From positions 81,559 to 145,558 of the forward strand of contig DASTOM010000024.1 in NCBI GenBank assembly GCA_035762545.1: a DNA stretch of 64,000 nt, read 5' to 3'. The stretch's first letter is position 1. Every line of letters begins with the position of its first letter. Below the pieces are notes generated by a model that was not told where the DNA came from, did not search any database, and saw nothing but the letters and a program-made list of their open reading frames with translations. Shown here in pieces: positions 1-64,000 of the stretch. This DNA comes from Acidimicrobiia bacterium (lineage in GTDB: Bacteria > Actinomycetota > Acidimicrobiia > Spongiisociales > ZC4RG35). Both the position numbers and the translations under genes were made by a program.

Positions 1-1
1 C

Positions 2-1060
2 ATCGACGTCCGCGAGTCGGACGAGTTCGGTCAGGGTGCGGTTGCCGGAGCCCTGTTCCTGCCCCGTGGTCTCCTCGAACGTGACATCGATGCGATGGTT
101 CCCGATCGCGCCACTCCGCTGGTTCTGTACTGCGCGGCCGGCAACCGCTCGGCGTTGGCCGCCGCGACCCTCCTCGACCTCGGGTATGAAAGTGTCACTT
201 CGATGATCGGCGGGTTCGACGGTTGGAAGGCCGCCGGCCTGCCCTGGGGGGACCCGACCGGGCTCACCGCCGAACAGAAGACCCGATACGCCCGACACGT
301 GCGACTCCCCGAAGTCGGCGAGGCCGGTCAGCTCCGCCTCCTCGAAGCACGCGTCCTCCTCATTGGCGCCGGAGGCCTCGGATCACCGGCGGCCCTCTAT
401 CTGGCCGCGGCAGGCGTAGGCACCATCGGGATCGTCGATGACGACGTGGTCGACTCCTCGAACCTGCAGCGTCAGGTGATCCACAACGTCGAGCGGATCG
501 GAATGGCAAAGACCGATTCGGCCCGGGAGACGCTTACCGCACTCAACCCCGACGTGAAGGTCGAGACCCATCGGGAACGCCTCCTCGCCGGCAGCGCCTT
601 GCGGATCATGAGCGGCTACGACGTCGTGGTGGACGGTGGCGACAACTTCCCGACCCGATACCTGGTCAATGACGCCGCCCTTCACCTCGGTGTCCCCGTT
701 GTCCACGGTTCGATCTTCCGATTCGAGGGCCAGGTCTCGGTGTTCTCGCCGTGGGAGGGGCCTTGTTACCGCTGCCTCCATCCGGAGGCCCCGCCACCGG
801 AGGTTGCTCCTTCGTGTGCTGAAGCCGGGGTTTTCGGGGTCCTCCCGGGAGTGATCGGCTCGATCCAGGCGATGGAGACGATCAAGCTCCTGCTCGGTAT
901 CGGCGACACCCTTCTGGGTCGTCTCATGGTCTATGACGCCCTGGAACAGGACTTCGCCACGATGACCGTGAAACGAGACCCGGATTGTGCGGCATGTTCC
1001 GATCGGGACCGCCTCCCCGACCTCGTGGACTATGACCAGACCTGCCGCGTTCCTGCCTGA
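2..1060 (+). CDS. Rhodanese-ThiF/MoeB-type E1-like adenylyltransferase (sulfur-carrier-protein activating enzyme); 5' end lies outside window
   Basis: Reading frame is open from the window edge. The rhodanese active-site loop CAAGNRS precedes the ThiF/MoeB nucleotide-binding motif LLIGAGGLGSPAALYLAAAGVG...DDDVVDSSNLQRQ. A C-terminal paired CxxC zinc motif (CYRC...CAAC) is present. Confidence 0.8.
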   Translation: MDVRESDEFGQGAVAGALFLPRGLLERDIDAMVPDRATPLVLYCAAGNRSALAAATLLDLGYESVTSMIGGFDGWKAAGLPWGDPTGLTAEQKTRYARHVRLPEVGEAGQLRLLEARVLLIGAGGLGSPAALYLAAAGVGTIGIVDDDVVDSSNLQRQVIHNVERIGMAKTDSARETLTALNPDVKVETHRERLLAGSALRIMSGYDVVVDGGDNFPTRYLVNDAALHLGVPVVHGSIFRFEGQVSVFSPWEGPCYRCLHPEAPPPEVAPSCAEAGVFGVLPGVIGSIQAMETIKLLLGIGDTLLGRLMVYDALEQDFATMTVKRDPDCAACSDRDRLPDLVDYDQTCRVPA

Positions 1061-1400
1061 CGATCTCGGCCAGGAGATCATCGACCACTGTCTCTCCGAG
1101 TTACCCAACGAGGGCTGCGGGCTCGTGGCGGTATCGGTCGGAAGGGTGGTCAGCGTCTACCCCACGTCGAACTCGGACTCGTCCCCGAGCTCGTTCACGA
1201 TCCCTCCTGAGGAGCACTACGCCGCCTTGACCGACGCCGAGTCGAACGGCTGGGAGATAGGTGGTGTGTTCCACTCCCACCCTGCCGGACCGGCGGCGAT
1301 GTCGTCGACCGACCTCGCCAGGGCGCTGGAACCGGACTGGACCTACTTCGTTGTCGGACTCGACGGCGACCGCCCGACGATCTCGGCCCACACGATCTGA
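1032..1400 (+). CDS. JAMM/MPN+ (Mov34) family metalloprotease, Mec/CysO-deconjugating type
   Basis: JAMM motif is present: E in NEGCGLV followed by HSHPAGPAAMSSTD (HxH-x7-S-x2-D). The ATG at 1032 overlaps the stop of the upstream E1-like gene. Size is about 120 aa. Confidence 0.75.
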   Translation: MTRPAAFLPDDLGQEIIDHCLSELPNEGCGLVAVSVGRVVSVYPTSNSDSSPSSFTIPPEEHYAALTDAESNGWEIGGVFHSHPAGPAAMSSTDLARALEPDWTYFVVGLDGDRPTISAHTI

Positions 1401-1519
1401 GTCAGCAAGCACGATGGGAGTTGGCTCCGCAACCAGTCGTAACGCGTCCGGTCACCCTTCCCCTCCGCCACGTAGCGCTGCCGGAAGGCTTTCGGCGGCG
1501 TCCCGATCCGGCTCGGGGG

Positions 1520-1552
1520 TTGTTGTCCGTTAACGGCCGGTCACGGACAACA
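1520..1552 (+). promoter_or_regulatory. Palindrome ttgttgtccgt-N12-acggacaaca in the intergenic region between the JAMM gene and the MOSC gene
   Basis: 11/10-bp inverted repeat with a loop containing TTAACGGCCGG. Could be a terminator for the upstream operon or an operator for the MOSC gene. Confidence 0.3.
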
Positions 1553-1598
1553 TGGTGATCATGGTGGCTCTGCCGCATGCACAGGCCATACTGTTCCG

Positions 1599-2135
1599 AT
1601 GCGCCGAACCACGGAAGAGCTCGAGAGCTTCCTCGCCAACATCCTCGCCGCTCCCAAGGACGCCGGTCCGATCGAGATGATCGTGCGTCGCCCCGGGGAG
1701 GATCAGCGGGAGATCGTCGAGACCGCTGAGCTCAGCGCCAGCGAAGGCCTTGTCGGAGACAACTGGATCATGAGGGTGGACGAGACCGGTGAGCCGCACA
1801 TGGCCGCCCAACTGACACTGATGAACGCCCGGGTCGCCGACGCGGTCGCTTTGACCCGTGATCGCTGGCCCCTGGCCGGCGACCAGATCTACGTCGACCT
1901 CGACATCTCACACGAGAACCTCCCGGCAGGCTCCCGTATCAAGGTCGGCGAGGCGGTAGTCGAGATCTCAGAGGTGCCCCACACCGGGTGTGCCAAGTTC
2001 TCGGGGAGGTTCGGCGCCGACGCCCTCCGCTTCGCCAACGTCGGCCCCGGAAGGGAAAACCGTTTTCGCGGAGTGAACGCCTTCATCGTCGAAGGTGGTT
2101 CGATCGCCGTCGGCGACAAGGTCACCAAGCTATAG
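1599..2135 (+). CDS. MOSC domain-containing protein (YiiM-like)
   Basis: About 178 aa with conserved Cys in PHTGCAKF and the beta-barrel layout typical of MOSC proteins. Preceded by a 200-bp intergenic region with a palindrome. Confidence 0.55.
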   Translation: MRRTTEELESFLANILAAPKDAGPIEMIVRRPGEDQREIVETAELSASEGLVGDNWIMRVDETGEPHMAAQLTLMNARVADAVALTRDRWPLAGDQIYVDLDISHENLPAGSRIKVGEAVVEISEVPHTGCAKFSGRFGADALRFANVGPGRENRFRGVNAFIVEGGSIAVGDKVTKL

Positions 2136-2162
2136 CCGACTCCCCCGGGTCGGCTCGACCCA

Positions 2163-3203
2163 TCAGATTGCAGCGAACCAGCCCATCGCTCCCCGATCGG
2201 CGAGCCAGTGCTGGTGCGGATGGAACATGTACCTCCCGTAGTCCGGGAGGCTGAACTCGATCATGGCACGCTGACCCTGGGCGAGGGCGATGGTGTCGTC
2301 CCTGAAGGTGGCGCTGTCACCGATACCGGCGGGATACACATCGAATGTCTGGGAATGAAGATGGAACGACGCCAGCGACTCGTATTCGAGGAGATTGACG
2401 ATGTACGCCCTGACCGGCTCGTCTCTGCTCACCTTGATCGGGAACTGATCGAAGAATCCGGCGATTCCGTTCCAAGCCACCACGCCATTGCGGCCGATGG
2501 TCTCGTTGGAGAAACCGGACAGGAGCAGGGAGACCTCTTGAGCGGGACGCCGCCCACCCATCGGGTCGACGATCATCATCCCGTAGAGCCCTCGGGCGAT
2601 GTGCTCGGCCAGCGGTGCAGTGTGGCAGTGGTAGGGATGCAACCCGGCGGGGCCGGCGTCGATCTCGTAGGTGAAGTCCCCACCCGGCGGGATCGGCTCC
2701 CAACCATCCATCTCGGGTCTGTGGGCGCCATGGAAGTGGATCGAGTGGGGATGCCCGGTGTGGTTCTCCAGGTGAATTCTGAGGACATCCCCCTCCGAGG
2801 CCCTGATGATGGGTGCGGGAACCGTCCCGTTGTAGGTCCACGCCTCGATGAAGACCTCGTGGCCCACCTCGATGAGACGCTCCTCCACCCGCATCTCGAT
2901 CTCCCTGACCGTTCCCGGGGGTCGACCGTCAGGTGGAGGGGGGAGGGTGAGTTCGTCGAGCGCATTTGCGCCGAGACCGCGTGGCGGTCCGAATCCCTGC
3001 CCGTAGATGGTGTCGAGAACGTCTTCACCGACAGTCATCTCGTGGTTCGACTGATAGACGTCTTCGGTCGGGGACGGGGACGGGGACGTGGCGTCGCGGG
3101 CCGCGGCCCCGATCAACGACCCTCCGAGCAGTGCGGCCCCACCGAGACCTGCCTTCTTGAGGAGGTCGCGCCTGGACACCCCTTCCGGGGACGAATCGGT
3201 CAT
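2163..3203 (-). CDS. Tat-secreted two-domain multicopper oxidase (cupredoxin fold)
   Basis: Twin-arginine signal SRRDLLKKAGLGGAALL. Copper ligand motifs HPHSIHFHG (HxHG), YHCHTAPLAEH...GMM (T1/T3 site) and FHLHSQ (HxH). Mature protein of about 345 aa fits a two-domain MCO. Start 3203 overlaps the stop (3206) of the upstream gene. Confidence 0.75.
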   Translation of the reverse strand: MTDSSPEGVSRRDLLKKAGLGGAALLGGSLIGAAARDATSPSPSPTEDVYQSNHEMTVGEDVLDTIYGQGFGPPRGLGANALDELTLPPPPDGRPPGTVREIEMRVEERLIEVGHEVFIEAWTYNGTVPAPIIRASEGDVLRIHLENHTGHPHSIHFHGAHRPEMDGWEPIPPGGDFTYEIDAGPAGLHPYHCHTAPLAEHIARGLYGMMIVDPMGGRRPAQEVSLLLSGFSNETIGRNGVVAWNGIAGFFDQFPIKVSRDEPVRAYIVNLLEYESLASFHLHSQTFDVYPAGIGDSATFRDDTIALAQGQRAMIEFSLPDYGRYMFHPHQHWLADRGAMGWFAAI

Positions 3204-3205
3204 TC

Positions 3206-4909
3206 CTAGACGATTCCCCCGACGAGCATCCCGAGGAAGACGAACACGAGGTAGACGCCCATCCCCCCGGCGAGGAGGACCCAGCGGTAGGTGGCGGGGA
3301 TCCTGCTCCGACCGAACACGTAGTAGCCGATCACCCCGAGGAAAGGGATGGCCAGGATGGCGAGCATCCACCCGACGACGGCACCCTTGCTGAGGTCGTC
3401 ACGTCTCGAGATGAGCTCCCAGATCGCGATCACCACCCATGCGGCATACAGGGCGAGCGGTAGCACGTAGGCGTAGAGGCCCAGGAAGCCTCCGATCGTC
3501 GAGGCGAAGGTGACGCCCATGATGTTGAATCCCTTCTGTTGGGTGACTTCGATTCCTTCTGGAGTCGCCGGCAACTCGATCGAGTCGATGTCCGGCTCGG
3601 CCGCGGCGAACACATTCACCGCGGGGACTACTGGAGCCTCGGCCCCGCCCGGCATCTGAGGCTGGGGCTCGGGGTGGGGCAGATCGCCGTGGAAGACCTC
3701 CGGGGTCATTTCGAGATTCGCTTCTATGGCCCTGCCGAGGAGGGCGCTGAGCGACCCGATCTCGAAGAGGGCCGGGAACCGCACGCCTTCACACCTCTGG
3801 GTGAACTGCATCGCCGGGGGCATCGTCTCGACGATCGAGTTCCCGGCGAAACAGGTTCCCGATTGGGCGGGTCCCGACATGGTGAGACTGGCGAGCCCCA
3901 CACCTTCGACAGTGTTGTCGACGATCGTGTTGCCTGCCGTCATCCAGACGTTCTTGTCGACCAGCGGATGGAGATAGATGCCCGACATCGGATGGTTGAC
4001 CACCAGATTCCTGGCGACGAAGAAGTCACGTGCGCCGGTCAGGATCATGCCGTTGCCCTGAGCGATCCACTGGGCGCCTTTGAACGGGAAAGTCCGGTGC
4101 CCGTTGTCGTGGATGACGTTGCCGACGACCGTCACGTCCTCGACCGGCGGCAACAGCTCTCCGTCCCACGAGTTGGGGGAGATCCCAGATCCGTTGTACC
4201 GGAACACATTGTTGACCAGGTACATGTTGGTCGAGGCATTCGAGCCGGAGTAGCCGAGTCCCGAGTACTCGCCTATCGAGTCGGTGATCACGGCGTCGCA
4301 CGGATTGCACTGGCCGACGTAGAAGGCAGCATCGGGTGACCCGGTGGCATAGGAGTGTTCGAACAACCCGTCGCCGGAGTCGAAGGCGTAGATCCCGTAG
4401 TCACCGTTGTTGACCGCGGTCACATAAGAGGCGCGGTAGCCCCGCACCCCGGACCAGTAGACCCCGTTGAGTGTGTGGTTTCGGGTCGTCAGGTTCTCCA
4501 CGACCACTCCGTCGGTGAACAGCGCCTGGATGCCGTTGGCCCGCTCGAACTCGCCGTCGATGATCACCTCGTTGCGGTCCACGCCCCGGATGGTCACACC
4601 CGGAGTTCTCACATCCACCGCCTCGCGATAGATGCCACGGTCGATGAGGACCAGGTCACCGGGCTCGGCTGCATCGACGGCCGCCTGGATTGTCGGATAG
4701 TCACCCGGAACATCCCTCGTGTTGCCGGACCACTCTGCTGGCGACTCCGTGGACGGGTCGCCCACGGCGGCGGGGGAAGGGTTCCCGGGTGGCGGGCCGG
4801 CGCAGGCCGCAAGCGCCAGGGCTCCGGCGACGATGAGGAGAACGAATCCCCCCCGGCGATCACCCCTCGCCGACAATGAGGGTCCCGGCCATTCCGTCAC
4901 CTTCAGCAT
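3206..4909 (-). CDS. Lipoprotein with right-handed parallel beta-helix repeats (NosD-like periplasmic copper-binding fold) fused to a C-terminal PLDc_N-type membrane domain
   Basis: Lipobox LALAAC after RR-containing n-region. Long run of Gly/Asn-rich beta-helix repeats (NGDYGIY, NGSGIS, VVGNVIHDNG, GNTIVDNTVEG). C-terminal 90 aa with two TM helices and motif WVVIAIWELISRRDDLSKGAVVGWMLAILAIPFLGVIGYYVFG matching the PLD-nuclease N-terminal domain family. Confidence 0.65.
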   Translation of the reverse strand: MLKVTEWPGPSLSARGDRRGGFVLLIVAGALALAACAGPPPGNPSPAAVGDPSTESPAEWSGNTRDVPGDYPTIQAAVDAAEPGDLVLIDRGIYREAVDVRTPGVTIRGVDRNEVIIDGEFERANGIQALFTDGVVVENLTTRNHTLNGVYWSGVRGYRASYVTAVNNGDYGIYAFDSGDGLFEHSYATGSPDAAFYVGQCNPCDAVITDSIGEYSGLGYSGSNASTNMYLVNNVFRYNGSGISPNSWDGELLPPVEDVTVVGNVIHDNGHRTFPFKGAQWIAQGNGMILTGARDFFVARNLVVNHPMSGIYLHPLVDKNVWMTAGNTIVDNTVEGVGLASLTMSGPAQSGTCFAGNSIVETMPPAMQFTQRCEGVRFPALFEIGSLSALLGRAIEANLEMTPEVFHGDLPHPEPQPQMPGGAEAPVVPAVNVFAAAEPDIDSIELPATPEGIEVTQQKGFNIMGVTFASTIGGFLGLYAYVLPLALYAAWVVIAIWELISRRDDLSKGAVVGWMLAILAIPFLGVIGYYVFGRSRIPATYRWVLLAGGMGVYLVFVFLGMLVGGIV

Positions 4910-5237
4910 TTCCGTGCAAGGTACAGAAGAACGTGTAGGTGCCGGCGGTGTCGTACGTCAAGAGTGCCTCGTCACCCTCGAGTTGCTCGAGGCTGCCGAA
5001 CACCGACTCGGTGGACCATTGGCCGCCGGCGTCGACGGCATTGTGCGGGTTGCGACCGGCTCCTACCCAGGTGACGGTGCCACCGACCGGGATCTCGATC
5101 TCGGTGTACTGGAAGCGATTGTCGTACATTGCGACGGTGACGTCCTGGGCCTCGATGGACTCGCCCTCGTCGGACCCCCCACACGCGACCAAGAGGATGG
5201 CACCCGCGAGTGCGAGTGCCCGAAGATGCGATTTCAC
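4860..5237 (-). CDS. Cupredoxin (plastocyanin/azurin-like type-1 copper) lipoprotein
   Basis: Lipoprotein signal LLVAC. Type-1 copper ligands in PHNAVD...FFCTLHGN...M. Length about 125 aa. Translationally coupled to flanking genes. Confidence 0.75.
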   Translation of the reverse strand: MKSHLRALALAGAILLVACGGSDEGESIEAQDVTVAMYDNRFQYTEIEIPVGGTVTWVGAGRNPHNAVDAGGQWSTESVFGSLEQLEGDEALLTYDTAGTYTFFCTLHGNAEGDGMAGTLIVGEG

Positions 5238-5791
5238 TCTTTGGAACCTCCGAACAGGCCCTTCAACCAGGACCAGAGTGATGAGAAGAACAGCGAGATA
5301 CCTCTGACCTCGCCGGCTGCGATGCCTTCTGCCTCCCGCTCAGAGGAGGCCCCCAATTTTCCCTCGAGACATCCGACGAAGTCGCCGATCAACCGCTTCG
5401 ACATCTCGTTGATGAGACCGGTTCGACCGAACTGAGCCGCCGGCCCCGAGAGCGTGACATCGGCGTCCACGGTCACTTTGGAGCCCGCGGGGTCGTCGAA
5501 TATCCCGTAAACGACTTTCACCTGACCGCGGCTCCCCCCCTTCTTGTCGACGCCCTTGCCCTCGATGGTCGCGGTGTGGTTGGCCTCGTCAGGGCTGATC
5601 GTCGCCGTGCCCTCGAAGGCCGCCGTCATCGGGCCGAGCTTGACTGCCAGTGTGCCGTCGTAGCTGCCGTCGTCATGGGCATCGGTCAACTCGGCGCCGG
5701 GAAGGCACTGGGCAACGGAAGGCACGTCCTGGAAGAAGTCCCAGACCTCAGCCGGCGGCCGCGCAACGACGAATTCCTGTGAGATCTTCAT
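5234..5791 (-). CDS. SRPBCC family protein, CoxG-like (carbon monoxide dehydrogenase subunit G family)
   Basis: N-terminus MKISQEFVVARPPAEVWDFFQDVPSVAQCLPG matches the CoxG signature. AGGAGA Shine-Dalgarno 5 nt upstream of ATG. Stop overlaps the cupredoxin start. Confidence 0.7.
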   Translation of the reverse strand: MKISQEFVVARPPAEVWDFFQDVPSVAQCLPGAELTDAHDDGSYDGTLAVKLGPMTAAFEGTATISPDEANHTATIEGKGVDKKGGSRGQVKVVYGIFDDPAGSKVTVDADVTLSGPAAQFGRTGLINEMSKRLIGDFVGCLEGKLGASSEREAEGIAAGEVRGISLFFSSLWSWLKGLFGGSKE

Positions 5792-5848
5792 TTTTCTCCT
5801 GCTGGATTGATGAAGGGTTGCGAGCGTAGCGGCCGGTTCGCCCTTACC

Positions 5849-6325
5849 TCAATGGTGGCGGTTGTCTCCGGAGAGCAATTGCAGCGCATGAGGGAGGAGT
5901 TCCAGCACCGACTCCAGATTCTCTGTGGCCCCCTTGGGGGAGCCAGGGAGATTGATGACGAGCGTGGTGCCGATGGTTCCCGCTGCGGCCCGGGTCAGGG
6001 CCGCCATCGGAGTCGACTCGAGGCCTTTGGCGATCATCGCTTGCACCAGACCGGGTGCCTGCCTCTCGAGTAGGGCAACGGTTGCCTCAGGGGTCACGTC
6101 GCGCAGACCGAATCCGGTGCCCCCGGTGGTCACGACCAGCTCGGCCGTGGCACAGGCGCGAAGAATCGACGCCTGAATCTCCTCGAAGTCGTCAGACACG
6201 AGGTCACGGCCGACCTCGTAGCCCGCACCGCGGAGAACGCTTTCCAGGGCCTCACCCGAGCCGTCCTCACGTTCGCCAGCGGACACGCCGTCGCTGACGG
6301 TGATGACGACTACGTGCCGCCCCAC
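5849..6325 (-). CDS. mogA: Molybdenum cofactor biosynthesis protein MogA/MoaB (molybdopterin adenylyltransferase family)
   Basis: VVVITVSDG...TTGGTG...GTIGTTLVINLPGSP motifs typical of the MogA/MoaB fold. I trimmed the ORF start to the GTG at 6325 to give the usual 158-aa length; the longer N-terminal extension is Pro/Arg-rich. Confidence 0.65.
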   Translation of the reverse strand: MGRHVVVITVSDGVSAGEREDGSGEALESVLRGAGYEVGRDLVSDDFEEIQASILRACATAELVVTTGGTGFGLRDVTPEATVALLERQAPGLVQAMIAKGLESTPMAALTRAAAGTIGTTLVINLPGSPKGATENLESVLELLPHALQLLSGDNRHH

Positions 6326-7149
6326 GCCCTCGGGTCGATCGAGACCCCGCCCTGGAGAATGGTGAGGTTGAACACGAGCAGGACGAGCAGGAAGGTGGCC
6401 AGACCCCATGGCCACGGCGTTGTTCTCTCGTCCTCGGGACCGATGACGGTGGCGGTACCTGGGGCCGCGGCGAGGGTGAACAGAAACATCACGGCGGCCA
6501 CGGGAAGACCGGGCAGAACCAGACCCTCGCTGTCAGGAAGGAAGAACGGTATGGCCGCGAACGCCGAAGCCACGGCAGGGATGAGTGCGATCCACAAGGC
6601 AAATACGAGACGCTTGCGACCGGTGCTCACCAGTCGCCGATGCGGGGTGAAAGCGAGGAAGGCGGCTGCAGCCGACAGAGCGATGAGGAGCAGACCGATA
6701 CCGCCGCCCGCGGAGATGACGACATCGAGACCTGGCGGAGCGTCGAGAGTTGCGTAAGCCAGGGCGAGTGGGTCCGTGTCCGAGAAGGGAAGGAACACCG
6801 CCTGAGTTAGAGCCTGCCTCAGGACGTGAAGCAGCATCCAGAGCAGTACCAGACGCGAGACACCGTGACCGCGCTGAGTCGGGTAGACGAAGAGTGAGAA
6901 GAGACCAACGATGAGACAGAGGATGAACCCACCGGCCCATGCGAGGTCGCTGGCACCGGTGAATTCGACCCGGTTGTTGTAGAGCACGGCATCCCCGCCC
7001 AGGATCTCGGCAAGGATGCCGTCGCCGAGATCGTCGAGCAATTGGGCGATGACGATGCCGAATGTCGAGGCCAGGGCTGAGGCCAATACCAGGGGAACAC
7101 CGATATGAGCTACGGCAGGAGGCGATTCCTTGGAGGTCTCGGTAGTCAC
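6310..7149 (-). CDS. Hypothetical integral membrane protein (about 8 predicted TM segments)
   Basis: Continuous hydrophobic segments throughout. No recognisable catalytic motif. Confidence 0.45.
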   Translation of the reverse strand: MTTETSKESPPAVAHIGVPLVLASALASTFGIVIAQLLDDLGDGILAEILGGDAVLYNNRVEFTGASDLAWAGGFILCLIVGLFSLFVYPTQRGHGVSRLVLLWMLLHVLRQALTQAVFLPFSDTDPLALAYATLDAPPGLDVVISAGGGIGLLLIALSAAAAFLAFTPHRRLVSTGRKRLVFALWIALIPAVASAFAAIPFFLPDSEGLVLPGLPVAAVMFLFTLAAAPGTATVIGPEDERTTPWPWGLATFLLVLLVFNLTILQGGVSIDPRAWGGT

Positions 7150-7210
7150 TGGCGGAAATGCTAAACCAGAATGGTCCGGCTTCCAGGGGTCTCGGTTACC
7201 GTCAGCCCGA

Positions 7211-8035
7211 ATGAGCCAGGAGTACGAGGCGGTCTACCTCCCGGGTGACGCGCCGGGGTCTTACATCTCGACACCACTGGCCAACGCCGGGTGGTACGAC
7301 GAGGGCCAACATGGCGGCGCCTTCGCCGCGCTGGTCGTAGGCCACATCGAGACAGAGGTTCCCACCCTCACCGAGATGCAGGTCAACCGGGCGACCATCG
7401 AGATCTTTCGTGTGATTCCACTCGTCGAGCTTCGGGTCGACACCGAGGTCGTCAGAGAGGGCAAGCGAATCCAAACGGTCGTCGCCCGGGTCTTCGACAC
7501 CGAGGGGACGCTGATGTCCCTGGCGACGGTCCAGCGGTTGCGAGTCGCCGATCTCAGAGTGCCGGACGACGCCCGACCGCCCGAGGTCGATTTCCCTCTC
7601 CCCCGGCACGTGGCTCCGAAGAGCGTCGAGGGCTGGGGAGTCGGTGAGCCGGGGAAGACGATGTTTCATCGTCACGCCATCGAGGTCCGAGAAGCGGTAG
7701 GCGGCTTCGATGCCAAGGGTCCGGGCAGCGTCTGGATCAGACTCACCAAGCCGATGGTCGCCGGCCGCGAAGTGACACCTCTGCAACGAGCCGTCGCCAC
7801 CGCCGACTTCTGCAACGGAGTCAGCCGCGGGCTCGACATGGGAGCGTGGGTGTTCATGAACCCGGATCTCACCGTTCACCTGTCCCGCTATCCCCGCGGC
7901 GAGTGGATCGGGTTGTCGGCTGGGTCGTCTTACGGTGACATCGGACGAGGTGTTGCGACCGGGACCCTCTGGGACGAGTCCGGGTGGCTGGGCCGGTCTA
8001 CTCAGAGTCTCTACCTCGATCGGATCGAAGGGTGA
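7211..8035 (+). CDS. Thioesterase-family (hotdog-fold, acyl-CoA thioesterase-like) protein
   Basis: Double hotdog-like layout with GGAFAALVVGH motif. Start chosen at MSQEYEAV (ATG 7211). Confidence 0.5.
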   Translation: MSQEYEAVYLPGDAPGSYISTPLANAGWYDEGQHGGAFAALVVGHIETEVPTLTEMQVNRATIEIFRVIPLVELRVDTEVVREGKRIQTVVARVFDTEGTLMSLATVQRLRVADLRVPDDARPPEVDFPLPRHVAPKSVEGWGVGEPGKTMFHRHAIEVREAVGGFDAKGPGSVWIRLTKPMVAGREVTPLQRAVATADFCNGVSRGLDMGAWVFMNPDLTVHLSRYPRGEWIGLSAGSSYGDIGRGVATGTLWDESGWLGRSTQSLYLDRIEG

Positions 8036-8039
8036 CGCC

Positions 8040-8310
8040 TTAGGAAGCCAGGATCAGGGTGCCCACCAGCCAGACGAAGAAGATCCCAATCGAGATGGAC
8101 AAGACCTCACCGGTCCGTCGCCAGTTCAGCGCCATCCAGGTCCCACCGATGGCGACCAGGAACGCGAGGGCTGCAGACCACCACGTTGGGACCAATCCGG
8201 CAGCGGCGGCACCGATGATGAGGATCACCACCACGACCACGAACCCGCCGGCGACGAGCGCATAGAGAACCTGACGTGGGGTCGGCTCGGGTGAGGCTTC
8301 CCCGCTCACA
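8040..8310 (-). CDS. Small membrane protein (2 TM)
   Basis: Hydrophobic stretches GGFVVVVVILIIGAAAAGLV and ISIGIFFVWLVGTLILA. GTG start overlaps the mug stop (GTGA). Confidence 0.4.
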
Positions 8311-8869
8311 GGATCCCCGCCGCCGAGGCTGCCTGGCGATACCAGACGGCCAGAGAGTCGATGGTCTCGTGGGCGTTGAGGCCACTGGGATTGGGCACCA
8401 CCCACAGTGAGGCACCTTCGATACCCGTCGGCTGACGGCCCAGGTCAGCGGCCCGATCCCCGAACGCCTCTCGGTAGGCCGTGACACCCGCCACGGCGAC
8501 CACCGCCGGGCCGACCTCTGCGACAGTGCGCAGCAGGCGCCCAGCACCGGCGCGCAGCTCCTCGCGGCTCAACTCCGAGGCGCGGACCGTGGCACGTTCC
8601 ACGAGATTGGAGATTCCGATGCCACGATCGGTGAGTGCCTGCCGCTGCTCATCGGACATTCCCGTGTCGGTGTCCACCTCCCAGTCGATCAGCCCGACGC
8701 GGCGGAGGGCCGGATAGAACCGATTGGAAGGGTGACAGAAATGGGTCTGCGTCGCCGCGGTCCACAAACCTGGGTTGATTCCCACGAAGAGCAGTCGGCA
8801 GTCGGCGCCTATCAGGTCAGGGACTCTGGCGTCACGGAAGCTCTCCAACTCCTGCTTGGTGAAGCCCAC
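8306..8869 (-). CDS. mug: G/U mismatch-specific DNA glycosylase (Mug/TDG family)
   Basis: LLFVGINPG and NPSGLNAHE motifs characteristic of the Mug/TDG uracil-DNA glycosylase family. Confidence 0.8.
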   Translation of the reverse strand: MGFTKQELESFRDARVPDLIGADCRLLFVGINPGLWTAATQTHFCHPSNRFYPALRRVGLIDWEVDTDTGMSDEQRQALTDRGIGISNLVERATVRASELSREELRAGAGRLLRTVAEVGPAVVAVAGVTAYREAFGDRAADLGRQPTGIEGASLWVVPNPSGLNAHETIDSLAVWYRQAASAAGIL

Positions 8870-8899
8870 AGGTCGATATCTAGGCTCGCCGCCCGAGCA

Positions 8900-9514
8900 C
8901 TACTTCTTCTGGCTCTGGTAGTACGGGTCCTCGCCCGAAGCATGGTCGGTGACGTCTACGACCTGGCTCAACTCCGGGATCGACTCGAGGATGATGCGTT
9001 CGATGCCCTGCTTCAGCGTCACCTGAGCGAGACCACAGCCCTGACAGCCACCGAACAGACGGAGATAGGCAATCGTGCCGTCGATGGAGACGAGCTCGGC
9101 ACCTCCGCCGTGGGAGGCGATGGCGGGATTCACCTGCTCTTGGAGGACCTGTTGCACCCTGTCCACAAGCGGACCTTCGAGGTCTCCTGCGGGCGCCGTC
9201 ATGGCCGGTGGCGCCGGGGAGTTGGGGTTGTTCATCGCCAGGCCCTGATCGGTCAACTCCAGGGCAGCGCCATCGAGCTTGCCCCGGTCGGCCTTGGGGA
9301 AGATCACTGCGAGCCCGCCGTGGCGTTCCTCTGTCCAGTTCTCGGCCTTGTCGGCCAGAGGGACGAATGCCAGCTCATAGGAGAACTGCGGGCCCCGGAA
9401 ACCGGTCACCTCGATAGAGAGGGCGAACTCACCGTCGCCCTCCTCGTTGTCTCGGAGCTGAAGGATCATCTCGAGAGCGTCAGGCGCGATGCTCAGAACC
9501 GTGGGATCAGACAT
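8900..9514 (-). CDS. nfuA: Fe-S cluster biogenesis protein NfuA-like (IscA-like N-domain plus Nfu C-domain)
   Basis: C-terminal NifU-like CxxC motif GGCQGC. N-terminal HesB-like domain. Start at MSDPTV. Confidence 0.65.
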   Translation of the reverse strand: MSDPTVLSIAPDALEMILQLRDNEEGDGEFALSIEVTGFRGPQFSYELAFVPLADKAENWTEERHGGLAVIFPKADRGKLDGAALELTDQGLAMNNPNSPAPPAMTAPAGDLEGPLVDRVQQVLQEQVNPAIASHGGGAELVSIDGTIAYLRLFGGCQGCGLAQVTLKQGIERIILESIPELSQVVDVTDHASGEDPYYQSQKK

Positions 9515-9568
9515 CTGACACAATGGTAGTCAGAGCCGTTTTCAACCCCCATACGCCCAAGACCCACC

Positions 9569-10771
9569 ATGCCGCGCGTCGTCGTAATCCTCCCCACCAG
9601 AACCTACCGGGCGTCGGACTTCGTATCGGCGGCCGCCACGAGCGGGATCGACCTCGTGGTTGCATCGGAGGCCCAACCACCGATCGACATGGGCGATCGC
9701 TATCTGCGCATCGATTGTGGGGACCCTTTGGCGGCCGCAGAGGAGATCGCCATGCTCGGTGACCGTATCGGCATCGACGCGGTCGTTGCTGCCGACGACA
9801 CCGGGGTGGTGACCGCTGCTCGGGCCAACGTACTACTCGGTCTGTCCGGAAATCCGCCGGATGCGGCCGAAGCAACCCGAGACAAGCTGACCATGCGTCG
9901 CCGTCTCGCTTCGTCGGAAATCCTCCAACCTCGCTTTCAGGCGATAGACCCCGAAACCGATCCGCTCGATCTGGTCGAACAGATCGGTTTCCCGATGGTC
10001 ATCAAACCGAGGCACCGCTCGGCGAGCCAAGGGGTCATTCGTGTGGACCGGCCCGAGGATCTGACGGAAACGATCGAGCGGGTGCGCGAGATCGCCGGCG
10101 ACGACACGACACTCATCGCCGAGGAGTACCTGCACGGTTCCGAGGTCGCCGTTGAGGGTCTGGTCACCAACGGTGAGCTCAGCGTACTGGCCGTGTTCGA
10201 CAAACCTGACACATCTTCGGGCCCTTACTTTCCCGAGACGATCTTCGTGACACCAAGCCGGCTCGAGGAAGCGGACCTCGCCGAAGTGGAACGGGTGGCG
10301 GGTGCGGCCGTTCGCGGCCTGGGGTTGGCACGTGGGCCCGTTCACATCGAGATGAGGGTCGATCGAGGAAGGGCGAGGCTGATCGAGGTGGCGGCGCGGT
10401 CGATCGGTGGCCTTTGCTCCCGCAGCCTCAACTTTGGTCTGATGGGGACCACGCTCGAGTCGTTGATCTTGTCCAACGCCCTGGGAACGGGCCCACGAGC
10501 CCCGGCACGTCAGCCGGTGGCCACCGGGGTCCTGATGATCCCGACCCCGGCCACAGGTATTCTGAGAAACGTCGCCGGCGAGGAAGAGGTCCGTCAGATC
10601 CCTGGTGTCACCGGTGTCGACCTCACCATGGTCCCGGGTGACCTGGTGGTGGCGCCACCAGAAGGTGAGCGATATCTCGGGTTTGTCTACGCACGTGGTG
10701 AGCTCCCGGATCAAGTGGAATCGGCCCTGAGAAAGGCGATGGACGTCCTTGAAGTTCAACTTGAGGGTTAG
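9569..10771 (+). CDS. ATP-grasp domain protein
   Basis: Pre-ATP-grasp plus ATP-grasp organisation with motifs FPMVIKP and EEYLHGSEVAVEGLV and HIEMRV. Confidence 0.7.
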   Translation: MPRVVVILPTRTYRASDFVSAAATSGIDLVVASEAQPPIDMGDRYLRIDCGDPLAAAEEIAMLGDRIGIDAVVAADDTGVVTAARANVLLGLSGNPPDAAEATRDKLTMRRRLASSEILQPRFQAIDPETDPLDLVEQIGFPMVIKPRHRSASQGVIRVDRPEDLTETIERVREIAGDDTTLIAEEYLHGSEVAVEGLVTNGELSVLAVFDKPDTSSGPYFPETIFVTPSRLEEADLAEVERVAGAAVRGLGLARGPVHIEMRVDRGRARLIEVAARSIGGLCSRSLNFGLMGTTLESLILSNALGTGPRAPARQPVATGVLMIPTPATGILRNVAGEEEVRQIPGVTGVDLTMVPGDLVVAPPEGERYLGFVYARGELPDQVESALRKAMDVLEVQLEG

Positions 10772-10821
10772 GTCTTACGCGCGCCATCGCGTGTAAGACG
10801 ATTTTGTCATTTGATAGACCC

Positions 10822-11493
10822 ATGGAAACGATCCTGATTTTCGCCGGAGGCGACTCGATCAGCGGCTCGCTGAGCGATGAGATGCCCGAAGCCGACCTGG
10901 TCGTGGCGGCCGACTCGGGGTATGACCTGGCGGTTAGGGAAGGATTCGTCGTCGACGTGCTCATCGGCGATATGGACTCGATTCAGAGCGAGGTCATCCC
11001 CAATCACGTGATCGTCGAGCACCATCCGGCCGACAAATCGGCGACGGACCTCGAACTGGCCCTCGATCGGGTCGTCGCCGAGCGACCGGCTCGTGTTGTC
11101 ATCGTGGGTGGCGCCGGCGGCCGGGTCGACCACGAGCTGGCCGGGGCGGCACTGATCACCAGCGAACGCTGGGAGGAGATAGACGAGATCGACTGGGTGA
11201 CCGACCGGGCTTGGTCATACGTGGTGCGGAAGCGGAGGATCATCCACGGCGACGTGGGGGCCACGATCAGCCTCATCCCGATGGGCGGCCCGGCGACCGG
11301 GGTGACTACCGGCGGTCTCCACTGGCCGCTCGACAACGCCACCCTCCCCCACGGGACCACCCATGGGGTGTCCAACCTGTTCAGTGGACCGGTGGCAGAC
11401 ATCCGCGTCTCCGGCGGTTGCCTGCTCGTGGTGGTGCCGGCTAACCGCCCAGACCGTCGAGCACAGCCGGATGGAGAGCTTCGTAGCCGGTGA
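10822..11493 (+). CDS. Thiamine pyrophosphokinase
   Basis: Catalytic motif VLIGDMDS (GDxDS) and VVIVGGAGGRVDH. Start at METILIF. Confidence 0.6.
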   Translation: METILIFAGGDSISGSLSDEMPEADLVVAADSGYDLAVREGFVVDVLIGDMDSIQSEVIPNHVIVEHHPADKSATDLELALDRVVAERPARVVIVGGAGGRVDHELAGAALITSERWEEIDEIDWVTDRAWSYVVRKRRIIHGDVGATISLIPMGGPATGVTTGGLHWPLDNATLPHGTTHGVSNLFSGPVADIRVSGGCLLVVVPANRPDRRAQPDGELRSR

Positions 11494-12973
11494 GGTACTC
11501 GACCCGCTCCTTCTTGAGTCGGGCCACAGTCGCCTCGTATTCCTCCAGACGGTCGAGTCGCTCGTACAGGCGACGGGGTTGGAGGAGTTCGATGTCGTCG
11601 ACACCGGGGACCGATTCGGCGACGTCGTAACCGAAGTCCTGATCGGTCCGCCATTCGATGGTGCCCTCGACGATCGCCTGAACGATCGCCGAAGAGTCAA
11701 CGATCCGAACCTTCTTCGAGTCGGCGCTCTCACCGCCAACGGTTCCGGTGTTGAGAACGAACGCCTCCAGATCGGGCATGGTCTTCAGCAGATCGAGCAG
11801 CCGGTTGCCCTGGAGTGCATCGTCGTCGAAGAAGAACGGATTGGTTCCAGGAACACGCAGGCTCTTACCCGCTTCCGCAGCACCGCCCGCCGACGTGCCC
11901 TTGGTCTCACCCAGCATGAAGTAGGCCGGGATCTGGTCGCGGTTGAGCCGGGCCACCGCCGGGATCACGTGGTCAGACCGGTTGAGGATCAGCAGGTATC
12001 GGGCAGGAGGAACGTTCTTCGGATCGCGGTGGCGAATGTTGGCCAGCGGGAACGTGCAGCGGCCATTGGCCGTGTACGAGGTGTCGAAGAAGTCGACGGA
12101 GCCGTCCTCGGCCACAGCGACGTTCTCGAGCCAGGCGTCGGACCTCGTCGTGCCGCCGTAGATGGTGGGCTCGTCCTCGGGATCGAGGCCATAGGTCTTG
12201 GCGAAACAGCCTGCTTCGGTTGTGTGGATAACGCCCCCCGGCATGATGGCGACGAAGTCGTCCTGGACCGGAAGCGAGCCGATCTGTTGACGGAATGTCG
12301 TGGTCGTCTTGCCGGTACCGGAGAGGCCGATGATGAGCATCGACTCCTCATGCCCGCTGCGGGTCGACTCGGCGGGATACGTCTTGAGCCCGGCATGGCA
12401 GGCGAGACCACCCTCGTCGAAGACGAGACGGTTCCACATTCGCAGACCGCCCATCTTCGACTCGCCGAAGTAGTCAGAGCCGATCACCCTGGTGACCCAG
12501 TTGTCTAGGTCGACGATGATCAGCCGATCGTCCGGCTTACCGGGCGCAGGCAACGTTGGTGTGTAGATGACAGTGAACTCCGGCTGCCAGGCATCGTCGG
12601 TGGGGAAGTACAGGTGGCTTTGCATAGCGGCGATGTTTGGCTGAACAGCCTCGATGAACAGCCGGCATCCGGTGCGGAAGTCGGGGTCCGGGCCGATGTA
12701 CCCCTGAATGAGCAACATGTCCTGGTCGGCGATGTGGGCATCCTGGCGTGCTGCCCATTCCCCCGCTTCGGCCCTCGAGATCCGGTTCTGATGGATTTCG
12801 GTGTCCGAGACGAAGAACGTGGAGTTCTTCAACCGGGCGGTGACCAGAGCCTGGTAGTTGATGTTGCCGTATTCGGTCTCTGTCACCCTCGGCATGAGAG
12901 TGAGTGCTAGTTCGCGAAGGCGCGCCGGAGACGGATCGCTCTCGACGGTACGGGCAGCAGGCAGTTCGATCAT
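11441..12973 (-). CDS. pckA: Phosphoenolpyruvate carboxykinase (ATP)
   Basis: Kinase-1a P-loop GLSGTGKTT. Conserved PEPCK-ATP blocks FFGESKMGG and TANGRCTFP. Confidence 0.9.
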   Translation of the reverse strand: MIELPAARTVESDPSPARLRELALTLMPRVTETEYGNINYQALVTARLKNSTFFVSDTEIHQNRISRAEAGEWAARQDAHIADQDMLLIQGYIGPDPDFRTGCRLFIEAVQPNIAAMQSHLYFPTDDAWQPEFTVIYTPTLPAPGKPDDRLIIVDLDNWVTRVIGSDYFGESKMGGLRMWNRLVFDEGGLACHAGLKTYPAESTRSGHEESMLIIGLSGTGKTTTTFRQQIGSLPVQDDFVAIMPGGVIHTTEAGCFAKTYGLDPEDEPTIYGGTTRSDAWLENVAVAEDGSVDFFDTSYTANGRCTFPLANIRHRDPKNVPPARYLLILNRSDHVIPAVARLNRDQIPAYFMLGETKGTSAGGAAEAGKSLRVPGTNPFFFDDDALQGNRLLDLLKTMPDLEAFVLNTGTVGGESADSKKVRIVDSSAIVQAIVEGTIEWRTDQDFGYDVAESVPGVDDIELLQPRRLYERLDRLEEYEATVARLKKERVEYLTGYEALHPAVLDGLGG

Positions 12974-13024
12974 GTCCTCCTCGCACTCCCTGGGTGAGCC
13001 GAGGAGGGTAATAGCTCGATGGGC

Positions 13025-13966
13025 CTACCCGGACGGGCCGTACTCGGCCGGCATCGGGAGGCCTTTCATCCCGGCCAGCAGATTGTCCACGGCTAGGTTG
13101 GCCATGGCGTGCCGGGTTCGCACTGACGCCGAGGCGATATGTGGCACTACCAGGCAGTTCTCGTACCGGAGAAGCGGGTGATCCGCCGGCAACGGCTCGG
13201 GATCGGTCACGTCGAGGGCGACCCCGGCGATCCCATCGCGTTCCAGGGCCGACACGAGATCGTCAGTGACGACAACAGGCCCTCGGGCCACATTGACCAG
13301 ATAGGCGGTCGATTTCATCGCGGCGAGCTGCTCAGCCCCGATGAGGCCCCTCGTGCTGTCGTCGAGTTTGGTGCAGAGCACGACATGATCGCTGCGGCCG
13401 AGAAGTTCCTCGAGATCGACCTGCTCCCACGGGCCGTCGACCGGCTGAGGCGAGGTGTAGATCACCTCCATGTCGAACCCCGAGGCGCGACGAGCCACCG
13501 CCTGACCGATCCGACCCATCCCGACCACGCCGAGAACCGTCCCGTGCAGGTCGCCTCCGGCGAGGTGGAAGATCTCCCATGGGCCCCACTCCCCTGCCCT
13601 TACCTCGCGTTCGCCCTCGGGGAGGCGGCGGACGATGGCGGCCAGGAGTGCGAAGGCCGAGTCGGCGACTGTCTCGGTCAGCACGTCAGGCGTGTGCCCG
13701 AGCTTGATCCCCCGTCGTTGGCACGCTGCCACGTCGATGTTGTCGACCCCGACGGCCATCTGTGAGACGATCTCCAACCGAGGAGCCTTTTCCAGGAGCG
13801 ACTCGTCGATCCGGTCGGTCAACATGCAGAGCAGTCCACGGGCCCCGGCGACTCCGGCGATCAATTCACGTTCGGGCACCGGCCCGTCACCCTCCCACAC
13901 ATCGATCTCGAACCCTTCGAGGCGGGCGAGACCCGGGATGAGCTTGGTCACATAGATGCGGTCCAC
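13025..13966 (-). CDS. D-isomer-specific 2-hydroxyacid dehydrogenase (glyoxylate/hydroxypyruvate reductase-like)
   Basis: NAD-binding GVVGMGRIGQAVARR. Catalytic R/E/H region VNVARGPVV...PHIASAS. Confidence 0.85.
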   Translation of the reverse strand: MDRIYVTKLIPGLARLEGFEIDVWEGDGPVPERELIAGVAGARGLLCMLTDRIDESLLEKAPRLEIVSQMAVGVDNIDVAACQRRGIKLGHTPDVLTETVADSAFALLAAIVRRLPEGEREVRAGEWGPWEIFHLAGGDLHGTVLGVVGMGRIGQAVARRASGFDMEVIYTSPQPVDGPWEQVDLEELLGRSDHVVLCTKLDDSTRGLIGAEQLAAMKSTAYLVNVARGPVVVTDDLVSALERDGIAGVALDVTDPEPLPADHPLLRYENCLVVPHIASASVRTRHAMANLAVDNLLAGMKGLPMPAEYGPSG

Positions 13967-14017
13967 CGGCAGATGAGGCTAAACGGTACGGGAGATGCCA
14001 CCGATAACATCCCGGAC

Positions 14018-14809
14018 ATGCGGCGCGGGACAACCCTCATCGCGGCACTCATGCTGCTGACGGCATGCGGCCAGGCGGCTACCGAGCCGCCGGACCCCGG
14101 GATCCCGGAACCGCAGGTGGAACCGGTTCGGGACGATCCCCCCGTCGGCGATCCCGCCCCCCTCGAAACCCGACCCGTCTGGGAGGGGTTCGAAGCCACT
14201 CGACACGCCGATCCGACCCTCGTAGCGATGGCTCACGGCCCCGTCGACGTCTATGCCAGCACCGAGGACACCGCTCCGATGACGACGATCGATCCGGCGA
14301 CGATCCTGGGCACGGTGACGGTCCTCGGAGTGGTCTCCGCGCCAAGCGATGGCTGGGTCGAGGTGATGCTTCCGATCAGGCCGAACGGAACGACCGGATG
14401 GGCGCGGGCCGACGAGTTGTCGTTCTACGTCGCGGACAGCCGGATCGTCGTCGACCTCGGTGACAGGCGACTCACCTACATCGTGGACGGAGACGAGGTG
14501 CTGTCCACCGAAGTGGGCATCGGCAGCGATCACAACGAGACCCCGGTCGGCGAGTTCTTCGTCACCGACCTGGTCACGGTGACCACGGCCAACAGCCCGT
14601 GGGGCCCTCACGCACTGGGACTGTCCGCCCGATCAGACACGATCACCGAGTTCAACGGTGGTGACGGAATCATCGGCATACACGGCACCGACAATCCCTC
14701 CTCCATCGGCGGGAGCATCTCCCTGGGTTGCGTACGGCTCCCCAACGAGATCATCACCGAGCTCTATGCGATGGTGCCCCTGGGCACGCGTGTCGAGGTC
14801 AGGGCCTGA
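14018..14809 (+). CDS. L,D-transpeptidase (YkuD domain) lipoprotein
   Basis: Lipobox LLTACG. YkuD catalytic motif HGTDNPSSIGGSISLGCVRL (His/Cys). Confidence 0.8.
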   Translation: MRRGTTLIAALMLLTACGQAATEPPDPGIPEPQVEPVRDDPPVGDPAPLETRPVWEGFEATRHADPTLVAMAHGPVDVYASTEDTAPMTTIDPATILGTVTVLGVVSAPSDGWVEVMLPIRPNGTTGWARADELSFYVADSRIVVDLGDRRLTYIVDGDEVLSTEVGIGSDHNETPVGEFFVTDLVTVTTANSPWGPHALGLSARSDTITEFNGGDGIIGIHGTDNPSSIGGSISLGCVRLPNEIITELYAMVPLGTRVEVRA

Positions 14810-14812
14810 CGA

Positions 14813-15672
14813 TCAATCGCGGGTCGCGACCAGCCCGTGAGAGAGCACCGTCTGCTCCCGCTCCCGGGTCGTGGTCTCCACCATTATGGCTTCGTCCGTT
14901 TCCCAGATCTGGCTGACGAGGGTCTCACCGGGAAAGACGTGGCCGGAGAATCGTGCCGATATCGATCCGACCTGTTCGGCCTCTCCACCCAAGGCGGCCT
15001 CGATCACGGCGAGGGTGACGACTCCGTATGTGCAGAGACCGTGGAGGATCGGACGCCCGAAACCGGCGACAGCCGCGAAGGCGGGATCGGCGTGAAGCGG
15101 GTTCTTGTCACCCGAGGCCATCCGGTAGAGGAGCGCTTGCTGGGGCAAGGTCGGTGACTCCACCACGTGGTCGGGCGCACGATCAGGCGGGCCTTTCGGT
15201 GCCGACGCACCCCTGTCTCCGCCGAACCCGCCCTCTCCTCGAACGTAGACCCCGGAGGTGTTGGTGAACAAAGGGGTATCGGAGCCCTCCAGCGTGGACA
15301 CGACCTCGATAACGAGCAGGGCTCCCCGGCCTTTGTCGAGAACGTCGACGATCCGCCCCGTCTGTTTCACCGACCCGCGGACCGGGATCGGGGAGTGGAT
15401 CTGCAACCTCTGGTCGCCGTGGAGGATCTGCGACAGTTGGATGTCCAGGCCCTCGATGGCCCCGACTCCCATGACCATCGCAAATGGAGGGATCGTCCCG
15501 AAGGCAGGTACGGCCTTGAGCTCGGCCTCGTAGGCATATTCGAGCTGTCTGGGGTCGTCGGGCGGGACACCGGCCCCGACCCCGAGGTTGTAGAGGATGA
15601 CGTCCTCCTCCGACCACGAGAACGTGGTCTCCTCGAGGGTCGCTCCGACTATCCGGTCGACGTCGATCGGCA
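14813..15672 (-). CDS. MaoC-like (R)-specific enoyl-CoA hydratase / double hotdog dehydratase
   Basis: MaoC dehydratase motif DKNPLHADPAFAAVAGFGRPILHG. The ATG at 15672 overlaps the stop of the upstream SDR gene. Confidence 0.8.
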
Positions 15673-16581
15673 TCAGCCGGCCATGACCTGGCCGAGCATC
15701 ATGATCTCCTCGTTGCTGTTGGATGGGATCTGGTACTCGGTCACGTCGCGGATCTCGTCGATGTGTGCAGCGACGTCCTCGGCGGTTGCCACGACTTCGG
15801 GGCCGGCGAACCATCCCTGGTTCACCCCGACGAAAACCCGGCCGTAGCGACCCCCACCGACGGTGAAGATCTCATGGGTGTACGGGTTCTCCTCGGAACA
15901 CAGGAAGACGACCATCGCGGTGACCTGTTCGGGGTCGACGAGATCGGCCATCGGGCCGAGCAGGTCTTCGGTCATCCGGGTCTTGGCGACCGGGGCGATC
16001 GCGTTCGACTTGATGCCGTACTTCGCTCCCTCGATGGCGAGCACGTTGGAGAGACCCATAAGACCAGCCTTGGCGGCCCCGTAGTTGGCCTGTCCGAAGT
16101 TGCCGAAGAGCCCGGACCCCGATGACGTGAACACGAATCGCCCATAGCCCTTCTCCTTCATGATGCTGAAGGCCGGAGACGAGACGTAGAACGCCCCCTT
16201 GAGGTGGACGTCGAGAACTGCCTCGACCTCGGCCATGTTCATGTTGGCGAAAGACTTGTCCCGGAGGATCCCAGCGTTGTTGACGACGATGTCGACGGTG
16301 CCGAATGCGTCGATCGCACTCTGGACGACCGCGGCTCCGCCCTCCTCGGTCGAGACCGAGTCGTAGTTGGCCACGGCTTCACCGCCAGCCTCCCCGATCT
16401 CGGACACGACCACGTCTGCGGCGGACTGGGACGCTCCGGTCCCATCCACCGATCCCCCGAGGTCGTTGACCACGACCCGGGCCCCGCGTCGGGCCAGATC
16501 GAGGGCATAGGTCTTGCCGAGGCCGCCACCGGCTCCGGTGACGATCGCGACGCGACCATCGAAAGTGATTTGTTCAGTCAT
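15673..16581 (-). CDS. SDR family oxidoreductase (3-hydroxyacyl-CoA dehydrogenase type, MFE-2 N-domain-like)
   Basis: TGAGGGLGK Rossmann motif, NNAG, catalytic YGAAK. Confidence 0.85.
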   Translation of the reverse strand: MTEQITFDGRVAIVTGAGGGLGKTYALDLARRGARVVVNDLGGSVDGTGASQSAADVVVSEIGEAGGEAVANYDSVSTEEGGAAVVQSAIDAFGTVDIVVNNAGILRDKSFANMNMAEVEAVLDVHLKGAFYVSSPAFSIMKEKGYGRFVFTSSGSGLFGNFGQANYGAAKAGLMGLSNVLAIEGAKYGIKSNAIAPVAKTRMTEDLLGPMADLVDPEQVTAMVVFLCSEENPYTHEIFTVGGGRYGRVFVGVNQGWFAGPEVVATAEDVAAHIDEIRDVTEYQIPSNSNEEIMMLGQVMAG

Positions 16582-16600
16582 GTATCGCTCCGTGTGTTGA

Positions 16601-17665
16601 TCAGAGACCGAGGGACTTGCCGATGATCTCTTTCATGATCTCGGTGGTGCCCCCGTAGATGGTCTGCACCCTTGCGTCCCGGAAGGCCCGGGCGATCGGG
16701 TATTCCTCCATGTAGCCCCAACCACCGAACAGTTGCAGGCACCGTGTCATCACGCTGTTCTCGAGCTCGGTCACCCACCACTTCGCCTTGGCCGCCTCTT
16801 CGGCGGTGAGCTCCCCGGCATTGAGGGCGATGATCTGCGAATCGACGTAAGTCTGGGCGATGTCGAGCTCGGTTCGCATCTCGGCCATGGTGTGCTTGAC
16901 AGTCTGGAAACCACCAATCGGCCGGCCGAACGCCTGACGCTCCTTCACGTACTCGAGCGTCCAATCGAAGGCGGTCTGGGCGTGGGCGATCGATCCCGTC
17001 GTCAGCGAGAGCCTCTCCTGTGGGAGGTTGTGGACCAGATGTAGAAAGCCTTTGCCTTCCTCCCCGAGGAGATTGGATGCCGGCACTCGGACGTCATCGA
17101 AGAAGAGCTCCGCCGTGTCCTGGGCGTGAAGCCCGATCTTCTCGAGATTGCGGCCCCGGGTGAACCCCTCCATCCCGTCCTCGATGACGAGGAGGCTCAT
17201 CCCGGTGTGTCGTTGGCTCGGATCCGTCTTGACGGCGGTAACGACGAGGTCGGAGTTGATTCCGTTGGTGATGAAGGTCTTCGAGCCGTTTACGACATAG
17301 GTATCGCCGTCCCGGATAGCCGTCGTCTGTATCCCGGCGAGGTCGGACCCCGCACCTGGCTCGGTCATGGCTATGGCGGTCATCAGCTCGCCTGATGCCA
17401 GACCCGGGAACCACCTTTCCTGCTGCTCTTCATTGCTGAGCTCGAGGAAGTACGGGAGAACGACGTCGTTGTGGAGCGTGATGCACATCCCCGAGGCGAA
17501 CGCATCGGCCCGCATCATCTCCTCGACGATCACGGCGTTGAAACGGAAGTCGTCGACACCTCCGCCACCGTGCTCCTCCGGGACGGCCATCCCGAGCAAG
17601 CCGGACTGACCGGCCTTGCGGAACATCTCCTTGTCGACCTTGCCCGCGGCCTCCCATTTGGCCAC
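16601..17665 (-). CDS. Acyl-CoA dehydrogenase
   Basis: Full ACAD three-domain signature including the C-terminal IYGGTTEIMKEIIG. The conserved N-terminus (DLTREIFDADHDLFRESVREFVAREVVP) continues in frame upstream of the listed GTG start up to the fadD stop, so the true start is uncertain (see findings). Confidence 0.85.
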   Translation of the reverse strand: MAKWEAAGKVDKEMFRKAGQSGLLGMAVPEEHGGGGVDDFRFNAVIVEEMMRADAFASGMCITLHNDVVLPYFLELSNEEQQERWFPGLASGELMTAIAMTEPGAGSDLAGIQTTAIRDGDTYVVNGSKTFITNGINSDLVVTAVKTDPSQRHTGMSLLVIEDGMEGFTRGRNLEKIGLHAQDTAELFFDDVRVPASNLLGEEGKGFLHLVHNLPQERLSLTTGSIAHAQTAFDWTLEYVKERQAFGRPIGGFQTVKHTMAEMRTELDIAQTYVDSQIIALNAGELTAEEAAKAKWWVTELENSVMTRCLQLFGGWGYMEEYPIARAFRDARVQTIYGGTTEIMKEIIGKSLGL

Positions 17666-17750
17666 GTTGGGGACGACCTCCCGGGCTACGAACTCCCGGA
17701 CGCTCTCTCGAAAGAGGTCATGATCGGCGTCGAAGATCTCTCGAGTCAGG

Positions 17751-19592
17751 TCACACCCCGGCGTACATCGATTCGATCTGATCGGCGTATTTGTCCAGCA
17801 CGATCCGACGCTTCAGCTTGAGCGAGGGAGTCACCTCCCCACTGTCCGGTGTCCACTCGTCAGGGACGACGATCCACTTCTTGATCTGTTCGACCCGAGC
17901 AACCGACTCGTTCGCCTGGTCGACCGCACGAGCGATCTCCTCCTGAACCTCGGGCAGTCGGGAGAAGCTGGCCAGATCGTGATACTCGAGACCACGGGCC
18001 GCAGCCCACTCAGGCGCCTCCTCGTGATCCAGGGCGATGATCATGCTCAGGAACTTCCGCTGGTCGCCGATCATGCAGGCCTTGGAGATCAGTGGGTGGT
18101 TGCCGAGCAGCGTCTCCAACTTGGCGGGTGCGATGTTCTTGCCCGCCGCGGTGATGATGATCTCCTTCTTGCGGCCAACGATCCAGACGTAGCCGTCCTC
18201 GTCGATCCGGGCGAGGTCGCCGGAGTGCAGCCAGCCTTCGCTGTCGAAGGTCTCGCGAGTGTCCTCGTCGAGCTTGAAATAGCCTTCGGCGACGATCCCG
18301 CCACGCATCATCAGCTCCCCGTCGTCGGCGACATCGACCTCGACGCCGGGAAGGGCCCTGCCGACCGAACCGAACTTGTTGGCCCCGGGGAGGGTGGCGG
18401 TCGCCGGACCGGTGTTCTCCGACATCCCATAGATCTCGTGGAGGGGGACCCCGATCACGTGGAAGAACTTGATCAGGTCCGGGTTGATCGGAGCCGCCGC
18501 GGAGATGGCGATCTTGACGTCCTCCATCCCCAACCCCTCGCGGACCTTGGAAAGGGCGATTCCGTCGAGCACGCCGGCGAGAGCGGGACCTTTCTTCCCC
18601 TCCACCTCGGCCTCCACCCGCTTGGTGTTGGCATCCAGGGCTCGCTTCAGGATCATCCCCTTGACCCCCTCGGCCTCGGCGAACCGGGCCTGGAGCCGCG
18701 AGTGGAACTTCTCGTAGACCCTGGGCACGCCCACGAACAGCGTCGGCTTTGCCACCTGGATGTACTCGAGAACCCCGGCGAGATTCGGGCAGTACCACAC
18801 CTGACCGGCGAGATAGGTGCCCATGTAATGGGTGGCGAGGCGTTCAGCGATGTGGGCCAGGGGCAGATACGAGACCATGCGCGGACCCACTTCGAGGTCG
18901 GCGGCGCGACGAAGGCTTTCCAGGGTCCAGACCACGTTGCGGTGGCTGATCATCACACCTTTGGGCGTCCCGGTGGTGCCCGAGGTGTAGATCAAAGTGG
19001 CCAGCGTGTCAGGGCTGATGTCCGCGGAGGAGCGGTTGACCGCGTCGGGATCGCCCTCGAGATGACCGATGCCTCTGGCGATCAGCTCGTCCCAGCCGAG
19101 CACCCAGTCGGCAGTGTCGTAGTTCTCCGCCCCTGACATCAAAACGACATACCTGAGGTTGGGAAGCTCGGACCTGATCTCCTCGAAACGCTTCATGAAA
19201 TCGAGGTCCTCGAGGATGGCGACCGTCGCCTTGCAGTTGTCCGCGATGTACTGAATCTGATTCACGGCGAGGGTGGAATAGATGGTCACCGGAGTCGCTC
19301 CGGCGTGCACCGCGGCAAAGTCGGCGATGACATGTTCGGGACGGTTGCCCGACATGATGGCGACGAACTCACCCTCACCAACACCGAGCGTTTGCAGACC
19401 CGCGGCAACCTGATGGACCCGGTTCCGGTACTCAGACCAGGTGAATGACTGCCAGTCCCCGTCTTTCCAGTGGATGGCGGGTTGGTCCGGGTAGGTGTCG
19501 GCGTTCCTGTTGAAGGAGTCGACGATCGTCTTACCCTCCACCAGAGCATCGATCTCGGCTCGCTCTGCCAGCACCGCAGCGTTAACGGTCAC
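17751..19592 (-). CDS. fadD: Long-chain-fatty-acid--CoA ligase (AMP-dependent synthetase/ligase)
   Basis: AMP-binding motif YTSGTTGTPKGV and the GWLHSGD / GRKKEIIITAAGKNIAP blocks. Confidence 0.85.
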   Translation of the reverse strand: MTVNAAVLAERAEIDALVEGKTIVDSFNRNADTYPDQPAIHWKDGDWQSFTWSEYRNRVHQVAAGLQTLGVGEGEFVAIMSGNRPEHVIADFAAVHAGATPVTIYSTLAVNQIQYIADNCKATVAILEDLDFMKRFEEIRSELPNLRYVVLMSGAENYDTADWVLGWDELIARGIGHLEGDPDAVNRSSADISPDTLATLIYTSGTTGTPKGVMISHRNVVWTLESLRRAADLEVGPRMVSYLPLAHIAERLATHYMGTYLAGQVWYCPNLAGVLEYIQVAKPTLFVGVPRVYEKFHSRLQARFAEAEGVKGMILKRALDANTKRVEAEVEGKKGPALAGVLDGIALSKVREGLGMEDVKIAISAAAPINPDLIKFFHVIGVPLHEIYGMSENTGPATATLPGANKFGSVGRALPGVEVDVADDGELMMRGGIVAEGYFKLDEDTRETFDSEGWLHSGDLARIDEDGYVWIVGRKKEIIITAAGKNIAPAKLETLLGNHPLISKACMIGDQRKFLSMIIALDHEEAPEWAAARGLEYHDLASFSRLPEVQEEIARAVDQANESVARVEQIKKWIVVPDEWTPDSGEVTPSLKLKRRIVLDKYADQIESMYAGV

Positions 19593-19668
19593 AGTTCCTC
19601 CGCACAGGTTGGACTACAGGTCAGGGTCCGGAGTGTACCGATGCGCGACGGACTACACCGGGGGCCGG

Positions 19669-20814
19669 TCAGCTCGCTGCAGCCACCGCACCACCCGATA
19701 TCAGATCTGCGATATCGGCTTCGGAGAAGCCGAGTTCGCCGAGGATCACGACCGTGTCCGATCCCGGCATCACCGGGGCTCGCGGAGCATCGCAGGGAGT
19801 GGAACTGAACCGAGGAGCCGGGGCCGGTTGCAGCATCCCACCCACCTCGACGAACGTCGATCGATCCGCCACGTGAGGGTGGTGTGGCGCCTCGGCCAAA
19901 GACATCACCGGGGCCACACACGCGTCGGTGCCGGCGAAGTGCCCTGCCCACTCGTCCCGTGTTCTCTCGAGAAAGATGGCGGCAAATGTCTCACGCATCT
20001 CCGGCCATGAGTCCCGATCGTTCTGCGGGCCCACTTCCTCGGGTTCGATGCCGAGTCCGTCGATGAGTGCGGAGAAGAACTGGGGCTCCAATGCCCCTAC
20101 GGCCACGTGCTCGCCATCTGAAGTCTGATAGGTCCTGTAGAACGGCGCCGCACCATCGAGGAGATTGGACTCCCTGCTCGGCCGCCACCAGCCGTCTGCC
20201 ATGTATCCGTGGTGTGACGCCGTGAGTAGAGCCGAGCCATCGACCATCGCCGCATCGACTACCTGGCCTTCGCCGGTTTCCCGCGACCGGATGATCGCGG
20301 CCAGGACTCCCAACGCCAGGAACATCCCTCCGCCGCCGAAGTCTCCGACCAGGTTCAGGGGCGGGATGGGTCGGTCGGCCGGCCCCACCGCATGCAGCGC
20401 CCCGGACACAGCGATGTAGTCGATGTCGTGGCCCGCCATGCCTGCCATGGGACCACTCTGACCCCATCCCGTCATCCGTCCGTAGACCAGGGCCGGGTTT
20501 CGGGCGAGGCACTCGGCGGGGCCGATCCCCAAGCGCTCGGTGACACCGGGCCGGTAGCCCTCGATCAGGGCGTCTGACCTTTCGACCGATCGGAGCACCA
20601 CCTCGACACCATCGGGATGTTTGAGGTCGACGGCAACCGAGAGACGACTTCGATTCATAACGTCGTTGGGCGACGGGGGGAAGAGGCCCGAACCGGAGGG
20701 ACGATCGAATCTCACCACCCGTGCTCCCAGATCGGCCAGCACCATCCCGGCAAACGGCCCGGGCCCGAGCCCGGCCAATTCGGTGACGACGACGCCTTCG
20801 AGTGGACCCGGCAT
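19669..20814 (-). CDS. CoA-transferase family III (CaiB/BaiF) protein
   Basis: N-terminus MPGPLEGVVVTELAGLGPGPFAGMVLADLGARVV. Start ATG 20814 overlaps the stop of the upstream SBP gene (TGATG). The upstream ORF extension is rejected. Confidence 0.8.
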   Translation of the reverse strand: MPGPLEGVVVTELAGLGPGPFAGMVLADLGARVVRFDRPSGSGLFPPSPNDVMNRSRLSVAVDLKHPDGVEVVLRSVERSDALIEGYRPGVTERLGIGPAECLARNPALVYGRMTGWGQSGPMAGMAGHDIDYIAVSGALHAVGPADRPIPPLNLVGDFGGGGMFLALGVLAAIIRSRETGEGQVVDAAMVDGSALLTASHHGYMADGWWRPSRESNLLDGAAPFYRTYQTSDGEHVAVGALEPQFFSALIDGLGIEPEEVGPQNDRDSWPEMRETFAAIFLERTRDEWAGHFAGTDACVAPVMSLAEAPHHPHVADRSTFVEVGGMLQPAPAPRFSSTPCDAPRAPVMPGSDTVVILGELGFSEADIADLISGGAVAAAS

Positions 20815-22484
20815 CAGCCTTCGATGATCTCGGCCGACGATACGACGAGCGGGACCTGTGTCTGGTCGGGGGCCATGGAGAAGGCACCGTACATCAGAGT
20901 CGACAGCACCGCGTTGGCGGCATCGTCGGCAGTAGATCGGGGGTCGAGAGTGGTCGGCTCGCCGGGCAGGGCGACGACGATCGAAGACATGCCCGTCCAG
21001 GCCGCCACGTTCCACAGATCGCTGGATCTGGTGTAGTTCGGAATCGGTCCGGACAGCTCCGAGGTCCAGGCCAACATCGTTGGCTTCTGATATAACGGGA
21101 TGACGGCCAGGTCATCCAGATAGAGACGGTCGACCTCGTTGTAGGCGGCGGCGCGCCGATCAGGATCGGTCTCGAAGCGGGCAACCTCCAACGCGGCGTC
21201 GGCCGCCTCCGAGCAATAGGCGTTGACGTTGAGGTCCGACTCAGCACATTCGAACCGCTGGTCGGTGGCAGCCGGGTCGAGCAGGTCTTTCCAGGAGAAG
21301 TTCGCCATCTGCCAGACGCCGGCGCCCCCGAAGAGGTGTCCCCGTGTGACGAACTGAGAGGGGCTTCGCAGATCCGGGACGAGTTCGATCCCGATCGCCT
21401 CGAGGTCCTCACGGACCGACTCGAATGTTGCGATGCGAGCCGGGTCGTCGTTCGTAGAGGTCCAGACGAAGGACATGCGAGTCGCCCCGCAGACCTGTAT
21501 TCCGTCGTCGGCCCGCTCACATCCGTTGTCCACCAACAGACTTTCCGCGGCCACGGGGTCGTGGGTGACTCCTTCCAAGTGGCTCTCATAGGGGGCGGAC
21601 CCGGTCATCCAGACCGTGTTGTCCAGTTGGGGTGAGCCCGGATCGAGCAACCCGACCGTCTGATCCACTATGTGGCTTCGATCGATGGCGAGGGCGATCG
21701 CCCGTCGCACCCAATCCTGGGCCAGCGTGGGGTCGTCGAAGTGAAAATCGATGTGCTCCCAGAACGGGCCAGGAGCCAGCGCAAAGTCGACCTCCTCGAC
21801 CGCGGCGAGCTGTTCGACGATCTCCGGCGTAGGGCGAACTCCGATCACGTCGACGTCACCACTGAGCAAGGACTCGACCATCTCTTCGACATCGGGCATG
21901 AACAGGAAGGTGATTTCGACCACGTCACCAGCGGGTGCACCTGAGCGAAGGTCGGAATCACCCCACCAGCCGTCGAGTCTGACAACTTCTATCCGATCCC
22001 CCCGTACCCAGTCGACGAACTCATACGGCCCACTCGAGGGGATGACGCTTGACGGGTCGGTGCCTTCAGGGACGAGACGCTCGAACAGGGTCTGCCATGG
22101 ACCGTAAGGCTGATCGAAGACCACCAGGGCGTTCAGTGGATCGAGTACCTGGACCTCGCGGACGAGGTCGTAACCCTGGGTCCCGAATCCGGTGAGGGGG
22201 TCCCGGAAGTAGTCGACTGTGGCAGCGAAGTCGGCTGCCCTCACGGGCCGCCCGTCCGACCATTCCGCCCCCTCCCTCAACTCGTACTTCACACAGAACT
22301 CGGTGGGACACGTGATCGGCGGTGGTGATGGCTCGACGGTGGTTGTCGTGGTCGGCGGGATGGAGACGGTGGCTACCGATTGGGCGGGTCGGGGCAGCTC
22401 GGGTCCGGCCACCACAGGAGAGCAGGCGGTGACGAGCGCGATCACACACACGAGCCACAACCACTTCGGCGACGATCCCATCAT
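20814..22484 (-). CDS. ABC transporter substrate-binding lipoprotein, family 5 (peptide/nickel/opine type)
   Basis: Lipobox LVTACS followed by a Thr/Pro linker. SBP_bac_5 architecture. Confidence 0.75.
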   Translation of the reverse strand: MMGSSPKWLWLVCVIALVTACSPVVAGPELPRPAQSVATVSIPPTTTTTVEPSPPPITCPTEFCVKYELREGAEWSDGRPVRAADFAATVDYFRDPLTGFGTQGYDLVREVQVLDPLNALVVFDQPYGPWQTLFERLVPEGTDPSSVIPSSGPYEFVDWVRGDRIEVVRLDGWWGDSDLRSGAPAGDVVEITFLFMPDVEEMVESLLSGDVDVIGVRPTPEIVEQLAAVEEVDFALAPGPFWEHIDFHFDDPTLAQDWVRRAIALAIDRSHIVDQTVGLLDPGSPQLDNTVWMTGSAPYESHLEGVTHDPVAAESLLVDNGCERADDGIQVCGATRMSFVWTSTNDDPARIATFESVREDLEAIGIELVPDLRSPSQFVTRGHLFGGAGVWQMANFSWKDLLDPAATDQRFECAESDLNVNAYCSEAADAALEVARFETDPDRRAAAYNEVDRLYLDDLAVIPLYQKPTMLAWTSELSGPIPNYTRSSDLWNVAAWTGMSSIVVALPGEPTTLDPRSTADDAANAVLSTLMYGAFSMAPDQTQVPLVVSSAEIIEG

Positions 22485-22536
22485 CCGCGATGAAACGACC
22501 CGACGGGCGAAATGGCAAGGATTTGCGGGCCCTGGG

Positions 22537-22576
22537 TGTCTGCCTCGCTCACCTGAGGAGGGGATCAGGCAGACAC
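22537..22576 (-). terminator. 10-bp-stem hairpin (gtgtctgcct...aggcagacac) between the two tandem SBP genes
   Basis: Inverted repeat read from the sequence. Lies between the SBP2 stop (22584) and the SBP1 start (22484). Confidence 0.35.
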
Positions 22577-22583
22577 TCGTCGG

Positions 22584-24725
22584 CTACCGGTCCAACTTGA
22601 CGCTGCTCATCCAGACCCGCGGGTAGAGATGATGACCACCGACGATGGCGTTGACGGGGAAACTGACATCCCGGTGGTACGCCTCGACGACTCGGGTCCG
22701 AAAGAGCACCACATACGGGAGGTCACGGGCGACTATCGCTTCCATGTCCCGGGTCAGGACCGCCGCCTCGTCGATCGTCTCTGCGGTGAGGAACGCGTCG
22801 GCCACTGCATCGAACTCGGGGCTGCGATAGCCGGGGGTGTTGTAGCCACCGAAGTCGACACTGTCCTGATTGGAGTGGAAGAACGCGGTCAATGAGGTTC
22901 CGGGCAGCGACGGCTCAGCCCCGCCCCAGCCGAGAATGTAGATGTCCCAGGCGAGTGCGCTCTCGGGGGTCTGCGGTGGGAACACGGCTTCCACGATCGA
23001 CTCGAAGTCGCTCGGCTCGACCACGACAGTCACTCCGAGATCGGTCATCCAATGCTCGATCCACGTCGCGTACGTGGCCCGATAGGGGTCGTGGGCCTCG
23101 CCCGACGAGAGCAGTGTGAGCGGGGGGACGGGGACTCCGTTGGGCATCGTGAGCCCGGCACCTGGTACGACGTCGACGAACGCGCCGTCGTCGTCGCGTT
23201 CGACCACCGGCTTTGTCGCCCAGGTGTAGCCGGCTTCGCTGAGGATCTGGATCGCCGTCTCGAGCCGCTCGGGCTCGTCCATGGGCCCATCATCCGTCCA
23301 TCCCGCCTTGGCGACCCCGGCGTTGTGGAAGGCGGTGAGCTCGGGATGGACGATCGTATAGGCGGGTACCACGACACCGTCCAACACGTCGTTCGCGACG
23401 AACTCCTTGTCGATCACGGCCGCGATCGCCGCCCGAAATGCGAGATCGCTCATCGGGGCCTTCCTCAGGTTGAATGCCATATACCGGAAACCCTCGCCCT
23501 GGCTCACCGAGAATTCCAACCCGGGATTGGTAGCGAGTTCTCGGCGCAGCCCGGTGGTCACACCGGATGGGTCGAACACGAAATCGATCTCGCCGGCGTA
23601 TAGCTGCTCATAGGCCGTCGCCCGGCTGTCGTACTCGATCCACTCCACTTCCGACACGAAAGGACCCTGGAGGTATGTCACGCTCACGTCGCCACTTCCC
23701 GCGCCGCCGTAGACACGATCCTCCCCCCGTTCTGCGTTGGCCACGCGGATCGACCCGTCTCTGTAGAGGGTGCTCTCGGTACCCATGTCGAAGAAGCTGG
23801 GATTGGCGGTGGTCACTCCCCCTTGACCCGGCTCCCAGGCGCTGACTATCGAGGCTCCGACCGATGGTTCGCCGACACCGGAGACGCCGTACAGGTGAGC
23901 CCTACCCGCTCCCATTTCGATGTCCGCAACATAGGTCGAGATGTCCTCTTCGGTCACATCGGCCGCAGCGATGTCGTTCCCAGCGACATCGTCGGCCAAC
24001 GAAGCGTCGACGATGGCTTGAATGGCAGCTGCCGGGGTGATCCCTGCACTGGCGGCCGATGCGGCTTCCCGGGCAGCCTCGACGTGCCCGGCCCAGTAGT
24101 GGGACGGCACGAAAGGCGCGAAACCGACACCCGTTTCCCAGACAGCCAGGCCCGGGTCCGACGCGAACTCGATTCGGACGGTGCTCGCATCGGGGGCAGT
24201 GATGCTGAGCACGTCGGACGGCAGGTTCTCGGCATGCTTCCCCCCGAGGTCGAACTCTCTGACGGTGTCGAAGTAGAAAACGAGGTCCGCGGCCGTGAGC
24301 GGCCTGCCGTCCGACCACGTCATGTCCCGACGGAGCCGCTGCTCCACCACCCAAACGTCACCTTCCGGGACCGCTTCCTCGGGCATGTCGCTCGCGGCCG
24401 CTGCCGGGATGTAGACGAAACCGGGAACGGAGGAGACGAAGAGCGAAGTCTTCCCGTTCCCAAGGAACGCATCGTTGGCGATCGATTGATGTGTGTCTAG
24501 AGATGCCCACCAGTTGTCGGTCGTGATCCCGGAAGCCAGTCCGATGCGAAATGTGACCTCTTCCGGTGGTGGCGGTGTGTCGTCGACCGTGGTGGTCGTC
24601 GCTTCCTCATTCGCGGTATCGGTTGTGGTGGGCTCGACGACCTGGTCAGCGCTGCATGCGGAAGCCATCACCGACAATACGACGAGGGCGAGCAGTATCG
24701 GGGCGAGGGCTCTTCGTTCCATCAC
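22584..24725 (-). CDS. ABC transporter substrate-binding lipoprotein, family 5 (large variant, 713 aa)
   Basis: Lipobox VMASACS, Thr-rich linker, SBP_bac_5 fold. No permease or ATPase genes are adjacent. Confidence 0.7.
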   Translation of the reverse strand: MMERRALAPILLALVVLSVMASACSADQVVEPTTTDTANEEATTTTVDDTPPPPEEVTFRIGLASGITTDNWWASLDTHQSIANDAFLGNGKTSLFVSSVPGFVYIPAAAASDMPEEAVPEGDVWVVEQRLRRDMTWSDGRPLTAADLVFYFDTVREFDLGGKHAENLPSDVLSITAPDASTVRIEFASDPGLAVWETGVGFAPFVPSHYWAGHVEAAREAASAASAGITPAAAIQAIVDASLADDVAGNDIAAADVTEEDISTYVADIEMGAGRAHLYGVSGVGEPSVGASIVSAWEPGQGGVTTANPSFFDMGTESTLYRDGSIRVANAERGEDRVYGGAGSGDVSVTYLQGPFVSEVEWIEYDSRATAYEQLYAGEIDFVFDPSGVTTGLRRELATNPGLEFSVSQGEGFRYMAFNLRKAPMSDLAFRAAIAAVIDKEFVANDVLDGVVVPAYTIVHPELTAFHNAGVAKAGWTDDGPMDEPERLETAIQILSEAGYTWATKPVVERDDDGAFVDVVPGAGLTMPNGVPVPPLTLLSSGEAHDPYRATYATWIEHWMTDLGVTVVVEPSDFESIVEAVFPPQTPESALAWDIYILGWGGAEPSLPGTSLTAFFHSNQDSVDFGGYNTPGYRSPEFDAVADAFLTAETIDEAAVLTRDMEAIVARDLPYVVLFRTRVVEAYHRDVSFPVNAIVGGHHLYPRVWMSSVKLDR

Positions 24726-24829
24726 TCAGGGTCCCAGAGAGATCGGGAAGTGTCAGACCGCGGAATCGGCAACACGTGAGGAGACGTTAGGTGGCGCCTG
24801 ATCCTTAGACACGCCCATCCGCCGAGGTC

Positions 24830-25918
24830 TCACCCGCCCTCGACCGCCTCGGAGTCGTCGAGAATCACGTCGTATGACCGGCGCGACTCGCCGATGATCG
24901 CCTGGATGATCCCGGCCATGGGAAGGGCGAGAATCACCCCGATACCGCCCAGCAACGTGCCACCGACGATGATCGCTGCCACCGAGATCGCCGGATGGAT
25001 CTCCATGGTCCGCTTCGTGATCCGGGGTGAGATGAGGTAGTTCTCCACCTGCTGATAGGCCACCAGGAAGAGGACCACCCAGAGTGCGGTGGCCGGGTCG
25101 TTGAAGGTGAGGGCGACCAGGGCCGGCAGGATCGCGGCGAAATAGGTGCCCACCACGGGGACGAACTGGCTGAGCACGCCCACCCAGACACCGAGGGCCA
25201 CTGGGAACGGCACCCCGAGAAAGCTGAGCAGCGCAGTGGTCAGCGTGGCCGAGATCACCGCCAGGATCAGTCGCGAGTAGATGTAGCCGCCCATCTTCTC
25301 GACCGCCACGTCCCAGATCCGGATCGCATGGCGCTGTTGCTCTTCGGGCATTAACGACAGGACGGTTCTCTGCAGTTGGGGCAACTCGGCGATCATGTAG
25401 AAAGAGAAGAGGGCAACCGTCGTGGCGAAGAAGATGAATCCGAATACCGATGCGGTGATGCCCACCAACCCGCCCGCCACCACTCCGGTCACGTTCTGGA
25501 CCGACGAGAGAATGTTCCGGCCAACTGTCGCCGGGTCGATCGTTGATAGATCGAATCCGAATCTGTCCTGGAGAAACAGGAGGAACGACTCGACCAGTCC
25601 CGGGATCGCGTTGATCATCTCCTGGACTTGATCGACGAACAGCGGCACCAGCGCCCAGAAGAAGCCGACGGTGACCAGCAGGGCCACGAGAAAGACGAGG
25701 CCCGTGGCTGCCCCCCGGCGCCATCCCCTCTTCGCCAGCCAGTGCACCGGTGGTTCGAACGCAACCGTGACGAACACGGACACGACGACCATGAAGATCA
25801 CGGTGCTGAGACGAAAGATGAGCCAGACGACCGCGGCGACCCCGACGAGGACCAGGGCCACCGTGAGCGTCCGCCTGATGAAGAGCCGCTGATCGGCTGC
25901 GTCCGTGGTGCCGGCCAT
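24830..25918 (-). CDS. AI-2E family transporter (UPF0118)
   Basis: 8-TM layout with conserved C-terminal block LFLVAYQQVENYLISPRI. Start at MAGTTD (ATG 25918). Confidence 0.8.
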   Translation of the reverse strand: MAGTTDAADQRLFIRRTLTVALVLVGVAAVVWLIFRLSTVIFMVVVSVFVTVAFEPPVHWLAKRGWRRGAATGLVFLVALLVTVGFFWALVPLFVDQVQEMINAIPGLVESFLLFLQDRFGFDLSTIDPATVGRNILSSVQNVTGVVAGGLVGITASVFGFIFFATTVALFSFYMIAELPQLQRTVLSLMPEEQQRHAIRIWDVAVEKMGGYIYSRLILAVISATLTTALLSFLGVPFPVALGVWVGVLSQFVPVVGTYFAAILPALVALTFNDPATALWVVLFLVAYQQVENYLISPRITKRTMEIHPAISVAAIIVGGTLLGGIGVILALPMAGIIQAIIGESRRSYDVILDDSEAVEGG

Positions 25919-25990
25919 TGCCCGGAGGGTAGGAACGAACACCGACGGATCTTCGGCATTCCTAATAGCCTCGAACCTTCGAGGAGAGTG

Positions 25991-27919
25991 ATGGAAACGT
26001 TCGATATCGCCTGGCGACCTGACCCCGCGACGATGGCCACCGCCAACACCGGGCGGTTCATGGAGATCCACGGGATCTCCACCTACGAGGACCTGGTGAC
26101 CCGGGCGGCGGGCGATCCCGAGTGGTTCTGGGCTGCTGTGGTCGACTTCATCGGTCTTCCGTTCCACCCACCCTGGACTGCTGTCCGTGACACATCACGG
26201 GGACACCCGTGGGCGACATGGTTCGTCGGAAGTGGCTTCAACCTCTCTGTCGCCTGTGTCGACCGATGGGTGGCCGACGACCCCGGCCGGACCGCGGTCC
26301 GATCGCAGAAGGAGAACGGCGAGACCCGCGAGATGACGTTTGGGGAGTTGGCAGCCGAGGTGGAACGTCTCGCCGGGGCCATGACCGGTCTCGGAGTCAA
26401 CCGGGGCGATGCGGTGGCCGTGTATCTGCCCATGTCACAGGAGGCGGTCGTCGCCCTGCTCGCCGTGGCCCGTATCGGCGCCATCTTCATCCCGGTGTTC
26501 TCGGGCTACGCAGCCGAGGCGGTCGCAACCCGGCTGGACGACCCCAAGCCGAAGCTGATGATTTGTGGCAACGGCTTCCAACGACGCGGGTCACTCGTCG
26601 AGATGAAAGAGACCGCCGACGAGGCGATTGGGCTCGCCGGCGGGATCGACCGGGTCCTGGTGGTCGACTACGTCGATCGGACCACGACGCCCATGACTGC
26701 GGGGCGTGACTTCTGGTGGCACGAGATCGTGCCCACCGCCGAGCGGGTGCCGGCAGTGGAGACATGGGCCGAGGACCCCGTTCTCATCGCCTACACGTCC
26801 GGTACCACCGGCCGCCCCAAGGGGGCGGTCCACGTGCAGGCCGGGCTCACCGTCAAGATCGCCCAGGAAGGCGCTTTCCAACTCGACGTCAAACGAGACG
26901 ACGTTCTGATGTGGGCGACCGACATGGGCTGGATCATGGGCCCTTGGATGGTGATCGCAGGGTTGGCCAACGGGGCCACCATCGCCACCTACGACGGCGC
27001 TCCCAACCATCCCGGCCCAGACCGGATCTGGCAGGTCGCGTCCGAGCTGGGCCTCACGATTCTCGGTCTGTCACCAACACTTGTCCGCGCGCTCCAGCCT
27101 CATGGCGCGTCCGAAGCCCGCAAACACGACCTGAGCGCGCTTCGCCTGTTCGGTTCGACCGGCGAGCCCTGGAACCCCGAGCCCTGGTGGTGGCTGTTCC
27201 GCGACGTCGGCGAAAGCCGCCGCCCCATCATCAACATCTCGGGAGGAACCGAGGTCGGAGCCTGCATCCTCTCGGCCAACCTCATGCAGGGCCTCAAGCC
27301 GACCTCACTCGGAGGACCCGCCCTCGGCGTCGACGCCGACGTGTACGACGACGCCGGCAAGCCGATTCGAGGCGAAGTCGGAGAGCTCGTCATCCGGGGA
27401 TCATGGCCGGGGATGACACGTGGGTTCTGGGGTGAGCCGGAGCGATACATCGCGACCTACTGGTCACGTTTCGCCGACACCTGGGTCCACGGCGACTGGG
27501 CCTCGGTCGACGAAGACGGTTTCTGGTATCTCCACGGACGCTCGGACGACACTCTCAACATCGCGGGGAAACGGATCGGTCCCGCCGAGGTCGAGTCCGT
27601 GGCGGTGGCGTTGGATGAAGTGACCATGGCGGCGGCGATCGGAGTCCCTGACCCGGTGAAGGGCGAGACCATCTCTCTCTACCTGGTCCCGGCCCCCGGG
27701 GTCACCCCTGACGACGAGCTGACCTCCCGGGTGGTCGAGGCATGTGACCGGGGCCTGGGCAAGGCGTTCCGCCCCGCCTCGGTGAAATGGGTCGACGACC
27801 TCCCCCGGACCAGATCCCAGAAGATCATGCGTCGGGTGGTCAAAGCGATTGCCCTCGGTAACGACCCGGGCGACCTCACCTCGCTCGAGAACCCCGAGAG
27901 CCTGGAGGGTTTGGGTTGA
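25991..27919 (+). CDS. AMP-forming acyl-CoA synthetase (acetoacetyl-CoA synthetase-like)
   Basis: AMP-binding motif YTSGTTGRPKG and blocks WMVIAGL / DGFWYLHGRSDDTLNIAGKRIGPAE. GAGGAGAG Shine-Dalgarno immediately upstream of ATG 25991. Confidence 0.8.
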   Translation: METFDIAWRPDPATMATANTGRFMEIHGISTYEDLVTRAAGDPEWFWAAVVDFIGLPFHPPWTAVRDTSRGHPWATWFVGSGFNLSVACVDRWVADDPGRTAVRSQKENGETREMTFGELAAEVERLAGAMTGLGVNRGDAVAVYLPMSQEAVVALLAVARIGAIFIPVFSGYAAEAVATRLDDPKPKLMICGNGFQRRGSLVEMKETADEAIGLAGGIDRVLVVDYVDRTTTPMTAGRDFWWHEIVPTAERVPAVETWAEDPVLIAYTSGTTGRPKGAVHVQAGLTVKIAQEGAFQLDVKRDDVLMWATDMGWIMGPWMVIAGLANGATIATYDGAPNHPGPDRIWQVASELGLTILGLSPTLVRALQPHGASEARKHDLSALRLFGSTGEPWNPEPWWWLFRDVGESRRPIINISGGTEVGACILSANLMQGLKPTSLGGPALGVDADVYDDAGKPIRGEVGELVIRGSWPGMTRGFWGEPERYIATYWSRFADTWVHGDWASVDEDGFWYLHGRSDDTLNIAGKRIGPAEVESVAVALDEVTMAAAIGVPDPVKGETISLYLVPAPGVTPDDELTSRVVEACDRGLGKAFRPASVKWVDDLPRTRSQKIMRRVVKAIALGNDPGDLTSLENPESLEGLG

Positions 27920-27940
27920 CCGCGGCCAGGGCCCGCGTGA

Positions 27941-28525
27941 TCAAACAGGAGGTGCCGGGTCGTACTGGATGTCGCGTTTCACCTGGCGGGCACGCTCGGC
28001 GGAGTGGAGACGGGACACGAGGTGGAGGGCCATATCGATGCCCGCCGAGACGCCTGCCGCGGTCACGACTTCTCCGCTGTCCACCCAGCGGTCGTCGGGT
28101 CGGGGCTCGATGCTGGGATCGAGCCCTACCAGGAGGTCCATCGCGCTCCAGTAGGTAGTCGCCGGACGGTCGGCGAGGATCCCGGCGGCGGCATAGACCA
28201 GTGAGCCGGTGCAGACCGAGGTCATCACGGCTCCGGTGTCGGCGAGGTCACGGACCAGGTTCAACGTCGGCTCGTCCTGCATCAAGGTCCGCGTCCCCCT
28301 TCCACCCGGGAACAACACGACGTCCACCTCTCCGACGTCGGCGATCGGGCGATCGGTGACGATCTTCATTCCCTTGGCACATGTCACGGTCGGTCCCGAA
28401 AGAGAGACCGTGAACACATCCACATCGTCGTCGGGATACTGGAGCTGCCACATTCGCAAGACCTCCCACGGCCCGACCAGGTCGAGCTCCTCCATCCCGT
28501 CGAAACAGATCAGAGCAATCTTCAC
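27941..28525 (-). CDS. DJ-1/PfpI family protein
   Basis: Nucleophile elbow motif SVCTGS. Length 194 aa. Confidence 0.8.
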   Translation of the reverse strand: MKIALICFDGMEELDLVGPWEVLRMWQLQYPDDDVDVFTVSLSGPTVTCAKGMKIVTDRPIADVGEVDVVLFPGGRGTRTLMQDEPTLNLVRDLADTGAVMTSVCTGSLVYAAAGILADRPATTYWSAMDLLVGLDPSIEPRPDDRWVDSGEVVTAAGVSAGIDMALHLVSRLHSAERARQVKRDIQYDPAPPV

Positions 28526-29313
28526 TTCGGTGGCATCCGGGCAGCGGCGTCGAGCCGAATCACTTCACCGTTGAGCATCTCGTTCTCGATGACCGCCGAC
28601 ACCAGATGCCCGAAGTCATCCGGTGTCCCCAGACGCTGGGGGAACACGTGCAGTTTGGCCAACGAATCGCGCAGTTCCTGGGGTGCGCCGGCTAGAAGCG
28701 GAGTGTCCATGATGCCGGGCGCAATCGTGTTGACCCGGATCCCCCAACTGGCCAGATCCCGGGCCAGCGGAAGAGTCATCCCGACAACGCCCCCTTTCGA
28801 TGCCGAGTACGCGGCCTGGCCGACCTGGCCGTCGAATGCGGCGATGGAAGCCACGTTCACGATGACCCCGCGTTCCCCGCTGGGTGCCGGCTCGTTTGCC
28901 GTCATGACCCGGGCCGTGTTCCGGATGACATCGAACATGCCGACGAGGTTGACTCCGACGGTGAACCGGAAGAGATTGAGGTCGAACATCTCGCCTTCGC
29001 GAGAGACAACCCTCTGTGCAGGAGCCACTCCGGCAGCGTTGACGAGCACGTGTACACCGCCGAACGCCTCGGCGGCACCGTCGACACCGGCCCGGACCGC
29101 TGCGGGGTCGGAGACGTCGCAGACGATGAACCGTGAGGCCTCACCGAGTTCCTCTGTGGCGACTTTGCCTTGGTGCTCGTTGATGTCCATCATCACGACC
29201 CGTCCGCCGTGGTCGACGATACGGCGGGCCGCCCCGAAACCGAGACCGGACACTCCGCCGGTGATCAACGCAACCGAACCTTCAATCTGCAACGCCAACC
29301 TCCATCGTTTCAC
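28522..29313 (-). CDS. SDR family oxidoreductase (HSD17B10 / 3-hydroxyacyl-CoA dehydrogenase-like)
   Basis: ALITGGVSGLG, NAAG, catalytic YSASKGG. 4-nt overlap with the DJ-1 gene. Confidence 0.8.
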   Translation of the reverse strand: MKRWRLALQIEGSVALITGGVSGLGFGAARRIVDHGGRVVMMDINEHQGKVATEELGEASRFIVCDVSDPAAVRAGVDGAAEAFGGVHVLVNAAGVAPAQRVVSREGEMFDLNLFRFTVGVNLVGMFDVIRNTARVMTANEPAPSGERGVIVNVASIAAFDGQVGQAAYSASKGGVVGMTLPLARDLASWGIRVNTIAPGIMDTPLLAGAPQELRDSLAKLHVFPQRLGTPDDFGHLVSAVIENEMLNGEVIRLDAAARMPPK

Positions 29314-29331
29314 CGGCGACGGTACACCGGT

Positions 29332-30081
29332 GTGATCGGCGTCTTCGACTCCGGCGTGGGCGGTTTGTCCGTTCTCAGATCGATTCGATCGAGGCTGCCT
29401 GAGAGCGACCTCCTGTACGTGGCGGACCGGGGTCGGGCTCCTTACGGGACCCGATCCATCGACGAGGTGGAGTCCATGTCACACGAAATCGTCTCCTGGC
29501 TGCTGGACTCCGGGTCGGAGTGCATCGTCATCGCCTGCAACACTGCCTCGGCCGCGGCCCTGGAATCGATTCGAAGGGCTCACCCTGACGTGCCCGTGGT
29601 TGGGATGGAACCGGCGGTGAAGCCAGCCGCGCAGTCGACCACATCCGGGACGGTGGCCGTGTTCGCCACCGCGGTCACCTTCCAGGGACTGCTGTTCGAC
29701 TCGGTCGTGTCGCGCTTCGCTTCAGGCGTCGAAGTCCTGACCAGGGCGTGCCCTTCATGGGTCGAGGCCGTGGAAAGAGGCGATGTCGACTCGGCTGCAG
29801 TGGTATCCGACGAGGTCTCGTGGGCGCTCGACCACGGTGCAGACCGCATCGTGCTTGCGTGCACCCATTTCTCGTTCTTGAAAGAACTCATCGAGGACGT
29901 GGCCGGCATCCCCGTGATCGACCCGGCCGACGCCGTGGCGGCTCAGGTAGGTCGGGTCGCACCTACCCGTGTCGAGGGGGGCCGCACCAGCCTCGCTGCC
30001 TCCGGGGACCTCGAAGAGTTCGCCGCGCTCGCCTCCCGGCTCGCCGGAATCTCGTCACCCGTCATACCCTTCCCCGCATGA
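29332..30081 (+). CDS. murI: Glutamate racemase
   Basis: IGVFDSGVGGLSV, CNTAS and ACTHF catalytic cysteine motifs. GTG start at 29332. Confidence 0.8.
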   Translation: MIGVFDSGVGGLSVLRSIRSRLPESDLLYVADRGRAPYGTRSIDEVESMSHEIVSWLLDSGSECIVIACNTASAAALESIRRAHPDVPVVGMEPAVKPAAQSTTSGTVAVFATAVTFQGLLFDSVVSRFASGVEVLTRACPSWVEAVERGDVDSAAVVSDEVSWALDHGADRIVLACTHFSFLKELIEDVAGIPVIDPADAVAAQVGRVAPTRVEGGRTSLAASGDLEEFAALASRLAGISSPVIPFPA

Positions 30082-31094
30082 CATCGTTCTGGGTCGACAA
30101 CGAAGGTGTTCTCACCGGAGAAGGCCCGACCCTTGAAATCGACCTGGGCGCCGGTGCCGACCGCTACGCCCGGGCGCTGGAGGCCGTCCGATCGTCGGGG
30201 CGGGAGATCGCGTTCGCTTCGTTCACCTTCGACGCCACCGAAGACGGGTCCGTCGTCTCGATCCCGACGTCTGTTCGACTCACCCGAGGTGTCGAGGCGG
30301 TCGGACCCATTCCGGCCATCGTCTCGATCGACACCGGGGCAGAGGAATGGACCACCGGATTCGAAAAGGCCATGCTCGAGATAGAGACCGGACGGGTTGA
30401 AAAGGTCGTCCTCGCCCGCAAGGTCGAGGTCACCTTCGAATCCCCGCCTCAGGCCTCCGCGATCGTGGCCAACCTGGTTCCGGCCAATCCCGGGTGCTAC
30501 CTGTTCTCCGTCGGTGGCCTGGTCGGGGCGAGTCCGGAGCTTCTCGTCAGCCTACGGGACGGTTGGGTCAAGACCCTGGCCCTGGCTGGCACCGCAACGG
30601 ACCCCCAGGACCTCGAATCGGTGAAGATCTCCGAAGAGCATCGACACGTCTCACGCTCGGTGATGGACGCGATAACCCGACACGTCAAGGACATCGAGAT
30701 CACCGAGCAGGTGATCGTCCCCCATGGGGCCATGTCACACGTGGGCACCAGGATCGAAGGGCCAGTGGTGCCGGGAACCTCGGTCGCCACGATCCTGGCC
30801 GACCTGCACCCCACGGCGGCAGTGGCGGGTTCACCCACCGAGATCGCCCTGGACCTGATTCGCGAGATCGAGCCCACCAGCCGGGGACGATATGCGGGAC
30901 CGGTGGGCTGGATGAACTCTGCGGGTGACGGTGTCTTTGCTATCGCTCTGCGCTGTGGCCAGCTGTCCGGCTCTCGCATGACACTCTTCGCCGGGGGCGG
31001 GCTAGTCGCCGGATCGGAGGAGGACGCCGAACTGCACGAAACCGATCTCAAGCTCGCCCCGATGTTCGACGCGATCGGTCACCGCCCGAGTTGA
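30078..31094 (+). CDS. menF: Isochorismate synthase (menaquinone-specific, chorismate-binding enzyme)
   Basis: Chorismate-binding C-terminal blocks SRGRYAGPVGW and ALRCG...FAGGGLVAGS. ATGA overlap with murI. Confidence 0.7.
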   Translation: MTSFWVDNEGVLTGEGPTLEIDLGAGADRYARALEAVRSSGREIAFASFTFDATEDGSVVSIPTSVRLTRGVEAVGPIPAIVSIDTGAEEWTTGFEKAMLEIETGRVEKVVLARKVEVTFESPPQASAIVANLVPANPGCYLFSVGGLVGASPELLVSLRDGWVKTLALAGTATDPQDLESVKISEEHRHVSRSVMDAITRHVKDIEITEQVIVPHGAMSHVGTRIEGPVVPGTSVATILADLHPTAAVAGSPTEIALDLIREIEPTSRGRYAGPVGWMNSAGDGVFAIALRCGQLSGSRMTLFAGGGLVAGSEEDAELHETDLKLAPMFDAIGHRPS

Positions 31095-32716
31095 AGCCGG
31101 GACTGCAGGTCCTCCTGCCGGTCGACGGGGACGACGATGACATGGACCCCGCCCTGACTGAGACCCTCCTGAGCGACCTGGATCACGTCGGGGATGCTCA
31201 TGACCGTGGTGACAGTGGCGTGGTGCGCTTCTGCAACTGCGGCGATCGAGCGCCCGCTTGGCGTGATGAACAGCCGCTCGAAATGAGGTGCGTGCACCGC
31301 CTGAGGCAGGGCGTCGAACAGCCCTCCGCCATGGTTGTCCACGACGACGAAGACGCAGTCGATTTGCACATCGATCATGAACCCGTTCGCATCGTGCAGG
31401 AACGAGAGGTCCCCCGCGAGTGCGACCGTCCGGGGATGAACCGACGCCACCCCCAACGCGGTGGAGACGAATCCGTCGATCCCGGACGCACCCCGATTCC
31501 CGAACACCGGACCCGGTCGGTTGAGATGGACGTCGATCTCCCGGACCGGCAGTGAGGAGGCGACGACTAGGGCGCCCCAGTCGAGCGAGTTCATGGCGTT
31601 GGCGACAGTGCCACCGGTCAGGCTCTGCTCGGTGGCCACAACCGACCGGACTCGGTCCCTGACGGCGGCGGCGCGGTCGAGCCAACCTTCCGCCCAACCG
31701 GGGCGAGCCCTCCCGGTCACCTCCGCGAGGACCGCCAACGGGTCAGCAGCGACCACTGCGCTCGCATTGCGGCCAGGGTCGATGTGCCGTCCCCAGGCGT
31801 CCACCCGGACACGGGTGGAGGCGGCGGCGACCAGATCTTCCAGGACCGGGTCAGGTCCGATCGCTCCGACAGCGACGGCGACGTCGGGGACGAGGTCTTC
31901 GGGTATGCCCTCGACTAGCAGGTGGTGGTAGGCATCGACCACTCGCTCGCCCCTGGCCCCGGATAGGGCGGTGGCGAGCACCGGCCATCCGAGTGAGCCG
32001 GCGAAGTCGATCACGGCAGCTCGGTCGTAGGACCCGTCGCCCAGGATCAATACCCCACGCTCCGACTCGAGGTCGAGTTCGACGACGGGGTGTGTCGTGG
32101 CTGGCGGGGAGGGCCGGGAGACCCTCGGAGTCGGGTACGGATAGGGGTCAGACCTGGTCCGGCCGTCGTCCGGCACCGGCACCGTCGGCTCCCGGAACGC
32201 GACATTGAGGTGGATCGGACCCGGACGTGGGCCGGTCGCCGCTGCCAGGGCATCCGAAACGAGCCGTCTCCACTCCGGGTTCAGGTCGACCCCCGGGTCG
32301 GGGGCCTCTATCCCGGTGAAGGATCTCACCTTGGTGCCGTAGAGGTTCACCTGGTCGATCGTCTGGTTGGCCCCGATGCCCCGCAATTCGGCCGGCCGGT
32401 CAGCCGAGACCACCACGAGCGGCACACAGGCCATGTCGGCCTCGACCACGGCGGGGAGATAGTTGGCGGGGGCGGTACCGGAAGTGGATATGACCACGGC
32501 CGGTGAACCTGAGGCTTTCGCCACACCGAGAGCGTGGAACGCGGCGGAGCGCTCGTCGATCGCCACCCTGACCTCCAGATCGGGATGTTCCGCTGCAGCG
32601 ATCGCCAGGGCCGCCGACCTCGATCCGGGGGATACCACTACCACCGCCACTCCCCCGGCGGCGAGCTCGTCGAGGACGACCCGTGCCAACGCGGTGCTCG
32701 GGTTGGGGTGACTCAA
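31079..32716 (-). CDS. menD: 2-succinyl-5-enolpyruvyl-6-hydroxy-3-cyclohexene-1-carboxylate synthase (ThDP-dependent)
   Basis: ThDP-binding GDLSFLHD motif and N-terminal PGSRSAALA block typical of MenD. Confidence 0.85.
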   Translation of the reverse strand: MSHPNPSTALARVVLDELAAGGVAVVVVSPGSRSAALAIAAAEHPDLEVRVAIDERSAAFHALGVAKASGSPAVVISTSGTAPANYLPAVVEADMACVPLVVVSADRPAELRGIGANQTIDQVNLYGTKVRSFTGIEAPDPGVDLNPEWRRLVSDALAAATGPRPGPIHLNVAFREPTVPVPDDGRTRSDPYPYPTPRVSRPSPPATTHPVVELDLESERGVLILGDGSYDRAAVIDFAGSLGWPVLATALSGARGERVVDAYHHLLVEGIPEDLVPDVAVAVGAIGPDPVLEDLVAAASTRVRVDAWGRHIDPGRNASAVVAADPLAVLAEVTGRARPGWAEGWLDRAAAVRDRVRSVVATEQSLTGGTVANAMNSLDWGALVVASSLPVREIDVHLNRPGPVFGNRGASGIDGFVSTALGVASVHPRTVALAGDLSFLHDANGFMIDVQIDCVFVVVDNHGGGLFDALPQAVHAPHFERLFITPSGRSIAAVAEAHHATVTTVMSIPDVIQVAQEGLSQGGVHVIVVPVDRQEDLQSRLQLGR

Positions 32717-33672
32717 GTGAGCACCTGGGCGGCGGCCCGCAATTTTCGAAGCATCTCCGCCCCGCGGTCACGGTCCGGGCGCCAGCGGCGGAGGAGAGCA
32801 GGGTCGGGCTCAGGACGTCGCACCTCGAGCAACCCGTCGGATGGGATCAGGGGAGCCAGGGTGGGATCCCCCTCGAGGAGTGCGACCGTCCCCAGACCAC
32901 AGGCAAAAGGCAGGTCTTTGACCAACGAGGCAGCGAGGAGTCCCGCATACATCCCGACCGAAGTCTCCAGCGCTGACGAGATCACCACCGGGATCGAAGC
33001 CCGATTGGCCAGATCGAGCACCCGAGCCACCCCGCCCATGGGTTGAACCTTGAGGATCACGAGGTCAGCTGCCCCCTCTTCGATGACGCGCAGCGGGTGA
33101 GGGCTCTGCCGTACCAGCTCATCCGCCGCAAGAGGGACCGAGACCCTGGACCGAAGAATCTTCATGTCGGCGACGGTGGCCACGGGCTGTTCGACATACT
33201 GGAGATCGAACACCGCCAGGGCTTCGATGCGACGGGTGGCCGTGTCGAGGTCCCAGCCGGCATTCACGTCGACCCGGATCTTTCCTTCCGGACCGAGGAC
33301 CTCCCGTACGGCGGCGACTCTGGCCAGATCGTCTTCTTCGGTGTCCCCGGGCTCTCCGATCTTCACCTTGGCCGTACTCGCCCCGGACTCGACCACCAGG
33401 GCCACAGCCGTGGCCGGGTCGGTGGCCGGCACGGTGACATTGACCGGAACGTGGGAACGTCCGGGAGCAGGGAGCTCGCCACAGGCGAGCTCGAGAGCGG
33501 CCGCGAGCCAGCGGGTGGTCACCTCGGGTGGATAGTCCGGGAACGGTGAGAACTCTCCCCAGCCTCGAGGACCTTTGATCAGCACAGCCTCGCGGTGATC
33601 AACCCTCCGGAAACGCTGCCGCATCGGAATCCGAACCGGGTGGAGCTCGAGGGCTTCGAGTGCTTCGGTCAC
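32713..33672 (-). CDS. menC: o-Succinylbenzoate synthase (enolase superfamily)
   Basis: Enolase-superfamily metal ligands in KVKIG...DVNAGW...DE. 4-nt overlaps with menD and the cytochrome c gene. Confidence 0.7.
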   Translation of the reverse strand: MTEALEALELHPVRIPMRQRFRRVDHREAVLIKGPRGWGEFSPFPDYPPEVTTRWLAAALELACGELPAPGRSHVPVNVTVPATDPATAVALVVESGASTAKVKIGEPGDTEEDDLARVAAVREVLGPEGKIRVDVNAGWDLDTATRRIEALAVFDLQYVEQPVATVADMKILRSRVSVPLAADELVRQSPHPLRVIEEGAADLVILKVQPMGGVARVLDLANRASIPVVISSALETSVGMYAGLLAASLVKDLPFACGLGTVALLEGDPTLAPLIPSDGLLEVRRPEPDPALLRRWRPDRDRGAEMLRKLRAAAQVLT

Positions 33673-33977
33673 TGGCCCTGCTCCTCCCGGATGTAGGCGA
33701 TCAGACGGCCGACCTGGGCCTCGTCCAGGGAGGAGGAGAAGGACGGCATCCGCCCTCGTCCATTGACGATCGTGAACTCGAGGAACTCGTCGGTCTCACC
33801 CGCCGAATTCGAACCAGCGCCGAGCGCCGGTCCCACCCCGCCGCTCAGATCTGGACCGTGGCAGCGGGCACATAACTGTTGGAATATCTCCTCACCCGTT
33901 GCGTCCTCGGCCGGCTCGCCGATCGAGCAGCTGACCAACAGCCCGGCGGCGAGGGCGAGGCCGATCAGACGCCTCAA
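33669..33977 (-). CDS. c-type cytochrome (class I) lipoprotein
   Basis: Haem-binding CARCH (CxxCH) with downstream Met ligand region RMPSF. Lipobox LLVSCS. Confidence 0.7.
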   Translation of the reverse strand: MRRLIGLALAAGLLVSCSIGEPAEDATGEEIFQQLCARCHGPDLSGGVGPALGAGSNSAGETDEFLEFTIVNGRGRMPSFSSSLDEAQVGRLIAYIREEQGQ

Positions 33978-35005
33978 TCTGGGGGAGCCTCCTGCAGGTC
34001 CTTCACCTGCTGGGATCGGTCCAACGGCACAACCAACACGGCATCGGGCGTCTCGACGACGATCAGACCCTCCACCCCCGCGACGACCAGCCGGCGGGAC
34101 GTTGACTTGAGGAACGAGTTCGTGGTGTCGACGGCCGTCACATCGCCGGACACGTGGTTGCCACTGTTGTCGCGCTCGCTGACGTCGAACAAGGTGAGGT
34201 AGGACCCAACGTCCGACCAGCCGGCACGAAGTGGCACGACGACTGCTCGATCGGTGCGCTCCATGATCGCGTAGTCGATGGAGATCGACTCGACGGTGCC
34301 GAACTCGTCGAACAACTCGACCAAGCCGGTCGCTGGAGTCGGCAGCGAAGCGGCCACACCTTCCACGACCTCAGGGCAGTGGGCTCGGGCCTCGTCGAGG
34401 AAGACATCGGCACGTGCGATGAAGATCCCTGAATTCCACAGATGCTGGCCGTCCGTGGAGAGAATTGCTGCCGCTGCGGGGTCGGGTTTCTCGATGAACC
34501 GAGCCACGACGAGCCCATCTCCGATCGACTCCCCTACCTCGATGTACCCGTACCCGGTCTCCGCCCGGTCAGGCTCGATCCCGAAGGTGACGAGATGTCC
34601 CGCAGAGGCCAGGGTCACCGCCCGTTGCAGCGCTTCGCGGAACGCAGACCTGTCGAGGATCAGGTGGTCTGCGGGAAGGATCACCAGGACGTCGCCCGGA
34701 TCGGCGATCAGCGCGGCGGCCACGGCGGCCGGAGCGGTGTTCCGGCCGGTTGGCTCAACGACGATCGCCAGGGCATCGAGCTCTGACTCTTCGATCTCTC
34801 TCGCGACGTGATCGCGATGAGCCGCGCCGGTGACGACGATTGCGTCGACGAGACCGGCTACACCGACGAGACGATCGAGAGTCAGGCCGAAGAGAGTGTC
34901 GTCGCCGATGAGCGGAGTGAACTGCTTCGGCACAGCGGGAGTCGACAGAGGCCACAGCCTCGTGCCGGAGCCGCCGGACAGGATGACGGGTCGAACATCG
35001 GACAC
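33974..35005 (-). CDS. manC: Mannose-1-phosphate guanylyltransferase (GDP-mannose pyrophosphorylase)
   Basis: N-terminal nucleotidyltransferase motif ILSGGSGTRLWPLS. Confidence 0.8.
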   Translation of the reverse strand: MSDVRPVILSGGSGTRLWPLSTPAVPKQFTPLIGDDTLFGLTLDRLVGVAGLVDAIVVTGAAHRDHVAREIEESELDALAIVVEPTGRNTAPAAVAAALIADPGDVLVILPADHLILDRSAFREALQRAVTLASAGHLVTFGIEPDRAETGYGYIEVGESIGDGLVVARFIEKPDPAAAAILSTDGQHLWNSGIFIARADVFLDEARAHCPEVVEGVAASLPTPATGLVELFDEFGTVESISIDYAIMERTDRAVVVPLRAGWSDVGSYLTLFDVSERDNSGNHVSGDVTAVDTTNSFLKSTSRRLVVAGVEGLIVVETPDAVLVVPLDRSQQVKDLQEAPPD

Positions 35006-35072
35006 CCGGCGAGGGTACCGGGAGTGCGGCCGATGCCCGTGCTACCTTCGGGCCCCCGTCCCCCAAGAGCCG

Positions 35073-35960
35073 ATGTCAGCTGTCTCCGTCCACGCCCTAA
35101 CCAAGTCCTATGGCCCACTGAAAGCTGTCAACGGAATCGACCTCGAGATCGCCGTTGGCGAAGTGGTGGCGATCCTGGGGCCGAACGGCGCAGGCAAGAC
35201 CACCACGGTCGAGATGATCGAGGGATTCCGTCGACCGGATTCAGGGACCATCAGTGTGCTCGGTCACGACCCGTCGGATCGCCCGGCCGAACTTCTCGAC
35301 CGGATCGGCATCGTGCTCCAGGAAGGCGGTATCGAGGAGGATCTCACCGTTAGGGAGGCGATCGAGGCGCAGCGACGCCCTTACGCCGAGCCGATGTCAG
35401 CCGATGAGGCCATCGAGACAGTCGACCTCGTCGAAAAGGCCGACGAGCGCATCAAGGGTCTCTCAGGAGGTCAGCGACGGCGACTCGACCTGGCACTCGG
35501 GATCGTGGGCAACCCCGACCTCTTGTTCCTCGATGAGCCAACCACAGGATTCGACCCGGCGGCCCGGCGCCGGTCCTGGGAAGCGATTCGGCAGCTTGCG
35601 TCGTCGGGAACGACGGTGGTACTCACCACCCACTACCTGGAGGAGGCCCAGCAATTGGCCGACCGGGTCGTCGTCATGTCGATGGGTGAGATCGTCGCCA
35701 ACGGATCGCCCGACGACCTCGGAGAGAGAAGGTCCGGTTTGAGCACCATCAGGTTCAGAATCGACCCGAGCCGGGCTGGTGCCCTGGGAGTCGAGCCCGA
35801 CGCCGGCGGGTGGGTTGTGACGGAGACACACGATCCGATCCGGCTGATCAACGAACTGACAGGCAAGGCACTGGCGACGGGGATCGCCATCGAAGACTTC
35901 GAAGTCGGCAAGATCACCCTCGAGGAGGCATACCTCAGGCTGGTGACCCACGATGGGTAG
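35073..35960 (+). CDS. ABC transporter ATP-binding protein (ABC-2/DrrA-like)
   Basis: Walker A GPNGAGKTT, signature LSGGQRRR, Walker B LLFLDEPT. Confidence 0.85.
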   Translation: MSAVSVHALTKSYGPLKAVNGIDLEIAVGEVVAILGPNGAGKTTTVEMIEGFRRPDSGTISVLGHDPSDRPAELLDRIGIVLQEGGIEEDLTVREAIEAQRRPYAEPMSADEAIETVDLVEKADERIKGLSGGQRRRLDLALGIVGNPDLLFLDEPTTGFDPAARRRSWEAIRQLASSGTTVVLTTHYLEEAQQLADRVVVMSMGEIVANGSPDDLGERRSGLSTIRFRIDPSRAGALGVEPDAGGWVVTETHDPIRLINELTGKALATGIAIEDFEVGKITLEEAYLRLVTHDG

Positions 35961-36753
35961 CGGGAGCCTGCTCGTCTCCGAGACGATGCTTCAGACGAAG
36001 CTTTTCTTCCGGTCGGCCGTCGCCGCGTTCTTCACGTTGGTCATGCCACTGATGTTCCTGGTAATGATCAACTTCTTCATCCCGTCCGACGAAGCATCGG
36101 GGTTCTCAGCCGCGCAGTACTTCACCCCTGCGATCGCGGTGTTCGGAATGGTCACGGCGACGTTCACCAACCTCGCGATCAACACATCGATGGCACGCGA
36201 CGGCGGCATACTGAAGCGGGTCGCCGGCACCCCTCTCCCGATGTGGGTTCATCTGGGTGGGCGGATAATGTCCGCCGCCCTCGTGGGTCTGATCTCGGTG
36301 ACACTCATGCTGGCTGTGGGCTGGCTCCTGTTCGACCTCGAGATCCCATGGTCCAGGATGCCCTTGTTCGCCCTGCTGATCCTCGTCGGTGCTGGCACAT
36401 TCTCGGCGTTGGGGCTGGCCGTCGCCGCAGTGACCCCGAACGCACGGGCTGCCCCCGCCATCGCCAACTTCGTGATCCTGCCTCTGGCCTTCATCTCCGG
36501 GATCTTCTTTCCGCTCGACGGATCCCCGGAGTGGCTGCAGACCCTCGCCTCATGGTTGCCACTGGAGCCACTCGTGACGGCTGCCATCGCTCTGTTCGAC
36601 CCAGCGATGCCGGTTGAGTTCCCATGGGCCGCGATCGGAAAGGTGCTCGCCTGGGGCGCGATCGGTCTTGTGATCGCATTGAGGTTCTTCAGCTTCGAGC
36701 CGGCGGGGACGAAGCCACGTGCTGCCGAGGTGTCAGCTGCCTACGGAGATTGA
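35953..36753 (+). CDS. ABC-2 type transporter permease
   Basis: 6-TM ABC-2 membrane layout. Overlaps the upstream ATPase stop by 8 nt. Confidence 0.75.
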   Translation: MGSGSLLVSETMLQTKLFFRSAVAAFFTLVMPLMFLVMINFFIPSDEASGFSAAQYFTPAIAVFGMVTATFTNLAINTSMARDGGILKRVAGTPLPMWVHLGGRIMSAALVGLISVTLMLAVGWLLFDLEIPWSRMPLFALLILVGAGTFSALGLAVAAVTPNARAAPAIANFVILPLAFISGIFFPLDGSPEWLQTLASWLPLEPLVTAAIALFDPAMPVEFPWAAIGKVLAWGAIGLVIALRFFSFEPAGTKPRAAEVSAAYGD

Positions 36754-38193
36754 GACGTAGGCGCACTCCTCGCAGACGTATCTGGTGATACCGATGCCTC
36801 CAGGAGCCTCGACGAACTGATGGACGTGGTCTTTGGAACCGCCACGGAACGCGGCCTTTACCGCGCCCATGAGGCCACCCTTGTCTTTGGCATCGGCGAG
36901 CACGGGTTGCGGGGTGGGCGACACACTCGGGGCACCGTCCTCTAGATCGTTGAGATCCACGACCCGTGGCTCAGCTGCCGCCGCGGCAGCCTCCCGCTCC
37001 GCCACCTCCCGCCGTTCGGCCTCCTCCTCCTGGCGCCGCGCATGTTCCTCCGCCTCGATTCGCGCCTCCTCAGTGGCGCGGGCCTCGGCCTCGCGCTGCG
37101 CCTGCTCCTCGGCCGCGATCCGCGCCTCGTCAGCCGCCGCTCTCTCGGCCTCGCGCTGCGCCCGCTCCTCCGCCGCGATGCGAGCCTCTTCAGCGGCACG
37201 GGCCTCTGCTTCGGCCTGCGCCTCCTTCTCAGCAGCGATGCGCTTCTCTTCGGCGGCGCGGGCCTCAGCCTCGATCCGGGCCTCCTCAGCGGCCCTCTCC
37301 TCGGCTGCCCTTCGGGCCTCTTCCTCGGCGGCTATGCGGGCTTCTTCAGCAGCACGCTGTTGCGCCGCCCGCTCGGCCGCCTCCAACTGGGCGGCTCTCT
37401 GCTCGGTGCGCTCCCGTTCCAACGCAGCCTGCTCGGCAGCCAGTCCCGCGGCCTCGGTCTGGCGTCGCAACTCCTCTCGCTCGGCCTCGAGTCGCTGCAT
37501 CTCCAGGCGATAAGCCTCGAGGAGGTTGGCCTCCCGCTGCTCAGCGGCCTGGCGTTCCTTTTCCAGCTGAGCTCGCTCCTCGGCGAGTCGACGTCTCTCT
37601 TCCTCGATCTCGGGACTGAAGACGGGCTCGGGTGCGGAAACCGATTCGCCCGGCGCGGGTGCGGCCTCGACCGGAGACACCGCACCGACTACCGGGATCG
37701 ACGCATCGGTGTCTCTCCGGTCCCAATCGGTCTCGAAGTGCTCGGCCTCAACTGAAGCGGCTTGGCTGGCGGTGCCAGGCATGGAGGTCTCACCGGCAAT
37801 GGCCCGTGGCCCGGTGGACTCGAGATTGGACTCCATGGCGTGCCGCAGGTCCTCGATTCGGGAGGGGATGAGACCTTTGCGGGACTTGCGAACCGCGATC
37901 GAGCGGGACCCGGGCCGTCGCGACTTGATCTTCGCCCACGTCTCGGCCATGTGCTCCACACCCCGGTAGGCGAAGTCGATCGGATCGGCCGCCACGAAGG
38001 TGACCTCGGTGCCGTCGAGGTCCACGAGGAAGGCGCTCGAAACCAGACGCTTGGCGTGGACGTCATAGAGAGACCAACGCCCCAGGGACTCGCCATCGAC
38101 CACGATCTCGGCCTGGTCCTCGTCCACCACGAACTGAACCGGCACGCCGGGATGATCCAACTCGGGGAACTTCAGTTCACCGTTGAATTTCAC
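36733..38193 (-). CDS. Coiled-coil protein with Ala/Glu/Arg-rich tandem repeats and conserved terminal domains
   Basis: N-terminal globular domain of about 100 aa, a central region of about 230 aa made of AAEEARIAAEE.RA.REAE-type repeats encoded by imperfect 63-bp DNA repeats, and a C-terminal Cys/His cluster HVHQF...YVCEECAYV. Confidence 0.5.
   Translation of the reverse strand: MKFNGELKFPELDHPGVPVQFVVDEDQAEIVVDGESLGRWSLYDVHAKRLVSSAFLVDLDGTEVTFVAADPIDFAYRGVEHMAETWAKIKSRRPGSRSIAVRKSRKGLIPSRIEDLRHAMESNLESTGPRAIAGETSMPGTASQAASVEAEHFETDWDRRDTDASIPVVGAVSPVEAAPAPGESVSAPEPVFSPEIEEERRRLAEERAQLEKERQAAEQREANLLEAYRLEMQRLEAEREELRRQTEAAGLAAEQAALERERTEQRAAQLEAAERAAQQRAAEEARIAAEEEARRAAEERAAEEARIEAEARAAEEKRIAAEKEAQAEAEARAAEEARIAAEERAQREAERAAADEARIAAEEQAQREAEARATEEARIEAEEHARRQEEEAERREVAEREAAAAAAEPRVVDLNDLEDGAPSVSPTPQPVLADAKDKGGLMGAVKAAFRGGSKDHVHQFVEAPGGIGITRYVCEECAYVSISVGS
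37000..37560 (-). repeat. In-frame imperfect tandem DNA repeats (about 63 bp unit, gcctcggcctcgcgctgcgcc.gctcctc.gccgcgat.cg.gcctc.tcagc.gc) encoding the coiled-coil repeats
   Basis: Repeated units are visible at 37075..37137, 37138..37200 and 37201..37263, with further degenerate copies onward. Confidence 0.6.
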
Positions 38194-38273
38194 TCAGAGA
38201 CCTCTAATAGGGGCGGAGGCGGTGGAATTGACGCCACTAAAGATCCCACCGGATCACGAAATGTCAAGCCACA

Positions 38274-41093
38274 TCAGACGTAGGCGTCGAGAGGCGGGCA
38301 GGCACACACCAGGTTGCGATCTCCACCGACCCCGTCGACCCGACCCACCGGGGGCCAGTACTTGTCGATCCGAAGGCTGTCGACGGGATAGGCCGCCAGC
38401 TCTCGCCCATAAGGATGCTCCCACGCGTCTGCGGTCACGTCCTCCGCCGTGTGTGGTGCGTTGACCAGTGGATTGTCGTCACGAGGCCAGTCACCCGCCC
38501 CGATCCTGTCCGCCTCGGCCCGGATGGCGATCATCGCGTCGCAGAACCGATCGATCTCCTCGAGGCTCTCCGACTCGGTCGGCTCGATCATCAGCGTGTT
38601 GGCGACGGGGAACGCAAGAGTCGGGGCGTGGAACCCGTAATCAGCGAGACGTTTGGCAATGTCCTCTGCAGTGACGCCACTGCTCTTGGTCACGGTGCGG
38701 ACATCGACGATGCACTCATGGGCCACCCGGCCGTGGGAGCCGGTGTAGAGAACCGGGAAATGGGGGTCGAGACGTCTGGCGATGTAGTTGGCGGAGAGGA
38801 TCGCGACCCTGGTCGCCTTCTTCAATCCGTCCGGTCCCATCAGCCGGATGTAGGCGTACGGGATCGGGAGAATCCCTGCCGAACCGAACGGAGCACCAGA
38901 TATCGCACCGATGCCCGAGGCAGGCCCGGCCTCGTCGAGAAGAGGATGATTGGGAAGGAACGGAACGAGGTGCTCCTTGACCCCCACCGGACCGACACCC
39001 GGCCCACCCCCGCCGTGGGGGATCGTGAACGTCTTGTGCAGGTTCAGATGGCCTACGTCCGCCCCGAAATCGGCCGGGCGGGCGAGACCTACGAGAGCGT
39101 TGAGATTCGCTCCATCCACGTAGACCTGGCCACCGTGGTGATGGACGATCTCGGTGACTTCCTTGATGCGCTCCTCGAACACGCCGTGAGTCGACGGGTA
39201 GGTCACCATCAACGCAGCGAGATCCGCTTCGTGCTCGGTGGCCTTGGCCTCGAGGTCGGCCACATCGATGTTGCCCGAAGCATCGGAGGCGACGACCACC
39301 ACCCTCATCCCGGCCATCACTGCAGAGGCGGCATTGGTGCCGTGGGCCGACGCAGGGATGAGACAGACGTCCCGGTTCTCGTCTCCCTGCGACCGGTGAT
39401 AGGCAGCGATCGCCAGTAGTCCGGCAAACTCACCCTGGGACCCGGCGTTGGGCTGGAGAGAGACCGCGGCGTAGCCCGTGATGCTGGCCAGATAGCTCTC
39501 GAGCTCGCCGATCAGCTCCAGGTATCCCCTCGCCTGATCCACGGGGGCGTACGGATGGATCCCGGAGAAACCCGGCCAGGTGATCGGAATCATCTCGGTG
39601 GTGGCGTTCAGCTTCATCGTGCAAGAGCCGAGCGGGATCATCGTCCGGTCGAGGGCGAGATCCCGGTCGGCGAGTCGCCGCAGATAGCGGAGCATCTCGT
39701 GCTCCGACTGATAACGATGGAACACCGGGTGGGTCAGGTAGCCCGACCTTCTGGTTAGGCCCTCAGACAGGGCGCCGACGGCCTCGACCCTTGCCACGCC
39801 GATGACCTCGAGGAGACGCTCCACGAGTTCGTCATCGCTTCTCTCGTCGAGGGCGATACGAAAGCGGTCGGTGTCGACATGCCCCAGGTTGATGCCAGCG
39901 TCCCGTGCTGCCTCGACGATCTCGACCGCACGGCCCGGGGCATTCACTGTGATGGTGTCGAACCAATGTGCGTTGTCGACGACGAAGCCCCCGGCCTGCA
40001 GCGAGGCGGCGAGGACAGAGACCAGGCGGTTGCATTCCTCCGCGATCGCACGCAGCCCTTCGGGACCATGCCACGACGCGTAGAAGGCCGCCATCACCGC
40101 GAGAAGCACCTGCGCGGTGCAGACGTTGGAGGTCGCCTTCTCGCGTCGGATGTGTTGCTCGCGTGTCTGAAGCGCGAGTCGATATGCCATGCGACCCGCT
40201 CGATCCTTGGACACGCCGACGAGTCGTCCCGGCAAAGCCCTGACATGCTCCTCACGGGTGGCGATGAAACCCGCGTGCGGGCCGCCGTAACCGAGGGGAA
40301 CGCCAAAACGCTGAGCCGACCCGACGGCGATGTCGGCTCCCCACTCCCCCGGCGGTGTCAGCAGAGTCAGGGCGAGGAGGTCTGTCGCCACGACGACCAG
40401 TGCACCCGCCCCCGCGAACTTCGCTGTGATCGCCGAGAAATCCCGCACTGCCCCCGAAGACCCCGGATAGTGCAACAGGACACCGAAGGCCAGCGCCGGG
40501 TCGGAATCGTCTCCGAGCTCGCGAACCTCGACACCGACGGCAGCGGCCCGGGTCAGGATCACCGACTTGGTCGCCGGATGAGTGTCGGGATCCAGGTAGA
40601 AGACCGACCGGTCCCCCCTGAACAGCCGCCGCGCCATGGCCATCGCCTCGGCTGCCGCCGTCGGCTCGTCCAGCAGCGAGGCATTGGCGATCTCGAGGCC
40701 GGTGAGGTCGGAGACCATCGTTTGGAAGTTGAGGAGAGCCTCGAGTCGGCCCTGGGAGATCTCGGGTTGGTAGGAGGTGTAAGCCGTGTACCAGGCCGGG
40801 TTCTCCAGGACGTTCCTCTGGATCACCGGAGGAACGATCGTGTCGTGGTACCCGAGTCCGATCAGCGACCGCACCAGCGAGTTCGCGCCGGCCAATTGGC
40901 GGAGTCGCTCGGTTACCTCCACCTCTGTCATGGCGGAGGGCAGCTGGAGATCCGTGTCGAGGATCGAAGCGGGGACGGTCTCTTCGATCAGGTCGTCGAG
41001 TGACGCCACGCCGACTGTGGCCAGCATCTTGTCGATGTCGGCAGAAGAGGGGCCGATGTGGCGGTCGGAGAATCGGTCGAATGGGCTCGGCAT
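38274..41093 (-). CDS. gcvP: Glycine dehydrogenase (decarboxylating), single-chain P-protein
   Basis: About 940-aa GcvP with N-terminus [15 protein letters not shown] and PLP-lysine region. GGAGGA Shine-Dalgarno 6 nt upstream of ATG 41093. The 70-aa N-terminal extension in the ORF track is rejected. Confidence 0.9.
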
Positions 41094-41268
41094 CGCAGTC
41101 CTCCGATCATAAGCACGATGTCTCATAGCCAGTGACCCATGCCAACCTCTCTGGGGTTCGGACGGAGTAATCCGCTCCGGACGCCCCAACCCCAAAGGCC
41201 TGGAGTCGGCCGCGGGATTCCCCCAACTTCGCGGGTAGACCACTCCAGGTACCTCCTTCCAGGAGGAT
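41094..41268 (-). promoter_or_regulatory. gcvP 5' leader with nested hairpins; possible glycine-riboswitch-like aptamer (unverified)
   Basis: Minus-strand leader contains the P1-like pairing CTGGAG...CTCCAGGC and inner stems (CCGCG...CGCGG; CCGGAGCGG...CCGTCCG), then a GGAGGA Shine-Dalgarno. The resemblance to the glycine riboswitch consensus (GGAGAG...CGAAG...CTCAGGC) is partial. Confidence 0.25.
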
Positions 41269-41269
41269 C

Positions 41270-41301
41270 GAAGACCCCGGCATCCCCATGCCGGGGTCTT
41301 C
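41270..41301 (-). terminator. Perfect 14-bp-stem hairpin (GAAGACCCCGGCAT-GGGG-ATGCCGGGGTCTTC) between the antiporter gene and the gcvP leader
   Basis: Fully palindromic 32-mer read directly from the sequence. Lies 95 nt downstream of the antiporter stop and about 175 nt upstream of the gcvP ATG. Confidence 0.5.
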
Positions 41302-41306
41302 ACAAT

Positions 41307-41394
41307 GATGATGAAAGGGGGACGACCCCCTCAAACCCCCGCGCCTAAGACAAGAGATGATGAAGGGGGGACGACCCCCTCAAACCCCCGCACC
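41307..41394 (-). repeat. Two copies of a 39-bp direct repeat (gatgatgaaRgggggacgaccccctcaaacccccgcRcc), each containing a GGGGG-TCGT-CCCCC hairpin
   Basis: Copy A is 41307..41345 and copy B is 41356..41394. Copy B abuts the antiporter stop codon. On the minus strand each reads as a GC hairpin followed by TTTCATCAT, consistent with high-GC intrinsic terminators. Confidence 0.5.
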
Positions 41395-43620
41395 TCAGTG
41401 GGTCGGTGTGTTGGGGGTGCCGCTCGGGGGGAGACTCACCACCGCCACCGGCAGCTCGGACTGGGCGAGCATGTACGAGACCCGGTGCCCGTAGAAGGGC
41501 CGATTGGTGAGGGACCTGGTACTGGCACCAAGTACCAGTAGGTCGAAGGCGCCGGAGTTCCCGAATGCCACGATCTCCTCTTCGGCATTGGGCGACACTC
41601 TCACGCCCGTCTCCACCGAAACGCCGAGCCGGTCACCGAATGCAGCGGCGGCTCGCACCATCTCCTGGCCTGCCGCCAGGCTGTCCTGGACGGCAGCGTC
41701 CTCGAGAATCACCCCCTGGCCCTCCGGACGATTGACGACGTGGAGTGCGAATGTACGACCGTCTGCCGCTTTGGCCAGCGAATAGGCGAACTCCTCCGCG
41801 GCGCGGGTCGACCGGGATGCGGCGACCGGCACCAGTATCCGCCTCGGCAGACCTTCGCTCGCCTGCCGCCCTCGAGGCATCCGCACCACTATCGACGGAA
41901 CCTCGATCAAGGCCAGAACCCTGTCGATGACGCTGCTGAACGTCCCCTCACCGGTCTCGGTGGCACCCAGGACCACGAGGTCATAGCCGAGGGAGCTCTC
42001 TTTTGCGATCGCCGATGCCGGATCGCGGGCGAGACGATGAACCGTCCGTGCCGCGGGGAGCTCGGCAAGCACGTCGGATGGATCTCCGGGCTCGCCCTCG
42101 ACACGCCGAGCCAATCGCCTGAACAGACCGGGCTTGGCGAGGTCGACCACCAGAACTGTGATCTCGGCATCGGGAAAGACGGCGTTGACCAGCTGTGCGG
42201 CGTAGAGACTGTTGTCCCCACCGCGGGTCGGTAAGAGGATGCGCCGCGATCGCAGGATCTCGCTCGACTCCCTGACTTCCTCCTGGTCCAATCGCTCAGC
42301 CTCCTCCTGGGGGATGTCCCAACCCCTGACGACGAGCTTGAGCAGTTGGGGCGCCACGATCGAGGTGACGATGGCAGCGAGGACCATCACGGTGTAACCG
42401 GTCTCGCTGACGACACCCAGGTTGAGACCGATTATGGCAACCACCACACCCATGGCACCGAGAGCAGAGAGACCCGAGCCCAGTGCCAGGGCCTCCCTGC
42501 CCCGGACCCCGGCGAAGAATCCTCCGATCACCGTCCCGAGGATCTTGGCGACGATGGCGACCACTATCAGCACCACCGTCCACATGATGACTTCGGTCGT
42601 GTCTAGGAGGCCCACGTCGACACGGAGACCGGAGAACGCGAAGAAGACCGGCGCCAGAAAGGCGGCCGTCACCGTCTCCAGGACCGATCGGACCTGGGGA
42701 AGCTGGTGACGAAGGCCGGCCACGAGGATCCCGACGATGTACGCCCCCAGAATCGCCTCGATGTGGAGGGCCTGGGTGATGGCGCCGCCGATGAGCGCAG
42801 CGACGATCGTGATCGACAGGGCGGCAGTGACCGAGGACCCGCTGGCCATGACGTATCTGAACAGCCGATCGACCAACCAGCGGAAGACCGTGAAGGAGAG
42901 CAGGAGGAAGAGGAGCAGGCCACCGAAGGAGATACCGAGCCTGTCGGGCCGGAATCCATCGAGGGCGATCCCGGAGAGAGCGGCGAGGACCAGCCAACCG
43001 ACGGCGTCCATGGTCATCCCGGCGGCCAGGGTCACCTGGCCGAAGTTGCGACGCAGGTACCCCATGTCCTGGAGGATCTTGGCCACGACCGGGAGCGCGG
43101 AGACCGAGAGGGCAAGGGCGAGGAAGCCGGCGAAGACGGCGCGCTCCACCCCCGATCCGTCGGGCCCCGGTCCGATGAACGACTCCGGGACCAGGAAGGC
43201 GAGGGACGCCGCCGCGGCCAGAGGTAGGAGGAGGGCGCCGGCCGAAACGGAGAGAGCGGCGTTACGGAACCTGGCGATGATCCCGAGATCGGTCTCGAAC
43301 CCGATCACCACCAGGAGCATGATCACGCCTAGCCAGGAGATGCCGAAGACTACGGACGTCACGGTGGGCTCCCCGAACACCCAGTTGAATGTCTCCGGCG
43401 CCACCCGACCGAACAGGGTCGGTCCCAGGACGACACCGGCGAGGAGCTCACCGACGACGGCGGGCTGGCCGACACTCTTCATCAACCATCCGAAGATGCG
43501 GGCAACTCCGACGAGGAGAGCCAACTGCACGAGGAAGACGAGGACTTCGTGTTCGCTCAGCGGCGCTGCCGAGCCGCCCTCGGCAGCGAGAAAGAAGACC
43601 ACGAGATCAAAACTAGCCAC
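41395..43620 (-). CDS. Cation/proton antiporter (CPA family) fused to tandem universal stress protein (UspA) domains
   Basis: About 400-aa 12-TM Na+/H+-exchanger-like N-terminus followed by two UspA-like alpha/beta domains (ILLPTRGG..., RILVPVAASRS...). Confidence 0.75.
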   Translation of the reverse strand: MASFDLVVFFLAAEGGSAAPLSEHEVLVFLVQLALLVGVARIFGWLMKSVGQPAVVGELLAGVVLGPTLFGRVAPETFNWVFGEPTVTSVVFGISWLGVIMLLVVIGFETDLGIIARFRNAALSVSAGALLLPLAAAASLAFLVPESFIGPGPDGSGVERAVFAGFLALALSVSALPVVAKILQDMGYLRRNFGQVTLAAGMTMDAVGWLVLAALSGIALDGFRPDRLGISFGGLLLFLLLSFTVFRWLVDRLFRYVMASGSSVTAALSITIVAALIGGAITQALHIEAILGAYIVGILVAGLRHQLPQVRSVLETVTAAFLAPVFFAFSGLRVDVGLLDTTEVIMWTVVLIVVAIVAKILGTVIGGFFAGVRGREALALGSGLSALGAMGVVVAIIGLNLGVVSETGYTVMVLAAIVTSIVAPQLLKLVVRGWDIPQEEAERLDQEEVRESSEILRSRRILLPTRGGDNSLYAAQLVNAVFPDAEITVLVVDLAKPGLFRRLARRVEGEPGDPSDVLAELPAARTVHRLARDPASAIAKESSLGYDLVVLGATETGEGTFSSVIDRVLALIEVPSIVVRMPRGRQASEGLPRRILVPVAASRSTRAAEEFAYSLAKAADGRTFALHVVNRPEGQGVILEDAAVQDSLAAGQEMVRAAAAFGDRLGVSVETGVRVSPNAEEEIVAFGNSGAFDLLVLGASTRSLTNRPFYGHRVSYMLAQSELPVAVVSLPPSGTPNTPTH

Positions 43621-43623
43621 AGT

Positions 43624-44706
43624 TCAGACGTTGAACCGGAACTCCACCACGTCTGACGGCTTCATGACGTAGGCCTTCCCTTCGGTTCGGACCAGCCCGG
43701 CCGAGCGTGCCGCCATCCAGGATCCGGCCTCCACGAGGCGCTCGTAGTCGACGACCTCCGCAGCGATGAAACCCCTCTGGAAGTCGGTGTGGATCACGCC
43801 AGCCGCCTCGGGCGCGGTTGCTCCGACCGGGATCGTCCAGGCGCGCGCCTCCTTCTCACCAGCCGTGAGATAGCTCTGCAGCCCCAGGGTCGTGTAGGCG
43901 GCGCGAATGACCGTGTCGAGCCCGGGTTCGGACTGTCCGACCGACTCGAGCAGCTCGCGCCGCTCCTCAGCCTCCAACTCGATCAGCTCCGCCTCGATCT
44001 GAGCGTCCAGGAAAAGGGCCTCGGCCGGGGCCACTATCTCAGCCAACCGGGCTCGGCGTTCGGCGTCGTTCAGACCCTTCTCGTCCATGTTGAAGACATA
44101 GATGACGGGTTTTGCCGTCAAGAGATGCAGGTCGGCAAACCGTGCAGCGTCCTTCATGAGCTCCGGATGGCGGCTTAGCATCCCTCCGGCAGCGACCACC
44201 TCCCGCACCCTCTCGAGGATGGCGACGGTCGGTTGCAGCGACTTGTCGACCGTCGACTCCTTCCGGAGCTTGGGGAGCCGTCTGTCGATGGTGTCCATGT
44301 CGGCGATCGCCAGCTCGGCCTCGATCACCTCGATGTCCCGGGCCGGATCGAGAACGTCGTCCACATGGACGACGTTCGATGCCTCGAAGGCGCGGACCAC
44401 ATGGCAAATGGCGTCCGCCTCACGGATGTTCGCCAGGAACTTGTTGCCCAGCCCCTCACCCTGACTCGCCCCCTCAACGAGACCGGCTATGTCGACGAAC
44501 GTGACAGTCGCATACGTCTTCTTCGCCGATCCGAACATCTCGGCGAGACGGTCGACTCTCTGGTCGGGTATCGGAACCACCCCGGTGTTTGGTTCGATCG
44601 TCGCGAAGGGGTAGTTGGCAGCCAGGATCCCTGCCCGTGTCAGGGCATTGAACAGGGTCGATTTGCCCACGTTGGGAAGACCGACGATTCCGATGGAGAG
44701 GGCCAT
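43624..44706 (-). CDS. ychF: Redox-regulated ribosome-binding ATPase YchF (Obg-like)
   Basis: G1 motif GIVGLPNVGKST. TGS domain C-terminus. Confidence 0.9.
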   Translation of the reverse strand: MALSIGIVGLPNVGKSTLFNALTRAGILAANYPFATIEPNTGVVPIPDQRVDRLAEMFGSAKKTYATVTFVDIAGLVEGASQGEGLGNKFLANIREADAICHVVRAFEASNVVHVDDVLDPARDIEVIEAELAIADMDTIDRRLPKLRKESTVDKSLQPTVAILERVREVVAAGGMLSRHPELMKDAARFADLHLLTAKPVIYVFNMDEKGLNDAERRARLAEIVAPAEALFLDAQIEAELIELEAEERRELLESVGQSEPGLDTVIRAAYTTLGLQSYLTAGEKEARAWTIPVGATAPEAAGVIHTDFQRGFIAAEVVDYERLVEAGSWMAARSAGLVRTEGKAYVMKPSDVVEFRFNV

Positions 44707-44750
44707 GCGGGACGACAGGGTAGGAAGCCGGGACGGGGTACCGGATTACC

Positions 44751-45761
44751 GTGACGCCAATGGAAAGGATCGCGGTCGTCGGCGCCGGCTCGTGGGGAAC
44801 GACCGTTGCCCATTTGGCAGGTCAAAAGGTCGACACGCTGCTCTGGGCACGGCGTCCGGAGCTAGCCGCCCGAATCAACGAGACCCGGCGCAACGAGGAC
44901 TACCTCCCCGACCTCGAGCTCTCCGATCGACTCAGGGCGACCGCCGACATCGAAGACGCCGTGGCGACGGCTGATGTTGTCGTCATGGCCGCCCCGTCCC
45001 ACGGCTTTCGAGGGGTGTTCACGGGTGCAGCCGCTCACATCGGAGAAGGAGTCCCTGTGGTTTCGCTCACCAAGGGCATCGAGCAGGGCAGCCTGGCCAG
45101 GATGACACAGGTCATCCTCGAGGTAGACCCTGACATCGATGCATCGATCGTCGGTGTGCTGACCGGGCCCAACCTCGCAGCGGAGATCGTCATGGGACAA
45201 CCCACCGCATCAGTGATCGCAATGACCGATCGTCCCGCTGCCGAGGAACTCCAGCAGCTGTTCATGAACCCGGCTTTTCGTGTCTATACCAACGACGACG
45301 TCATCGGGTGCGAACTCGGTGGTGCCCTCAAGAACGTCATGGCGATCGCCTCCGGGATGTCAGATGGTCTTGGTTTCGGTGACAACACGAGGGCCACACT
45401 TCTCACCCGCGCTCTGGCCGAGCTGACCAGGTTGGGTGTCGCCCTCGGGGGAAGGCCGGAGACCTTCGCCGGTCTTGCCGGCATGGGCGACCTGATCGCC
45501 ACCTGCAGCTCCAACCGGAGCCGCAACCACCAGGTCGGGTTTGGCCTCGCACGGGGAAAGACCCTCGAGGAGATCGTCGAGGAGATGAGCATGGTCGCCG
45601 AGGGAGTCAAGACCACCAAGAGCGTGCTCGGTCTGGCCCAGAGAGCAGACGTGGACATGCCCATCGCCAGTCATGTCGATCGGGTCCTCGAAGGCGAGAT
45701 GTCCCCGCGTGAGGGCATGATGAGCCTGATGACACGCGAGGCGAAAGCGGAGTCGAGATGA
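44751..45761 (+). CDS. gpsA: NAD(P)H-dependent glycerol-3-phosphate dehydrogenase
   Basis: IAVVGAGSWGT Rossmann motif and GALKNVMAIA active-site block. Confidence 0.9.
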   Translation: MTPMERIAVVGAGSWGTTVAHLAGQKVDTLLWARRPELAARINETRRNEDYLPDLELSDRLRATADIEDAVATADVVVMAAPSHGFRGVFTGAAAHIGEGVPVVSLTKGIEQGSLARMTQVILEVDPDIDASIVGVLTGPNLAAEIVMGQPTASVIAMTDRPAAEELQQLFMNPAFRVYTNDDVIGCELGGALKNVMAIASGMSDGLGFGDNTRATLLTRALAELTRLGVALGGRPETFAGLAGMGDLIATCSSNRSRNHQVGFGLARGKTLEEIVEEMSMVAEGVKTTKSVLGLAQRADVDMPIASHVDRVLEGEMSPREGMMSLMTREAKAESR

Positions 45762-46390
45762 CCGACAAGACGACGATCCGGCGATTGCCGGAGAGGGGCG
45801 TGCATGACCGGTCGGCCATCGACGCGATCCTCGACGAGGGACTCGTTTGTCACGCCGCCTACGTGATCGACGGGCGTCCGGTCGTGATCCCGACCCTCTA
45901 CGCCAGGGACGGGAACCGTCTCCTCTTGCACGGTTCGAACTCGATGGGGCTGGCCAGGGCCGTGCGGTCCGGTTCGCCCCTGTCGGTGGCGGTGACCCAC
46001 ATCGACGGTCTCGTCGTGGCCAGGAGTGCCTTCCACTCCTCGGCCAACTACCGCAGCGTGGTGGTTCACGGGACAGGCCGGCTTCTCGAGGCTGAGGAGA
46101 AGAGACAGGCGTTCGACATGATCGTCGAAGCACTCATCCCGGGTCGCCTCGCCGACCTGCGGGAGTCCACCGACTCTGAGATCAGCCAGACTGCCATCGT
46201 GGAGCTCTCCCTTGACGAGATCTCGGCCAAGGTCCGAGCCGGAGGGCCTTTGGACGAGCCGGAGGACATGGATTCCGATGTATGGGCCGGGGTCGTCCCG
46301 TTCACCCTGCAGCCGGGTGATCCGGAGGCTTCCGACGACTTGAAGCCAGGGATCGCCACGCCTGAGTATCTGAAGCCATATCGCCGCTGA
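45758..46390 (+). CDS. Pyridoxamine 5'-phosphate oxidase family protein (FMN-binding split barrel)
   Basis: Split-barrel pattern CHAAYVIDGRPVVIPTLYARDG...LLLHG. ATGA overlap with gpsA. Confidence 0.65.
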   Translation: MTDKTTIRRLPERGVHDRSAIDAILDEGLVCHAAYVIDGRPVVIPTLYARDGNRLLLHGSNSMGLARAVRSGSPLSVAVTHIDGLVVARSAFHSSANYRSVVVHGTGRLLEAEEKRQAFDMIVEALIPGRLADLRESTDSEISQTAIVELSLDEISAKVRAGGPLDEPEDMDSDVWAGVVPFTLQPGDPEASDDLKPGIATPEYLKPYRR

Positions 46391-47148
46391 TCAGAAGAAG
46401 CCGGCGTGCCAGAGAGTCAGGGTCTCCATGGTCATGGCGATCCCGACGTGGATCGCGGCCGCCCACCAGAACGAGTTCGACTTGAGGGCGAGAAATCCGA
46501 GGACAGTGCCACCAAGGATCGCAGATAGGGCTTCGGCGGTGGGCTTGTCGAAGTGGATCATCGTGTAGGGCACCATCATCACGAACACGCTGGCGATGCC
46601 GAGCCGTGGACTGAGCCCGAAGAGCATGAAACCCCGGAAGAAGAACTCGACGGCGATGAACTGGAGGATGTACAGAGCCCACCAGACGACCAGACGCGGC
46701 CACCACGGCTCCCCGGGGCCTGGCTCGTAGAAGGGATAGCCCTCCTGGAATGCCGGGAGGTAGGACGCTGCGATGAGGAATGGCACCGACAGGAGAAACA
46801 GGACGAGGTAGGGACGTCCCGTCCCCGGCACCGGACGCCCGGCACCGAACGAGCGCAGCCGCTCGCCCATCAGCCTGATTGCGATGAGCGGTAAGGCGAA
46901 GTAGCCGACGATGGATATCCCGGCCCAACGCAGCAGGCGGTCGAACTCGCTGCTGTACCCGGTTCCGATCGAGGAGGATCGGAGGAAACGGATCGCCGCC
47001 AGGGACAACGCTGCAGTCACCAGGACGATCGCGACGTTGCTGAGTGAACGGCTCAGCGGGACCGAGCGGCGGTGCTCCTCGGCAGCATTCTCGGTCTCCG
47101 TCACCACGTCGGTGACGTAGACCTGCCACCAGCGGGGGGTTCGGGCCA
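46391..47148 (-). CDS. CPBP family intramembrane metalloprotease (CAAX protease / Abi family)
   Basis: Motif 1 EEFFFRG and downstream conserved His (HVGIAM). Start chosen at MARTPRWW; the exact coordinate is uncertain by a couple of nt. Confidence 0.6.
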
Positions 47149-47244
47149 TGGCTCCTCGAAAGGTCTTCGTGTCGACCGGATTATTCCCGACGACCTCCGC
47201 GTTTCCAGTGCAACCGGCAGACCACGGCCGGGGTTCTTGTTGTA

Positions 47245-48174
47245 ATGGCCACCACCAGACTGATCTCGACATCGCACGGCACCAACCGGGAGGCGTTCTC
47301 CGCCACCGACTGGGCGCTGTTCCTCTCGCTGGCTGCCATCTGGGGGTCGTCGTTCCTGTTCATGGCCATAGGGCTCGATGCATTTCATCCCGGGCTGGTG
47401 ACACTCATACGGGTCGGTCTCGGAGCGTCATTCCTGGCGCTGATACCTCGCACACGGTCTGTCTCGATCGACCGTGAAGACTGGCCCAAGATCGCCTTGC
47501 TCTCGGTGATCTGGGTGGCGTTGCCGTTCACACTGTTCCCGATCGCCCAACAGTGGATCGACTCCGCCATCGCCGGGATGCTGAACGGGGCGACCCCGAT
47601 CTTCACCGCCCTCATCGCTACCGCGCTCCTCCGGAGCCTGCCCGGCCCCCTTCAGATGACCGGCCTACTTCTCGGGTTTGCCGGCATCGTGGCAATCGCC
47701 CTGCCCTCGGCTGGTGGCGATACGACCGCGGCCATCGGGGTCATCCTGATCGTCCTCGCCACCATGGGATACGCGGTTTCGCTCAACATGGTTCCACCGT
47801 TGCAGCAAAAGTACGGGTCACTTCCGGTGACTGCCCGGGTTCTATGGCTGGCCGCCCCGATGGTGATGCCCTATGGGCTGGTGGGACTGGGACAATCCAG
47901 CTTTGCCTGGCCATCCCTGCTGGCGGTGGCGGCCGTCGGCATTCTCGGAACCGGCCTCGCCTTCATCTTCATGGGAAACCTCGCCGGAAGCGTCGGAGCG
48001 ACGAGGGCCTCGTTCCTCTCCTATCTGATCCCGGTGGTCGCCGTGGTGCTCGGTGTGGTTTTTCGGGACGAGATCGTCTCTCCGGTGGCCATCGCCGGAG
48101 TCCTGCTGGTGATCATCGGTGCGATCCTGGCCTCACGCCGTGAGACGAGAGAGATCGACCGACGCCCGGCGTAG
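47245..48174 (+). CDS. DMT superfamily transporter (EamA domain)
   Basis: Duplicated EamA 5-TM halves. Confidence 0.7.
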   Translation: MATTRLISTSHGTNREAFSATDWALFLSLAAIWGSSFLFMAIGLDAFHPGLVTLIRVGLGASFLALIPRTRSVSIDREDWPKIALLSVIWVALPFTLFPIAQQWIDSAIAGMLNGATPIFTALIATALLRSLPGPLQMTGLLLGFAGIVAIALPSAGGDTTAAIGVILIVLATMGYAVSLNMVPPLQQKYGSLPVTARVLWLAAPMVMPYGLVGLGQSSFAWPSLLAVAAVGILGTGLAFIFMGNLAGSVGATRASFLSYLIPVVAVVLGVVFRDEIVSPVAIAGVLLVIIGAILASRRETREIDRRPA

Positions 48175-49056
48175 GGCACGCATCGCCAACTCCTTGTCCC
48201 CGAGCCGGTGTCGCAGTTCCCGTTCGAGGCCACCGATCGGATAGAGGTTCTGTGGCGCCCGCGGGTCCTTGTGCCGGGCTGACGCATAGCGGGGAAGGGT
48301 GGCGCTCACCCGGGAGGCGACTCGCGCCGCGGTGGCGGCGTCGGTGTCGGCGTCGATTTCACAACGCACCAGCCCCCCGGCCGGGCCGGCGTGGTTGGCG
48401 AGCCGCAAGTACCACGAGTACCGGCTCCACGACGTGGTGGTCAGGAACAGCGGCGTCCGATAGCCGGCGGGCAGACCGGTCAGAACCTGGCGCAACTCCA
48501 TGGGGAGGTACTGGACCTTCTGGGTTTTGATGTAGCCGACGGCATTCTCGATGTCGCGGGCATGGCTCAAGGGCCCGTCCACCACCAAGAGCTCAGACTC
48601 CCCCGCCAGGCGGGTCATCTTCGCCTCGAGGTCACCCATGCGCTGCTGTATCCCCAGCCACAGCTCTTCTGGAGTGGTCCCCTTGGTCGCTTTGACCTCG
48701 TATGCGCCGACGCTGGTGGGAACGTCGACAGCAGGCGCAGAGGTGAACAACCCACGTTCCACCTCGGTGTTGGTGATGTGGGCGGTGCCGTTGCACCTGA
48801 CCACGCCAGCGGCGTAGGTGGCTGCCAGCGCAAAACCGGGGAAGTCGGGAGGCTGATCGATCCAGAGCGTCGCATCGACCCGTCGCACCCCGTCGACGAA
48901 CAGGACGTCACCGACCGGCTCGGAATCGGGGAGAAGGGGCCGCCAGTCCTCCGGTTTCAATTCGACCGAGACGTCGACGTTCTCGCTGGCATCCTCCAGG
49001 TCGGCGTCGGTCGGTGCGCCGTAGTCGGAGTCCCAGGCCTCCACGGTGAACTTCAC
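48133..49056 (-). CDS. Uncharacterised protein translationally coupled to sbcC; hypothesised NurA-like / RNase H-fold nuclease
   Basis: Start overlaps the sbcC stop by 4 nt. Two hydrophobic-strand-DG motifs (VLFVDGVRRV and LLVVDGPLSHARD) and several conserved acidic residues. No HD, HNH or P-loop motif. Confidence 0.45.
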   Translation of the reverse strand: MKFTVEAWDSDYGAPTDADLEDASENVDVSVELKPEDWRPLLPDSEPVGDVLFVDGVRRVDATLWIDQPPDFPGFALAATYAAGVVRCNGTAHITNTEVERGLFTSAPAVDVPTSVGAYEVKATKGTTPEELWLGIQQRMGDLEAKMTRLAGESELLVVDGPLSHARDIENAVGYIKTQKVQYLPMELRQVLTGLPAGYRTPLFLTTTSWSRYSWYLRLANHAGPAGGLVRCEIDADTDAATAARVASRVSATLPRYASARHKDPRAPQNLYPIGGLERELRHRLGDKELAMRALRRASVDLSRLTA

Positions 49057-51413
49057 GGAGCCAGCCTCACGGTGGCTCCGGTCGGCTCACGGGTCACCAC
49101 ATATCGCACCGGAGCGCGCGCCGCCAGTTCTTTGACGTGGGTGATGACACCGACCATCAGACCCCGTCCGGTCAGCTCTTCGAGAACCGAGGCGACGGTG
49201 TCGAGCGAATCGTCATCGAGTGTGCCGAATCCCTCGTCGAGGATGATGGCGTCGAGTCCCGACCCGCCCTTGGCTGCCAGCGTCTCCGCCAGAGATAGGG
49301 CCAGAGCCAGGGAGACCAGGAAAGTCTCCCCGCCGGAGAGTGTGGACACCGACCGTTGCTCGTCTGCGTTGCGATGGTCGACGATCGAGAAGTCCCCGGA
49401 GTAGTCGGAGGCGAGCGAATAGCCGCCGTTGGACAGCTGAGACAGCAGGTCGTTGGCCCCCTGCACCAGGTCGACCAGGGCACCGGCCATGAGCCACTGC
49501 TCGAAACCGTTGGAACGAAGGTGTCCCATCAAGGTCGTGGCCACCGCAGCGTCCTTCGTCGCCTCCTCCTTGGTTCGCGCCAGTTCGACAGAGTCAGCCA
49601 CGGCCTTCTCGTGGAGTTCGACCATGGTCCGGGCAACGTGGAGGGCGGAAGCCAGTTGGACCGCGTAGGGCTCGACCGCGGGGATCTCGTGGCTTTCGAG
49701 CAGCGCGGCCAGGCCTTTCTCGGCTCGTTCGGCGGCCATCTCGGCGTTTTCCACTGCCGTCCGGGCAATCTCCAACTGTGGCTCCATATCCTCGAGCCTC
49801 GCCGTGCGCCACCGCAGCAGGTCTTTCCACTGCACGATCACGTCGTCGCTCTCAGACAACTCCGGCTCGAGATCGGCGACTCGCAACTGGGCCTCGGTCA
49901 GCTTCCGACCGATCCGACGGGACTCCTCGGCCAGGTCCTCCAGGGCACGCCGTGCAGCCTTGACTTCTGCTGTCCGGGCTTCGAGTGCCTCCCGGGCCCT
50001 TGACATCTGTGTCTGGAACTCAGAGACCTTCTCCGACAACTGCGCCAGCTCATCAGGACTGGGGACATTCTCGAGGTCGACCATGACCGATTCCCTCTGC
50101 CGACCGACCTCCTCACGGGCCGTCTCGTGACGGGTGAGGACGCTCCTGGCATCGTCGAGTGCCCGCCTTGCCTCGTCCACGGAGACGGCGGCCGCCCGCT
50201 CGGCCTCCTCGAGTGCGTCGAGCTCGGGAAGGGCGGCTTCGCCAGGGAGGCGCTCCACGACCTGAGTGCAGACCGGACAGGCCTCGCCGGCGACGAGGGT
50301 GCCGACGAGGGCGTGGGCGGCGTGCCGCTGACGGGCCGAGTTCAGGTCGTCCCGGATCTGGAGGAGGAGGGCGGTGGATTCGCCGACCCGGGCTTCGGCA
50401 ACCGTGGCGGCCTCGGCAATCTCCGGCTGATCGAGGTCGGCGAGCCGGGCGTCGATCTCGGCGAGGCGAGCGTGGTGCCGGTCCCAGGAAGTCAGCTGGT
50501 CGGGCGAGGGAAGGACTTCCAGGGCTGATTCGATCTGTTCGATCTGTTGCCGGGCCGTTTCCAGCCTCTCCTCAGCGGTCTCGGCCCTTTCACGTGCATC
50601 GGAAGTCAGTGCATCGAGAGCCTCGAGACGGTCCGGTGCTGTGATCGATTGGAGTCGCTCCACCGAGCCGCGCAGGTGAGCTTCGTCGGTCGATGCCTGG
50701 TCGGCGATCCTGCGTAGTTCTGCCAGAGCCTTCTCGAGGTCTCCAAAACCGGCGGAGAGCTCGTCCAGTGTCTCGAGACGCTGGCGAGCCGTTGCGGCCG
50801 TCTCATCGTCGGGGACTTCCAGGGCCGCCAGCGCCCGTTCCGCTGACTCGGCCCGATCCGTCGAGACCGCGGCTCTGGTGCGGGCCAACTCCCGCACGGT
50901 GGTGTACACGTCGAGGCCGAGAAGGCTGCGCAGAAGTCCCTGACGCTCCGCCTTGGTCGCGGTGAGGAAGCGAGCAAAGTCCCCCTGGGGGAGGACCACT
51001 GTCCGGGTGAAGTCATCGAACCTGAGCTTGAGCAGATCCTCGACCGCCGTGCTGACCTGATCCGCCCCGCTGGCGACGACCTCATCGCCCAGGAGGAGAC
51101 GGGCTTCTTTGACGCTGGCCCCACCGGTCGCGGTCCGCTGCGCCAACCGGACCGCCGTGTAACGGTCTTCACCGACGTCGAACTCGAAGGCAACCCGGGC
51201 CCGGTCGGAGCCGGCAGTGATGGCAGGGGCGACTGCGTTGCCCCCTAGCCTGGGAACCCGTCCGTAGAGAGCGAAGATCATGGCGTCGATGAGACTCGAC
51301 TTGCCCGACCCGGTCGGTCCGGTCAGTGAGAAGAAGTCGACATCATCGAAATCGACCTCGACCGGTTTCCGATAGGCGGAGAAGCCCTCGACCCGGATCC
51401 GTGCCGGTCTCAT
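49053..51413 (-). CDS. sbcC: DNA double-strand-break repair ATPase SbcC (Rad50 homologue)
   Basis: Walker A GPTGSGKSS, long coiled coil with zinc-hook CPVC, ABC signature LSGGETFLVSLALALSLAE, Walker B LDEGFGTLD, H-loop GVITHV. Confidence 0.85.
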   Translation of the reverse strand: MRPARIRVEGFSAYRKPVEVDFDDVDFFSLTGPTGSGKSSLIDAMIFALYGRVPRLGGNAVAPAITAGSDRARVAFEFDVGEDRYTAVRLAQRTATGGASVKEARLLLGDEVVASGADQVSTAVEDLLKLRFDDFTRTVVLPQGDFARFLTATKAERQGLLRSLLGLDVYTTVRELARTRAAVSTDRAESAERALAALEVPDDETAATARQRLETLDELSAGFGDLEKALAELRRIADQASTDEAHLRGSVERLQSITAPDRLEALDALTSDARERAETAEERLETARQQIEQIESALEVLPSPDQLTSWDRHHARLAEIDARLADLDQPEIAEAATVAEARVGESTALLLQIRDDLNSARQRHAAHALVGTLVAGEACPVCTQVVERLPGEAALPELDALEEAERAAAVSVDEARRALDDARSVLTRHETAREEVGRQRESVMVDLENVPSPDELAQLSEKVSEFQTQMSRAREALEARTAEVKAARRALEDLAEESRRIGRKLTEAQLRVADLEPELSESDDVIVQWKDLLRWRTARLEDMEPQLEIARTAVENAEMAAERAEKGLAALLESHEIPAVEPYAVQLASALHVARTMVELHEKAVADSVELARTKEEATKDAAVATTLMGHLRSNGFEQWLMAGALVDLVQGANDLLSQLSNGGYSLASDYSGDFSIVDHRNADEQRSVSTLSGGETFLVSLALALSLAETLAAKGGSGLDAIILDEGFGTLDDDSLDTVASVLEELTGRGLMVGVITHVKELAARAPVRYVVTREPTGATVRLAP

Positions 51414-52549
51414 GAGCCGGTCCCCACCGTTTGGGCTTCGTCGAGCAATTCAGCGAAGAGGGCTTCGACCCGCGGGTCGGAGCTGTCCTTTTCGGCGAGG
51501 TACTTGGCGAAAGCCTCGGTCGGGTCGAGCCCTTGCCTCGACTCGGTGGCGGAACGTGGCTGGGTCGGGCTCTCCAATACCACTTCAACGGCATTGGGGA
51601 TCGCCTCACGCACTTCGTCGGCGAGGCCCACCCTGGCGCTCTCCCGGAGGACCACCCGGACATAGGCGTCACCGGTGTCACCGGCACGGGCCAGGACCTG
51701 CTCGAGACTTCCGGTGAGCGACATAAGCCTTCGACCCGAGGTGAGAGGAAGCTCCTGAACCGAAGCGGGCTTGCCCGGTTCGGCGGTGACCAGCAGGGCA
51801 CCCTTCTGATCGTTGACCTCGCCGAAGTCGAGTTGGAGCGGCGAGCCGGAGTACCAGACGGCCGAGGAGTGCGGCATCTTCTGTTGACGATGGAGATGGC
51901 CGAGCGCGACATATGACAGGTGGCCGGGGAAAAGGGCCGCCGGGATGGCGTATCCGAAGATGTGGGCGGTCCGCTCTCCACCCCCTGCCTCGGCGCCGTG
52001 GACGGTGAGATGCCCGGCCAACAGGTTGACGGTGTCAGGGGTCAAGTCTGCGGTGAGCATCTCGATGACCCGACGCATGCGCTCTTCGTACTTGCCGGCG
52101 TGCTGGTCGGGGTCGGAGCCCATGATGTCCTCGACCTTGACGATGGCCCGTTGGGAGACGAACGGGAGCAGGGCGACCTTGGCACCGACGTCGGGAAGGT
52201 CGACGACTCCCCCATCCTCGGGGGACCGGGCCGTCCCCACGACTTTGACGCCTGCCCTGTCCAGCAACGGCGCTACGGCGTCGAGCCGTGCCGGATGGTC
52301 GTGGTTGCCGGCGACGACGAGAACGGGTGACACCTCGGACAGGTCGAGCAGGGTGCGCCACACGATCTCCTCGGCAGCGGGAGTCGGTGAGGCGGTGTCG
52401 AATACATCACCTGCGACCAGGGTCAGGTCGACATCGTGGCTGTCGGCTAGTCCAACCAGCTCGGACAGCACCTCACGATGCTCGTCGGAGCGATCGCGCC
52501 CCCGGATTCGACGGCCGACATGCCAGTCGGAGGTGTGCAAGACCTTCAC
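51410..52549 (-). CDS. sbcD: DNA repair nuclease SbcD (Mre11 homologue)
   Basis: Calcineurin-like phosphoesterase motifs HTSDWHVG, AGDVFD, VVAGNHD, GHLH. GTG start. 4-nt overlap with sbcC. Confidence 0.85.
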   Translation of the reverse strand: MKVLHTSDWHVGRRIRGRDRSDEHREVLSELVGLADSHDVDLTLVAGDVFDTASPTPAAEEIVWRTLLDLSEVSPVLVVAGNHDHPARLDAVAPLLDRAGVKVVGTARSPEDGGVVDLPDVGAKVALLPFVSQRAIVKVEDIMGSDPDQHAGKYEERMRRVIEMLTADLTPDTVNLLAGHLTVHGAEAGGGERTAHIFGYAIPAALFPGHLSYVALGHLHRQQKMPHSSAVWYSGSPLQLDFGEVNDQKGALLVTAEPGKPASVQELPLTSGRRLMSLTGSLEQVLARAGDTGDAYVRVVLRESARVGLADEVREAIPNAVEVVLESPTQPRSATESRQGLDPTEAFAKYLAEKDSSDPRVEALFAELLDEAQTVGTGS

Positions 52550-52620
52550 GTCGAAGATCGTAGGAAGGGGGTGTGACAGATTTGAGGAACGTCAGGCGTC
52601 GGCCTGGAATGAGTTGAGGC

Positions 52621-52995
52621 TCAGTTCCCCTCGAGCGGGGTCTGTTGATGCAAGACGAGTTGCCAGTCGCCATCCTTGGCCTGGTAGACGCTGAGGATGT
52701 GAGCCCGGTATTCCTCGGCATCTTCTGTTCGTTTCCCAGTCGCTTCATAAACGAGGCCTACGACACCATCTTCGATCGGCACGAAGGTGGGATCGCTCAT
52801 CTCGTAGCTGGCCCATGGGTCCGCCTGACCCATGGCATCGACGACGTCTCGTTTGTCGAGCACCCCCATCGAGAGGACGAACCTTCCGCTGTCCGCTACA
52901 TGGGTTTCATAGAAATCCTGGTCGCCCGAGCTCTGCCAGAACGACTCTTCGATTTCGAGGACATCGGCGAACTCCACCGGTACTCCCTCGGTCAT
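52621..52995 (-). CDS. NTF2-like / SnoaL-like (DUF4440-type) protein
   Basis: C-terminal block YQAKDGDWQLVLHQQTP typical of DUF4440/SnoaL_3. Confidence 0.5.
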   Translation of the reverse strand: MTEGVPVEFADVLEIEESFWQSSGDQDFYETHVADSGRFVLSMGVLDKRDVVDAMGQADPWASYEMSDPTFVPIEDGVVGLVYEATGKRTEDAEEYRAHILSVYQAKDGDWQLVLHQQTPLEGN

Positions 52996-53069
52996 TGGCT
53001 GGGATTACCCGTGCGGGAAACTCGACAAACGGTGGTGGATGAGGTATCGATCGGGATGAGTCGGGGCGC

Positions 53070-54195
53070 TCATCCCGGGCTTCGTCGTCGACGAGCCTGT
53101 CCTTCCTCGATGTGGGTGAGCACGTGGTGGAAGCGGCAGAGCAGGACCCCATTCGCCACAGAGGTCTCACCACCGTCCGCCCAATGCTCGACGTGGTGGA
53201 TGTCGGCCCATCGTGCCGGTCTCTCACATCCGTTCCACCTGCAGGTGCGGTCCCGGGCGACGATGGCCCGCCGCTGCGCCACAGTCCACACCCTGGTCTT
53301 CCGGCCAACGTCGAGGACTTCGGAGTCGGGCCCGAACACGATCCGACACACCGACGAGTCGCAAGCGGTCAAACGAACGGCGTCGACAGCGACGATGGAA
53401 CCGGTGTCGAGGGTCTCGTGGGTGCCACCGGCGATGCCTTGCAAGCCGGCGATGTCGGTGAGCAGTTGAATCTGGGGACGTTCCCCGCCGACCTGCACCT
53501 CGTTGTCGTGGGTGAGATGACAGTTCGCCATCTCTTCCAGGGCGTCGTGTCGGCGCTGTCTCATCGACCTCGGATCGTCAGGAGCTGGCGGCGGCAGATG
53601 CGCGGAGAGGGCGGCTTCGAACGCCTCGCCCGCCAGTTGGGTCAGCCAACCATCGACACGTCGCATTCCATTCACGGCCTGGGACAAGGACAGGCCGCGA
53701 CGGACCATCTGTGACTCCAAGTCGAGGTCACCGGGTCCATCGACCGCCTGCCGCCAGTATTCGAGAGCACGGCCGGTCTCACGAACCGTCAACGGTTCCA
53801 CGATGTCGACCAGCTTCTCCTCGGCCTCCCGATAGACGTCAGGAACGGCGTCGGCCGTCTGGAACAGCTGGCTTGCCTGATCGGAGGAGATGCGGCCGTC
53901 CGACCAGGCCCGATAGGCCGCGGGGGCCGAGGCCTGTCCCTTGACTCGGGTCGCAAAACGTTTGGCCCGTCCGGCGCATCCGACCCACCTCCATCAGGTA
54001 CGTCGTGAGGGAGGGGAAACCCAGATCGGTGAGGCCACCCGTCGATTCGAGGACAGCGACCTTCTCGGCAACCAGGACCTTCATCTGGTCGATCCCCCGG
54101 CACAGTTCCCCGATCTCGACATTGAGCTCGTCGGTGGATAGCGATCGGTTGTCGACCGCCTTCAAATCATCGAGCAATGAACGAAGTTCGCTCAT
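53070..54195 (-). pseudogene. Frameshifted DUF222 / HNH endonuclease (REP13E12-like)
   Basis: N-terminal DUF222 segment in ORF 53839..54195 (MSELRSLLDDLKAV...LMEVGRM). The remainder (ATRVKGQ...AYRAWSDGRISSDQASQLF... then the HNH motif CRWNGCERPARWADIHHVEHWADGGETSVANGVLLCRFHH) is in a different frame. The single frame switch occurs near 53975-53995. Confidence 0.55.
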
Positions 54196-54307
54196 CCCAT
54201 TCCCCTCATGTCGAGAACGTACAACCCGCCCCCGACAGAAACTCGAACTATCAACCCCGCCTGAGAATCAACCTACGACCCAGGTGTGACAAGAAAAGGC
54301 GAGGGCA

Positions 54308-54375
54308 AAAACGAGCGCATACGTGCCGTTCTCGTGCGCTGCGCGTAACGCTCGTTATCCGCTCAAGAGTGTTGA
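54308..54375 (+). repeat. 68-bp element, copy 1 (catacgtgccg-N21-gctcgttatccgctcaagagtgttgatctcgggcgg)
   Basis: Direct repeat of 55089..55156 with identical internal spacing (32 nt). Lies in an unusually AT-richer intergenic stretch upstream of the membrane protein gene. Confidence 0.55.
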
Positions 54376-54455
54376 TCTCGGGCGGTAGGCGACCGACCAA
54401 ACAAGGTCAGCGCGTCTGTCAGCAACCAACTCCTTCGGATGCTTACCTGGTCTGA

Positions 54456-55070
54456 ATGCGCAGGGCGGTCGTTGTTGGGCTCGTTTGGGGAGCCTTCTGT
54501 GGGATGGCGAATGGCCTGCCAGGGGCCACGACTGTGGTCCAGATGGCGGTTCCGTGGATCTGGGTTGCGGCATTCGTCTCGTATCGAGGCGCAGACAGCA
54601 GCAGGCTGGCTGCCGTACTGGGTGCCATCGCGTTGTTTGTAGCCAATGTCGCCTACTTTGGAGTTGGGTCATTGGCTCGGAGCATTTCGGGGCTGTCTCC
54701 GGTCGGCGGCATTCGGTTCTTCGCATTGTGGGCGGCCATTGGATTGGTCATTGGGCCAATCGCCGGGGTGGTGGGCTGGTGGCTGACTTCTCAACGACGT
54801 TCATTCACCGCGGTTGTGATGCTGGCAACGGTTTCGGTTGCTGAGCCATTGGCGCTGTGGACCCACATCGACCACCTCGATGCTCACCTTGTGTACATAG
54901 CTGTCGCGGCAGCTGGCTTGGCGTTTCCGCTGGCTTGGTTTCGACGAGACCGGCGCAAGGCGCTCAGAGCTCTGGCTCTGGTTCTGATTCTGACCTATCC
55001 GATCGCAGTGGCGCTAGAAGCCACGTTGATAGCGCTTCGTCAGATCTCTTCTCCGATGAGACTCATCTGA
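54456..55070 (+). CDS. Hypothetical membrane protein (about 6 TM)
   Basis: Hydrophobic segments throughout. Flanked by a 68-bp direct repeat. Confidence 0.45.
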   Translation: MRRAVVVGLVWGAFCGMANGLPGATTVVQMAVPWIWVAAFVSYRGADSSRLAAVLGAIALFVANVAYFGVGSLARSISGLSPVGGIRFFALWAAIGLVIGPIAGVVGWWLTSQRRSFTAVVMLATVSVAEPLALWTHIDHLDAHLVYIAVAAAGLAFPLAWFRRDRRKALRALALVLILTYPIAVALEATLIALRQISSPMRLI

Positions 55071-55088
55071 TACTCGGAGCGCCCGCTC

Positions 55089-55156
55089 CATACGTGCCGA
55101 TACCGGGCACTTTGCGAAGTGCTCGTTATTCGCTCAAGAATGTTGATCTCGGGTGG
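55089..55156 (+). repeat. 68-bp element, copy 2 (catacgtgccg-N21-gctcgttattcgctcaagaatgttgatctcgggtgg)
   Basis: 34/36 identity in the 3' block and 11/11 in the 5' block. Located 18 nt after the stop of the membrane protein gene and about 290 nt upstream of the methyltransferase gene. Confidence 0.55.
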
Positions 55157-55443
55157 GTCGGAGAGATTGCCAAGCGAGCCCGGTCGCTGAGTCAAGCTTT
55201 GTCGCTCGGGCGCTGGAGTGGCGTGACAGCCTTCTTCGCCGTACTCGCCGCCTTCGTCGTCAGCTACCTCGTCTGCGTCGAGGTCGCCAAGTACTTCTTC
55301 TACAAGATCCATACCCCAATCACGGCCCAGCCTCTACAACGCGACCACGTCCACCGACTCGCCGCCCGCTGGAGCCATCCCCAGCCGCTGCAGCTCCAAG
55401 AATCCAGCCCTAACGCACGCCAACACCGGGTACGCTTCCGCCG

Positions 55444-56214
55444 GTGAGCTTCATCGTTGGGGCAGATGCGTACGACAGATTCATGGGCCGCTATTCGATG
55501 CATCTGGCACCCCAGCTTGCCGATCTGGCAGGGGTCGATGCCGGTCAGGAAGCCCTCGATGTCGGATGCGGCCCCGGCGCACTGACAGGCGAACTGGTCG
55601 GGCGTCTCGGACCATCCGCCGTAGCAGCAGTCGATCCTTCAGAATCCTTTGTAGCCGCGGCACATGAGCGGTACCCCGAAGTCGATGTGAGACGCGCTGC
55701 GGCCGAAGAGCTCCCATTCGCCGATCAGACCTTCGACGCCACCCTGGCTCAACTCGTAGTCCACTTCATGACAGACCCGGTTCGGGGCCTTGGCGAGATG
55801 GGCCGGGTGACACGCAAGGATGGTGTGGTGGCGGCGTGTGTTTGGGACCATGCCGGCGGTCAAGGGCCACTCAAGGTTTTCTGGGACGCGGCGCGCTCGC
55901 TTGATCCTGATGTCGATGATGAGTCGTGGCGTGCCGGCACTAGCGAGGGCCATCTAGCGCAGTTGTTCCAAGAGGCCGGGTTGCGCCAAGTCGAGCAGTC
56001 GGTTCTCGAAGTTGGCGTCGACCATTCGAGCTTTGAGGAGTGGTGGGAGCCGTTCACTCTCGGCGTGGGCCCTGCAGGCGCCTACACCGCCGGCCTCGAA
56101 CCGCGACGAGCATCGGAGTTGCGTGAACGTGCCCTCGAAATGTTGCCGACGGCCCCGTTCACGGTGACAGCACGGGCCTGGGCAGCGCGCGGGGTGGTGC
56201 AGCCTGTCAGCTGA
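55444..56214 (+). CDS. Class I SAM-dependent methyltransferase
   Basis: SAM-binding motif LDVGCGPGALT and acidic post-I motif. Confidence 0.8.
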   Translation: MSFIVGADAYDRFMGRYSMHLAPQLADLAGVDAGQEALDVGCGPGALTGELVGRLGPSAVAAVDPSESFVAAAHERYPEVDVRRAAAEELPFADQTFDATLAQLVVHFMTDPVRGLGEMGRVTRKDGVVAACVWDHAGGQGPLKVFWDAARSLDPDVDDESWRAGTSEGHLAQLFQEAGLRQVEQSVLEVGVDHSSFEEWWEPFTLGVGPAGAYTAGLEPRRASELRERALEMLPTAPFTVTARAWAARGVVQPVS

Positions 56215-56691
56215 TCGGAAGAGCTCAGCCGGCCGCTTGTAGCGGGCCGAGCACCCGGATCGTCTCGATCTCGTCGACGACCTCCACGCGCCACTCGTTG
56301 CCCAGGAACACCCAGCTGGAGAAGTGATCGACCTCGGCCAACTCTTCGGCAGTCTTGCCGTATACCCCACTCATCTCCATGAATGTGTCAAAGCAGTCCT
56401 GGGTGCCCGGATAGAGGAGGTAACACAGATGCAGGGACACGTTGGACCGTGACTCGTGCCGGGTCCCGACCCTGGCACACGTACACGACGCGATCCTCCA
56501 GAACGCGATCTCCTAGCTTGGCTTTGGTGAGCTGCAGTATCACGGTGTGGATGACCGGCAACAGAGTCGACCCAGACCAGATCCAGCTGGTCCGAATCGC
56601 CACCATCACTACCCCAGAAGGGGCGCATAACGCGCGGCCCTTATCACGAAATCGACGAAATCACCCGCGCGCTATCCGGCAATCTGCGCTA

Positions 56692-57184
56692 TCACTCAGC
56701 ACCCTGACGCCGCCGAATCAACTCCTCAACTGGCGTCGGCAGGGTCTCCTCGAAATCGATCAGCTTGGCCCACGTCGGCTTGACCACCATCCGCACCATC
56801 GAGTCATAGAGGGATCGCACACCAGCCTCCCACTCCACCCGCTGCCCGGGCGTCATCTCATAGGTCCCGCTCATTTGGAAGTACTCGTCAGGGATCCCAT
56901 CGGACTTCATCGAGTTCTGCATCACCACGGAGCAGGAGGATCTTCGGCGGATGGCTCTCCGTGTCGATCGTCAACGCCACCGCTGCGTTGCGTCGCAGCG
57001 AGGCAAGCTTCGGAGCGTTGGTCGGGGTGCACATGACGATTCCCGTGCCGTTCCAGAAGATCCCGATCGGCACGACTCTGGGGGTGCGATCCGACGCCAC
57101 ATAGGCCAGACGAGCGATGTCCCGGTTCAGCATCTCCTGACTGAGCGGTTTCGCCAGCATCTCGGCTACCTCGTCACGTCCCAC
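56692..57184 (-). pseudogene. Frameshifted PPOX-class (probable F420/FMN-dependent split-barrel) oxidoreductase
   Basis: The N-terminal half (ORF 56888..57184, RLAYVASDRTPRVVPIGIFWNG...AVALTID) and the C-terminal half (ORF 56692..56928) are in different frames and overlap by about 40 nt. Together they give the usual length of about 160 aa. Confidence 0.45.
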
Positions 57185-57211
57185 GGTGTCCTCCCACCCG
57201 GCTTGGTGGCG

Positions 57212-58879
57212 CTACAAATCCTCGAAGGGGTCCTCCGGGCCGTCGTAGTCGGTGGGACGAACCGCCTCGGAGGCACGGGTTGCCCAGGCGGGGAAGGGGA
57301 ACTCGAGCACCAGAGGAACCGGTAGCTCGGGCTGGCTGAGGATCATCGTCCCCGGTTTCACGATCGTCGCTCGCTGACGGTGGGGACCGGGGAGGAATCC
57401 GTACTCCTCACGTGACGCCTCGGCGGAATCGAGACGTCCCACCACCCGGATCGAGCTGTTGGCGATGATGCGACGCTCCACCTCGGATGCAGTCTGCTGG
57501 GCTCCGATCAGGATGACACCCAATGACCTGCCCCGTTCGGCGATGTCCAACAGGATCTCTTTGATCGGGCTCGAGCCTTCCCGGGGGGCGTACTTGTTGA
57601 GTTCGTCGAGGACCACCATCATCAATTCGTCCGCCTGACCGGCACGCTCCTTGTCCTCGAATGCCCGCTTCAGGGTCACACCCACCACGAATCGCTTGGC
57701 CCGATCGTTGAGGTTGTGCAGGTCGACCACCGTCACTTGGTGGTGCAACCCGATTCGGTGTCGTTCCGGGTCGGCGACATCGGCCCGGATCAGCCGACCC
57801 AGGTGGCGTACAGACGCTTGCAGACGACGGACGAATGCGTTGACGGTCCCGATCCCGATCGCCGGCCCGGCCCACTGGTACCGGTGCTCTTCGCTCTGCA
57901 CCCGCTCGGTGATGAGGTCGGCCAACTCACGGAACGTCCGCACCCTGACGCCGTCGATCACGGCCGCACCGGTCTCAGTCAGATCGGCCTGGCGCAGTTG
58001 CGCCATCACGTTGTAGACGACGGTGGTGTATTGGGCCCGGTCGTCCTCGGCGTCGGCGAACAGGAACGGAAGGAGATCGTCGACGCAGAACTCGTGGATG
58101 CTCCAGAAGAACGACGTCACGTCCGACCGGGAGGCGACATCGGCCGTTGCCCTGGGATCGTCGATGCGAGGCGGGGCGAACAACCCGACCGAGTCGAAAG
58201 GGTTGCTGGGAAGCCCAAGGTCGGCGTAACGGGAACGCTGCTCCTCGTCGAGGCGGTTGTTGACCCGGTCGAGATGCAGAAGGTCTTCGCCCTTGACGTT
58301 GAACACCAACGCTTTGGTGTTGACAGCGGCGGGGCCCAACACTCCCGAGGTGAAAAGAGAGTGGAGCAGGAAGGTTGCGTAGCTGGTCTTGGTTGCCACA
58401 CCGGAGATGCCGGAGATGTTGATGTGCGCCCCTCGCTCACCGTTGATGAACTCGAGGTTGACCCACAGCGGCTCACCGTTGCGTGCCAGACCCACCGGCA
58501 GCTTGCGTTCCATGCGGTCGAAGAACAGCGCCCGGTCGCGTTCTTCGCCCTGGGCCACCCGCACCTCCTGTCCTGGTCTTGGCGGGACGAAGACCTCGGG
58601 CTCGAAACGGGTGGCGGTGACCTGGGCGGCCTCGGTGACCTCGGCGGGGAGGATGCCTTCCTCGATGAGGAACACATCAGAGTCGAAACGAGCTCCCTCG
58701 TGCCGGGCAACTACCTGTCCCACGGTGCCGTACATGCGCACCACCTCGCCGGTGGGCAGCACCCGCTCCAGTGCGACGACGTCGTCGAGCTGCAGGTACT
58801 CGCCTTCGCCGACACCCACCCAGAACTCGAGTGGCGTGGCGTCCCTGGTTCCCAGGACTCTCCCGACCGAATCAGCCAT
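57212..58879 (-). CDS. HerA-like ATPase (FtsK/HerA superfamily, DUF87-type)
   Basis: N-terminal HAS-barrel-like segment MADSVGRVLGTRDATPLEFWVGVGEGEYLQLDDVVALE. Deviant P-loop INISGISGVATKTS. Walker B MMVVLDELNKY. FtsK/HerA-type C-terminal block LGVILIGAQQTASEV...SIRVVGRL. The ORF-track extension 58880..59359 is rejected. Confidence 0.65.
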   Translation of the reverse strand: MADSVGRVLGTRDATPLEFWVGVGEGEYLQLDDVVALERVLPTGEVVRMYGTVGQVVARHEGARFDSDVFLIEEGILPAEVTEAAQVTATRFEPEVFVPPRPGQEVRVAQGEERDRALFFDRMERKLPVGLARNGEPLWVNLEFINGERGAHINISGISGVATKTSYATFLLHSLFTSGVLGPAAVNTKALVFNVKGEDLLHLDRVNNRLDEEQRSRYADLGLPSNPFDSVGLFAPPRIDDPRATADVASRSDVTSFFWSIHEFCVDDLLPFLFADAEDDRAQYTTVVYNVMAQLRQADLTETGAAVIDGVRVRTFRELADLITERVQSEEHRYQWAGPAIGIGTVNAFVRRLQASVRHLGRLIRADVADPERHRIGLHHQVTVVDLHNLNDRAKRFVVGVTLKRAFEDKERAGQADELMMVVLDELNKYAPREGSSPIKEILLDIAERGRSLGVILIGAQQTASEVERRIIANSSIRVVGRLDSAEASREEYGFLPGPHRQRATIVKPGTMILSQPELPVPLVLEFPFPAWATRASEAVRPTDYDGPEDPFEDL

Positions 58880-58915
58880 CTCCCGCGAGCGTAGATACCG
58901 GGGGCGACAGATCCG

Positions 58916-60016
58916 GTGAGCCTCGTCGTGTTCCCTTTCAAGGAGGAGGACGTCTCCGTGGTGGCCGCCAATTTGAAGACCGCCGCCGCACACGACCGGG
59001 TCGACGAGGTGTGGGCCGTTGCCGCGGCTGAGGGGGCGGCGATGGCTGACGTCGACGAAGCCGCGACTGAGGTGGCGACGGCGATTGGCACTCCGGTGTC
59101 GGTGTTCCCTCAGGAGCGGATCGGGATCTACCGATCCGGCAAGGGCGACGGGATGAACACTGCGATTGCCTTGGCAGCAGAGCGAGGCTTCGACCGGACT
59201 CACTTCTACGACGCAGACATCACCAACTTCGACACGACGTGGATCGACGGAGCGGAACATGCAGCAGACAGGGGCTATGGCGTGGTCCGTCACCGCTTTC
59301 CCCGGGCGGCGACCGACGCCATGATCACCTGGATGGTGACCCGACCCGGACTGGCACACCGATTCCCCGGAACCCTGCTCCCCCGGCTCGGACAGCCGCT
59401 CGGAGGCGAGATCCTCCTCAATCGGGACGCCGTCGAGGCGCTAGCGGGCAAGAAGAGCGTGCGCCAGCGTTCGGATTGGGGCATCGACACAGTGATCACC
59501 CACGCCACGGCGCTACTCGACCTCGGTATCTACGAGCACAACGCGCCCGACGGGAAGCGCCACGCTCTCTATGGCTCGCTCACCGATATACGGGACATGG
59601 TCCTCGAGTGCCTCGACGCCGTGGCCCGACTCGAAGGAGCACCGGACCCGGCGGTCGGCTTCGATTCCGACCCGCCCTCCGAGGTTCCGGCCGACCTCAA
59701 GGAGACAGTGGCGTACGACGTATCGGCGACGCGACGATCGATCGACCAGCCGATCTCGGAGGAAGAACGCGCCATCTTCCACTCCCTGGGACTCGATCCC
59801 AGCGGCCCGATCGTGGTCGATGACCGTTTGTGGAAGCGGCTCCTCCCCCAGCTCCTGGTCAGGTTCGACCTCACCGACCACGCTTGGCGTGGTGTCGTCT
59901 TTCGGCTCTGGGTCGAACGGGTGATCCATTACACGACACATCAGGTTCCACTGGGATACGACGCTGCGATGGTGTACCTCGAAGAGACGGTGCAGGCGTT
60001 CGAGCACCCGGGATGA
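58916..60016 (+). CDS. Glycosyltransferase resembling glucosyl-3-phosphoglycerate synthase (GT81 family)
   Basis: Alignable by eye to the mycobacterial GpgS layout: N-terminal VVFPFKEEDVSVV, GKGDGMNTAIALAAERG, then FYDADITNFDT, and a C-terminal region with R.PLL..L....GGE.LL.R. Confidence 0.45.
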   Translation: MSLVVFPFKEEDVSVVAANLKTAAAHDRVDEVWAVAAAEGAAMADVDEAATEVATAIGTPVSVFPQERIGIYRSGKGDGMNTAIALAAERGFDRTHFYDADITNFDTTWIDGAEHAADRGYGVVRHRFPRAATDAMITWMVTRPGLAHRFPGTLLPRLGQPLGGEILLNRDAVEALAGKKSVRQRSDWGIDTVITHATALLDLGIYEHNAPDGKRHALYGSLTDIRDMVLECLDAVARLEGAPDPAVGFDSDPPSEVPADLKETVAYDVSATRRSIDQPISEEERAIFHSLGLDPSGPIVVDDRLWKRLLPQLLVRFDLTDHAWRGVVFRLWVERVIHYTTHQVPLGYDAAMVYLEETVQAFEHPG

Positions 60017-60019
60017 GTC

Positions 60020-60850
60020 CTAGCCCGCGGCGATGACCGCCAGAGCCGCGAGCGTGAGCACGAGACCCAGGATCTGACGTCCCCGCAAGTGCTCTGCGTT
60101 GACGATACGGGCCATCAGGACCGTCACCGCCGGATAGAACGAGGCCGCCACCGCAACCGGAGCCAGCGAGCCCAGTCGCAGGGCGAGCAGAAGGGTGACG
60201 TTCCCGGAGACGTCGAGCAACCCGTTGCCGAGGATGATCGCCTTGGGAATCGATGAGAACCCGCTGACCCGCCACACGCCGAGGAGAGCGATCAATGAGA
60301 TGGCCAGCATGGTGGCGGCGCGGGCCGGGATCAGCGGGAGCAGCGCCGACGCCTCGGAGGTTTGGTCGAGGAGAACGGTGTACACGCCGAATCCGAGCCC
60401 GGCCGCCAGGCCGTACCAGACACCTCCCAACGGAACGTCGCCCGGTTCTCCCACCCAAGAACAGAGCACGATGGCCGGGATGGCCACAACGACCCCCACC
60501 CAGGTCAACGTGGAGATCGGATCACCTGTCAGCACGGCGACACCGACTGGCACGATCCCACCGAAGGCCGCCGCCGCTGGCGCTACCGCCGCCGCCTGGC
60601 CGCGGCCGAGGCCGGCGAACAGCGACACCAACCCCAAGGCCCCGGCCGATCCGCCCGCCGCTCCCAGCCAGAGGTCGGACGGTTGTGCATCGCCGCCGGT
60701 CAGCAGTGCCACTATCAAGATCAGCGGGAACGAGACGAGCCCGGCCCACAGCACGACCGTGGCCGCGGAGACCCGTTTGGCGCCCTCGCCACCCAAGAAG
60801 TCACCCACTCCGTAGAGGAGCGAGCTCAGCCCGCCGAGTAGGACTCCCAA
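60020..60850 (-). CDS. DMT/EamA-like membrane transporter
   Basis: 10-TM Gly/Ala-rich hydrophobic protein with duplicated halves. Confidence 0.55.
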   Translation of the reverse strand: MGVLLGGLSSLLYGVGDFLGGEGAKRVSAATVVLWAGLVSFPLILIVALLTGGDAQPSDLWLGAAGGSAGALGLVSLFAGLGRGQAAAVAPAAAAFGGIVPVGVAVLTGDPISTLTWVGVVVAIPAIVLCSWVGEPGDVPLGGVWYGLAAGLGFGVYTVLLDQTSEASALLPLIPARAATMLAISLIALLGVWRVSGFSSIPKAIILGNGLLDVSGNVTLLLALRLGSLAPVAVAASFYPAVTVLMARIVNAEHLRGRQILGLVLTLAALAVIAAG

Positions 60851-61273
60851 CTAGTCGGAGACTCCAGAAGCCCCCATCGACGTGAGCACGTATCTGATGG
60901 CGGCGGCTTCCTCTTCCAGCGACTCTCGGTCGACCGAGCTCGCCGCGTTCCCGAAGTCGAGGTCGGTGACGCTGTCGATCGGCACGAGATGGATGTGGAG
61001 ATGAGGTACTTCGAGACCGGCGATCATCAACCCGACTCTCGCCGGAGCATGCACCTCGTGAATGGCCTTCCCGATCTCCTGGGACACTCCCGTCAGGTGA
61101 TTCCGCAGGTCGGCCGGACAATCCAGCCAGTGATCGACCTCGTCTCGGGGGACCACGAGGACGTGACCCGGCCGGAGCGGATTGATCGACATGAACGCCA
61201 CACACGTGTCGTCGCGCCAAACGAACGTCCCGGGGATCTCGCCATCGATGATCCTGGTGAACAGTGTCGGCAT
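60851..61273 (-). CDS. HIT family protein (histidine triad nucleotide-binding)
   Basis: Histidine triad HLHIHLV. Confidence 0.85.
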   Translation of the reverse strand: MPTLFTRIIDGEIPGTFVWRDDTCVAFMSINPLRPGHVLVVPRDEVDHWLDCPADLRNHLTGVSQEIGKAIHEVHAPARVGLMIAGLEVPHLHIHLVPIDSVTDLDFGNAASSVDRESLEEEAAAIRYVLTSMGASGVSD

Positions 61274-61283
61274 GCCGGCGAGG

Positions 61284-62465
61284 TTATCGAACAGGAACTA
61301 CCTTCAAGACCCGGTCCGTGGTGAGCACGTACATCTCACCGAAGAAGTCCATGCCGAAGCTGGCGACGTTGCCGGCGACCCCAACCTGGTCGGTCCAGTC
61401 GGTTTGATCCACCGCCTCCCCGTTCTCGAAACGGAATGAGCGCAGGTAGCCACCGCAGTAGTCCGAGTAGAAGTAATGCCCGTCGAGTTCGGGGATCTCG
61501 AGACCCCGATAGAGGACTCCCCCTGTGATCGAGCAGGTTCCGGCATCTCCATGAGCCACCTCGATCACGGGCAGGGTCAACCCCGTGGTGTCACAGCCTG
61601 AGGACGGGCTGAAGCAATGCAGCCCTTCGGTGATCGGCCAGCCATAGTTGATGTCGGGCTCGATCGGCGCCACGTTGACCTCCTCGAATGCGTTCTGTCC
61701 GACGTCGGCTATGTAGACGAGACCGCTCGGGTTGTCCATCCAAAACCGCCAGGGGTTGCGCAGTCCGTACTGGAACAGCGTGGCGTCGCCGGTGAATGGC
61801 GAGATGAGGACGAGGCCCGCGAGCAGGGTGTCCCGATTTTGACCGTGACCGAAGGCGTCGTTGGACCGGCCGCCGTCGCCAAGACCCAGGTAGAGCCCAT
61901 CGGGGCCCCAGGCCAGCATCCCCCCGTTGTGGTTGTTGGCTGGCTGATCGATCTCGAAGAGGATCTCCTCGTTGCCGAGGGATCCATCTGCCCAGGTGAA
62001 GCGGGAGACCACCGTATCGCTGCTGTTGTCGGAGTAGTGCACATAGACCTGGGTCCGGTCCTCAGAGGAGAGGATCGAGAGAAGGCCGCGCTCCCCCTCG
62101 TTGTGGACCTGCCCGCGGATGTCCAGCACCGGGGTCGATCGGATCTCGCCATCTGGTTCCATGATCCAGATCCGACCGTCCTTCGTGGCGATGAGAGACA
62201 TGCCATCCGCCCATTCCACGAGCTGGATCGGGAAGTCCATCCGAGCCACCTCCTCGTAGGCGAGACCCTGGAGAGGTGGGAGCGTGGTGGTGGTCGTCGG
62301 GGCCACAGTCGTCGTGGTCGTCGCGGGAGCCGTCGTCGAGGTGGTGGATGGCACCGTCGTGGTCTGGGGCTCTGTCGTCGTCGTTGACGGGATCGGAGCC
62401 AGTTCCTGGCTGTCTCCGCTGCAGGCCGCGACCACGACGAAGACGACCATGATCGCTCTACGCAT
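61284..62465 (-). CDS. PQQ-dependent sugar dehydrogenase (soluble glucose/sorbosone dehydrogenase family) lipoprotein
   Basis: Signal peptide with Cys and a Thr-rich linker (PSTTTTEPQTTTVPSTTSTTAPATTTTTVAPTTTTT). Beta-propeller SGDH blocks HNGGML and GDGG. Confidence 0.75.
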   Translation of the reverse strand: MRRAIMVVFVVVAACSGDSQELAPIPSTTTTEPQTTTVPSTTSTTAPATTTTTVAPTTTTTLPPLQGLAYEEVARMDFPIQLVEWADGMSLIATKDGRIWIMEPDGEIRSTPVLDIRGQVHNEGERGLLSILSSEDRTQVYVHYSDNSSDTVVSRFTWADGSLGNEEILFEIDQPANNHNGGMLAWGPDGLYLGLGDGGRSNDAFGHGQNRDTLLAGLVLISPFTGDATLFQYGLRNPWRFWMDNPSGLVYIADVGQNAFEEVNVAPIEPDINYGWPITEGLHCFSPSSGCDTTGLTLPVIEVAHGDAGTCSITGGVLYRGLEIPELDGHYFYSDYCGGYLRSFRFENGEAVDQTDWTDQVGVAGNVASFGMDFFGEMYVLTTDRVLKVVPVR

Positions 62466-62497
62466 CGCCGGTCACGTTATGTCTAACTTCGGGCTTT

Positions 62498-63835
<1,338 letters not shown>

Positions 63836-63845
63836 GGTCGGGTCA

Positions 63846-64000
63846 TGGACGAGAACGGCTTTCAGGACTTCGATGACACCCCGAAACAGCCGCTTCCACC
63901 TATGCCGGTCGAACGGCAAGGGATCCCTTGGGGTGCCATTGCCCTCGGTATCTGGGCGCTCGCCTTGGTCATCTTCTCAGTTCAGAACGCCGAACACGCC
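63846..64000 (+). CDS. Small membrane protein, 3' end outside window
   Basis: ATG 63846 followed by the hydrophobic segment WGAIALGIWALALVIF. Truncated by the window edge. Confidence 0.3.

Follow-up and report, generated by a model that had tools for sequence, protein, structure and literature searches.

Does the run of short and broken genes between herA and sbcD in this genome reflect DNA that was acquired and is now decaying, or does it reflect errors of assembly? The window, by which we mean the whole stretch of 64,000 nucleotides that was analysed, belongs to an uncultured Acidimicrobiia MAG. Within it, positions ~52590-57211 form a 4.6-kb insert that separates herA from sbcD and splits the herA-sbcD-sbcC-nurA repair cluster, occupying the normally short herA/sbcD spacer. 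The initial annotation named both possibilities, and held that such a density of disruptions is unique in the window. The latter claim agrees with a GC-phase ORF map, in which 52.6-57.2 kb alone is in short pieces and the rest of the 64 kb consists of long ORFs, the map being crude enough for isolated frameshifts elsewhere in the 64 kb to escape it. The insert holds at least four gene remnants, with lesions that are repeated across independent assemblies. We consider it quite probable that it is a strain-variable accessory islet in the herA/sbcD spacer, acquired and eroding, and that a deletion in its HNH gene is confined to this assembly. The features discussed are the following:

52557..52578, minus strand: TGTCAC-N10-TACGAT motif, candidate PafBC-type promoter, 7 nt upstream of the sbcD GTG
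52621..52995, minus strand: intact DUF4440 (NTF2-like) gene, PF14534, the last gene of the insert
53070..54195, minus strand: DUF222-HNH endonuclease gene, split by a 2-nt deletion between 53976 and 53977
54318..54385, plus strand: repeat copy R1, its first 11 nt (CATACGTGCCG) the same as in R2; haplotype breakpoint
54456..55070, plus strand: intact DUF6518 membrane-protein gene, PF20128, likely start at 54504; cassette cargo
55089..55156, plus strand: repeat copy R2, the 68-nt direct-repeat partner of R1
55094..55447, plus strand: orf117, a chimeric ORF whose 5' part is repeat R2 plus 70 nt, the rest being ATPase-derived
55444..56214, plus strand: intact class I SAM-dependent methyltransferase gene (small-molecule type), Methyltransf_11/25
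56225..56476, minus strand: 3' two-thirds of gene b, a gene of 125-130 aa without a name, the N-terminal ~44 codons gone
56473..56553, minus strand: SnoaL-like (NTF2-fold) remnant, ~27 of 125 codons, with a deletion junction on each side
56554..56691, minus strand: spacer from PPOX to what was the SnoaL gene; the C run at 56620 varies in length
56692..57184, minus strand: PPOX-class (PNPOx_N / F420-type) pseudogene, recognized from frames, homologues and orthologue DNA
57184-56904 and 56902-56692, minus strand: N-part and C-part of the PPOX gene, with a frame shift between them

The insert in the herA/sbcD spacer

The HerA flank matches PDB 7f6d (E = 1.4e-145), and the SbcD flank matches Metallophos and SbcD_C. 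Most relatives lack the block: in a comparison of the locus, herA and sbcD lie at most 130 nt apart in 53 of 72 genomes, and this close spacing spans the whole 65-91% range of HerA identity. Inserts of more than 400 nt occupy the same spot in 15 of the 72, and their cargo (oxidoreductase, truncated globin, DsbA-like lipoproteins and others) is unrelated to that of the window. On the sbcD side, sequence similarity to relatives picks up again at ~52588-52596, just upstream of the TGTCAC-N10-TACGAT motif, which therefore marks the edge of the insert.

An alignment of the spacer showed this motif to be conserved in nine relatives with a herA-sbcD spacer. It fits the form tGTCgg(N10)tA(N3)T of PafBC-dependent (RecA-NDp) promoters (PMC8635444), and is a candidate for one. 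Accessory genes would have been inserted at the herA/sbcD spacer upstream of this promoter-like motif, and since sbcD keeps the conserved motif at its start codon, the cargo need not silence sbcD-sbcC-nurA. A damage-type promoter of its own at sbcD, if the candidate is one, is probably what lets the cluster accept insertions at one spacer repeatedly.

The composition of the islet deviates from that of the host, modestly and not in every gene. Its GC of 0.619, against 0.648 in the remainder of the window, is the minimum among all 4.6-kb segments (mean 0.646, sd 0.010), and an AT-richer stretch pointed out in the initial annotation reaches 0.58 at 54000-54499. Measured against 36 reference genes of the window, GC3 is about 4 sd low in two genes, DUF6518 (0.64, z = -4.2) and the methyltransferase (0.66, z = -3.8), and host-like in the HNH gene, PPOX and gene b. 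The methyltransferase protein occurs in identical form on 15 contigs, and the DUF4440 protein in 6 other assemblies.

The absence of the block from most relatives could also mean that the common ancestor of the clade already carried it and that most of these relatives deleted it, with no insertion at all. Bacteria do have a deletional bias, and in the lineage L105/L106 a DUF222-HNH gene and an intact PPOX gene, orthologues of those in the window, adjoin sbcD in a gene order that differs from the window's. Part of the islet content is therefore old at the locus, and the history of the islet is more complex than a single insertion. However, the adjacency of herA and sbcD in 53 of 72 relatives extends over the entire range of HerA identity, the cargo is unrelated where inserts exist, and two of the islet genes are deviant in GC3. 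We regard loss from an ancestral state as quite unlikely, and infer that the block was acquired here rather than lost elsewhere.

How such DNA would have arrived is not evident from its gene content. Domain and PHROGs matches to the islet ORFs, all of which were assigned, included no integrase and no phage structural gene, and neither a transposase nor a prophage was found in the islet. A tRNA scan of the window gave no hit, and tRNA-linked integration was rejected on this ground; neither junction of the islet shows a target duplication. With PADLOC and PHROGs, islet proteins gave only generic SAM-fold and HNH matches, and identification as a defence system or a prophage was rejected. Against Rfam, 52000-58000 had no hits at E values up to 1. 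Of the hallmarks of an island (a mobility gene, a tRNA target and flanking direct repeats), the islet shows none beyond the HNH gene.

The closest likeness is to flexible genomic islets at core-gene hotspots, which share conserved flanks (here herA and sbcD), a content that varies even between near-identical strains, small accessory cargo, mild compositional deviation and many decaying genes. Unlike those, the islet has no integrase, tRNA or direct-repeat boundaries, and its hotspot divides a DNA-repair cluster immediately upstream of a conserved damage-type promoter-like motif. The islet is ordinary genome flux, and leaves current understanding unchanged.

Two frameshifts of different standing

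The PPOX gene, which the initial annotation had as split near 56900-56930, is broken at 56902/56903 by one extra C (GAAGTCCGAT, compared with GAGGT-CGAT in orthologues). An alignment with the DNA of the orthologues in L105/L106 showed this single 1-nt insertion. Full-length homologues (163-176 aa, 77-87% identity) align with 90-100% of the PPOX sequence once it is repaired, and take in both halves. Among independent metagenome assemblies, 6 of 6 with coverage of the site (L001-L006) have the extra C, 6 contigs carry the 76-aa C-piece, and a search of 5.8 billion proteins gave no intact PPOX protein of more than 87% identity. The frameshift is real and fixed. Past the shift, 22 codons differ synonymously from the orthologue and 5 non-synonymously, and because these differences are mostly synonymous the lesion is young. 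Programmed frameshifting was considered and set aside, as no slippery motif is present at GAA GUC C GAU. The insertion of one base in the PPOX gene is one step in the erosion of the islet.

The frameshift in the DUF222-HNH gene, expected within 53975-53995, was located at 53976/53977, and on the minus strand the N-part (54195 to ~53977) is read in one frame and the C-part (to 53070) in another. A G/C homopolymer near 53990 had been suspected as the lesion; the actual site is elsewhere, at GGATG^CGCC, which is not a homopolymer and where 2 nt (AG on the minus strand) are lost. The joined halves comprise DUF222 positions 32-306 and the HNH part, and the repaired or intact protein matches PF02720 (E = 1e-23) and PF01844 (E = 1e-4). 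In an incidental look at the 64-kb window, no second DUF222-HNH copy was noticed. In the relatives L017 and L031, a DUF222-HNH paralogue of 48-51% identity lies upstream of herA, at a distance of 5 kb.

P0137, the intact protein of 375 aa, is encoded in full by L113-L116 and in part by L001 and L011. The six other assemblies with sequence at this site all retain the AG and an open frame of 375 aa; the deletion occurs in this MAG alone. Contig L114 equals the window across 9,373 bp, with the AG indel as the sole difference, and the exact 118-aa N-terminal product was found on 1 contig only. In the natural population the gene is whole; the deletion represents either an error of assembly or a rare allele, and not decay at the population level. 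A genuine rare allele, reflecting very recent inactivation in one strain, is for this site alone a serious prospect, to which we give somewhat less than even weight. Outside repeats, short-read assemblers seldom introduce false deletions of 2 nt, there is no homopolymer at the site, and other small indels segregate within the islet; set against this are the absence of the deletion from all six other samples (0/6), the identity of L114 over 9.4 kb otherwise, and the restriction of the 118-aa product to one contig. For annotation, DUF222-HNH should not be labelled a pseudogene of the species, and PPOX should be. An exact look-up found neither the 243-aa C-piece of the HNH gene nor the 98-aa N-piece of PPOX on record as such, because gene callers picked other starts.

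A link to the REP13E12 elements of mycobacteria, suggested in the initial annotation, held for the domain architecture only. In mycobacteria, REP13E12/DUF222/HNH is handled as a repetitive element (PMC10589994). The REP13E12 or 13E12-repeat proteins of M. tuberculosis resemble the window's gene in having DUF222 followed by an HNH motif with Cys/His ligands, both being actinobacterial. Unlike REP13E12 of Mycobacterium tuberculosis, one copy was seen here and no repeated DNA unit of ~1.4 kb; prophage, integrase, tRNA and attB evidence were not found in the window, and the HNH gene is a passenger of the islet and at most a suspected agent. It might nevertheless be an active selfish element, homing or REP13E12-like, that targets the herA/sbcD spacer and imports or reshuffles cargo. 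The gene is intact with a complete catalytic motif, and DUF222-HNH lies beside sbcD with differing neighbours in three lineages: the window, L020 (86% N-terminal identity) and L105 (81%). However, most inserts at this spot in relatives are without an HNH gene, and neither a second copy in the window nor defined element ends were noticed; we consider such activity unlikely.

Gene remnants and recurrent lesions

Two overlapping ORFs of ~70 aa had been read as one broken gene. The ORFs exist (71 and 73 aa, 56225-56609), both with coding-like GC phase, and derive from two different genes. One contributes residues HTVILQLTKAKLGDRVLEDRVVYV of intact 125-aa SnoaL proteins (P0126-P0136). Contig L100 aligns to this remnant at 56550-56473, and contig L097 retains 250 nt more of SnoaL, with a junction overlap of 4 nt (56550-56553); L097 is also the evidence that the SnoaL start once lay downstream of 56554..56691, a spacer in which 5 of 8 covering contigs lack one base at 56620. 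The other is gene b, with intact homologues of 125 aa (P0122) and 130 aa (P0123). In contig L099 an intact gene b is convergent with the same methyltransferase, and the alignment extends over 56476-55446. The debris consists of remnants of a SnoaL-like gene and gene b, fused by deletions with 4-nt microhomology.

The third remnant, orf117, corresponds at 55227-55447 to the C-terminal portion of a Cation_ATPase_C-like protein. Its homologues are annotated as Mg2+-importing ATPase or cation-transporting ATPase C-terminal domain (PF00689), and contig L097 has a longer version that departs from the window at 55227. Pfam and NCBIfam gave no matches for the debris ORFs and orf117, and their identities came from homology search. 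Short-homology deletions have left only pieces of the SnoaL-like gene, gene b and the cation-ATPase-C-like gene.

Strain-level small indels concentrate in the debris, at 56620, 56523 and 56374-5. The islet resembles ordinary bacterial pseudogene decay in its 1-nt PPOX insertion, its deletions with 4-nt and 11-nt junction identities and its segregating indels, and shows nothing out of the ordinary by comparison. It offers a population-resolved snapshot of a small accessory islet that erodes via single-base insertion and short-homology deletions.

Mis-assembly or consensus errors might have produced all of these disruptions, the genes being intact in the organism. This would suit the HNH deletion, which is seen only in this MAG and is contradicted by 6 other assemblies, and several haplotypes diverge in the region, a situation in which assemblers can mis-merge. 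It is hard to reconcile with the PPOX shift, the SnoaL and gene b remnants and orf117, which are the same base for base across several sequencing projects, or with the lack of an intact PPOX above 87% identity in 5.8 billion proteins, and is therefore highly improbable. The PPOX, debris and cassette lesions are real alleles common to many samples. A locally error-prone assembly consequently fails as the general cause, and the decaying acquired island proposed in the initial annotation stands for the absence of the block in most relatives, its deviant GC and its recurrent lesions, with the HNH frameshift not part of it.

Repeat R and the DUF6518 cassette

The 68-bp direct repeat reported in the initial annotation was recovered at 54318-54385 and 55089-55156. 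The two copies are 81% identical over 68 nt, and the repeat core was matched in 0 of 100 shuffles. They are members of a dispersed family of ~66-nt repeats, here called R; the herA loci of 80 related genomes contain no copy of R. The two copies bracket a 771-bp DUF6518 cassette, which the window, L001 and L116 carry and L008, L010, L114 and L115 lack. Haplotypes with and without it are found among near-identical strains, with the breakpoint inside the shared 11-mer. We infer that deletion across the 11-nt identity at the repeat starts produced this polymorphism, in which the cassette is gained or lost between two copies of R. A short dispersed repeat here marks cassette breakpoints that differ between otherwise identical strains.

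Several identities for R were rejected. A well-folded RNA is disfavoured by nearly absent covariation in the consensus structure (RNAalifold covariation term +0.16), by inconsistent plus-strand z-scores of single copies (-2.8 to +0.8) and by the lack of an Rfam match. No integron integrase was found in the islet or on R-bearing contigs, and with no consistent hairpin either, R is not an integron attC cassette site. Nor is it a component of the HNH element, since the R-bearing contigs L107-L112 are without DUF222-HNH and the HNH locus of L020 is without R. One pattern match to R, in L111, is due to chance (22 nt, unrelated flanks). A sigma-70 scan around the repeats gave no promoter-like site, and terminators were at chance level.

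R is like REP/MITE-like dispersed repeats and mobile promoter-like elements in being ~66 nt long, well conserved, locally clustered and in one orientation, mostly upstream of single accessory genes, and in bounding a gained or lost cassette; integron attC is a loose analogy. It differs from REP, MITE and attC in having no Rfam family, consistent hairpin, terminal inverted repeats or nearby integrase or transposase. R is the sole element of the islet that might merit more study. It is conceivable, if rather unlikely, that it is an undescribed portable promoter/operator block or recombination site that drives the gain and loss of single-gene cassettes in some uncultured Actinomycetota. Were R such a portable module, cassette arrays would exist that work without an integron integrase, and the DUF6518 polymorphism would be one such event caught.

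Gene layout and the accessory insert

Every islet feature listed in the initial annotation was found again at the same coordinates. The herA–sbcD region, including two copies (R1 and R2) of a direct repeat, is organized as follows.

Features of the herA–sbcD region
58879-57212, minus: herA (PDB 7f6d HerA, E = 1.4e-145)
57184-56904 and 56902-56692, minus: PPOX-class gene in two frames
56609-56388 and 56440-56225, minus: two short ORFs (debris)
55444-56214, plus: SAM methyltransferase gene, with a 117-aa ORF (orf117) ahead
55089-55156: R2, 68-nt direct repeat (81% identity to R1)
54456-55070, plus: DUF6518 membrane-protein gene
54318-54385: R1
54195-53070, minus: DUF222-HNH gene in two frames
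52995-52621, minus: DUF4440 gene
52549-51410, minus: sbcD, then sbcC, then a NurA-domain gene

The order herA, sbcD (Mre11-like), sbcC (Rad50-like), nurA at 48133-58879 (-) resembles the archaeal herA-mre11-rad50-nurA cluster. Its herA-sbcD-sbcC part is kept in about 70 Acidimicrobiia/Nitriliruptoria MAGs; nurA was recognized just in the window.

The block was set against relatives and against its flanks, as the initial annotation had proposed, and relatives mostly lack it. No HerA from another Acidimicrobiia MAG exceeds 90-91% identity to that of the window. sbcD lies downstream of herA on the same strand in 72 of the relatives' 80 herA loci, with a gap of ≤130 nt in 53 of the 72 and >400 nt in 15. 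Cargo in the larger gaps is unrelated, for example a pyridine-nucleotide disulfide oxidoreductase in L017, a truncated globin-like gene in L018 and, in L052, L055 and L056, a mannosylglycerate-synthase-like gene together with DsbA-like lipoproteins. In L020 the gap contains a DUF222-HNH gene, a SnoaL-like gene, a PPOX-like gene other than that of the window, and a lipoprotein. Homology to relatives' DNA ends directly after the herA stop codon and restarts at ∼52588-52596, and the insert therefore spans about 52590-57211. Its GC content (0.619 vs 0.648 for the remaining window) is the lowest among all 4.6-kb windows. GC3 is 0.64 for DUF6518 and 0.66 for the methyltransferase, vs 0.783 ± 0.033 for 36 reference ORFs. 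Since the HNH, PPOX and gene b pieces (gene b being an unnamed gene left as a remnant in the debris) are host-like in composition, unlike these two, the parts of the islet differ in age and form a mosaic.

Divergent from herA, at 58916-60016 (+), is a mannosylglycerate-synthase-like gene (MGS_GT + MGS_C). More distant relatives have ORFs similar to it by eye between herA and sbcD (L052 13812-14948, L055 6940-8109, L056 13484-14617, L057 12664-13902, L067 13351-14553); if the likeness is more than by eye, the surrounding genes have been reshuffled about this one herA-sbcD spacer.

Every relative with a herA-sbcD spacer, L018, L019, L022, L023, L025, L026, L027 and L031 among them, has a TGTC-N12-TACGAT motif 9-14 nt ahead of the start of sbcD. 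The window version, TGTCAC-N10-TACGAT, lies at 52578-52557 (-), 7 nt before the sbcD GTG. It fits the form of the mycobacterial PafBC motif, tGTCgg(N10)tA(N3)T (PMC8635444; PMC6789036), which suggests a damage-inducible, near-leaderless candidate promoter for sbcD-sbcC-nurA in Acidimicrobiia. The insert is placed upstream of the motif, so sbcD-sbcC-nurA could keep its own transcription. Such transcription, possibly damage-inducible and leaderless, would make the spacer tolerant of inserts.

Frameshifts in the PPOX and DUF222-HNH genes

The split of the PPOX gene into two frames was borne out. The joined translation has thousands of homologues, the best 120 of which (161-208 aa, 77-87% identity, 89-100% query coverage) read ...GDAELDEV-DGIP... 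at the exact point of the frame change. Compared with its closest orthologues (L105, L106), the window carries one extra C at 56902/3 (GAAGTCCGATGGG vs GAGGT-CGATGGA). Six contigs from independent assemblies of other samples (L001-L006), 99.7-99.8% identical to the window, show no indel against it at this site and therefore share the frameshift. Past the shift, 22 synonymous and 5 non-synonymous codon differences separate the restored frame from the orthologue; the gene was thus selected during most of the divergence and the lesion is recent. The PPOX gene is a genuine pseudogene, young and fixed. In the orthologues' lineage (L105 1-1380, L106 1-792), DUF222-HNH (81% identity), intact PPOX (87%) and sbcD follow in that order, so that the same two islet genes adjoin sbcD in an order differing from the window's.

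The DUF222-HNH frameshift is present in the window, but other assemblies are intact. The 118-aa N-terminal piece exactly matches HEU4320122.1 (locus tag VFS66_08570), from a contig of 348,909 nt in a third-party-assembled Acidimicrobiia MAG. Over 2,302 bp, contig L011 departs from the window only in reading GGATGAGCGCC where the window has GGATG--CGCC. The deletion does not fall in the G/C run suspected initially. The two bases are also present in L001, L113, L114, L115 and L116, and are the sole difference from L114 over 9,373 bp. With them restored, the predicted 375-aa protein combines DUF222 with a complete HNH motif, and is an exact record in four contigs. The frameshift is private to this assembly, reflecting either a rare allele or an error in the consensus; in both cases the population has an intact gene. 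The initial reading as a decaying acquired island holds in part, for the islet and its decay, with this frameshift standing outside the decay.

REP13E12-type elements have a role as phage attB sites, described in the phiRv1 literature. The window gene matches mycobacterial REP13E12, a known repetitive DUF222/HNH element (PMC10589994), only in domain architecture. The proposed link holds to that extent, but no integrase, transposase or prophage gene was found among the islet proteins and no tRNA in a scan of the window; the islet proteins also gave no defence-system signature. DUF222-HNH genes adjoin sbcD in three lineages with different neighbours, which leaves a low probability for the endonuclease gene as the mobile agent.

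Gene remnants in the debris

The two short ORFs had been read as another broken gene; they are remnants, but of two genes. A search with both joined recovered intact SnoaL-like proteins of ∼125 aa, matching only the stretch HTVILQLTKAKLGDRVLEDRVVYV, and unnamed 125-130 aa proteins (P0122, P0123) matching the 71-aa ORF plus ∼13 codons upstream. Intact SnoaL (L100) aligns to 56550-56473. L099, where gene b is intact and converges on an orthologous methyltransferase gene, aligns to 56476-55446; the two stretches of homology meet and share 4 nt. A conspecific variant, L097, keeps 250 nt more of the SnoaL gene, and the window junction relative to it again has a 4-nt overlap (56550-56553). Further strain indels, at 56620 (C-run, five contigs), 56523 and 56374-5, are as expected without selection. 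The first is a C4/C5 homopolymer length polymorphism among samples; one C fewer (5 of 8 covering contigs) extends the 73-aa ORF to 79 aa, beginning at an ATG.

orf117 and its longer L097 version have only 55227-55447 in common, and the 5' part of the window ORF is lost to R2-derived sequence. Homologues of the L097 version are annotated as Mg2+-importing ATPase or cation-transporting ATPase C-terminal domain (PF00689). All (P0158-P0180) measure just 68-199 aa, including those on contigs hundreds of kb long. The family may therefore consist of small membrane proteins that stand alone, descended from the P-type Mg2+ ATPase C-terminal domain, and not of pump tails.

The R repeat and the DUF6518 cassette

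R1 and R2 bracket the DUF6518 gene; shuffled sequence gave no chance matches to the core of this repeat. Four contigs (L008, L010, L114, L115) join the sequence left of R1 straight to R2, without the 771 bp between; the window, L001 and L116 carry this cassette. A different left flank abuts R2 at the same base in L005. The haplotype breakpoint lies inside 11 nt common to R1 and R2 (CATACGTGCCG), and deletion between these two identical stretches would produce precisely the haplotype without the cassette.

Scanning JGI metagenome contigs with the 22-nt R core found true copies on five contigs, with up to five co-oriented copies on one 7.3-kb contig.

R copies on three contigs
L112: 556-621, 2601-2656, 3999-4064, 4967-5032, 5807-5866
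L107: 606-672, 1523-1586, 2221-2281
L108: 5404-5462, 7568-7633

The family (∼66 nt, GTGCCGATnTCGnGCRC...GCTCGTTATCCGCTCAAGAATGTTGATCTCGG) is clustered and mostly co-oriented. Most copies are followed, 40-200 nt downstream, by an accessory gene in the same orientation; such genes include an ECF sigma factor, a MerR-cyclase, a lipoprotein and a small toxin-antitoxin-like pair. R was not found in the herA loci of 80 relatives (1.3 Mb), has no Rfam match and showed no consistent fold. We regard it as a dispersed, sequence-conserved intergenic repeat, our best guess being a portable promoter or operator block, and as the one loose end meriting follow-up. Between two R copies of L112, at 5200-5742 (-), are two neighbouring HEAT-repeat-like ORFs of 89 and 80 aa, which may be one frameshifted gene.

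Follow-up and report, generated by a model that had tools for sequence, protein, structure and literature searches.

The window analysed here, a 64,000-nucleotide stretch of an Acidimicrobiia genome, carries a gene whose 555-residue product is very probably an ortholog of the NurA-associated bacterial HerA originally described from Deinococcus radiodurans (drHerA), as judged from sequence and a structural model. An earlier note on this DNA had described a HerA-like ATPase with a deviant Walker A motif, and had taken the motif as a possible sign of a divergent, perhaps regulatory or altered-specificity enzyme. Its HerA assignment, start codon, P-loop and Walker B motif all stand, but the divergent ATPase does not: sequence comparison indicates that the whole clade uses G-x-S-G-V-A-T-K-T as its regular, working Walker A, with no lesion and no gene-specific specialisation.

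Results

The herA coding sequence, for a bacterial HerA of the NurA-partnering kind, occupies 57212..58879 on the minus strand (555 aa plus stop). The open reading frame as listed is longer, running over 57212..59359(-) for 715 aa from a GTG, and it contains an in-frame ATG at 58879 that opens the 555-aa product MADSVGRVLG. The earlier suspicion that the 715-aa frame is over-called and that translation starts at this ATG is borne out by homologue lengths, conservation onset and codon statistics. Exactly 555 aa is the length of 60 of the 120 listed close homologues; the longest of the 120 has at most 577 aa, and none of them spans more than 79% of the 715-aa query. Conservation sets in at VGRVLGTR, 1–4 residues past the methionine in most relatives. 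The GC contents at codon positions 1/2/3 are 0.70/0.43/0.81 in the herA coding sequence, whereas the 160-codon N-terminal extension (58880..59359(-)) gives 0.79/0.51/0.68 in the herA frame and 0.67/0.49/0.80 in the frame of the gene on the plus strand. The extension is also rich in Cys, His and Arg (5.0, 8.8 and 13.8%, against 0.2, 2.2 and 9.4% in the herA core), in agreement with what had been noted from the letters.

The gene opposite is a divergent mannosylglycerate-synthase-like (MGS-like) glycosyltransferase at 58916..60016(+), whose product matches Pfam MGS_GT (297 bits, beginning at residue 2) as well as MGS_C. Its start codon lies 36 bp from that of herA, and the extension covers its first 444 nt. 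Hence the view that the extension is unlikely to be coding is right, but its supposed overlap with a divergent promoter is right only in part, as most of it is coding sequence of the divergent gene. Nor is that gene GT81-like, as had been proposed: the GpgS/GT81 model scores 17.7 bits vs a cutoff of 262, and the gene is of the MGS_GT type instead. Translation of the whole 715-aa frame would yield a HerA with a Cys/His-rich N-terminal domain, and the frame is indeed open from GTG 59359 with four more in-frame starts ahead of 58879. Long antisense open reading frames are, however, expected at 65% GC, as is general in high-GC genomes. We give the longer product a negligible probability, given that codon-position GC marks its extension as non-coding in that frame and coding on the opposite strand, that a gene with a strong Pfam match already takes up the region, and that the listed homologues include none of such length. 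The true herA start is evidently ATG 58879, and the first 160 codons are evidently the antisense of the glycosyltransferase gene.

The HerA-family assignment made from the sequence is confirmed by homology to drHerA and by the fold. The protein matches drHerA chain 7f6d_B of the PDB (phmmer, E 1.4e-145 over residues 2–538), with 54% identity over 533 aligned residues; a profile search with A2, an alignment of 24 HerA homologues, gives E 8.8e-207, in line with these matches. The database has 7108 homologues at E <= 1e-5, which together with the drHerA match puts the homology well above chance level; an exact-sequence look-up in the contig index showed no identical 555-aa protein on record. An AF2 model of the 555-aa protein (pLDDT 90.3, pTM 0.88) has a HAS barrel, a RecA-like core and an inserted helix bundle, and in Foldseek it matches 7wrw_B with a TMq of 0.92 and an rmsd of 2.5 Å, compared with TMq values of 0.61 to archaeal HerA 9x1m, 0.60–0.61 to 4d2i and 0.54–0.63 to HerAs of defence systems. 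Pfam-A yielded no family for the protein at E <= 0.01 and only chance-level matches at E <= 10 (TerD and CobA fragments), NCBIfam gave nothing relevant (a serine-rich model at 20.8 bits vs a cutoff of 650), and the precomputed Pfam assignment is blank for all 120 listed homologues. Members of this HerA clade are deposited under "ATP-binding protein".

Compared with drHerA (DR_0837; 7WRW apo, 7WRX with ADP, 7F6D with NurA; Yang et al. 2023, PMC9960219), the protein has the same three-domain fold, an identical P-loop NISGISGVATKTSYA and an identical Walker B block VVLDELNKYAPREG, and a bacterial-type NurA homologue is encoded in the same region. It is about 60 residues shorter, most of the difference being deletions in the inserted helix bundle, and departs from drHerA at R154, R96 and two of the three acidic residues that dock NurA.

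The P-loop, GISGVATKTS at residues 157–166 (58382..58411(-)), is shared letter for letter with drHerA, and its key residues K164 (58388–58390(-)) and T165 (58385–58387(-)) align with drHerA K175 and T176. In the AF2 model it sits between a strand (152–156) and a helix (163–177). Aligning the P-loop column with drHerA, together with this topology, confirms that the segment singled out earlier is indeed the P-loop. Its deviation from the canonical GxxxxGK[ST] pattern is real as well: the loop G157-I-S-G160-V-A-T163-K164-T165 fails [AG]-x4-G-K-[ST], with Thr rather than Gly at the position before the lysine. The deviation is shared by the relatives. The motif G-x-S-G-[VI]-A-[TSA]-K-[TS] is found in 120/120 listed close homologues and in 106 of 150 diverse homologues (cluster representatives at 50% identity), so the loop is a signature of the clade and not a peculiarity of this gene. 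The residue preceding the P-loop lysine is Thr in 219/226 sequences, G160, A162 and K164 are invariant in A2, and only 1 of the 120 close and 3 of the 150 diverse homologues have [AG]-x4-G-K-[ST] at any position of the protein.

The same loop is known to work in drHerA, where it is termed plainly the Walker-A motif; in the crystal structure, K175 contacts the beta-phosphate of ADP and Mg2+ is coordinated by T176 (PMC9960219). Earlier work, as cited in PMC9960219, found that mutation of K175 impaired ATPase activity and DNA resection. Being family-wide and known to work, the loop is a real but ordinary finding; occurring clade-wide and unchanged in a functional enzyme, it does not mark a divergent, regulatory or altered-specificity ATPase.

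A different question is whether the extended, Gly-less loop alters nucleotide or metal handling throughout the clade, leaving HerA a slow, partner-gated, Mn2+-preferring or largely regulatory ATPase. Besides the failed pattern and the Thr before the lysine, a profile alignment to the canonical GSTG-SGKS of defence HerA requires a one-residue gap, in a stretch that alone is non-significant. Furthermore, the Mg2+-ATPase of drHerA is reported to be 10–100-fold below that of Sulfolobus HerA, Mn2+ boosts drHerA, and drHerA residues 220–260 partly obstruct the ATP site (PMC9960219). We nevertheless consider this reading improbable. drHerA does hydrolyse ATP, with stimulation by DNA and NurA, and its loop accommodates ADP as usual; ATPase activity and resection are both lost when K175 or Walker B is mutated (PMC9960219). 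The gene itself is indistinguishable from about 7000 homologues, and therefore shows no gene-specific divergence.

The remaining catalytic residues are in place by mapping to drHerA, in keeping with the earlier statement that Walker B is intact at VVLDE, and the arginine finger is intact too. VVLDE spans residues 422–426 (57602..57616(-)), with D425/E426 equivalent to drHerA D487/E488 and invariant in A2; a Walker-B mutant of drHerA is ATPase-dead (PMC9960219). At the end of strand beta2, K196-G-E-D199 (58283..58294(-)) corresponds to drHerA K217 and D220, with K196 invariant and D199 nearly invariant in A2; K217 is a gamma-phosphate contact, and the residue at D220 is labelled the catalytic 'glutamate' (PMC9960219). 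R451 (57527..57529(-)), invariant in A2, is equivalent to R513, the trans-acting arginine finger (role per PMC9960219). The pore residues fall within 57410..57583(-), namely R433 (57581–57583(-); drHerA R495) and R490 of the TR motif (57410–57412(-); drHerA R552), as does a GAQQ block (57494..57505(-)). In drHerA, R495A and R552A abolish 5' end resection (PMC9960219). Altogether, drHerA K175, T176, K217, D220, D487, E488, R495, R513 and R552, which include the arginine finger and both pore arginines, are conserved here.

Two other arginines are not: R154, which has been proposed to reach the gamma-phosphate from the next subunit, is replaced by E143, and R96 by Q86. R154 is not family-defining, because its position is absent from the conserved columns of A2. 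In the acidic NurA-docking triad D78/E80/D81 on the HAS barrel, D68 is kept and F70 and L71 differ, with the acidic residues D66, E73 and E74 nearby; these positions align poorly outside Deinococcus (PMC9960219).

By analogy with drHerA we infer the oligomer state, ATPase activity, translocation, NurA binding and cooperation with SbcCD. The protein would form a hexameric ring threading double-stranded DNA, with ATP bound at the subunit interfaces, where K164 would contact the beta-phosphate and T165 the metal, alongside Walker B D425/E426. K196 and D199 would act on the gamma-phosphate side, with R451 reaching in trans from the adjacent subunit, and R433 and R490 would point into the pore and hold both strands of the DNA. 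A NurA dimer may dock on the HAS-barrel face and degrade the 5' strand during DNA pumping, so that RecA is left with a 3' tail.

The predicted partners are encoded in the same window, in the order herA, a 4.6 kb insert, sbcD, sbcC and nurA, all on the minus strand; sbcD-sbcC-nurA start 4.7 kb downstream of herA, and nurA is 8 kb away. sbcD (51410..52549(-), 379 aa from GTG 52549, an Mre11 homolog) matches TIGR00619 at 175 bits vs a cutoff of 77.65, and Pfam Metallophos and SbcD_C. sbcC (49053..51413(-), 786 aa, a Rad50 homolog) matches Pfam AAA_23, SMC_N and SbcC_Walker_B, its best NCBIfam model being TIGR00618 sbcc at 239 bits, which is under the cutoff of that model. nurA (48133..49056(-), 307 aa), the predicted HerA nuclease partner, matches Pfam NurA at 23.4 bits vs a gathering threshold of 21, drNurA 7f6d_H at E 1.6e-17 and TM1739 at E 4.8e-7; drNurA D53/K201/R309 correspond to D55/K177/R266 here, assuming a +20 offset in the PDB chain numbering. 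sbcD and sbcC overlap by 4 nt, as do sbcC and nurA.

Sequence comparison with relatives indicates that the accessory block of about 4.6 kb (52600..57200) is an insertion between herA and sbcD in this genome. Homology to relatives breaks off about 10 nt past the stop codon of herA and returns some 60 nt ahead of the start of sbcD. The block holds genes for DUF4440, a split DUF222/HNH, DUF6518, a SAM methyltransferase and a frameshifted PNPOx-like protein. Searched for repeats, the insert shows neither direct nor inverted ones at its flanks that would mark a mobile-element boundary; the sole repeat detected is a 68-nt pair around the DUF6518 gene. sbcD appears to have a conserved element of its own upstream and herA is separated from it, so co-expression of the two genes is not assured. 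A sigma-70 promoter scan of 56500–59400 returned 0 sites, terminator-like elements in the same interval numbered three, no more than chance and all inside genes, and Rfam gave no match on 52000–60200 at E <= 0.1. We rejected the idea that an insertion at this junction is unique to this genome. In L007, whose HerA is 90% identical, a DUF222 gene begins about 2.2 kb downstream of herA, and other insertions of >1 kb lie at the same junction in L005, L006, L016, L018, L021, L033, L049, L063, L064 and L071.

Related loci confirmed by tblastn number 581. Across relatives, herA, sbcD, sbcC and nurA are contiguous on one strand in 55 of the 58 related genome loci that have at least 6.5 kb of sequence downstream of herA. 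Going by the titles of their records, these loci include Acidimicrobiia, Nitriliruptorales, Micromonospora, Gammaproteobacteria, Acidobacteriota, Dehalococcoidia, Saprospiraceae, Gemmatimonadota and Longimicrobiales. The gap between herA and sbcD is at most 300 nt in 65/77 related loci. The divergent MGS-like neighbour recurs in relatives L001–L015, and across Acidimicrobiia the cluster lies in conserved synteny with MGS, GSDH, HIT, gpsA and ychF.

The four-gene order mirrors the archaeal herA-mre11-rad50-nurA operon of Sulfolobus, Pyrococcus and Thermococcus, and from the predicted genes the context in the window fits DNA repair. The functions, their order and the proposed division of labour in end resection are the same, and archaeal HerA (4D2I, 9X1M) belongs to the same fold class (TM about 0.6). 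Archaeal HerA, however, has only 13–14% identity in the structural alignment and a loop that we take to be the shorter GxxGxGK[ST]; NCBIfam identifies the nuclease and ATPase of the window as bacterial SbcD/SbcC and not as Mre11/Rad50, and NurA, whose closest matches are drNurA and TM1739, belongs to the bacterial type. Among bacteria, Oceanithermus profundus likewise has SbcD and SbcC directly downstream of its HerA homologue (hepA-sbcD-sbcC), which the authors interpreted as an archaeal-like architecture (Blesa et al. 2017, PMC5448004). That arrangement concerns one genus, whereas the present one spans many phyla, and this window is interrupted by 4.6 kb. In Thermus, nurA directly precedes hepA (PMC5448004), in contrast to its last place in sbcD-sbcC-nurA here. 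The neighbours of herA by Pfam are MGS, PNPOx-like, SbcD, SbcC and NurA. In Deinococcus, nurA presumably adjoins herA.

This context also bears on whether HerA might belong to an anti-phage system such as Sir2-HerA or DUF4297-HerA and not to chromosomal double-strand-break repair. The defence HerAs (Sir2-HerA/Nezha 8SUB, 8J4U; DUF4297-HerA 8ZIQ, 9C1M) do share the HerA/FtsK-superfamily fold and a recognisably similar Walker B and C-terminal RecA-core region. PADLOC gives weak partial matches to mad8 (E 3.8e-9) and HerA models, SbcC matches mad3 and LmuB SMC-head models, and accessory genes gather at the herA-sbcD junction in several relatives. The HerA matches, however, are confined to the C-terminal part (residues ~375–523), and we rejected the defence reading as very unlikely. 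NurA and SbcD have no PADLOC match, and no known effector, whether Sir2, DUF4297 or another, lies next to herA; the defence HerAs work with different partner proteins, none of which were found here. They have 12–15% identity to the protein, their P-loop is canonical (GSTG-SGKS in 8xau), and their fold match is far poorer than that of drHerA. The conserved synteny across Acidimicrobiia and the four-gene order across phyla likewise speak against a defence system.

Discussion

In itself the gene adds little significance to the window: it is an ordinary ortholog of a protein already characterised in structure and biochemistry, and its "deviant" motif has already been observed ADP-bound in a crystal structure. 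Scans for Walker A motifs keep flagging a clade that is invisible to Pfam-A and NCBIfam, and a family model would therefore fix this. It is conceivable, though we hold it to be rather doubtful, that the Gly-less, one-residue-longer loop is a clade-wide adaptation for a slow, Mn2+-favouring, partner-gated motor that works with SbcCD in a widespread four-gene resection machine. If so, this machine would be the bacterial counterpart of the archaeal operon, so far noted only anecdotally, in Oceanithermus.

Deletions of nurA or herA in D. radiodurans and Thermus change damage resistance only slightly or even raise it, so that the function of bacterial NurA-HerA in living cells is disputed. The four-gene order conserved across many phyla suggests that bacterial NurA-HerA may normally work with SbcCD. 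The knockout dispute rests on Deinococcus and Thermus, in which the genes are unlinked, and the linkage points to better model organisms for the role of NurA-HerA, for example Micromonospora.

Results

The gene appears in the six-frame ORF list, as the earlier note described, as a 715-aa ORF with a GTG start (57212..59359, minus strand), and an in-frame ATG at 58879 gives a 555-residue product with the N-terminus MADSVGRVLG (herA, 57212-58879, minus strand). Database searches returned 7108 homologs at E ≤ 1e-5 among 8000 candidates scored. All 120 listed homologs (the best 120 of 7108) cover 75–79% of the 715-aa query; 60 of them are exactly 555 aa long and the longest is 577 aa. Their N-termini consist of Met and 0–4 variable residues followed by the conserved VGRVLGTR, and the few longer gene calls among homologs carry unconserved extra N-terminal residues. 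GC at codon positions 1/2/3 is 0.79/0.51/0.68 for the 160-codon extension read in the herA frame and 0.70/0.43/0.81 for the core, and the same extension DNA gives 0.67/0.49/0.80 when taken on the plus strand in the divergent gene's frame. No further in-frame start codon occurs from 58993 to 58879. The divergent gene (58916-60016, plus strand) encodes a mannosylglycerate-synthase (MGS)-type glycosyltransferase, matching Pfam MGS_GT at 297 bits from residue 2, plus MGS_C. Because homolog lengths, codon-position GC and the MGS_GT match concur, the first 160 codons lie outside herA and are antisense to real coding sequence. This agrees with the earlier call of an over-extended ORF with its true start at ATG 58879, and translation of the full 715-aa form is effectively excluded, given that homolog lengths and coverage, codon-position GC and the conserved N-termini are all contrary to it. 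The extension had also been said to overlap the divergent promoter of a GT81-like gene; the overlap is real, but it involves coding sequence and not a promoter only, and the gene is MGS-like; it fails the NCBIfam model for GpgS (GT81), with 17.7 bits where the cutoff is 262. The MGS-type gene hints at compatible-solute synthesis in the source Acidimicrobiia lineage. Since the start codons of herA and the MGS gene (GTG 58916) are only 36 bp apart (58880-58915; 36–59 bp in relatives), their promoters must overlap neighbouring coding sequences, or the transcripts must be leaderless.

Searches of the herA product against Pfam-A and NCBIfam gave no meaningful match. A phmmer search of PDB sequences identified Deinococcus radiodurans HerA (drHerA; 7F6D/7WRW/7WRX) with E 1.4e-145 over residues 2-538, at 54% identity across 533 aligned positions. 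An AlphaFold2 model built from a 24-sequence alignment (pLDDT 90.3, pTM 0.88) superposes on 7wrw_B with a TMq of 0.92 and an rmsd of 2.5 Å, which bears out the HerA-family membership proposed earlier. Archaeal HerA (9x1m, 4d2i) ranks next, with a TM of about 0.6 and 13–14% identity, followed by defence-system HerAs. A role as a defence-system component is unlikely: the fold match to defence HerAs is poorer (TM 0.54–0.63 versus 0.92 for drHerA), matches to defence-system models (PADLOC) are partial and the herA neighbourhood is syntenic in relatives. The nearest homologs (85–93% identity) come from Acidimicrobiia metagenome-assembled genomes and are named "ATP-binding protein" or "DNA helicase HerA-like ATPase" in public sources; 1874 cluster representatives were found in a 50%-identity library at E ≤ 1e-3. 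This large HerA clade has a member with solved structures (drHerA), yet it is covered by no Pfam-A or NCBIfam model, and its public annotation is generic.

The Walker A of drHerA is located between beta1 and alpha1; within it, K175 forms an ion pair with the beta-phosphate of ADP, and T176 is a ligand of Mg2+. Mutations of K175 and D487/E488 impaired ATPase activity and resection in earlier work cited there (PMC9960219). The PDB-search alignment places K175/T176 on K164/T165, the K and T of GISGVATKTS (residues 157-166; 58411..58382, minus strand), and in the model the loop 157-162 joins strand 152-156 to helix 163-177. Because of this alignment and the predicted strand-loop-helix placement, we assign GISGVATKTS as the P-loop, corresponding to the drHerA Walker A, as the earlier note had read it. 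The loop is also non-canonical as noted, with Thr instead of Gly before the Lys; a profile alignment to defence HerA (GSTG-SGKS) puts a one-residue gap in the canonical loop, and this stretch is too weak alone.

All 120 close homologs listed and 106 of 150 diverse representatives carry the motif G-x-[SA]-G-[VI]-A-[TSA]-K-[TS]; most of the others are fragments or gene calls with a frameshift. The residue before the Lys is Thr in 219 of 226 motif-bearing homologs, and G160, A162 and K164 are invariant in the 24-sequence alignment, which extends to 30% identity. Because the motif spans homologs and these residues are invariant, the non-canonical loop is a clade signature, and the suggestion that it marks this gene as a divergent, regulatory or altered-specificity ATPase is not supported. 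In drHerA, the one member studied so far, the loop is compatible with both binding and hydrolysis of nucleotide. At clade level, the unusual loop may still tune kinetics or metal use: the Mg2+-ATPase of drHerA is 10-100-fold below that of Sulfolobus HerA and Mn2+ enhances drHerA activity, although nothing connects these kinetics to the loop.

Other residues were equated by alignment to drHerA, with roles taken from PMC9960219. Walker B (VVLDE, residues 422-426; 57616..57602, minus strand) lies where it had been placed, D425/E426 matching D487/E488, and a GAQQ block is read in the sequence at 57505..57494 (minus strand). K217 (gamma-phosphate role), D220 (labelled the catalytic 'glutamate'), the trans arginine finger R513 and the pore arginines R495 and R552 correspond to K196, D199, R451, R433 and R490. 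Two positions are not conserved: R154, a proposed gamma-phosphate contact from the neighbouring subunit, is E143, and R96, for which R96A had no phenotype, is Q86. The acidic NurA-docking triad D78/E80/D81 retains only its first member, as D68; its positions align poorly outside Deinococcus according to the drHerA authors.

In a relative with an 87% identical HerA, the divergent MGS gene and herA are accompanied by a Metallophos gene, an SMC-like gene and a 307-aa gene. The window holds these herA-neighbour genes further off, on the same strand as herA: sbcD (51410-52549, minus; TIGR00619, 175 bits, cutoff 77.65), sbcC (49053-51413, minus; Pfam AAA_23, SMC_N and SbcC_Walker_B) and nurA (48133-49056, minus; Pfam NurA, 23.4 bits, gathering score 21), with 4-nt overlaps at each sbcD-sbcC-nurA junction. 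The nurA product matches D. radiodurans NurA (drNurA; E 1.6e-17) and Thermotoga TM1739 (E 4.8e-7), and the drNurA catalytic residues D53/K201/R309 correspond to D55/K177/R266, assuming a +20 offset of the deposited chain. A locus scan limited to one genome for each species gave 80 loci; 58 of these extend at least 6.5 kb downstream, and 55 of the 58 have herA, sbcD, sbcC and nurA in this order on one strand. By record title, they include Acidimicrobiia, Nitriliruptorales, Micromonospora, Gammaproteobacteria, Acidobacteriota, Dehalococcoidia, Saprospiraceae, Gemmatimonadota and Longimicrobiales.

In 65 of 77 loci the herA-sbcD gap does not exceed 300 nt, and in 10 it is > 1 kb, with insertions of differing cargo; the window, at 4662 nt, has the widest gap of all. 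Homology to relatives is lost about 10 nt past the herA stop and returns about 60 nt before the sbcD start, delimiting an accessory block of about 4.6 kb (~52600-57200) with GC down to about 0.60 in parts. It contains a DUF4440 gene, a split DUF222/HNH gene, a DUF6518 gene, a methyltransferase and a frameshifted PNPOx-like gene; flanking repeats were searched for around the block and not found. Other cargo at this junction includes a histidine kinase and globin (related locus L005) and a DUF222 gene start downstream of herA (related locus L007); the junction thus acts as a site of repeated insertion.

The PNPOx-like gene (56692-57184, minus), 27 nt 3' of the herA stop, looks frameshifted: its 98-aa ORF ends in ...GDAELDEVRWDP and a stop, and ...DGIPDEYFQ... 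follows in the next frame, as a single extra base near 56900-56905 would produce, in a pseudogene or through assembly error. The DUF222/HNH gene (53070-54195, minus) is split into a 118-aa N-terminal piece (53839-54195, minus) and a 243-aa piece (53070-53801, minus) with the C-terminal part of DUF222 plus HNH, and probably represents a disrupted gene of a selfish element. The DUF6518 gene (54456-55070) is flanked by a direct repeat of 68 nt with 81% identity (54318-54385 and 55089-55156, plus); only these two copies occur in the window, where none is expected by chance, and Rfam gave no match to it. Relatives share about 60 nt upstream of sbcD (52550-52610, minus sense; TTCCnCnAATCTGTCACA...CCTACGATCT). 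A TACGAT box stops 7 nt short of the sbcD GTG at 52549, suggesting that sbcD has a promoter of its own and a leaderless mRNA.

Discussion

The structure and mechanism of the Deinococcus HerA-NurA complex are already published (PMC9960219), and a review mentions NurA/HerA homologs in Actinobacteria and other bacterial phyla. In the literature found, the herA-sbcD-sbcC-nurA linkage is noted for Oceanithermus only, as SbcD/SbcC downstream of a HerA homolog (PMC5448004). The wide occurrence of the four-gene order and the repeated insertions at the herA-sbcD junction may be under-described; both are by-products of this check and not properties of the flagged gene. The gene order is shared with the archaeal herA-mre11-rad50-nurA operon, but the bacterial cluster uses bacterial-type SbcD/SbcC instead.

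The identity and fold of the herA product, its residue conservation and the gene linkage are established, and from these we infer the oligomer, translocation, NurA docking and SbcCD step. By homology to drHerA, the product would be a hexameric dsDNA translocase, driven by ATP hydrolysis at subunit interfaces. The first processing of the end would fall to SbcCD, the Mre11-Rad50 homolog, in line with the proposal made for the archaeal operon; the broken DNA end would be fed into a NurA dimer docked on the HAS-barrel face, and NurA would cut the 5' strand during translocation to leave a 3' tail.
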